Below the pieces are notes generated by a model. That model searched no databases. It was given only the letters and a program-made list of their open reading frames with translations, and was not told the DNA's origin. A DNA stretch of 32,000 nt from contig JASBSB010000006.1 in the NCBI GenBank assembly GCA_030149205.1, forward strand, positions 330,001 through 362,000, written 5' to 3'. The DNA is from Candidatus Heimdallarchaeota archaeon. GTDB taxonomy: Archaea > Asgardarchaeota > Heimdallarchaeia > Heimdallarchaeales > Kariarchaeaceae. This document shows, in pieces, positions 1 to 32,000 of this stretch (its first letter is position 1; every line of letters begins with the position of its first letter). The position numbers and the translations under genes were made by a program.

Positions 1-69
1 GGGAATCCCTATGGTTTTTACAACCTTCTTCGACCCATCTTTGAATCCAACCAACTCATATGGATTCAT
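1..69 (-). CDS. N-terminal fragment of a protein running off the window edge (MNPYELVGFKDGSKKVVKTIGIP...)
   Basis: ATG at 69 with an in-frame stop just upstream; open to base 1; TTTATAAA at 92-99 sits at a TATA-like distance. Too short to assign a function. Confidence 0.4.
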   Translation of the reverse strand, partial: MNPYELVGFKDGSKKVVKTIGIP

Positions 70-183
70 GATAGCTCAATGTCTATATTCTTTATAAAGA
101 CAAATGGTTGGATGTTATGAAATTGAATTTAATTTGTTAGCTTTTTTTTAACTCATTTAGTGACTTCTTAAAACGAACTAATC

Positions 184-2685
184 TTAAGAATTTAGAAACT
201 TTTTGAACTGTAGACGTATCTCAAGCTGCTCAAATGCCACATCAACGGCATCACTGACTCTAGGATTCTTAGAGACATATCCCTCAAAGAATTTTTCCAT
301 GTCTTCTTTTTGCTCATAGCTCTGTTGTACCACATTTAGAATAGCACCCTGAAACATAAAATTGTTAAGAGCTTCAAAAGAGTCTAAGTTTGCAATATAC
401 CACTCCCAGATATCCTTTCTTACAACCTCATTTCTGGTCAGGCGTGATATCGCAACACCACGATTCCTGCTTGGTATATCTGTGAAAACAAGACCCATCA
501 CATCTTCTAATAGATTCTTATCTGAAAGTGAGCAAAGCGCATTGATTGAGTAAATAAATTCTGTTTCACTACTTGGAGACTTGAACTGTTTCATCAACCA
601 ATCATAATCATTTGTAAATTCAGCACCTACAGCAAAAAGAACAGAACGCAGATCAGCACTAACTGCTTTTCCAGCCTTAAGTTTTTCGAATTCTCCAAGA
701 GCGAATCTCTTAGCCTCCTCTAGACCCATCTTTATTGCAATATAGAGTAAGCTTCCCCTGATAATAGAGATCCCCATACCCTCATCATCCTTGGGTGAGT
801 AACCTATACGAGAGAATACCTTTTGAAGAAAAGTGGTTCCAAATTTTTTAACTTTTTCTTTGACCTCACCATCTTCGAGCAGATCATAGATGTAATGGAG
901 ATGAGAGGCTACAGAGAAAATTCCAAGGTGTGAACTCTCATCGCTAAAGCTATCAGCAAATTCTAGATATTGATCCAAGGATATTTTTTTAGCCTTCAAT
1001 AGAGCAAAGAGATTATCTTCCAAGCCAAATCGATCCTTTGAATTGATTGTCTTGTTTCTGACTAGTTCTGAGTGACTTGCAATCAAATCAGAGGGATAGT
1101 TTATCCTGTAAAAGCCACTAAAGTCCTCATTTAATGTGAAAGTATCAAAGCTGGGTACCGTTTCAGTATGTGATTGACCATCAAAACTGAATTTTCTGCG
1201 CTCGAGTAATTTGTTATCTTTATAGAGATTTAAGGTCACAGGCACTACCCAAAGCATTTTAGAATCAGACGAAAGGTAAGTGAATCTTTTTTGTGAAAAT
1301 CTTAGCTGATTCCCTTCATGTACTATGTTTACAATTGGAATCCCTTCCTGTAAGACCCACGATTCCATCATCTTCACGATAGGTTTTCCGGTTGCCTCCT
1401 CTAGGCTTTCCCACAGGTTATTGCTTTTGGTCACCCCAAACGCATGTTTCTTGAAATAAGCCCTCAAACCCTTTCTGAAATCATCTTGACCCAAAAAGTA
1501 CTCGACCTGCCTGAGGATAGAACCACCCTTACTGTACAATATTGGAACTGTTTTGGCAGTAAATGAAATGGCCGCATCACCTTCAATTTCAATTGGTGAG
1601 GTTTTAATCATGCTATCCCAATCCATCACACCACTCGTACTTCTTGCCCCTCTAGGAAGGCCTGTATCCATCACAAAGTAATCAAAAATGTGTTTCTCTG
1701 GATAGTAGTGATCCACCACCCTAGTTGCGAAGAAGGTTGCAAAGGATTCATTTAACCATAGATATTTCCATGTCTCAGGGCTAACCAAGTTTCCAAACCA
1801 TTGGTGTGCAATCTCATGTGCTATAACGGACAAAATTGAGTTCTCTTGTGATTTTGATGTCATCCCCTCATAGTGGAGAAGTGCATTCTCTCGATAGAGG
1901 ATAGCACCCCAGTTCTCCATTGCACCAGCTGCAAAATCAGGTGTGGCTATCTGATCAAGTTTGGGGAGTGGATAAGGTTGATCAAAGTATTCCTCATCAA
2001 AATCTACCACTTTTATTCCAAAATCAAGGGCAAATTGACCATGCTTTTGTGGTTTACCCGGGGATGCGATGACTCTAAACAGTTTGTCTTTGTGTTGCTT
2101 TTCTATGTAATCAAACTCACCCACACCGAAGAATACAAGATAAGTTGACATTTTAGGTGTTCTGTCAAAGGTTACCAGTTTCTTGTCTCCTTTCTCTTCC
2201 TCTTTAACAATTGGCATGTTCGAGATTGTCATATACTTCTTTTCAGTGAGAAACCTAATATCAAAGGTTGCTTTTTTACCAGGGATATCAAAGCAGGGAA
2301 AGGCCCGTCTGGCATCATTTGCCTGAAATTGAGTGACTACCACATATCTCTCTTCATTGTCAACAAAGTACTTGGATCTATAAAACCCAGCAAGCTTATC
2401 ATTGTGCTCGCCAGTATACATAAATTTAATTCGAAAATCTCCTTCAACCTTAAAGGGTAGTTTTAACTCTATCTCCTGATTTTCTACATCCAATTTGAAG
2501 TCTTTAATCTCCTCGGATTTATTCTGAGTCAAAAGTTCGATTGAATGATAATTCAGCTCCAAAGAGTTCATAACCACTTTTGAAACACTTTCATCAGAAT
2601 GAAGTGATGCTTCACAGATCCCTTCAAACTTAAATGTTTCTAAGTTCGGTTCAAGATAAATATCATAATGAGTTGGTAATACCAT
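184..2685 (-). CDS. pepN: M1 family zinc aminopeptidase (puromycin-sensitive / tricorn-interacting F2-F3 type)
   Basis: 833 aa; GAMENWG exopeptidase motif, HEIAH...WLNESF (HEXXH-X18-E), YSKGG; long helical C-terminal (ERAP1-like) domain. Confidence 0.96.
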   Translation of the reverse strand: MVLPTHYDIYLEPNLETFKFEGICEASLHSDESVSKVVMNSLELNYHSIELLTQNKSEEIKDFKLDVENQEIELKLPFKVEGDFRIKFMYTGEHNDKLAGFYRSKYFVDNEERYVVVTQFQANDARRAFPCFDIPGKKATFDIRFLTEKKYMTISNMPIVKEEEKGDKKLVTFDRTPKMSTYLVFFGVGEFDYIEKQHKDKLFRVIASPGKPQKHGQFALDFGIKVVDFDEEYFDQPYPLPKLDQIATPDFAAGAMENWGAILYRENALLHYEGMTSKSQENSILSVIAHEIAHQWFGNLVSPETWKYLWLNESFATFFATRVVDHYYPEKHIFDYFVMDTGLPRGARSTSGVMDWDSMIKTSPIEIEGDAAISFTAKTVPILYSKGGSILRQVEYFLGQDDFRKGLRAYFKKHAFGVTKSNNLWESLEEATGKPIVKMMESWVLQEGIPIVNIVHEGNQLRFSQKRFTYLSSDSKMLWVVPVTLNLYKDNKLLERRKFSFDGQSHTETVPSFDTFTLNEDFSGFYRINYPSDLIASHSELVRNKTINSKDRFGLEDNLFALLKAKKISLDQYLEFADSFSDESSHLGIFSVASHLHYIYDLLEDGEVKEKVKKFGTTFLQKVFSRIGYSPKDDEGMGISIIRGSLLYIAIKMGLEEAKRFALGEFEKLKAGKAVSADLRSVLFAVGAEFTNDYDWLMKQFKSPSSETEFIYSINALCSLSDKNLLEDVMGLVFTDIPSRNRGVAISRLTRNEVVRKDIWEWYIANLDSFEALNNFMFQGAILNVVQQSYEQKEDMEKFFEGYVSKNPRVSDAVDVAFEQLEIRLQFKKFLNS

Positions 2686-2781
2686 ATGATATGTCCTATT
2701 AGTTACCTATTTTTAAATATGTGAAAGTTGTCCTATGTGAAACGTGTTATAATTGACTTCTGTTTATCGAAATTCCGTCTA

Positions 2782-4023
2782 TCAACCAAAGGAGTTTATG
2801 ACTATATCCTTTGCCTCATCTGGAAGTTCAATCACTGCACCACTTTGCTCATCCTTCGAGCGCCATTCAGTCAGTTTGTCCTTTAATGTTTTTGTAAAAT
2901 TCTCCAATGATTTTCTTAAATAGTAACTTGAGCGAGACACAATTAGTCCCACCATCCAGATCTGTTCATCTTTAGAACGGAATTTCTGCACAATAAAAGC
3001 CCTATCTTGAAGTGACACCTCGTTAAAAAATGAGTCTGTGCCAGATATTTCGTTAAAAACTGAAAATATCGCTGTTATGGCCCCACCCTTCAAATAAGCG
3101 TCTGGGTTGTTTTCTCCAATGTTGTGAAAGTTATATGAGAATGGGGTAAGACCAGTCTCATTTATTACTAAGACCTCATATATGGGGGTTGCAAGAGTGG
3201 TGATGTAGTTTGGGTTTCGACCATAAATTATTAACAATGGGAGCAGGAAAGTCACAACAATCAAGACAAACTGAACATTGACGATCCCCGGAACAATACT
3301 GTCAACTGCATATAAAATTATTCCCTCAGTTATCCCTGCAAAACTAGCAAACTGAACCTGTGCATTTACATCCTGGCCTATAAGCTTATAATTCCGTAAA
3401 CTTCGGTAAAAAGAAACTGTTCCAAAAGCAGCGACAAAGAGCAAGCCACCAATAAAAAACAATGATTTACTGAGGATTCCCAATACTGGTTCTGATAGAT
3501 AATCCTTGGTTGAGAGTAATGAGGCTAATCCTACCAACACAACTGGAGAAACGGAACCGAGGGTGATAACTGATCTGGAAAGTGGGGGAAATATGTTTGT
3601 TTGGAATTCCAAGTGAAGATAAAGAAATATAACAAAGATTCCAGCCAATATGAACCAAACTTGGTCATGTAATACGTAATTTACCAATGGGTAGGGTTTT
3701 GCATCCTTCCAGGTAGTTTCATCAATTATCCAAGACCAAGTAAACATTAGAATTGCAAAAATCATTGAAAAGATGAAATACAAGGCATTTGTCATGTTCT
3801 CCCGTCTATAACTCACTATGATAAGCCTAGACGTAAATATAATCATAATTATTATCGGGAACAGATAATAGGGAAGAATCCCACCTATTCTTAGCCATCT
3901 AAATTGTGACCATGATTCAGCAACAGAAGGCACTGAAAGAGTACCAATCTCAATCAAAAGGATCACCTGAGTTAGAAAAAAAGGCCATCCAACAGTCTTA
4001 ATAAAATTTCCAGAATCACTCAT
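2782..4023 (-). CDS. Polytopic membrane protein (about 7-8 TM) with C-terminal longin/roadblock-like domain
   Basis: 413 aa; hydrophobic helices through about residue 270; then VLVINETGLTPFSYNF...LKGGAITAIFSVFNEI...EVSLQDRAFIV, a pattern shared with 27852-28916 and 29097-30170. Confidence 0.75.
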   Translation of the reverse strand: MSDSGNFIKTVGWPFFLTQVILLIEIGTLSVPSVAESWSQFRWLRIGGILPYYLFPIIIMIIFTSRLIIVSYRRENMTNALYFIFSMIFAILMFTWSWIIDETTWKDAKPYPLVNYVLHDQVWFILAGIFVIFLYLHLEFQTNIFPPLSRSVITLGSVSPVVLVGLASLLSTKDYLSEPVLGILSKSLFFIGGLLFVAAFGTVSFYRSLRNYKLIGQDVNAQVQFASFAGITEGIILYAVDSIVPGIVNVQFVLIVVTFLLPLLIIYGRNPNYITTLATPIYEVLVINETGLTPFSYNFHNIGENNPDAYLKGGAITAIFSVFNEISGTDSFFNEVSLQDRAFIVQKFRSKDEQIWMVGLIVSRSSYYLRKSLENFTKTLKDKLTEWRSKDEQSGAVIELPDEAKDIVINSFG

Positions 4024-4242
4024 GCAGAATACAATTTTAACTTAGGTTAAAAACGTTTAACAATATTTCCTTTTCCTATCCATTCTTTCTATAAAATAAT
4101 TGAGATATAAGCAACAAATTATATTTTATGAATTTAAGGACTCAAAGGTTCAAATTCAACTTAATTTTGGAGTGAAAAATAATGCAGAAAAAGTATTTTA
4201 TTATCATAATCTTTTAATCCAAGAGTATAGAAATTTGAGTAT

Positions 4243-4683
4243 ATGAGCAAATCTCCAACTAATTATTATATTAGTACCCATGAGGAGGATGTTCAAACAG
4301 ACCAAAAGTTGCTTGAAAAAAGGTTAGCACTAAAGTATAAACAGATGGTGAGACGTAAAGGTTTGAAGTATCTTATCATATGGATAATAATTGGCGTTGT
4401 ATTTTATTTTTACTTCCCAAATTTTCCAGACGTCTACTTTGGGACTAATAAATACTTTCAAATCGCAGGCGTTATAGGGAGCCTGGCCCTCTTTTCTGTA
4501 TATTCGAGTTTTATTGGAGGTTCAAAACCCCAGTTTCCAGCAATGGCATACAGTGGAACCCAGTACAATATTATTAATGACATTAATAACTCCAGAACCA
4601 GAATGTTTGAAACCGTGTTAGCCCCATCAATAGGGCTGATGCTCTCACTCTTCTTTATGGTTCTTGGATTTAAGTTCGGATAA
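4243..4683 (+). CDS. Hypothetical membrane protein (about 3 TM)
   Basis: 146 aa ORF with ATG start and three hydrophobic segments; 60 bp upstream of the IMPDH/GMPR gene on the same strand. Confidence 0.75.
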   Translation: MSKSPTNYYISTHEEDVQTDQKLLEKRLALKYKQMVRRKGLKYLIIWIIIGVVFYFYFPNFPDVYFGTNKYFQIAGVIGSLALFSVYSSFIGGSKPQFPAMAYSGTQYNIINDINNSRTRMFETVLAPSIGLMLSLFFMVLGFKFG

Positions 4684-4743
4684 TATGTTTTTTTGTTGAC
4701 ATACTTGCAAAGTTTTTTAGAAATTACATGAATACAAAAATGG

Positions 4744-6171
4744 ATGCAAATCAGAACCGGTCTAACCTTTCAAGATGTGTTACTGGTACCCAAGCTCAGT
4801 GATGTGAATACCAGAAGATCAATAGAAGTAACCACAAATCTTACAAAGAAGATTCATATGAACATACCAATTGTCGCTTCAAACATGGACACTGTCTGTG
4901 AATCAGATATGGCAATCCAAATGGCTCGCATGGGTGGGATTGGGTTTATTCATAGGTTCCTAACCATCGACGATCAAGTTAGAGAACTTGAGAAAGTGAA
5001 GAGAGCTGAGAGTGTGATTATTGAAAGACCCTACACTATATCACCAAATCAATCTGTGAATGAAGCGGTGGAGGTTATGGAGACTAAAAAGGTGTCTGGG
5101 CTTATCGTCTTGGATGACAAAATGACTGTGAGTGGGATAATCACTCAAAGAGATGTAGCATTTGCCAAACAGGGTCAGACTGTGGAACAGGTCATGACTA
5201 AGAAGGTTGTTTCTGGAGAAGTGGGCATCAAAATGGAACAGGCCAAAGAGTTGATGTACCAACACAGAATTGAAAAACTACCAATCCTTTCAGAAGACAA
5301 GAAACTAAAAGGTCTCATCACACTGCAAGACATTATTAAAAAGGAAGAGAACCCATTCGCAACCAAAGATTCGAAGGGAAGATTAGCGGTTGGTGCCGCA
5401 GTCGGTGTAAAAGGTGACTACCTCAAAAGAACTGAAGCCCTTGTAAACGCAGAAGTGGATGCCATTGTTGTTGATATAGCTCATGGTCATTCAACCCTGG
5501 CAATCAACACTGTAAAGAAGATAAAGAAGGAGTTTGATGTTGAGGTTGTTGCAGGAAATGTGGCAACTAAGCAGGGAACGGAAGATCTAATAGCCGCGGG
5601 TGCAGATGGGATCAAAGTTGGAGTGGGACCGGGCTCTATCTGTGTCACAAGAATTGTTGCAGGAGCAGGAGTTCCTCAGCTTACTGCCATCTTGGATTCT
5701 GCTGAGGGAGCAAAAGATGAGGGTATCCCACTTATTGCGGATGGAGGAATCAGAACCTCTGGAGACGTAGCAAAGGCACTTATGGCTGGAGCAGACTCAG
5801 TAATGCTTGGATCGTTACTTGCAGGCACTACAGAAAGCCCAGGGTTACCCATACTAAGAAATGGAAAAAGATACAAGGTGATTAGAGGAATGGCCTCATT
5901 TGGTGCAACGCTTGGGAGAGAAGCCAGGGAAAAGAAAGGATCATTTGATGAGGGAGACCTCGAGAATGTTGTTCCTGAGGGTGTAGAGGCGTTGGTTCCT
6001 TTCAAAGGTTCAGCAAAAGATGTTGTCAACCAGTTAATTGGTGGTCTGAAATCGGGAATTTCGTATTGTGGGGGTCATACTCTTGCACAAGCTAGAAAGA
6101 ATGCTGAGTTCATTAGAATCACCAGTGCTGGTGTAAAAGAAAGCAACGCACACGATGTTGAACTAGTTTGA
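4744..6171 (+). CDS. guaB: IMP dehydrogenase / GMP reductase family enzyme with CBS subdomain (GuaB-like; motifs favour GMP reductase)
   Basis: 475 aa; [22 protein letters not shown] pair, VDIAHGHS, catalytic loop [30 protein letters not shown]. The flap lacks the Arg-Tyr dyad typical of IMPDH. Confidence 0.93.
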
Positions 6172-6328
6172 ACTGTATTGAATTCACCACAAACCCTTGA
6201 TCTCTGAAAAAAGAAAACAAAGGAAAGCTAATCCAGTTGATATTGTTAATTCTCCGTGATCTAAAATAAAATTCCTTTAGTTGAACAGTAATAACAATGA
6301 TTAAATAATTAAATTGCTAATAGTAGCT

Positions 6329-6631
6329 ATGGTCCTTTCAGATGATAATAACCCTGAAGTTGAAGGAGATACATCCAAAGAACCTGTAATTGCCGATAAT
6401 ATGTCTGGCTTTGAAAATCCCAACTCAATTTTCAGTAGATTTAAAAACAAGCTCTCTCCAGTGAAAATGAAAACAATTGGATTCGGTCGGAGAGTACTTG
6501 GTTTTCTTAAAGATTTATTAATAAAATTTATAATTATTGGTTTGGTTTCTACATTTACATGGGGAATCGTAGATATATCAGATAAGGTGTTGTTTAAGGA
6601 TGACACTGATGAGAAGAGAAGGAGACGTTGA
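6329..6631 (+). CDS. Small hypothetical membrane protein with acidic then polybasic C-terminus
   Basis: ATG at 6329 preferred over the track start 6314 because TTAAATA at 6301 is at TATA distance; one TM segment; ends DDTDEKRRRR. Confidence 0.65.
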   Translation: MVLSDDNNPEVEGDTSKEPVIADNMSGFENPNSIFSRFKNKLSPVKMKTIGFGRRVLGFLKDLLIKFIIIGLVSTFTWGIVDISDKVLFKDDTDEKRRRR

Positions 6632-6741
6632 GGTAGGAGTACTAGTTAAATATTGAGAACAATTGAATAATTCATTGATAACCTATATTTCAAATGTATT
6701 ATTGCTGTAAGGTATAAAAAAGAGGATAATTTTTATTCCTA

Positions 6742-7170
6742 ATGAAAGCTAAAATTAACGATCTCTTCCTTTTTGTCAATGACTTACTTCTTACAAAAAA
6801 ATTCTACTCAGAATTGCTTGAGTTGGAGGAGATCTGGGTGAATCTGCATGGAGATAAAATGAGCTATGTCGTGTATACACTAGGTAACGAACAAAAGCTC
6901 CATTTTTACCGAAGGAAGCAAATTGTTGATAAACAGACAGAATGGGCTCTACAGCCAGGAAGTCAGATTGAAGAATCAAAGGAAGTTTTCTCTTTTACCC
7001 TGGAATATGACAAAGAGCAATTTAAGAGGGTTGCCAAGAATTGTATCGACAAACGGATCAGCCACACAGAACGAATTGTTGACAGAGGTGGATATTATGC
7101 CCTCACTATCCAAGACCCTGACGGATTAACGATTGATATTTATACACTAGACCCAGACGATGAACTGTGA
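6742..7170 (+). CDS. VOC (glyoxalase/bleomycin-resistance/dioxygenase) family protein
   Basis: 142 aa; LFVNDLLLTKKFYSELL and IQDPDGLTIDI match the VOC beta-alpha-beta-beta-beta signature. Confidence 0.88.
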   Translation: MKAKINDLFLFVNDLLLTKKFYSELLELEEIWVNLHGDKMSYVVYTLGNEQKLHFYRRKQIVDKQTEWALQPGSQIEESKEVFSFTLEYDKEQFKRVAKNCIDKRISHTERIVDRGGYYALTIQDPDGLTIDIYTLDPDDEL

Positions 7171-7355
7171 GAAAAGCGTACCTTTCAGCCTGGATGAAAA
7201 TCAGCTTAGGTGCTCATAGAGTAAATGTTCTAAGTACTTATTTAAATTCTATAAACTTAATTTCTTCTAACACCCAAAATTCTTTTAAGATAATTGAAAC
7301 CAAATAGACAAAATTGAAGGAAAAGAATTATAAATCGTCGAGAATCTGCAATATT

Positions 7356-7658
7356 ATGGATGATCCCGGTAAAAAAATTTCAGGAGTATTGGAAAATACA
7401 ACAAAAAGAATGATCCCCAAAAGACTCTATCAATTCATTGTTAAACAACACCCTATCATCAGTGGGACCCTCTTAACCATCTGGACCGGATTTTGGATGT
7501 TTCTGACTATTGTATTAAATGGTCTCTTTATCTTGGTTATTCTATTAACAATTGTTGCAGTCATTGCACTTGTAGCCTTGGGAACAGGTGGTGCAGTTGA
7601 CCTGTCTGGATTGGGAAGTCTGTCTATGGGGGGCGGTGATAACAAAAAAGAAAAATAG
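7356..7658 (+). CDS. Small hypothetical membrane protein, paralog 1 of a tandem pair
   Basis: From ATG 7356 it aligns without gaps with 8004-8327 over the N-terminal half (MIPKRLYQFIVKQHPIISG); TTATAAA at 7328-7334; long hydrophobic hairpin, basic tail. Confidence 0.8.
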   Translation: MDDPGKKISGVLENTTKRMIPKRLYQFIVKQHPIISGTLLTIWTGFWMFLTIVLNGLFILVILLTIVAVIALVALGTGGAVDLSGLGSLSMGGGDNKKEK

Positions 7659-8003
7659 CTTTTAAACATAGCAAGATTGTCAATGTTGTATTTGATTATA
7701 TCTTTTCGATCAAATGATAGGTTCATCAACAAATGAATATCTGATACGGTGATGAAATTAATCCAAAGCTGTTGGCAATAAGTTAAAAAAAACCAATTAC
7801 TAAAAAGCAAAAATCGGTTGTTAAGTATCAAGTTAACAATATGTAACAGGGGGTAATTTGAGGGGATTACTTATAATCAGAAGTAAATTAATTGTTTTAA
7901 CAGAATATGAGTAATTCTAGGTGTATAGAATTTTTTGCAAATTTAAATCATTTTCACACATTGTAAGAAAAAGAAATAAATGCACTCAAATCCAGCATAA
8001 AAT

Positions 8004-8327
8004 ATGAGTTCTACTGGAAAACAAATTTCAGACACCATGAGAAAAACTTCGAGAAGAATGATTCCTCGAAGGATCTATGTTTTTATCATGAAACAGCATC
8101 CTATAATCAGTGGCATTCTATTAACATTATGGACCGTCTTCTGGACAACGCTTGCATTTTTATTTGAGTTATTACTAATCCTGATAGTTGTAATTACCAT
8201 AACAGCAATTGTGGGGGTTTTTGTGGCTGCACTGACGGGAGATAGTGATGTGGATCTTGATTTATTTGATGATACTTTTTTATATACAGACTTTGGGAGA
8301 AACAAGAAGAAAAGGAAAAAACAATAG
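8004..8327 (+). CDS. Small hypothetical membrane protein, paralog 2 of a tandem pair
   Basis: 107 aa; MIPRRIYVFIMKQHPIISG; hydrophobic hairpin; acidic then polybasic tail (RNKKKRKKQ). Confidence 0.8.
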   Translation: MSSTGKQISDTMRKTSRRMIPRRIYVFIMKQHPIISGILLTLWTVFWTTLAFLFELLLILIVVITITAIVGVFVAALTGDSDVDLDLFDDTFLYTDFGRNKKKRKKQ

Positions 8328-8651
8328 ATGATGTTGTTATTAGATTATGAAGCGTACTGTTGCGAGAGCAGAGTAAGTTGAAATCTGAGAAAAAATTTGT
8401 TATTTCTTTAATATTGCTTTGTGTGAAAGTATTGTAACCATGAGAAATTACTCCCTTTAAAATAGGTTCTGTGAACAAGTTCCAGTGAATGCTGTATTCA
8501 AATACTCAAATTTAGAAGATTTCCATATTTTATCAGAATTTATCGATTATTTTCTATTAATTCAATGATAATCAAAAATATTATCTAGAGTTACCTCCAA
8601 TTTTTTTTCACCTGTCGAAAACTTTAAAGAGATGCAAAGTACGAAACCCGT

Positions 8652-9365
8652 ATGGACAGCTCAATCAAGAAAGGATTGATGGGATTCCTACCAATTGCCC
8701 CTTCTGCATTATTCTTTGGGATGATATACGGATACATAGCTGCATCTGGTGGTGTTTCTTTGCTGATAACCTCAGCCCTCTCTATGTTTGTGTTTGCAGG
8801 TGCGGCACAAGTTATAGCAGTTGTGTTCATGAGTCAGAACCAACCAATGATCGGTATCATCATAGCGGTCACAGTCGTAAACCTTAGACACTTGATCTAT
8901 GGGGCAACACTTCATGATGCATTTGATATGAAATGGTGGAAAAAACTCCCTCTTGCTTTCTTAATGACTGATGAGGTCTTCCTGCTGACCTCACTTGCCA
9001 GAAAGGAGAAAAAAGTGTATGATCTAAAACTGGTGCTACTGGCATCAGGTTTGGCTCTATGGGTTTCGTTTAACATTGCAACAGTTGTTGGGTACCTTAT
9101 TCAGACACTTTCTAACCAGATAAACATCCCAGAAGACCTGCTTATTGCGGCATCATTTGTTGGGTTTCTTGCTGAGCAATGGAGAAAATACAGAGAGGAG
9201 CGACTCATGATCTCTGTACTCGCAATCCTATCACTTATTTTATTTAGATTGACAACAACAACAAATCTCCTACTGATAATCATGGGTGCGGGTTTTCTGT
9301 ACACTTACATCAGGGATAGCAGATTCATGGCCAATTCCGACACAGCGATTGAGGTGGACCTATGA
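8652..9365 (+). CDS. azlC: AzlC family branched-chain amino acid exporter, large subunit
   Basis: FAGAAQ, VNLRHLIY and LMTDEVF motifs; polytopic; overlaps the AzlD-like gene by 4 bp. Confidence 0.93.
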   Translation: MDSSIKKGLMGFLPIAPSALFFGMIYGYIAASGGVSLLITSALSMFVFAGAAQVIAVVFMSQNQPMIGIIIAVTVVNLRHLIYGATLHDAFDMKWWKKLPLAFLMTDEVFLLTSLARKEKKVYDLKLVLLASGLALWVSFNIATVVGYLIQTLSNQINIPEDLLIAASFVGFLAEQWRKYREERLMISVLAILSLILFRLTTTTNLLLIIMGAGFLYTYIRDSRFMANSDTAIEVDL

Positions 9366-9691
9366 CATATGATTCCCTCACCGTTCTCATTGGCATCATA
9401 GGCATGTCACTAGCAACGTTTCTGACCAGAGCTTTGTTTTTCATCTATCCACCACGGATTGTACTTCGCCAGAACATCCGAAGAGCACTGAATTCAGTTC
9501 CAGCAGCCATGTTAGTCGCATTGGTGGTTCCTTTCACCTTTACAGCAGTAACACTAAATCTAATGCTCGTCCAGTTGGCATGTGTAAGCTCTGGATTTAT
9601 TGCAGCTTATTTACTTAAGAGACCTGGAATGGGGATCGTCATTGCTCTTCTGCTTTTTTTTGTCGCCTCGAGTGTGTTACATTTGGTGTAG
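9362..9691 (+). CDS. azlD: AzlD family exporter, small subunit
   Basis: 109 aa hydrophobic; MSLATFLTRAL and ALNSVPAAMLVALV patterns; ATGA overlap with azlC. Confidence 0.88.
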   Translation: MTYDSLTVLIGIIGMSLATFLTRALFFIYPPRIVLRQNIRRALNSVPAAMLVALVVPFTFTAVTLNLMLVQLACVSSGFIAAYLLKRPGMGIVIALLLFFVASSVLHLV

Positions 9692-9725
9692 GAGATATCA
9701 TTTGAAAATTTGAAACTATAACGCA

Positions 9726-10685
9726 TCAAAGCTCTCCTTTTATCCTCTCTAGCTTTCTTTTGAGTCTCCCATTTCTTAGCAATCGACGGTTCGATGAGGA
9801 ATTCAACTCATTGTGAATGTTATTGTTGGGAGGTAAAAATTTCACATACTCTGGATAGAGTCTCCGAAGCTCTGATCGCTCGTCCTGATTAAAATTCTGA
9901 GAACTCAACATAGGGGCAATGATTCTCTCGTCCCCAGTTTCAAGAAACCACAGGATATGTTCAAAAGAGAGCGTCTGAATCAATACCAATGTTAACCAAA
10001 AACTTTTACGATCCCAATGCTTGATAAATTCCAAGACATCATCTGAAAAATCCTGATAGTGTGCTAGGTCATAATAAAATTCAGCAAATCCTCTATCTTT
10101 AAACATCCTGAGAATAAGGTCTTCTGGAAGAACCTGATAATAAATTAATTCCCTTAAATCAATTTTACTGTCAAAATACTCTCTCAAGAGACTATCAGGT
10201 AGTGGTTGATTTCTGATGATCAGTTCATCGAGAGTGACCCCAACCCCCCAGTTTTGCCTCTTTAGCACCTTTCTGATATTCTGCTCATTCAATGCCTGAA
10301 ATTCCACTAAAGAGTAAAGGTTCCAATCATCCGTCTCAGTATCGATCACATAGGAAAGCTGAGTTTGACTTAACCAGAGATTGGACACCAAAAAGCCCCT
10401 CGCTGTCTTTAACTCATCCTCATGTAAACATCGCTCGATCATTGTCTGAGGAATCTCCTTAACCTCCAACAACCATTCACTCATATCAGGGTCATCGTTC
10501 AGGAGGACTTCAATCATCTGGACCTCGGTTAATACCTGATATTCTAATACATCCATCAATACATTCCGATCAGAAGATGCAATAAGGTCATCTATAAGTG
10601 ATGGTGGAAGTTTCTCTGTTTTGGCAATCTCCTGTTGTTCAGACAGATCAGCAGACAAAAATCGCTGCATCACATCATCAGACAT
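9726..10685 (-). CDS. Acidic alpha-helical repeat protein (about ten 24-30 aa repeats)
   Basis: Recurring hhxxQxLxxxxh unit (VLEYQVLTE, LVEFQALNE, IIRNQPLPD, LIYYQVLPE, LAHYQDFSD, LVLIQTLSF). ATG 10685 preferred; TTG 10706 is an alternative start. Confidence 0.8.
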   Translation of the reverse strand: MSDDVMQRFLSADLSEQQEIAKTEKLPPSLIDDLIASSDRNVLMDVLEYQVLTEVQMIEVLLNDDPDMSEWLLEVKEIPQTMIERCLHEDELKTARGFLVSNLWLSQTQLSYVIDTETDDWNLYSLVEFQALNEQNIRKVLKRQNWGVGVTLDELIIRNQPLPDSLLREYFDSKIDLRELIYYQVLPEDLILRMFKDRGFAEFYYDLAHYQDFSDDVLEFIKHWDRKSFWLTLVLIQTLSFEHILWFLETGDERIIAPMLSSQNFNQDERSELRRLYPEYVKFLPPNNNIHNELNSSSNRRLLRNGRLKRKLERIKGEL

Positions 10686-11112
10686 GAACCTCAAAATGAA
10701 AACCAATACTTAAAGATTCTGAGGAAGGAATAAATCTATCCTCAAAGGCATTGTACTGATAGACTCAACCCCAGTTTAGAATTCACCCTAAATCAGCCTT
10801 ATTTCATCAAAACTATTCATTTTCTATTCTGTTTAAGGTCACCTTATTATGGTAAATGAGCATCATAAGATTTGAAATAAAAGTCATCCCCTTGGAAAGA
10901 ATTATTGAAAAGTAGAAATCCATTCTTGTACAGTACAGAAAATAGTTATATTTGAATAGGTGAGAGACAGGATTATTCTAAGACCAATAATTTTTATAGA
11001 GTGAGAATATCAATGGTTAATCGTCAGTTTTCATTGAAAGAAGTTGTTGATTCTTAAGAACAATAGTACTTATCTTTATATTACACAAGTATCACATTAT
11101 TTGTATCAATAG

Positions 11113-11865
11113 ATGGTTGACCTAATCTCTGGATTCATCGTAGGGGGTACCTTTCTTATTGGAGGTTATATTTTCCTGCTGTATTACAGGCTCAGAATGG
11201 TAGAATTTCTTCTTTTAAGTATAGCGTTCATACTCACTTCTTTGAATCTTCTTATTGTAATAACATCTGATTTTACTGGTTTTGACTTTTACCTCTTGTT
11301 GAGTATAGTTTATATCAGTTTTATTCTTCTGTTTGTGGCATTCTGGTACATTTCTGGCTTTTCCCTTCCCTGGTGGGTTACTGGAGTCTTCCTACTGGGA
11401 GTCACATATCTCACCCTTTTAAGCCTGAATTCCAGGGCAGACCTATTATTTCCCCTCTACAACGCAAGAACACCCTACATGAAACTGATAATGACATCTC
11501 TCTCAATTTATGGACTCGTGTCATTTCTTTGGTTAGATGTCTCAGGAATGGATGATAAAATTGTCAGAGTAAAGTGGCTATGGGTATTTGTATTTACTAT
11601 AAGCCTCTTTTCAATGATTGGAAGCTTCGTCATTCCCTCCGAAATTTGGCTGTATCCTGTAGCTCTTATTATACCAATACTGGCTTATCTCATAGGAATT
11701 GCACCTGAGGGGCTCCTCTTCTCAAAACCACGGTTGATCGTTGTTTTGATTGCCTACCGCACAATGATCGATAAAGAGCGATTGAAAAAGAGTAACATTT
11801 TTCAGATAGATTACCTAGAATACATCAACAGGGTACAAAAAACAATACTATTAGAGGGTGAATAA
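11113..11865 (+). CDS. Hypothetical 7-TM membrane protein with short cytoplasmic tail
   Basis: 250 aa; seven hydrophobic segments, the last ending IAPEGLLF; no recognisable catalytic domain. Confidence 0.75.
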   Translation: MVDLISGFIVGGTFLIGGYIFLLYYRLRMVEFLLLSIAFILTSLNLLIVITSDFTGFDFYLLLSIVYISFILLFVAFWYISGFSLPWWVTGVFLLGVTYLTLLSLNSRADLLFPLYNARTPYMKLIMTSLSIYGLVSFLWLDVSGMDDKIVRVKWLWVFVFTISLFSMIGSFVIPSEIWLYPVALIIPILAYLIGIAPEGLLFSKPRLIVVLIAYRTMIDKERLKKSNIFQIDYLEYINRVQKTILLEGE

Positions 11866-12290
11866 TGGATAGTCCTATCAATTGGGAACCTTCAATCCAA
11901 AAGAATAAAAGAAATATACTCGAGAGACACATCCACAAACACTAGCATGAGGATCCTATAGGCACAACCTATACACTCAACACAAAGCACAACCATGACA
12001 AAAGAATTTTAACAGTCACTCAATTCATGATAAGGCGGATAAAATTCCTTGGGTTAAGAGAAGGACAATTGAAGTTGATTACATCTCCCTACTCTTAAAG
12101 TCAAAATAATTAATCGATCTACAAAAGAGAACCGTTCATTTTTCAAAGTCGATGTTAACAACAACGCCCCTAACAAGCCTGAAAGCCTACCCAATTATTA
12201 TAAAAGCCGACCAAATTATCATACTTTACGAGGTTTCATAACCTTAAGCTAAAGGATTCAATATTATCAGTGGCTAAAGGAGGAGATAAT

Positions 12291-13346
12291 TCATTTGTTA
12301 GTAGGAACGATAGCTAAATCTAGGGGTTTTTTGTTAGGTTGATAGGAAGAGTCATTGATTCTCGATGCGATCTCACGCACAGCGATACCTGCATGCTCCC
12401 GACCATTCTCAATGAAGATAGAGTTCGTGAATTTCCCAAATCCGACAGACCCGACTAGGAACAGACCATCAATGTTAGACTCAAAGCACTCCGTTAGATT
12501 GACCCGACCTGTCTCATCATCTGTATCCAATGAAAAGTTCTTCAATAATCCCAAATTTGGTCTAAAACCCGTAAGAATAAATGTGAAATCTGATTCAACT
12601 TTATCCTCTTTACCATCCTTTTCGAAATAAACGTACTGGTTGTCAATCTTTGTCACTCTAGCGGACATAATCGCGTTAATAGAACCCTCCGCAATTCTGT
12701 TAAGAAGATCAGGTGCCACCCAGTACTTTATTGTTGCTTTCACTTCCGGATGATTGTGCAACACTGTCACTTCAGCTCCATATCGATACAACTCCAGAGC
12801 AGCCTCAGCGCCTGAATTTCCAGCACCAATAATGGTCACCTTGTTCTTGAAAAATGGGTGCGGACTTGTAAAATAATGGCTGGTGTTATCTCCAAACTCT
12901 CCAGGAATACCGCCCAACCCCCTAGGAGTATCAAAGTACCCAGTTGCAAGTATGATGAATCGTGATTGTAGGCGTTTTTCAACAATTTTTCCAAAGCGTC
13001 GCTGGTTTAAAACGATTGTAAACTCATTAGCACTATTATCGATAATATCGATGACCTCAGTGTTCAGACGTATATCTAACGACTCCCTTTGAGCTATTAA
13101 TCGATAATAGTCTAGCGCGATCTGACGGGTAGGTTTGGTTAATGTTGACGGGAATGGGTGCCCACCAATTTCAAGAAGATCAGCTGTAGTAAAGAACGTC
13201 ATATTTTCCGGGAATTTATAGATGGAATTCGTCAGAACACCCCGCTCCACAACCAGGTAATTAATACCCATTCGCTTGGCATAGATCGCAGCAGATAACC
13301 CCACAGGTCCTGCCCCAACTATGAGTAAATCGATTGTTTGCACCAT
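12291..13346 (-). CDS. ypdA: YpdA/Bdr family FAD-dependent NADPH disulfide reductase (bacillithiol disulfide reductase-like)
   Basis: GAGPVG FAD site; NSIYKFPENMTFFTTADLLEIGG, PTRQIALDYY, ATGYFD, SHYFTSPHPF, IGAGNSG, FIENGREH all fit the YpdA family; no CxxC. Confidence 0.9.
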   Translation of the reverse strand: MVQTIDLLIVGAGPVGLSAAIYAKRMGINYLVVERGVLTNSIYKFPENMTFFTTADLLEIGGHPFPSTLTKPTRQIALDYYRLIAQRESLDIRLNTEVIDIIDNSANEFTIVLNQRRFGKIVEKRLQSRFIILATGYFDTPRGLGGIPGEFGDNTSHYFTSPHPFFKNKVTIIGAGNSGAEAALELYRYGAEVTVLHNHPEVKATIKYWVAPDLLNRIAEGSINAIMSARVTKIDNQYVYFEKDGKEDKVESDFTFILTGFRPNLGLLKNFSLDTDDETGRVNLTECFESNIDGLFLVGSVGFGKFTNSIFIENGREHAGIAVREIASRINDSSYQPNKKPLDLAIVPTNK

Positions 13347-13500
13347 ACTTGATCATAAGACGAGAAAAATATAAGAACAATGATAGAAACAGAAGAAAAC
13401 GATGAATACCCATCAAATTAAATTTCTAACCATTGCAGATATTCAGCTCATAAAACCACCAAATTAAAAAAAGATAAATTGAAGACCCCACCAATATTTA

Positions 13501-13661
13501 ATCAATAATTATCGATAAATATCGACATTAATATCAATATACACACTTCAATGACCTCAAAAAAATGACCCCCTAATCCACCCCCAAAGTTTGCCGAAGC
13601 CTAACACTACTGCCGATACACTATTATCGATTATATCGATAGTATTGTTGCCGAAATCGAT
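13501..13661. repeat. Cluster of ATCGAT/ATCRAY hexamers in the ypdA / cassette-1 divergent spacer
   Basis: ATCAAT 13501, ATCGAT 13511, ATCGAC 13521, ATCAAT 13533; ATCGAT 13626, 13635 and 13656; inverted repeat TATCGAT-TAT-ATCGATA at 13625-13641. Confidence 0.5.
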
Positions 13662-13749
13662 AAAAACAAGTTTTGAACAAACACATTTCCGATACAGGGT
13701 TTAAGCCAGATCCATCGCAACCAAAAAAATTTAATTATTGCAACGAGAT

Positions 13750-13790
13750 TTTTTACATACATTTGCCCTCCGGACAAAAACTTTATTAAT
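13750..13790 (+). promoter_or_regulatory. Promoter of cassette 1: TTTTTACATACATTT upstream element plus TATA box TTTATTAAT
   Basis: 15-mer at 13750-13764 and TATA at 13782-13790, 32 bp before the ATG at 13814. The same elements with the same spacing occur before cassette 2. Confidence 0.65.
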
Positions 13791-13813
13791 CTATTTTCCG
13801 TTTTTTTAGCTAA

Positions 13814-14881
13814 ATGAAGAGAAAAATCGTCCTTCAAGCCACAACCCTATTATTTCTGTTAATTCTGATGTCAATGCCTCTTCCAACCTCAGGAGTGATA
13901 ACTGTTGGGTGGAAGAGGGGGGACAAGTTCAAGCTAACAGGTTACAATTCAGTTGTGACTAATAATTCTCTTAATGGTGTAACAGTGAGTAATGGTCAGA
14001 ACATCATTACTTTAAATGAGAACTACCGAATTAATGACGTTTCTAAGGTCTCCCAATCGATAGTATTTTCTCGACCACCCTATAATTATGTGAACGAATT
14101 AAATACGAGTTATTCCTTGTCTACTTTTGAAGACGTATTCTTATCAAATTTCGGATTAACAAATGACTCATCTTGGCATTACTATTACCTTTTTCAACCT
14201 AATTTTCTGAGCCCTTCTGATTTTAGTCCCTACCTGAAATCTCGCTATATTTATTTACTATTATTTGTTAAACCAGATTGGCAGAAGATAGGTGAAAATT
14301 TAAGTTATCATTTCAATGCTAAATTAAAACCTAACAACTCAAACAGCTCTTCTGCATTATATAACGTATTTACAGCTCCAAATTCATCCTTTGTTTTTTG
14401 TGGAGCAACTACCCCTTCAGACATTCAAAAAGTTTTGAATCAGGATAGAAGATCTTGGAATTATAAATTTAATACTAAAGTTAAAACTAAAACAACTGAT
14501 AAAAATAAACAGGCCCTCATTGATTTTTCCTATTCATTTGATTTGAAGTACACTAAATCTGGAATGCTGGATTCTTATAAATACACTCAAATCGAAAAGA
14601 CAACCATGGATACCAGTGTCTCATCAGCTCTACCTCCGGGAAACTTGACAACAACTGTTCCTCAGTTAAAGATTTCTGTAGTGAAGGAAATTGGATTGAT
14701 AAGACTAAATGGTAGCTCTATGGCAACTGATAGCTACTCAGGGATTTTAAATTTATTGGGTAGTTTAAACCATCTAGATGTTGGCTCACTTGTTAGTCTA
14801 TTGGTGACTGTTGGTTTAATAGTTATTTTGATGAGGGTTCGTAAAAGGTTTCCAGGAAAAATAAAGAGGGTAATTGAGTGA
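13814..14881 (+). CDS. Secreted, C-terminally anchored surface protein, subfamily A copy 1
   Basis: Signal peptide; WKRGDKF, LFVKPDW, FCGAT, FDLKY motifs; several N-X-S/T sequons; C-terminal TM followed by RKRFPGKIKR. Confidence 0.85.
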   Translation: MKRKIVLQATTLLFLLILMSMPLPTSGVITVGWKRGDKFKLTGYNSVVTNNSLNGVTVSNGQNIITLNENYRINDVSKVSQSIVFSRPPYNYVNELNTSYSLSTFEDVFLSNFGLTNDSSWHYYYLFQPNFLSPSDFSPYLKSRYIYLLLFVKPDWQKIGENLSYHFNAKLKPNNSNSSSALYNVFTAPNSSFVFCGATTPSDIQKVLNQDRRSWNYKFNTKVKTKTTDKNKQALIDFSYSFDLKYTKSGMLDSYKYTQIEKTTMDTSVSSALPPGNLTTTVPQLKISVVKEIGLIRLNGSSMATDSYSGILNLLGSLNHLDVGSLVSLLVTVGLIVILMRVRKRFPGKIKRVIE

Positions 14882-15855
14882 TGAAATCAAGAAATTCAAT
14901 AAGTTTCAGCGTTTTGAAAAAAAGATGGTTGATTTCTTTAATTTTATGTTGCTATTTGGTTACATCTATACAGGTTATCTCAGTGGTTGGTCAAAATTTT
15001 CCCGCAGTAAAGATTGGGGACAGGTTTTCTTTTATATCTGAGTCCTATAAATCTAAAACTACCTCTTCACCCTTAAATAAGACAAGTAAGTCACAGAAAG
15101 ACATCTATGTAAACGAGGCAAACAGTTCATATCCATTTAAAGTAAGTGAGATATCAGGAAACAAAATATCAGTGCTTTATCCCAATCAACAGAGGGGCAC
15201 ATATGATGATTCAGTCTCCACCTTCGTTGACAGGTTTCTATCTGGTTTCCTTGCCTGGAGGGTCCTTTATCAGGCGACTGGATCCCCTTTATCAGTCGCC
15301 TTATATTCACCTCTGAATCCATCGCTGTTTGTCCAACCTGACTGGAAGACTATTGCTGGTGAGCTTTCTCGAAGATTGAATGGGACATATGACCTCAAGG
15401 GGATATACCCAACTACAAATTTGACAACTATATTAAATTCAGTCAATTCATTTAACCTGTTCGGTGCGACGAGTTCGTCTCAACTTCCTCAAAAGCTTAA
15501 TGAGCTTCGCAATTATTTTAGGTATACTTTTAACTATACAACCAGAGAATTGTATTTACCTATAAAACAGAGGTCACTGGTATTTGAGTTGAAATATAGT
15601 ATTGGTGGAATTCTTGAGCACTTGAAGACTTTTGAAACAATTTCTTATGACAATTATGGAAGTAAGGTTCTTGAAGTGAACTCTCGTATATTTAAACTTG
15701 TTAAATCCGTTTCCAATTCTCTGTCCCTCCCCAAATTCTCAATCAAAAGTTTAATTGTTATAAATTTTTTCAACCTATTGATTTTGATAGCAATCTTCAG
15801 GTCAAAGAGAAGAAAAATTGAGATTGAGGAAGTTAAGATTGAGGACACCAAATGA
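14878..15855 (+). CDS. Secreted, C-terminally anchored surface protein, subfamily B copy 1
   Basis: Start (GTG 14878 or ATG 14881) overlaps the A1 stop; VKIGDRF, LFVQPDW, LFGATS, FELKY; C-terminal TM NLLILI and basic tail. Confidence 0.85.
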   Translation: MMKSRNSISFSVLKKRWLISLILCCYLVTSIQVISVVGQNFPAVKIGDRFSFISESYKSKTTSSPLNKTSKSQKDIYVNEANSSYPFKVSEISGNKISVLYPNQQRGTYDDSVSTFVDRFLSGFLAWRVLYQATGSPLSVALYSPLNPSLFVQPDWKTIAGELSRRLNGTYDLKGIYPTTNLTTILNSVNSFNLFGATSSSQLPQKLNELRNYFRYTFNYTTRELYLPIKQRSLVFELKYSIGGILEHLKTFETISYDNYGSKVLEVNSRIFKLVKSVSNSLSLPKFSIKSLIVINFFNLLILIAIFRSKRRKIEIEEVKIEDTK

Positions 15856-16498
15856 CAGGTTTTTAACTTATTGACCTTAGATATAAGCTTAGATTTCAAC
15901 TGACGAATAAAATTGCTAAAACCTACCTGTTTCAGTTGAGAATTGTGTGAATTCACCCATGCTGATGGTTAATGGATAGGAGCATGCTTCTGATTTTATT
16001 GTTAGCAGCATCCTTTTTTATTAACTTATCACACTATTTTATCCTAAAAATAGCCGAAATTACAGATGAGATCTCTTGTTTTAATTCTCTCAAAGGAGTA
16101 TTGAATTATTCTCTGTATTAAAGGTGGTTAACAAATATTGTTGTTGCACTTGTTACAATTGTTTTGACTCTGCTTTTTTATGGTTTCTAAGTATTCAATT
16201 AGAGCCTTACTAACAAAAAATTGCCTACCTTAAGTTATCTCTTCAAACATCATAATACAAAAAGCGATATTTTCAAGAACTATTTTAGAATTAAATATAA
16301 ATTAAAAGCAACCTCCTTAAATTTGATATTGATAATATAAGGTAGAGGAGAAAAATAATTAGGATTAGATGAATCATTTGTAAAAATTCTAAAGTTAAAA
16401 CCTTCATATTTTTTTTATTTGGATAATCAATACAGGGGTTGAACCCACATGCTCTATTATCCCCAGTATATTTTGTTGAAAATTATTTTTTGTCGTAA

Positions 16499-16539
16499 TT
16501 TTTACATACATTTATTTAAAATACATAGCATTTATTAAT
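16499..16539 (+). promoter_or_regulatory. Promoter of cassette 2: TTTTTACATACATTT upstream element plus TATA box TTTATTAAT
   Basis: 15-mer at 16499-16513 and TATA at 16531-16539, 31 bp before the TTG at 16562; same 32-bp offset between the two elements as in cassette 1. Confidence 0.65.
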
Positions 16540-16561
16540 GCTTCATAATTATTTTACCTAA

Positions 16562-17620
16562 TTGAAAAGAAGATTTATATGTAGTGGCTTAGTTTTTTTA
16601 GTCCTTATGATTCTGGTATCATCCCTTGTTTCCACCTCAGGTGCAACAACAGTAAGTTGGAAGAAAGGGGATCAGTTTCGCCTCCTAGGGTATTACTCTT
16701 CTGAACAGAAAACCACCCTTAAGAATCAGCCTTCAAGCAATGATTATACTGAGATTACTTTAAGCGAGGATTATATCATAAAGAACATATCTGAGACTTC
16801 CAAAACAATAACCCTCTCTCGCTCTCCCTATACCTCTTCAAAGGGGCTGTCTTGGAGTTATTCCAAAATGTGGTTTGAAAGTTTGTTTCTTACAAGTTTT
16901 GGTTTAAGAAATAGCCTACTTGGTATCACATATCTTGGCACACTGTTTCTGAGGTCAACTGATTTATATCCTTCAAGTGGCTCTCACTTTTGGAATTTGC
17001 GTTTATTTGTAGAACCGGATTGGTCAGGGATAGGTAGCTATCTGAGTGAACAATTCAGTGCTGAAATGAATAAAATAGTAGGTGGGACTGATTCGTTATC
17101 TCAGAAACTTACCAGACCTCAAACTGCCTTTAATTTTTGTGGGGCAACAAAGCCTTCAGATATACCCAAGGTTTTAAATCAAACAAGAACCTCCTGGGAT
17201 TTTAAAATTAGCACTAAACTAAATGATACTCAAGGTGTAACTGTATACTTTTTTTCCTTTGATTTGAAATACAGATTAGATGGGAGATTGGAGTCTTTCA
17301 GTTTCAAACGGTCTTTGAAGTTTTCCAAGACCATCAGTGTCGCACCATCTCTCCCTCCTGGAAACTCTACTGTGACCCCACCTATCACAAGTATTCCTCT
17401 CTCTGAGGTTAAGAGTACAGATGAAGTTGGATGGGTTAGTTTAAATGGAAATCCACCTGGTTCAGATGCCTTCTCAGGAATTTTTAGGTTCCTGAGTGGG
17501 TTAAGCACCCTTGATGTTGCCTCACTTGGGAGCCTTGTAATGACTGGTGGATTACTGGTGATTTTACTGAAGGTTAGGAAAAGATTTCCAGGTAAAATAA
17601 AGAGGTTGAACGATTTATGA
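16562..17620 (+). CDS. Secreted, C-terminally anchored surface protein, subfamily A copy 2
   Basis: TTG start MKRRF, matching A1 MKRKI; WKKGDQF, LFVEPDW, FCGAT, FDLKY, LPPGN linker; TM followed by RKRFPGKIKR. Confidence 0.85.
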   Translation: MKRRFICSGLVFLVLMILVSSLVSTSGATTVSWKKGDQFRLLGYYSSEQKTTLKNQPSSNDYTEITLSEDYIIKNISETSKTITLSRSPYTSSKGLSWSYSKMWFESLFLTSFGLRNSLLGITYLGTLFLRSTDLYPSSGSHFWNLRLFVEPDWSGIGSYLSEQFSAEMNKIVGGTDSLSQKLTRPQTAFNFCGATKPSDIPKVLNQTRTSWDFKISTKLNDTQGVTVYFFSFDLKYRLDGRLESFSFKRSLKFSKTISVAPSLPPGNSTVTPPITSIPLSEVKSTDEVGWVSLNGNPPGSDAFSGIFRFLSGLSTLDVASLGSLVMTGGLLVILLKVRKRFPGKIKRLNDL

Positions 17621-18612
17621 GCACCAGAAATTCAAGAGATATTAATCTTACTAGATCGAACAGAAAAGGTGTACTTACATTGTTCTTGTGTTTATATCTG
17701 GTCGCATCTGCACCATTTGGTTCAGTAGTTGCTCAGGACACGCCCCCAGTGATGATTGGAGACAGTTATAATTTCATCTCTCAGACCTCCAGTTCTTATA
17801 CTTCAGTGTCACCTGCAACTAATTCAAGCAAATCACAGACGGTAGTGTACAACGAGTTGAGAAACAGTTCTCAATCCTTTAACATTAGTGGGATAACAAA
17901 TACAAAGATTTTGGCACTTTATCCTAATTTTCAAAGGTTTTCTTACGATTACTCAGTCTCATCAGTTGTTGACAGATTTCTCTCACAGTTCCTAGCCATT
18001 CATACCTACTTATCTATTCCTGGAGTACCCTCATCAATTTTCTTATATTCACCTCTGGTCACCTTTAACAATCCTGAACTATTGTTTGTCAGACCTGACT
18101 GGGTCGCTATTGCTGGGGAGCTCTCTCAAAGGTTAAATGCTGGGTTTATACTAAAGGGACAGTATTTCAATTTAACCTTGGGTAATCTGACAAATTCTGT
18201 CAATTCATTTGACCTGTTTGGTGCAAAGAGTATTTCTCAATTAGCTCAAAAGCTTCGTGGGCTTGTCAATTTTTACAGATATGCATTTAACTACACTGTG
18301 CATTCCTCAAACATTGAGAATCGATCCTTTGTATTTGAACTCAAGTATTCTGATAAGGGGATCCTTGAATATATGAGCACTGTTGAAACAGTCTCATTTG
18401 AAGTTCAGGGAAACAAGGTTCTAAGGGTGAATTCTGTAGTATTAAGTCTGGGTAAATCAGTGAACACAGCCAATCCAGTACCAAATCCAATCTTTTCGTC
18501 TTTAACTTTTTTTGGTATAACTCTTCTCAACCTCTTGATATTGATAACAATACTCTGGTCATTGAAACGAAAAACTAAGGTCGTGGAAGTTGGGGTGGAA
18601 GATATCAGATGA
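17617..18612 (+). CDS. Secreted, C-terminally anchored surface protein, subfamily B copy 2
   Basis: ATGA overlap with A2; VMIGDSY, LFVRPDW, LFGAKS, FELKY; TM NLLILI and KRK tail. Confidence 0.85.
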   Translation: MSTRNSRDINLTRSNRKGVLTLFLCLYLVASAPFGSVVAQDTPPVMIGDSYNFISQTSSSYTSVSPATNSSKSQTVVYNELRNSSQSFNISGITNTKILALYPNFQRFSYDYSVSSVVDRFLSQFLAIHTYLSIPGVPSSIFLYSPLVTFNNPELLFVRPDWVAIAGELSQRLNAGFILKGQYFNLTLGNLTNSVNSFDLFGAKSISQLAQKLRGLVNFYRYAFNYTVHSSNIENRSFVFELKYSDKGILEYMSTVETVSFEVQGNKVLRVNSVVLSLGKSVNTANPVPNPIFSSLTFFGITLLNLLILITILWSLKRKTKVVEVGVEDIR

Positions 18613-18734
18613 TAATCTGTAGACCTTTTAACCCTATATCTTCAGATGAAAACGGATGTAAAAGAAGTTATAATGCGCGAAAACAAACTGGTGTGTCGTA
18701 AAATATTTAAGCTTTTTACCAATTATAAAATTAT

Positions 18735-19775
18735 ATGCGTTGGATTACCCTTCTGATTATGTTCATGATTTCATCCATGCTGTTCGCACCTGTATCTAGT
18801 GAAGTTAAGGCTGAATGGAAAGGGGGTCAACATTTTAAGCTTTATGAAGTATCGTCGAATGGGCGTAGTTTTTTGTATGATAATCAACCATTCACGGAGA
18901 GCACTGAGAAGAGTCAGGTGACAATAAGCTACAGAATAATTGATGTAAACTACAACAATCAGACTATGATATTAGCGAAACCACCATACACTGTTACTCA
19001 AAACACTGAAAATTATTCTGCATCTTCTTTCGTGACTAGTTTTGTAACAAATTTTATTGCATTGCCAGGATTTGGTATTGGATCTCTATCAGAGTCAAAG
19101 CTCTATTTGTCATCTGGCCTTATTGAACCTTTAAATGTAAACATGCTTAAGAACCCCACTATCCAATTATTTGTAGAACCAGATTGGAAGAGCATTGGGA
19201 GCAGTTTAAGCGCATTGTTTTCTTCCAATCTAGATAAAGCAGGAGTCTATCATCCAATTTACACACTTACTGATTTCCTCTCTGGGACGAACACAAGTTT
19301 TGATTTTAATGGGGCCACAAAGGTGACAGACATACCGATTGTACTCAACCAAGCAGAAAGAAGTTGGAATTTTGAATATCACACCTTCCAGTCAATAGCA
19401 AGGGGGCTTGCTGAATATTCCTTTTCTTTTCAACTGAGTTACAAAACTTCTGGTATGCTTGACTTTTTCTCCTATAAGCAGATATACAAGTGGACAAAGC
19501 CTCCAGAGACTTTCGGAGTTGGTACGGGTTCAAGGGATTCAGTTTTATCAAAGACCCTAGCACAGCATGAAACCCGCAGCAAATTTGGAAGGATTAGCTT
19601 AAATTCCTCCATAATTGGATCAACCAATCCCTTTGATCTGTTGGGTCTTTTAGCTGGGCTTAATTCCATAGAAATTGGAATACTCCTTAATTTAGGGATA
19701 GTTCTTGTCCTGCTGGTTGTCCTATTCAGGGTACACAAGAGGTTCCCGAAAAAAATAAGGGGGTTGGATGAGTAG
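18735..19775 (+). CDS. Secreted, C-terminally anchored surface protein, subfamily A copy 3
   Basis: Signal peptide; WKGGQHF, LFVEPDW, FNGAT, FQLSY; TM followed by HKRFPKKIR. Confidence 0.85.
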   Translation: MRWITLLIMFMISSMLFAPVSSEVKAEWKGGQHFKLYEVSSNGRSFLYDNQPFTESTEKSQVTISYRIIDVNYNNQTMILAKPPYTVTQNTENYSASSFVTSFVTNFIALPGFGIGSLSESKLYLSSGLIEPLNVNMLKNPTIQLFVEPDWKSIGSSLSALFSSNLDKAGVYHPIYTLTDFLSGTNTSFDFNGATKVTDIPIVLNQAERSWNFEYHTFQSIARGLAEYSFSFQLSYKTSGMLDFFSYKQIYKWTKPPETFGVGTGSRDSVLSKTLAQHETRSKFGRISLNSSIIGSTNPFDLLGLLAGLNSIEIGILLNLGIVLVLLVVLFRVHKRFPKKIRGLDE

Positions 19776-20777
19776 TTGAATCATAAACACAGGACTTTTA
19801 GACCTTTAACCAGAAGATTGAAAATCAAGATTACCTTTTTGCTAGTTAGCACTTTATTGCTCATCTCAATATTTTCTCCTTCTGTAGTTGCTGTGACCCT
19901 ACTAAACGTTAATGTTGGGGATTATTATAAGATGACCTATACAAACCAGCGGAATGAAGCGTTGATCTCCACTTCTACAGGTTCTTCAAAAACTCCTGCA
20001 GCTGTGCAAAACTCCACCATAACTCAATCTATGGTATTTCAAATCGAACTTGCTAAAACTTCAGCACTTAATATTAAATTTAGTTCATTAGCCACAAAGA
20101 CGCTTAATCTAACAGCAACGTATTTTGCAGATCAATTTGTGAACCTGTTTCTAAGGATAAGTAGAGCCACCTTAAACAATGGAACCAATGTAACAATTGG
20201 AATTGATTCTCAGCTTAGTTCTCTGATTTTGACTAAATTTCAATACTTATTCGTAGACCCGAGTTGGACGGTGATTTCTACACTGCTTTCAGAGAGAATG
20301 ACACAGAACCTAAGTCTATCTTCTGGTTCGGGTGTTAAGCTTTCTGACCTTGGAAGCTATGTTGAAAGTTTCGATTTATTTGGTGCAAAAAGTCTTAATG
20401 AGTTACCTCAAAGTCTGAATCAACTGAAAAATTTCTTTTGGTATGAGTTGAACTTTAACATAATTACTTCCTCAGGGATAACAGAGAGACATTTTCTAAG
20501 GTTTGAACTAAAATACACAGAGCAAGGCATCTTAGATCACTATTCAAGCTTACAAACCATAGAATATAACAACTCTGGAGAGCAAACTCATATAGAGAAT
20601 TTGGAAACTATTACATTCAATCGTACAGATACCCAGAATCATATTCTTACGATCCTCAGCACAGAGAATCTTTTGCTTGTTGGTCTTTCACTTCTCAACC
20701 TTATAATTTTGATGGTAATAGTTAGAATTTGGAGGAGAAAGGGAAGAATTGTTGATTTGGATCCATACCAATCTTGA
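19776..20777 (+). CDS. Secreted, C-terminally anchored surface protein, subfamily B copy 3
   Basis: TTG immediately after the A3 stop; VNVGDYY, LFVDPSW, LFGAKS, FELKY; TM NLIILM and RRK tail. Confidence 0.85.
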   Translation: MNHKHRTFRPLTRRLKIKITFLLVSTLLLISIFSPSVVAVTLLNVNVGDYYKMTYTNQRNEALISTSTGSSKTPAAVQNSTITQSMVFQIELAKTSALNIKFSSLATKTLNLTATYFADQFVNLFLRISRATLNNGTNVTIGIDSQLSSLILTKFQYLFVDPSWTVISTLLSERMTQNLSLSSGSGVKLSDLGSYVESFDLFGAKSLNELPQSLNQLKNFFWYELNFNIITSSGITERHFLRFELKYTEQGILDHYSSLQTIEYNNSGEQTHIENLETITFNRTDTQNHILTILSTENLLLVGLSLLNLIILMVIVRIWRRKGRIVDLDPYQS

Positions 20778-20837
20778 TTTTTATCTCGTGCAAATAATTT
20801 AAGAATGTGAAAAATATGGGGAAAGCAAGTTAACCTC

Positions 20838-21977
20838 TCAAAGAACCCTTTTAATACATTGGACTGCAAACTCTATGTCTTCTTTGGTGATTCTTCCCAT
20901 ATGTCCGACTCTGAAATATTTACTTGCATATCCACCCTGTAAACCCCCTGCTACCATTAATCCCAGATCAAGTAATCTTTGACGAAAATTATTTCCATCT
21001 ACTCCTTCTGGATAGTATGGTGTCGAAAGAGTCGAGGCATAGCTTTCATCATGTGTTAGGAAGTTAAATCCAAGTTCTTCAAGAGAAGTTCTAAAGAGTT
21101 CTGCATTCTGTTTATGTCTGGTGTATCTTGATTCTAATCCTTCCTTTAGAACTATTTCTGTTGCATAGGAGTATGAGTTGATAAGGTTGGTTGCTGGGGT
21201 TGAGAAATATTTAGCGGACTCGTTTAAGTAGGCATCAATGACTGGCCACCAGTTATCAAGGTTAGAATAGTAAGAGGGAGGTTTTGCATTGTTATTCTCA
21301 ATGAGTTCTCTTGCCTTTTCTGAAAAGTTTAGTATTGCAAGCCCTGGTGGAGTTTCAAGGGCTTTTTGTGCACCTGTGAAATAAAGGTCAACACCCCATT
21401 TCTTTTGATAGACTGCTTCACCTCCAACTGCACAGACACCATCAACAACAGAAATTACTTCATTTTCTTGACAGATTCTGGAAAATGTAGATATATCATT
21501 TGCAACTCCTGTACTTGTGTCTACATGTTGGATATAGGCTATTTTGGGGTTATTTCTTTTGATACTCTCTTCGAACTCCTGTTCTGTGAACTTCTGTCCA
21601 ACCCTGCTCTCGACAAGTGAATTGCTGATCTGGAAATTATTGAGGAGTTGTTGAAACCTAATTCCGAAGTAGCCAGAGGAGAAAATCAGAGCCTTGTCTC
21701 TTTTTTGTGTGTTGATCAGGTTGACAACAGAAATTTCCATTGCCAAGGTGCCAGACCCACTTATGACAACAGGCGTGAAGGTGTCGTCAGTCCCAAATAT
21801 CTTTCGAGTGTTCTGTAATGCTAAGTTAAACCGTTGGATAAATTCTGGTTCTGTGTGAGATAATGCCCTTGTGTTTGCTTGTAAAACTCTTGGAGAGACT
21901 GGAGATGGTCCAGGTATCATCAGAAGAGGTGATTTTTTTGTGTAGGTAGAATTCATACCTGTTCTTATAAGAGACAT
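20838..21977 (-). CDS. Class V PLP-dependent aminotransferase (alanine-glyoxylate / serine-pyruvate type)
   Basis: LLMIPGPSPV, SGSGTLAME, HVDTSTGV, VVDGV, TGAQKAL (PLP lysine), FRVGHMG. ATG 21956 is an alternative start. Confidence 0.93.
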   Translation of the reverse strand: MSLIRTGMNSTYTKKSPLLMIPGPSPVSPRVLQANTRALSHTEPEFIQRFNLALQNTRKIFGTDDTFTPVVISGSGTLAMEISVVNLINTQKRDKALIFSSGYFGIRFQQLLNNFQISNSLVESRVGQKFTEQEFEESIKRNNPKIAYIQHVDTSTGVANDISTFSRICQENEVISVVDGVCAVGGEAVYQKKWGVDLYFTGAQKALETPPGLAILNFSEKARELIENNNAKPPSYYSNLDNWWPVIDAYLNESAKYFSTPATNLINSYSYATEIVLKEGLESRYTRHKQNAELFRTSLEELGFNFLTHDESYASTLSTPYYPEGVDGNNFRQRLLDLGLMVAGGLQGGYASKYFRVGHMGRITKEDIEFAVQCIKRVL

Positions 21978-22091
21978 AATTTCTACTTGTTCATACAGGT
22001 GGTTGTAAGTTGTTCCTTTGTTACAAAATATGGTGAAAAGTTGGGTAAGCCTAAAAGGTCTGGTATGTGGTTGATGAACTATTAGCCAGTT

Positions 22092-22370
22092 TCAACTTAG
22101 AGTTAGCCACAGGAGGACACTAAATGAAAGTGCTTCCAGAACCTCTAAAATAAACATAGGCATCCCCAATAGACTATCGAGATACATCATCGTTACCAGA
22201 AGATAGAGCGAGACAAGCTTTTGTACCATGAAAATACCGGTGAAGATGAGTAAGCCCATGGTGAAATTTGCCCTTATCTTTCTGTAAGATGAAAGATAAA
22301 GCGAGAATAGTACGGTAAGTATTACCAGATTTAGACCGGTTACTGTTATTGCAAGTTCCATCATTGTCAT
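22092..22370 (-). CDS. Small 3-TM membrane protein coupled to the wHTH regulator
   Basis: 92 aa with three hydrophobic helices; ATGA overlap with the upstream wHTH gene; resembles the small membrane partners found next to this archaeal wHTH family. Confidence 0.8.
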   Translation of the reverse strand: MTMMELAITVTGLNLVILTVLFSLYLSSYRKIRANFTMGLLIFTGIFMVQKLVSLYLLVTMMYLDSLLGMPMFILEVLEALSFSVLLWLTLS

Positions 22371-22663
22371 TGTTTTGTCTCCTTTGTTAACTGTAGCTTA
22401 TTCCATATCTCCAGGAATAAATCATAGGAATGGATCACATTTTCCTCGAGAAAATGTACTTTTCCATAACCGTTTCCCTCCTCCGAGATGATGTAATTTT
22501 TTTTTAGGATCTTTAGATGGTGAGTGACTGTCTTGTAATCGAGGTTCAAGGTCGTTGCAAGCTGATTTGCATTGTATGGTCTCTCATGTAATGCATGGAT
22601 TATTCTTGCTCTGTTGACTCCACCTTTTGTTCCCACAGTCAGATACCATAGGAGCCTTTTCAT
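22367..22663 (-). CDS. Archaeal ArsR-like winged helix-turn-helix regulator
   Basis: LLWYLTVGTKGGVNRARII...PYNANQLATTLNLDYKTVTHHLKIL...GYGKVHF. ATG 22663 (TTG 22666 alternative). Confidence 0.9.
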   Translation of the reverse strand: MKRLLWYLTVGTKGGVNRARIIHALHERPYNANQLATTLNLDYKTVTHHLKILKKNYIISEEGNGYGKVHFLEENVIHSYDLFLEIWNKLQLTKETKQ

Positions 22664-22682
22664 CAACCATCTTAGAATGATA

Positions 22683-22698
22683 GATACATTAATGTATC
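22683..22698. promoter_or_regulatory. Perfect 16-bp palindrome GATACATTAATGTATC, candidate operator of the wHTH gene
   Basis: Self-complementary over all 16 nt; lies 20-35 bp upstream of the wHTH ATG, where a TATA box would sit. Confidence 0.7.
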
Positions 22699-22711
22699 CA
22701 CATTATTAATC

Positions 22712-23719
22712 CTAACTGCTGAATTTTCGCTTGGAAATATATACACTCATCACAGCCAAAAATGTTAAGGAAATACCTACTGAGAGTAAATTCAGAGGTA
22801 ATCCAGATGAGCTGGTGGAACTCACGACTGATAGTTTTAAGCTTCCACTTGGAAACATGTTGACATTAGAGGTCATACTATAGGTCTTATGATCCACTGC
22901 ATTTTGAGGAATATCTCCTGCAAGTGGTTTAAATTGAAAAGGAGCTGGACTGTTATCCACCCTAGGTTCAATTGAAATTACCGTTTTTGCACCAGCTATA
23001 TTTGTTGGAAAGGTTAGTCCAGATGGAGCGTTTTTCAGAAAGTCTTCTCCTGGAAAGGGAGGTCCTCCTTGAGTGGAGCTGTATCCATCAAACTGATCTA
23101 CTCCAGTTGGCTTATCGAACTTTCCAGTGGTGACAGGAGTTCCGTTCATTACCACCCATCCCTCATATAACCAATCAGTATTGCTTAGGTCGGGAAGGAC
23201 AAGACCAACAGCAGGTGATCCAGAGGCGAGACTGAGATACCATATCCCAGAATTTTCATTTGTGTTTGCACCATCAGTTGGGGTTGCTAAAATGTAATCA
23301 CCCTTTACAGTATCAAATGATTTCCCTGTGTTTTGTGTGATTGTTGCTTTGTTAGTTTTTGTGTCAAATGTCCCAGCCAAGAGTTTTATGGAACTTGGTT
23401 GGTTGTTTGTGTCTCCTTTAGGTTCCAAGGTGAGGACAAATTTACTGATTTGTGCAGGGTCTACACCACTGACAGTAAATTGACTTATAGACTTCCCGTC
23501 AAGTGTCATAAGCTTTCCAGCTGAATCAACTGTGAATTTCCCTGTGGAGATGGGTGTCCCATTTACAATTATCCATCCCTCATAATGATCAGGTGAGGGA
23601 TTTGCAAGATTCGTGAATGTCAAGGTAATGTTGACAGATTGTGCATGTGTTGCTACGGGTAGATACATAAAAATGATCAGGGTGCCCAAAATCAACACAA
23701 GTAGACTTTTAGATTTCAT
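22712..23719 (-). CDS. Secreted surface protein with two tandem RskA-C/anti-sigma-like beta domains and C-terminal TM anchor
   Basis: ATG 23719 (MKSKSLLVL, signal peptide) preferred over the track start 23812; internal duplication YEGWIIVNGTPISTGKF / YEGWVVMNGTPVTTGKF; Ser-rich linker, TM and KRK tail. Confidence 0.8.
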   Translation of the reverse strand: MKSKSLLVLILGTLIIFMYLPVATHAQSVNITLTFTNLANPSPDHYEGWIIVNGTPISTGKFTVDSAGKLMTLDGKSISQFTVSGVDPAQISKFVLTLEPKGDTNNQPSSIKLLAGTFDTKTNKATITQNTGKSFDTVKGDYILATPTDGANTNENSGIWYLSLASGSPAVGLVLPDLSNTDWLYEGWVVMNGTPVTTGKFDKPTGVDQFDGYSSTQGGPPFPGEDFLKNAPSGLTFPTNIAGAKTVISIEPRVDNSPAPFQFKPLAGDIPQNAVDHKTYSMTSNVNMFPSGSLKLSVVSSTSSSGLPLNLLSVGISLTFLAVMSVYISKRKFSS

Positions 23720-23776
23720 ATTAAGTTCTTCCTTTTTGGTAATTACCTTTATCCGCTGGTATAAAATAGGATTTTG

Positions 23777-23863
23777 CCAAATTAGACCCAAGGGCTTACA
23801 GATTATCTCCAAAACATTCCCACATTCTTACCAAGTTTGTCCCAAATCTTACCCAAATCATCT
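23777..23863. repeat. Helically phased array of about 11-bp imperfect direct repeats (CCAAAT-like core)
   Basis: CCA cores at 23809, 23820, 23831, 23842 and 23853 (exactly 11 bp apart), plus 23777 and 23788; directly upstream of a minus-strand TTTTATA at 23760-23766. Confidence 0.6.
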
Positions 23864-23986
23864 GATTTTGTGAAGTTCAAAAATTATACAAATAAATTTG
23901 AGCTGAAGCTAGATTCAAACAGTTTTTTCTTGCATTAAAAATACATTTAGTCTGAGATTTATCCACGAGTATGGATTAGAAGGGCT

Positions 23987-24361
23987 CTAACCTGACCTCA
24001 ATTTTAAATTCTGGTTTTCAGAGTGATACTGTTTACTAATTGCATCGGTTATTGCAGAAATATGCTCATGTGATATTGGTTTTGATGAATTTACAGAAGC
24101 AAAGACAGCTTTTTGTATCTTTTCTGCTAACACCTGACTTATACTTAATGCTGCTTCAAAGTTTTGACCCTCAAATAGTATTGATGGAGGGGTCTTAAAC
24201 TCATCTCGGACATTTATCACAATCGAGCCAATTTTTGGGGAATCTAAATAAAGATAAAGAGTGAAAACTTGTCCCATTAAAAATCCAAAGGCATTCAATG
24301 AAAGATTGTCATCATATGGGATTGTAGCCGTAAGTATTTTAGGAAATTGGGGATTACTCAT
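23987..24361 (-). CDS. Proteasome assembly chaperone 4 (PAC4/PSMG4)-like protein
   Basis: Beta-rich N-terminal half, then SISQVLAEKIQKAVFASVN and a C-terminal helix, matching the PAC4 pattern as I recall it. ATG 24361 overlaps the upstream gene's stop region. Confidence 0.65.
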   Translation of the reverse strand: MSNPQFPKILTATIPYDDNLSLNAFGFLMGQVFTLYLYLDSPKIGSIVINVRDEFKTPPSILFEGQNFEAALSISQVLAEKIQKAVFASVNSSKPISHEHISAITDAISKQYHSENQNLKLRSG

Positions 24362-24581
24362 GCTTGATTTTCCAAACAAAACCACCTTTAATAGTATCTC
24401 TTTCTAAAATACCAGTTTTTGTTAAATTTATACAAGTGGTTATGACCTGCCCCCCAGATTTGCATCCTTTGCATAATTCAGGATGCTTAGATGCGTGCTC
24501 AATTATCTGTGCTGTTGTCAAACTAGGACCATAGGTCTTTAACAAATAGAGAACACATTGAGTATTGGAAGAATGATCCAC
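24354..24581 (-). CDS. Small winged-HTH protein with CxxC insertion
   Basis: 75 aa, GTG start; helix-helix-helix-wing pattern ending GILERDTIKGGFVW; CKGC motif; overlaps the PAC4-like gene by 8 bp. Confidence 0.7.
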   Translation of the reverse strand: MDHSSNTQCVLYLLKTYGPSLTTAQIIEHASKHPELCKGCKSGGQVITTCINLTKTGILERDTIKGGFVWKIKHE

Positions 24582-24686
24582 AAATCTCTATTAAAATCTA
24601 AAAATTAATAGTTTTCTAAGATGTTTAATTGACAGACTGTTTCTTAGTTTTAATTAGGATAATTTTGGAGTGGCATATTCAAAACT

Positions 24687-25019
24687 TTAATCATTTTCGT
24701 AAGGGAAGTAGACAAGGTTTTTGACCGTTTCTCTTACATTTTTCATCTCTGTGAAACATTCTTGATAAACCTCTCCAACGGGATCTTTGGACTCGTTATA
24801 CCCTGTTAGTTTTTCAAGGTGAGAATAATTTTCCAACCAGAACACCCATATTGAATGGTGATCTCCACCAATTCCAGATGTTGCAGTAACACTGTTTTCA
24901 ATCCATTTTGCTTCCTTAACCACAGAATGTAGTTTTCTTGCCACCTTGGCTGCTGCATCCATTTCGGTTGGCCAGTCAAAGTAAACGATAAGATATATTC
25001 CAGTCTCTTTTTCCGACAT
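24687..25019 (-). CDS. Hypothetical protein, possibly dimeric alpha+beta barrel fold
   Basis: 110 aa, ATG start; alternating strand/helix pattern (YLIVYFDW; SIWVFWLENYSHLEKL). Confidence 0.65.
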   Translation of the reverse strand: MSEKETGIYLIVYFDWPTEMDAAAKVARKLHSVVKEAKWIENSVTATSGIGGDHHSIWVFWLENYSHLEKLTGYNESKDPVGEVYQECFTEMKNVRETVKNLVYFPYEND

Positions 25020-25214
25020 AAGAGGAGAACCACTAAGGCCTTAAAAAAGTGAGGATTCTTGAATAAGTTTAGAGACAGATTTGTGGATTAGGATTTCGAG
25101 GTTAGTTTACCATCAAAATATCAAGTCCTCAATCAAAAATAGCTCGTTAGTCCGAAATCTTTTCAGAAGAAGTTAAAAATCCATATAATTAGGTATCCTT
25201 GTAGATGTATTAAG

Positions 25215-25439
25215 ATGGTAAAAGCATACATATTCATAACAACATTAGGGGCTCATCAGATAGTGGAAAATCTAAAAAAGATTGAGGGGGTCAAAGAGAG
25301 TTTTAACATTATTGGCACTTATGACCTATTGATAATTGTTGAGGCACCATCCACATCCAAACTAAATCAGATAATCACAGATGCAGTTCGTCAGGTTGAT
25401 GGTATACAGAAGACTATGACGATGGTTGCATTGAACTAA
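25215..25439 (+). CDS. Stand-alone Lrp/AsnC effector-binding (RAM) domain protein
   Basis: 74 aa; KAYIFI, IIGTYDLLIIVEA and VDGIQKTMT motifs; no HTH. Confidence 0.9.
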   Translation: MVKAYIFITTLGAHQIVENLKKIEGVKESFNIIGTYDLLIIVEAPSTSKLNQIITDAVRQVDGIQKTMTMVALN

Positions 25440-26103
25440 ACGCAGCTTTATCAAGATAATAATCTGGATCATTTATAAGACTAATTGGGTAATTTTCACC
25501 TTGGGTAATTCTTCTTAGAATTTCACCTTTGTTAGATCCAGTCGCTAACACAAATTTATGAGTTGCTAAATTGATACAGGTTGGTGTCAAAGTTATTCTT
25601 ATTGATTTTTGATCCTCAAGAATTGTGTGTAACACCAATCTTTTTGCAAGTTCACCATGTTTTAAAACAGAGCTGTTTGGAAATAATGATGCTGTGTGAC
25701 CATCCTCTCCTAAACCTAACAAAACTATGTCTGGTCCAGATTTATGTAGTTTAATAAAAAGCTTTCTCAGTGTAGTCTCATAAGATTTTGCAACATCCTC
25801 AGGAGTTCCAACTTGAGCTGGAATTCTGTAGAAGTTTTGGGGATGCAAAGTCTCAAAAATCATTTTAGAATTACTTTGCTTATCTGAACTGTTGACCCAC
25901 CGCTCATCAACTTGGATAAAAAAGTAATGCGAGTTGATTTTATCTCTCAATGATTGATACAGCGTTCTTGGAGTGTTCCCACCTGAGAGAGCAATTATAC
26001 ATGAACCGGTATTCTGAATGAATTTTTCAGACAAATGTAGTAATTTATCCTCAAGGTGTTTGCTAATCTCAATTAAATCTTCTCCCACATCAGCAATTTT
26101 CAT
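25414..26103 (-). CDS. pgl: 6-phosphogluconolactonase (DevB type)
   Basis: ALSGGNTP, QVDERWV, LLGLGEDGHTASLFP, RITLT; divergent from zwf. Confidence 0.93.
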   Translation of the reverse strand: MKIADVGEDLIEISKHLEDKLLHLSEKFIQNTGSCIIALSGGNTPRTLYQSLRDKINSHYFFIQVDERWVNSSDKQSNSKMIFETLHPQNFYRIPAQVGTPEDVAKSYETTLRKLFIKLHKSGPDIVLLGLGEDGHTASLFPNSSVLKHGELAKRLVLHTILEDQKSIRITLTPTCINLATHKFVLATGSNKGEILRRITQGENYPISLINDPDYYLDKAAFSSMQPSS

Positions 26104-26222
26104 ATATTCTATTTATACAAGTTCTTTTCTTAAATTCGTTCTTTGGTTCTTATTCCTAGGTATTTTTCTGATATACATAGAAAATTTTGATAAGTAAGAA
26201 ATAAATGTACACGTGAATCTTT

Positions 26223-27761
26223 TTGAAAATTGATGTCGCTGAAAGTCAAATCTATAGTGGGATACCAGAGAGAACAGTTGTAATTATTTTTGGTGCTTCA
26301 GGTGATCTAACTAGACGAAAATTGATGCCTGCTTTTTATCATTTGTCTCGAGAGGGTCTCCTCCCCCAAAAAATGAGGATTATAGGGTTAGGAAGAAGAA
26401 TTCTTCTTGAAGATGAATTTATCTCTCACATGAAAAACAGGGTGATTCAGTATTGTACACATAAGATGGAAGACCGTTTTTGGTTGCCAATTGCTGATAA
26501 CATGTTTGCACTTAGAGCAGATTTCAAGGAGGATTCAACCTTTGAGACCCTTATTTCTGAGTTTGATAGACTCGAAAAGGAGTGGGGTGGTCCGATTAAC
26601 AAGCTTTTCTACCTTGCGACATCACCAAGCCACTTTGAGATAGTTTTACAGAAGATGATCCAATTTAGGCTACATGAGGAGATCGCTCCAAACTGGGTCA
26701 GGGTGATAGTTGAGAAGCCATTTGGCTTGGATCTTCAGAGCTCTGATTCCTTGAATCGTTTACTCTTGGAATCATTTCATGAAGATCAGATCTTCAGAAT
26801 CGATCATTTTCTTGGAAAAGAAGCGGTTCAAAACATCTTGATATTTAGGATGTCTAACCTTCTGTTTCAACCTGTCTGGAACAGAGAATTCATAGATCAC
26901 ATTCAAATCTCTATAGCTGAGACTGTTGGAGTTGAGGGTCGGGTTGACTTTTTTGAGCAGACTGGAGCGATCCGAGATATGATCCAGTCACATATTCTTC
27001 AGATTCTGGCATTTCTTATGATGGAACATCCTTCCTCCTTAGATCCAGAAATAATCCGTGATGAGAAAGTTATTCTTTTACGGGCAGTTCGACCATTCTC
27101 AAAGTCAAGCATACAGGAGAATGTTATAAGAGCACAGTATTCTGAAGGGGTGGTCAACTCACAGTTGGTACCTGCCTATAGAGATGAGGAGGGTGTTAAG
27201 AAAGAGAGCTTAGTTGAAACCTACGCAGCAATTAAACTGTTTGTGGATAATTATAGATGGAGGGGTGTCCCAATATATTTGAGAACTGGAAAAAGAATGG
27301 GTGCCAGAAAGACGGAAATAATTATTCAGCTCAAAGAGATTGATTCCACCTCTATGCCTACTGTTTTAGGTAAACAGAGACCCATCCCAAACACTATACG
27401 AATTGAGATTCAACCAAGGGCAGGGGTTGAATTAACTATTGGTTGGAAACCTCCTGGTCTATTGACTGAGGTTGAATCCACCTCATTGACCCTAGGGGCG
27501 AAGGCTCAGCTTAAAGAACCGAAGGCATATGAGAGGTTGTTGTTGGATGTTATGAGGGGAGATTCGACCCTGTTTATTCGATATGATGAAATCCGAGAGA
27601 TGTGGAAGATTGTCGATCCAATAATTAAATACTGGGAGAAGGAGAACAAGGAATTGAAAGCAAAGAACGAGACACTCCCCTCATATCCTGCAGGAACACA
27701 GGGGCCAAGAATTGCTAAAGCCTTTATTGAGAGAGACAATCGCAGCTGGAACAAGCTTTAG
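26223..27761 (+). CDS. zwf: Glucose-6-phosphate 1-dehydrogenase (bacterial/eukaryotic NADP type)
   Basis: TTG start; IFGASGDLTRRKLMP, VEKPFG, RIDHFLGKE, GAIRDMIQSH, WRGVPIYLRTGK, AYERLLLD. Confidence 0.96.
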   Translation: MKIDVAESQIYSGIPERTVVIIFGASGDLTRRKLMPAFYHLSREGLLPQKMRIIGLGRRILLEDEFISHMKNRVIQYCTHKMEDRFWLPIADNMFALRADFKEDSTFETLISEFDRLEKEWGGPINKLFYLATSPSHFEIVLQKMIQFRLHEEIAPNWVRVIVEKPFGLDLQSSDSLNRLLLESFHEDQIFRIDHFLGKEAVQNILIFRMSNLLFQPVWNREFIDHIQISIAETVGVEGRVDFFEQTGAIRDMIQSHILQILAFLMMEHPSSLDPEIIRDEKVILLRAVRPFSKSSIQENVIRAQYSEGVVNSQLVPAYRDEEGVKKESLVETYAAIKLFVDNYRWRGVPIYLRTGKRMGARKTEIIIQLKEIDSTSMPTVLGKQRPIPNTIRIEIQPRAGVELTIGWKPPGLLTEVESTSLTLGAKAQLKEPKAYERLLLDVMRGDSTLFIRYDEIREMWKIVDPIIKYWEKENKELKAKNETLPSYPAGTQGPRIAKAFIERDNRSWNKL

Positions 27762-27851
27762 GTCATGTATGTTATTAGAGTTAGACTAGTTACTTTTAAA
27801 AATAAGATCTGATTTTGTGATGTGATGTGGCCCAGACTAGATTATGTGGAA

Positions 27852-28916
27852 TTATATTGTTTTCACAAAGGAGGCTATTTTGTCTTCGTAGCTGTAGTAA
27901 TTTTTCTGAATATCTTCTCCATCAATTGATTTTCCAATAAATGAATTAAATTCAGAGCGAACCTTTTCCGTTGATCTAACTACCTCGAGAGCAAAGATGA
28001 CATTATCCTTTGTCCCTAAGAAGTATGTGGAATGTGGAGCTTCGAAGGTGTAAAAGTTAACATTTGCCGCCTTCCCAAACCTCAGTTCATCTGTCATTGC
28101 AACAAATGCAGTGAGCATCCCTGAAACAAGTACATCTTTATCTGAGGGAACGTTTGAGTTAGATTTGATATCGAATGTTACCAATGGTTTACCTCCTTCT
28201 GCGATAAGGAGAAATTTCAAAGCCTGATTGATCTGTGAATTAGTAAAAAGAATGGGAACGAATACGATCAGAACAATTGATACAAACCTTAGAAAATCAT
28301 AAGCATTAACTGCCTGTTGACCAAGTGAGCCACTTAAATCAAACCCATTTAACATTGCGAAAATGAACAAGAACACCTCCAATACCATTAAATTAATGAG
28401 GTTGTTTAAACTTCCACCCTCTTTCAAATTTCCTCTGGTGTAATAATACCTAAACAAGATTGTAATAGCTGCGGCCAAGGGGAAAAGGAAGAAGAAAATG
28501 AATCTGAAGGGATCACTGGTTAATATAAAGCCAGCAAAATAGGTTTCATCTTCTATTGCGTTATAAACTACCTCATCAAATGACAACAAGATAGAGATCA
28601 ATGCAAAGCCTGCCACTATTGGAAGTTTGATCTGCTTCTTTAATGAGTCTGAGCTGTTGAAACCAAAGCTTATTGTAATTAACAATAATCCAGAGAGAGC
28701 TCCTGAAACAATTTCAATCTGTTTCATGTAAAATGCTTTGTTGAGTCCCTGAAGCCCATCAAAGAGCACATTAAAAAATTTAAAGGCAATAAAGCCACCC
28801 CAAAGCTCCCAATTCTCCAATTTTCGCTTTCTAGCAAAGTAGATAAAAATTATTAGTGATATTAAAATTATTCCAGCTACCTGGAGTTTTATAATTTTGG
28901 ATTGAGTTAACACCAT
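27852..28916 (-). CDS. 7-TM membrane protein with C-terminal longin/roadblock-like domain
   Basis: Seven hydrophobic segments, then LLIAEGGKPLVTF...LVSGMLTAFVAMTDEL...FYTFE; paralog of 29097-30170. Confidence 0.78.
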   Translation of the reverse strand: MVLTQSKIIKLQVAGIILISLIIFIYFARKRKLENWELWGGFIAFKFFNVLFDGLQGLNKAFYMKQIEIVSGALSGLLLITISFGFNSSDSLKKQIKLPIVAGFALISILLSFDEVVYNAIEDETYFAGFILTSDPFRFIFFFLFPLAAAITILFRYYYTRGNLKEGGSLNNLINLMVLEVFLFIFAMLNGFDLSGSLGQQAVNAYDFLRFVSIVLIVFVPILFTNSQINQALKFLLIAEGGKPLVTFDIKSNSNVPSDKDVLVSGMLTAFVAMTDELRFGKAANVNFYTFEAPHSTYFLGTKDNVIFALEVVRSTEKVRSEFNSFIGKSIDGEDIQKNYYSYEDKIASFVKTI

Positions 28917-29096
28917 GCTAAATGATACAATATGTTTTATTTAATTTAAAGTTTGTTTATGTATTCTCAGGTAATAACTTCAGACCTACATAATGAATTT
29001 CATCTCATTGTTGAATTATAAGTACGAATTTTTGTCAAAGGATGTAGGATAGTGAACTCATTTAGAAATATCATATTCGTGGTTTATTTCAAAATT

Positions 29097-30170
29097 TTAT
29101 ATAGATAAATAAAGTTCTAAAATTATCTGATTTTTCAGATTTTGTGAAAGTTCACTGGACTGTAATTTAAATTTGGCAAATATTTTTTCAACTTTAAACA
29201 AAATTTGACGATAGATATGTTTCGTCCTCAACACAAATATGTGGTCTCCAGTAACTACCAGTGCATAAGATTGATTTAAAGTTTCAAATTCAAAAATATT
29301 TGTTGGATAAGAGTCATTATGGAGATTAAGCTCAAAAGTTAACGACACAAATGCACTTAAAAGTCCCCCAAGTAGAACAGTTTCATTTGTAATCTCGAGT
29401 TCTTTGTAGGCACCTTCATATACATTTAGCACTTTACCTGTCTTCTTCAATACATAAACCCTCTCTAATTGTAGAGGCGTGAAATGCGTTAAAATGATGG
29501 GAAAAATCGTAGATAAGATTACAAAAAATAAAATTGAAGAGATGTGTATTATATCATTAAAAGAATTTATTATTTTTTCAATTCCAAAGGAAAAGATTGT
29601 AAGGATCAGTATGAATACAAGTAACCATCTATTGAGATGGTCAATTATTCTAAATTTCCGTTCCATTAACAATGTCTCTTTTGAATAATAATAGAGAACA
29701 GCAGTTAAAGAGATTATTGGTGTTAAAATAAACCCTACCAACCTAAAATATGTTGTTTGAATTATTCCCCAATAAAACAATTTTTCGTTTAAATAAACAG
29801 AAATAACACTTACTGGTGAAACTATAGCTAACAATGCTATTGGGATAGAACCAAATATAGGAATTTTCAGATTTATTTTCCTTAGATCTAGTGTTGAATA
29901 ATAAAATCCCATATATAGATACAAATTCATCAAGAGAACATAGACGGTTAGCCGTGAACCTTCTAAAAACAAATAAGAATTAGTAAAATCTTGCATTATT
30001 TTCAGAATATTCCCTATAATAAGCAAAAAAAGAATTAAACTCATGATGTACCTATGACTTTGATTCAAGGATTTGTGTCTCATGAAGTAAATTTGAAGAA
30101 TCAGAAACCCAATGATCTCTATTGTTACCTCAAAAAGGGCTATAGAGTACACATTAAAAATCATCTCCAA
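29097..30170 (-). CDS. 7-TM membrane protein with C-terminal longin/roadblock-like domain
   Basis: Seven hydrophobic segments, then YVLKKTGKVL...LLGGLLSAFVSLTFEL...IFEFE. TTG 30170 or ATG 30164 start. Confidence 0.78.
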   Translation of the reverse strand: MEMIFNVYSIALFEVTIEIIGFLILQIYFMRHKSLNQSHRYIMSLILFLLIIGNILKIMQDFTNSYLFLEGSRLTVYVLLMNLYLYMGFYYSTLDLRKINLKIPIFGSIPIALLAIVSPVSVISVYLNEKLFYWGIIQTTYFRLVGFILTPIISLTAVLYYYSKETLLMERKFRIIDHLNRWLLVFILILTIFSFGIEKIINSFNDIIHISSILFFVILSTIFPIILTHFTPLQLERVYVLKKTGKVLNVYEGAYKELEITNETVLLGGLLSAFVSLTFELNLHNDSYPTNIFEFETLNQSYALVVTGDHIFVLRTKHIYRQILFKVEKIFAKFKLQSSELSQNLKNQIILELYLSI

Positions 30171-30327
30171 ATCTATTTAAAGCTATATTTAGATTAGCAA
30201 ATTTATTGACTAATAAATGTACAAATTCATATTATTTTTGAAAAACTATGTAATAATTACATAATTATATGTATATTAATAGAAATTTTCTCATGTTTAT
30301 TTCTGAATTAAACTGTTAACCTATCCA

Positions 30328-31086
30328 TTAAATATCTCGATTACGGTAGAGTATTGTCCCTAGAACAATAGGGAAAACAATCCATACTATTTCAACAGAA
30401 ATAGATTGAACATAGAGAGAATAGTCATTTTCCATAAACTTTACCCATTCCAGTGTTAATGCTGTTGGTGAGAACCATTTTATCCAATCTATAAACTGTG
30501 CAAGAACTGAGACTGAAATATCTAAAACTATGAAGAGTACTCCAATCCCAATTGTTGCTCCTGTGTTTAGTATACTGTTTGTGCTGAGTACCACTGCCAA
30601 AAATATTGTGGTTGCTAAAGATACCTCAATTGAACTAAGTAAAAAAGTCCCAAAATCAGGTGGAGCATAAAAGATGCTCCCAAAGAGGTAAGTGTAGATT
30701 GATGCCAGGATGAGAACAATAAAGAAAGCTGTGAGTTTAAACACTGATTTGAGATAATAGTGCTCGGTATTTGTAATTGGTCTAGAGAGAATGAAGTAAC
30801 CCCTTTTATTGATGTCTGTTTCAGATGAAAAAGCAGTCGAACCATAAATCAATGCAACTATGGCTCCATTTAGAGGGAGATTCCCCCAGAAATCCTTAAT
30901 CAATGCTGTAAAATCTGCTTTTGGTAGATTTGTGATGGTCAACCCACTGGCTTTCAGAATATCAGGCAGAAAGAGGAGAGTGACAGCCGAGAGGGAAGCA
31001 CTAAATACGAAGAAAAGAAATATAATCAGAAGTGACTTTCTTTCCAGCTCAAATAGGTTTAATAGATGGGTAATTTGTCTCTTCAT
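30328..31086 (-). CDS. ABC-2 type transporter permease
   Basis: Six TM segments; FSSETDINKRGYFILSRPI motif; AAGGAGG ribosome-binding site upstream of the ATG; 1 bp after the ATPase gene. Confidence 0.88.
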   Translation of the reverse strand: MKRQITHLLNLFELERKSLLIIFLFFVFSASLSAVTLLFLPDILKASGLTITNLPKADFTALIKDFWGNLPLNGAIVALIYGSTAFSSETDINKRGYFILSRPITNTEHYYLKSVFKLTAFFIVLILASIYTYLFGSIFYAPPDFGTFLLSSIEVSLATTIFLAVVLSTNSILNTGATIGIGVLFIVLDISVSVLAQFIDWIKWFSPTALTLEWVKFMENDYSLYVQSISVEIVWIVFPIVLGTILYRNRDI

Positions 31087-31087
31087 T

Positions 31088-31999
31088 CTAATCCTCCTTA
31101 AAAAGTGATGAAAGGTCTACCATTCCCTTCGAAAAGGAATATATAGTGATTGATGGTGCTTCGGTCAGTTTTTTCAAAAATTCTGGTGTCTGATCATCAT
31201 TAGTCACAGTTACAATAAACTGTCCATTTCTGAGAACTTCAACTCTTACTACATCAGGATAAGTTGCCAGTTCTTCCGCGGTGATGCCTTTGGCTGTTAA
31301 TGCATATCTGTTTTTTATGGGTAAAGCTTCAAGTATATCTGTATATGTCCCCTCACGTACTAATTTCCCTCGGGAAATGATAAGTAGACGATCACAGACC
31401 TGTTCTATCTCACTTACAACGTGATTTGAGAAAAAGATTGTCTTCCCCTCCTCACTTACCAAATGATTGAATAACTTAAGGAGCTGGTCACGGCTGATAG
31501 GATCCAGTCCACTTGAGGGTTCATCAGCGATTATGAGTTCCGGATCATTTATCATCGCATTTGCTATCTTAAGTCTTTGTCTTTGTCCTCTGCTCAAGAT
31601 TTGGGTTGATTTTTTGTAAAAGGATTCTGCCCCCACTCTACGAACCATCTGTTCAATCTTTAAGTTCAGTTCTTTGGTACTGGATGTTGAGAATCTTCCT
31701 GTGTGTCGAAGTAAAGTCTCACCTTTCACCTTTGGTAACTCACTGTCTGGAATCAGGCCAATTCGCTTCTTTATGTTAATGATGTTCTCCTTTACATTCT
31801 CTCCAAAAATATCTATCTCCCCTGAGTCTTGTCTGAGAAACTGGAACATTAATCCAATTGATGTGCTCTTACCTGCTCCATTTGGTCCTAAAAATCCAAC
31901 GATACTTCCCCGTGGGATGGTGAAGGTTAAGTCATTAATCGCTTTAGTTTCACCAAAGGATTTGAATACATTTTTGAACTTGATAACTTCATCACTCAT
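31088..31999 (-). CDS. ABC transporter ATP-binding protein (ABC-2/CcmA-like)
   Basis: Walker A GPNGAGKS, signature LSRGQ, Walker B IIADEP, H-loop SNH. ATG at 31999 is at the window edge, so an earlier start cannot be excluded. Confidence 0.95.
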   Translation of the reverse strand: MSDEVIKFKNVFKSFGETKAINDLTFTIPRGSIVGFLGPNGAGKSTSIGLMFQFLRQDSGEIDIFGENVKENIINIKKRIGLIPDSELPKVKGETLLRHTGRFSTSSTKELNLKIEQMVRRVGAESFYKKSTQILSRGQRQRLKIANAMINDPELIIADEPSSGLDPISRDQLLKLFNHLVSEEGKTIFFSNHVVSEIEQVCDRLLIISRGKLVREGTYTDILEALPIKNRYALTAKGITAEELATYPDVVRVEVLRNGQFIVTVTNDDQTPEFLKKLTEAPSITIYSFSKGMVDLSSLFKED

Positions 32000-32000
32000 T

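Follow-up and report, generated by a model that had tools for sequence, protein, structure and literature searches.

Tandem cassettes of paralogous, putatively membrane-anchored surface proteins in a Heimdallarchaeia genome: candidates for co-translated hetero-oligomers of the cell coat

A 32,000-nt stretch of a Candidatus Heimdallarchaeota genome, here called the window, contains three tandem pairs of related genes, each with an upstream (A) and a downstream (B) member. The arrangement raises the question of why paralogs should be held in such pairs, and whether the partners act together or are merely expressed together. All six ORFs (325–355 aa, + strand) lie where an earlier note on this DNA had placed them (Table 1), and the stop/start overlap or abutment that it reported at every A/B junction is confirmed from the sequence in all three cases. 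The TGA stop of A1 (14879–14881) is overlapped by the B1 start, which is either GTG at 14878 or ATG at 14881 (GTGATG/TGATG). A2 and B2 share an ATGA overlap of 4 nt (17617–17620), and the TAG of A3 (19773–19775) is followed without a gap by TTG at 19776. The TTG starts of A2 and B3 are placed by a single criterion, the N-termini that they restore, which are homologous to A1 and to B1/B2/B4, respectively. Two public gene calls, P0007 and P0014, use later starts that cut off the signal peptide; in P0014, the call for B3, the start lies 52 residues later and the signal segment is missing. A3 may start at ATG 18735 or at the later ATG 18759 of the public gene call.

Table 1. Genes and non-coding features of the three cassettes (positions within the window).
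Feature	Position	Strand	Description
15-nt element TTTTTACATACATTT	13750–13764	+	before A1
TATA-like TTTATTAAT	13782–13790	+	centre ~28 nt before A1 ATG
Cassette 1 promoter-like region	13750–13790	+	read from sequence
A1	13814–14881	+	355 aa; family profile E 9e-55; predicted signal peptide, ectodomain (~270 aa, beta-rich), juxtamembrane segment, TM helix, cytoplasmic tail ending KRFPGKIKR
B1	14878–15855	+	325 aa (324 if ATG 14881 is the start); long basic N-region and hydrophobic segment, ectodomain, predicted TM helix, tail basic then acidic
Cassette 1/2 spacer	15856–16561	.	706 nt, AT-rich; 3' end formed by the cassette 2 promoter-like elements
A2	16562–17620	+	352 aa; probable TTG start, from homology with A1 N-terminus
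B2	17617–18612	+	331 aa; 51% identity to B1
TATA-like ATATTTAAG	18703–18711	+	centre ~28 nt before A3 ATG
A3	18735–19775	+	346 aa; variant tail motif HKRFPKKIR
B3	19776–20777	+	333 aa; probable TTG start, from homology with N-regions of B1, B2 and B4

The sequences flanking the cassettes suggest that each pair behaves as a unit. The 15-mer before A1 recurs identically before A2 (16499–16513), followed again by TTTATTAAT (16531–16539), with the same offsets. A3 has a TATA-like element of its own, and a second one, TATAAAA at 18724–18730, would suit the later ATG 18759. If these are promoter elements, the region would hold three self-promoted two-gene units, with a fourth on another contig. A T5 run (15860–15864) lies 5 nt past the B1 stop, at the start of the spacer; a T4 run (18626–18629) and a T5 run (20778–20782) lie downstream of the B2 and B3 stops. 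The spacer matches no Rfam family, and its + strand lacks ORFs of at least 100 aa; the sole ORF of that size is one of 100 aa on the reverse strand (15654–15956), which extends into its first 100 nt.

In each of the six proteins, a hydrophobic, signal-like segment lies at the N-terminus and a hydrophobic stretch (Kyte-Doolittle 2.3–3.2) near the C-terminus, with a basic tail of 15–18 residues after it, in line with the signal peptide, single C-terminal transmembrane (TM) helix and basic tail first proposed. Each gene would encode an exported, type-I membrane-anchored protein of the cell surface. The shared core motifs are reproduced by an alignment of the six, with invariant columns (A1 numbering) at L150, F151, V152, P154, W156, I159, L163 and S164, at F193, G197 and A198, and at F242, L244, Y246, G250 and L252; it also contains the motifs distinguishing the subfamilies, FCGAT/FNGAT and (R)SW in A, and LFGA(T/K)S and FELKY in B. 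A and B are 25–31% identical in this genome and have distinct, subfamily-specific stalk lengths and tails, basic in A and basic then acidic in B. A2 has the architecture and tail motif of A1, to which it is 44% identical overall and 69% over TM plus tail. The description of these proteins as sequon-rich holds for density (1.81 N-x-S/T per 100 aa vs 0.57 in 11 neighbouring ORFs) but not beyond composition: composition-preserving shuffles of the sequon count give p = 0.1–0.5, so the density follows from an N/S/T-rich composition. N-glycosylation of the A and B proteins is probable.

The six proteins match a family profile, built from sequences mostly of other organisms, over profile positions 1–321 with E-values of 1e-46 to 1e-55, which indicates homology far beyond chance. 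All contain the family core, namely (x)P(D/S/N)W, the G of F/I-x-G-A/S, and Y-x3-G-x-L, and follow the family plan of signal segment, single ectodomain of ~270 aa, TM helix and basic tail. Across the family (59 and 107 sequences), W156 hardly varies and G250 never does. The ectodomain has no match among Pfam or NCBIfam models and belongs to no named family, as the earlier note had supposed; its suggestion of a choice-of-anchor family fails, with no NCBIfam model of that kind matching the six proteins (E up to 1) or 59 members (E up to 0.1). An exhaustive search of 1.84 billion proteins yields 87 cluster representatives as outside relatives, nearly all of 300–345 aa and with signal, ectodomain, C-terminal TM and basic tail. 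Members are present in 33 of the 83 genomes of Heimdallarchaeia, the class of the window, and in 12 of 12 genomes of family f7; none was found in 184 searched genomes of other Asgard classes. This surface-protein family is undescribed and, among the genomes searched, confined to Heimdallarchaeia. No member is present in three congeneric species (82–89% complete), which means that the family is dispensable. The ectodomain merits a family model of its own, and several public gene calls are N-terminally cut.

There are 11 copies in the window's genome, spread over five separate chromosomal sites: four A-B cassettes, the fourth on contig C8, and three singletons. All 11 fall in one clade of the tree, within which the A proteins (SH-aLRT 95–99) and the B proteins (SH-aLRT 94–97) form separate clades with an identical branching order, ((1,2),3,4), across the four cassettes. 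The congruence indicates that the pair was duplicated as a unit, and agrees with the earlier proposal that one gene gave rise to A and B before the pair multiplied, now extended to the cassette on C8. The predicted A and B clades are found within this genome but not family-wide, where a single 'upstream' clade across lineages is rejected (AU test, p = 1.8e-55). Judged from the tree, the A/B distinction is neither ancient nor shared by the whole family.

Coupled pairs of upstream and downstream (U/D) paralogs nevertheless occur in at least five lineages besides that of the window, with U and D forming sister clades within each lineage. The spacing of adjacent same-strand pairs is bimodal: gaps are −11 to 0 nt in 18, and 52–117 nt or more than 700 nt in the other 14 adjacencies. 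Further coupled pairs, spaced by +1 and +5 nt, come from two metagenome contigs, one of which has a (U-D)x2 array resembling the window; in f7 arrays a third, uncoupled member is present. Pairing is not exclusive: of 76 full-length genes in the sample, 23 are singletons (three in the window's genome), so that the fold can evidently work without a paired partner. These singletons fit a rather unlikely explanation, in which the proteins are independent and merely co-expressed: tandem duplicates would have drifted into overlap in a compact genome, each protein working by itself or in homo-oligomers, whether as adhesin, receptor or coat variant, in a birth-and-death repertoire under diversifying selection by viruses, partners or grazers. 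Broken copies within arrays (e.g. G075:C55:179195-180154 and G073:C51:19373-20321), fast divergence, the lack of members in the three congeneric genomes, the lineage-specific insertion that holds the array and the weak complex prediction (both below) all agree with independence, but it sits poorly with overlap or abutment kept in four cassettes despite the low A-B identity, with coupling and bimodal gaps in the other lineages, with unit duplications that are always A-B and never A-A or B-B, and with the subfamily-specific tails and stalk lengths that A and B have retained.

The array sits in a 10.6-kb lineage-specific insertion that two congeneric genomes lack at the syntenic position. Together with the patchy distribution of the family, this could point to virus or mobile-element cargo, such as a two-subunit envelope or entry protein that arrived with the insertion. 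Such an origin is very improbable, given that no relative is found in IMG/VR viral contigs or GenBank phage records, that genes for an integrase, a capsid or other mobile-element functions are absent from the insertion (its other genes encode an aminotransferase, a small membrane protein, an ArsR-type regulator and an RskA_C-like surface protein), that GC content resembles that of the surroundings, and that copies lie at five chromosomal sites.

In the AF2 model of A1 (pLDDT 78.4, pTM 0.80), the ectodomain is a helix-filled, beta-barrel-like fold of ~270 aa without a convincing solved relative. All fold matches are below the meaningful levels of the tools (Z 8, TM 0.5), and the improved model has no Foldseek match in the PDB at E 1e-3 or better. 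The N-terminal barrel of lipovitellin, vitellogenin, ApoB and MTP recurs (VIA Z 5.7–6.5 over 150–160 residues, rmsd 5.2–5.6; Foldseek TM 0.2–0.3), and other resemblances are to the putative lipoprotein 4fvs (Z 6.5), to LpqH, LmcA and LolA (Z 3.9–4.9), and to DUF6263 and DUF3108-like clusters (TM 0.3–0.45). Taken at face value, these would make the proteins membrane-tethered carriers or sensors, with a barrel that binds lipid or another hydrophobic molecule (LolA/LppX-type or vitellogenin/MTP-like) and pairs acting as a two-part shuttle at the membrane surface. This is quite unlikely: besides the low scores, outer-membrane porins match equally well, so the fold signal is probably just 'large curved antiparallel sheet', and no conserved lipid-handling genes adjoin the arrays. 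The vitellogenin/MTP/ApoB and DUF6263/DUF3108-like barrels, which are the best non-porin resemblances, do share a large antiparallel sheet around helices, but with Z ≤6.5, TM ≤0.45, 6–11% identity and no profile link (there is no Pfam match to Vitellogenin_N) the resemblance may be one of shape only.

A predicted complex of A1 (residues 28–310) and B1 (39–288) has a median score of 0.39, against 0.00 for the best of 3 controls; the runs agree in at least 21% of contacts, and partner pLDDT is at least 79. Among 80 solved complexes, 58 reach the complex-score mark, as do 2 among 110 mismatched pairs, but at scores of 0.60 or below it is reached by only 7 of the 80 and by both passing mismatches; these counts hold only roughly here because custom alignments were used. 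Having passed its controls, the prediction lends weak support to a complex of the two ectodomains; as A and B are paralogous, the score may instead come from a surface by which members of the family self-associate in general, and not from an interface specific to A and B. The heterodimer proposed earlier gains from coupling in four cassettes, recurrence in at least five other lineages and this prediction, while binding, a 1:1 ratio and an obligate character are putative.

The mode of anchoring sets these copies apart from much of the family. Heimdall-CTERM NF045529, a C-terminal sorting domain of 26 positions with a model cut-off of 24 bits, is matched by 10 of 59 members and Loki-CTERM NF033507 by 3 of 59 (E up to 0.1), Pfam PGF-CTERM weakly by 1 of 59, and of 147 other members, 64 carry a PGF/GFE-like or NFA-like motif ahead of the TM. 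The six proteins have no NF045529 match, either whole (E up to 1) or as C-terminal 76–86 residues (E up to 10); like the scanned tails of A4, B4 and two singletons, they match none of the Heimdall-CTERM, Loki-CTERM and PGF-CTERM models, and a PGF- or NFA-like pre-TM motif is absent from all 11 copies. The tail after the TM has 15–18 residues in paired copies vs a family median of 7. With longer tails and no sorting motif, the paired copies are probably not cleaved sorting cargo. Heimdall-CTERM membership of the six was rejected, since they have the helix and the basic residues but no signature motif before the helix, and a long tail after it. PGF-CTERM/archaeosortase A cargo was also rejected for want of a PGF-like motif, the enzyme side being mixed: TIGR04178 (cut-off 23) matches an exosortase/archaeosortase-domain protein of the genome at 40 bits (C2:525029-525298), while PF09721 has no match in it. 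Other Heimdall-CTERM proteins are encoded in the same genome. The wider family resembles Heimdall-CTERM, Loki-CTERM and PGF-CTERM cargo in having a signal peptide, extracytoplasmic domain, C-terminal motif, TM and short basic tail, but the Heimdall-CTERM and Loki-CTERM models cover the 26-residue sorting tag only and leave out the ectodomain; neither name was found in use in the literature searched.

Heimdall-group Asgard archaea are close relatives of eukaryotes, and a proposed role of the Asgard coat is to mediate cell-cell contacts of the kind on which eukaryote-origin models rely. In the cited portions of cryo-ET accounts, cultured Asgard archaea have an amorphous protein layer with many surface proteins and no ordered S-layer, and the coat proteins go without names (10.1101/2025.11.06.686947; PMC9834061). 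A class-specific, multi-copy, fast-evolving anchored family is a concrete candidate component of this coat, which is one among several possible surface roles of A and B. The explanation we favour, and give about an even chance of being right, is that A and B form co-translated hetero-oligomers of a cell-surface coat, with the cassettes as diversified variants. Both proteins would come from one mRNA, the stop/start overlap coupling their translation and yielding similar amounts; the hetero-oligomers would assemble on the outer membrane face as part of the amorphous coat, and the cassettes would be fast-diverging variants of one A-B complex. Anchoring in most other lineages would use a Heimdall-CTERM or PGF-like signal, and in the paired copies here a permanent TM helix with cytoplasmic tail. 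A bolder version, which we consider unlikely, is that at least six lineages made a self-associating surface protein into a coupled two-paralog main coat, and that in the window's genome this complex also exchanged a cleavable sorting signal for permanent TM anchors, with conserved tails (KRFPGKIKR in A, basic then acidic in B) connecting the surface to a partner in the cytoplasm. If true, close archaeal kin of eukaryotes would have a type-I heterodimeric surface receptor or coat in the eukaryotic style.

Archaeal S-layer proteins are abundant and glycosylated, with a TM helix or a sorting signal at the C-terminus as their anchor; the Sulfolobales S-layer consists of two co-encoded subunits, SlaA and SlaB, and haloarchaeal S-layer glycoproteins are PGF-CTERM-anchored. 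C-terminal membrane anchoring would be common to these and the present proteins, as would, for the Sulfolobales, the use of two co-encoded subunits, but SlaA and SlaB are mutually unrelated and much larger, whereas the partners here are paralogs of ~330 aa. An ordered lattice may be a further difference: the cited portions describe none on cultured Asgard cells (10.1101/2025.11.06.686947; PMC9834061). The sister clades of U and D within each lineage are the pattern expected from a duplicated self-associating protein turned heteromer. Duplication of a self-associating protein, whose copies then become a heteromer, is a known route to paralogous heteromers, and likewise the sister paralogs here are adjacent, translationally coupled and duplicated as a unit, the self-association of singletons and hetero-association of pairs being putative in this case. 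It is unusual for such pairs to have arisen repeatedly, in at least six lineages, and concerted evolution of one ancient pair may be the alternative. With coupled pairs arising repeatedly, each duplicated as a unit, the family would offer an unusually clean series for studying the passage from homomer to obligate heteromer.

All six forward-strand ORFs that the earlier note had proposed as paralogous surface proteins are present, with their coordinates unchanged, and an alignment of the six products recovered the three shared motif blocks together with the A-specific and B-specific signatures it had described. Each A stop was said to overlap or abut the following B start, and this is seen at all three junctions: A1 and B1 meet at TGATG (GTGATG with a GTG start), A2 and B2 at ATGA, and at A3/B3 the stop TAG is followed without a gap by the start TTG. 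The TTG starts of A2 and B3 were accepted because they restore N-termini homologous to those of the other A or B proteins. In the public gene calls for A2 (P0007), A3 (P0009) and B3 (P0014), the starts lie 15, 8 and 52 codons downstream of the homology-supported ones, and the calls for A2 and B3 lack the signal peptide. The proposed plan of signal peptide, ectodomain, C-terminal transmembrane (TM) helix and tail also held: in all six, a hydrophobic, signal-like segment at the N-terminus is followed by an ectodomain of ~270 aa and then by a C-terminal helix of strong hydrophobicity, and the proteins end in a charged tail. The proteins had been called sequon-rich, and their sequon density is indeed three times that of neighbouring ORFs (1.81 vs 0.57 per 100 aa), but it is not above that of composition-preserving shuffles and so reflects richness in N, S and T.

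The three tandem A-B cassettes of the window
Gene	Position	Strand	Start codon
A1	13814-14881	+	
B1	14878-15855	+	
A2	16562-17620	+	TTG, chosen by N-terminal homology
B2	17617-18612	+	
A3	18735-19775	+	
B3	19776-20777	+	TTG, chosen by N-terminal homology

A TATA-like box is centred ~28 nt before the start of every A gene, a run of four or five T lies within 20 nt after each B stop, and the A-B junctions are too tight to hold a promoter of their own. These signals fit three putative bicistronic, nearly leaderless mRNAs. Both A1 and A2 are preceded by an identical 15-mer at -64/-63 and by the TATA-like TTTATTAAT at -32/-31, so the duplicated unit took in the putative promoter region. The spacer between cassettes 1 and 2 (15856-16561) is 706 nt long and very AT-rich, compared with 122 nt between cassettes 2 and 3. 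It contains no forward-strand ORF of at least 100 aa and no Rfam match, and its first 100 nt are entered by a 100-aa reverse-strand ORF (15654-15956). An Rfam scan of 13000-21500 found no RNA family.

Scans of the six proteins against Pfam and NCBIfam gave nothing above noise, and neither database holds a model of the ectodomain. A word-indexed search of 5.8 billion proteins matched only proteins of the window's own genome, while an exhaustive search with a profile, run over 1.84 billion cluster representatives, recovered 97 proteins at E 1e-3 or better, of which ten are from the same genome; the best match from outside had an E of 9e-23. Nearly all outside members are 300-345 aa long and share the plan of the A/B proteins. 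With a 59-sequence profile, the family was found in 33 of the 83 genomes of the window's class, Heimdallarchaeia, including 12 of 12 in one taxonomic family (f7), and gave no match in the three other species of the window's genus (genomes 82-89% complete). Among 251 genomes of the phylum that are at least 80% complete, 26 gave a match, all of them in this class; none of 184 genomes from the other classes did so at E 1e-8 or better with eight candidates scored per genome, a search of limited sensitivity. A viral or mobile origin of the genes can be given very little credence, as no relatives were found among IMG/VR viral contigs or GenBank phage records.

In many of the outside members, the C-terminal helix is immediately preceded by a GGL...PGFE or GGL...NFA...IPA motif and followed by a short basic end. 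Of 59 members scanned, NCBIfam assigns this end to Heimdall-CTERM (NF045529) in ten and to Loki-CTERM in three. The wider family is thus cargo of an Asgard sorting signal that is catalogued but unpublished, neither name being found in the literature searched. Several other Heimdall-CTERM proteins are encoded in the window's genome, as is a protein with an exosortase/archaeosortase domain (TIGR04178, 40 bits); PF09721 has no match there. The sorting-signal models match none of ten tails from this genome (eight A/B proteins and two singletons), also when the C-terminal parts were scanned alone, and a PGF- or NFA-like motif precedes the helix in none of its 11 family copies. In the eight paired proteins the helix is followed by 15-18 residues, compared with a median of 7 for the family (interquartile range 5-9). 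KRFPGKIKR or a variant is common to the A tails; the B tails are basic, then acidic. Between A1 and A2 the TM helix and tail are 69% identical, and the ectodomain 42%. From these sequence features we infer that the C-terminal ends of the A/B proteins are probably not cleaved signals but permanent type-I anchors.

A profile of the six proteins revealed further copies in the window's genome: a fourth A-B cassette (A4-B4) on contig C8, with an ATGA overlap, and singletons on contig C4 at 798527-799522 and 885302-886237. A broader profile added the singleton C4:807786-808727, and C4:968594-969025 matches in part. A gene that precedes the fourth cassette on the other strand (L007:154-885, -) encodes 243 aa with a signal segment and, at the C-terminus, a TM helix and a basic tail; its product has no Pfam match and is another unnamed surface protein. 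In two genomes of the same genus, the gene order is oxidoreductase, small ORF, 6-phosphogluconolactonase and glucose-6-phosphate dehydrogenase (G6PD), with the first two ~240 nt apart. In the window these two genes stand 10.6 kb apart (13347-23986), with the oxidoreductase in inverted orientation. Between them lie the 7-kb array and genes for an aminotransferase, a small membrane protein, an ArsR-type regulator and an RskA_C-like surface protein. The A-B array is a lineage-specific addition.

The RskA_C-like gene (22712-23812, -) encodes 366 aa with a signal segment, a weak match to RskA_C (anti-sigma-K C-terminal; E 8e-7), a C-terminal TM helix and a basic end. Its product is another anchored surface protein of the insertion, unrelated to the A/B family. 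The ArsR-type winged-helix (wHTH) gene (99 aa) and the gene for the 92-aa membrane protein, which has two or three hydrophobic helices, share an overlap of 4 nt (22092-22666, -). Divergent wHTH regulators also stand beside family genes at another locus of the window's genome (S2; L010:2925-3449) and at f7 arrays (e.g. L069:14158-14808); this loose association may be due to chance. The genes for 6-phosphogluconolactonase and G6PD (25414-27761) are oxidative pentose-phosphate genes in an Asgard archaeon. The G6PD is 63% identical to two Heimdall-group records and otherwise finds its nearest matches in bacteria (34-45%), which hints at a possible bacterial origin.

A maximum-likelihood tree of 76 full-length members, and a repeat tree of 47 rows including metagenome contigs, both place all 11 copies of the window's genome in one clade (SH-aLRT 98 and 94). 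Within it the four A proteins form one subclade (95-99) and the four B proteins another (94-97), each with the order ((1,2),3,4). The proposal that one gene was duplicated into A and B, and that the pair then multiplied, therefore holds for this genome, given the separate and congruent subclades, but there are four A-B units and not the three first counted. Other organisms do not share the A and B types. An AU test rejected a tree that separates all upstream from all downstream partners (delta lnL 181, p = 1.8e-55), and with it one upstream type for the whole family; the two groups were named after inspection of the tree.

Of the 32 adjacent same-strand pairs of family genes in the loci retrieved, 18 are spaced by -11 to 0 nt; the remaining 14 are separated by 52-117 nt or by more than 700 nt. 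Coupling is seen in genome G006 (family f1), in genus g11 (family f2), in family f7, whose arrays have a third, uncoupled member ~110 nt further downstream, and on two metagenome contigs. One of these contigs is a close analogue of the window's array, with two upstream-downstream pairs that have 5-nt gaps and lie ~540 nt apart. In every lineage with coupled pairs, the upstream and downstream partners are sister clades, and their divergence ranges from shallow (locus L068) to deep (the window's genome, 25-31% identity). Singletons are also common (23 of 76 members). Coupled pairs may have arisen on at least six independent occasions, or else a single old pair was homogenised within lineages; both origins imply selection keeping two different copies that are made together.

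At G075:C55:179195-180154 and G073:C51:19373-20321, stop codons divide family copies into two or three pieces; these copies stand at the upstream end of arrays that are otherwise intact. Such broken copies and the frequent singletons indicate that the family evolves by birth and death. Within f7, wHTH/ArsR-like genes lie upstream of the array and an FG-GAP beta-propeller protein downstream. The latter, a repeat protein of ~1,150 aa, is encoded directly downstream on the same strand (L079:13907-17380, +; L072:4444-8043; L073:4988-8458). No conserved array neighbours are common to different families, so function was not inferred from neighbouring genes. At another locus (L066; NCBI GCA_048938105.1, JBHLMN010000029.1), a singleton member is surrounded by at least five Ras/Roc-type small GTPase genes, together with a RagA-like gene, a Kelch beta-propeller protein and an AbiEi/AbiEii pair.

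An AF2 model of the A1 ectodomain, built from 107 sequences (pLDDT 78.4, pTM 0.80), begins with four strands, of which two are very long, and continues with a helical segment of ~100 residues and then five long strands. No convincing fold relative of two models was found in Foldseek PDB, AFDB clusters, AFDB Swiss-Prot, ESM Atlas or VIA-align wide. The best VIA Z values were 7.1 and 6.4 for the first and second model (the tool's noise guide is ~8), Foldseek PDB gave no match at E 1e-3 or better for the better model, TM in ESM Atlas was at most 0.45, and its feature search returned unnamed archaeal clusters only. The matches are mixed: outer-membrane barrels, the lipovitellin/ApoB/MTP N-terminal barrel, a few lipoprotein-like barrels and DUF6263. 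Those to porins, secretins and autotransporters were set aside as likeness of shape only, the ectodomains being soluble and the archaeon having no outer membrane. A lipid- or ligand-binding role, to which only such weak fold resemblances point, is improbable. The predicted fold may be described as a helix-filled, beta-barrel-like domain without known relative; a new fold is not claimed.

A complex of A1 (28-310) with B1 (39-288), predicted from a 59-row alignment of each, received the verdict "weak support", with a median score of 0.39 against 0.00 for the best of three controls. At least 21% of contacts agree between runs, and the partner pLDDT is at least 79. The mark reached is also reached by 58 of 80 solved complexes and by two of 110 mismatched pairs, and at scores up to 0.60 by only seven of the 80 and by both passing mismatches; these counts hold only roughly for the custom alignments used here. 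The prediction raises the odds of the heterodimer proposed in the earlier note only slightly. Because A and B are paralogs, the score may reflect a general self-association surface. The main rival reading, that the two are co-expressed but independent surface proteins, is rather unlikely. The most likely reading, held with moderate confidence, is that A and B are co-translated and would assemble as hetero-oligomers in the protein coat of the cell surface, with the cassettes as diversified variants.

The A/B proteins would be of a known kind, C-terminally anchored archaeal surface glycoproteins, and the nearest catalogued class is the Heimdall-CTERM cargo. New are the ectodomain family, its apparent restriction to Heimdallarchaeia and the recurrent architecture of coupled paralogs and, in the window's genome, a presumably permanent anchor with a conserved tail in place of the sorting signal.
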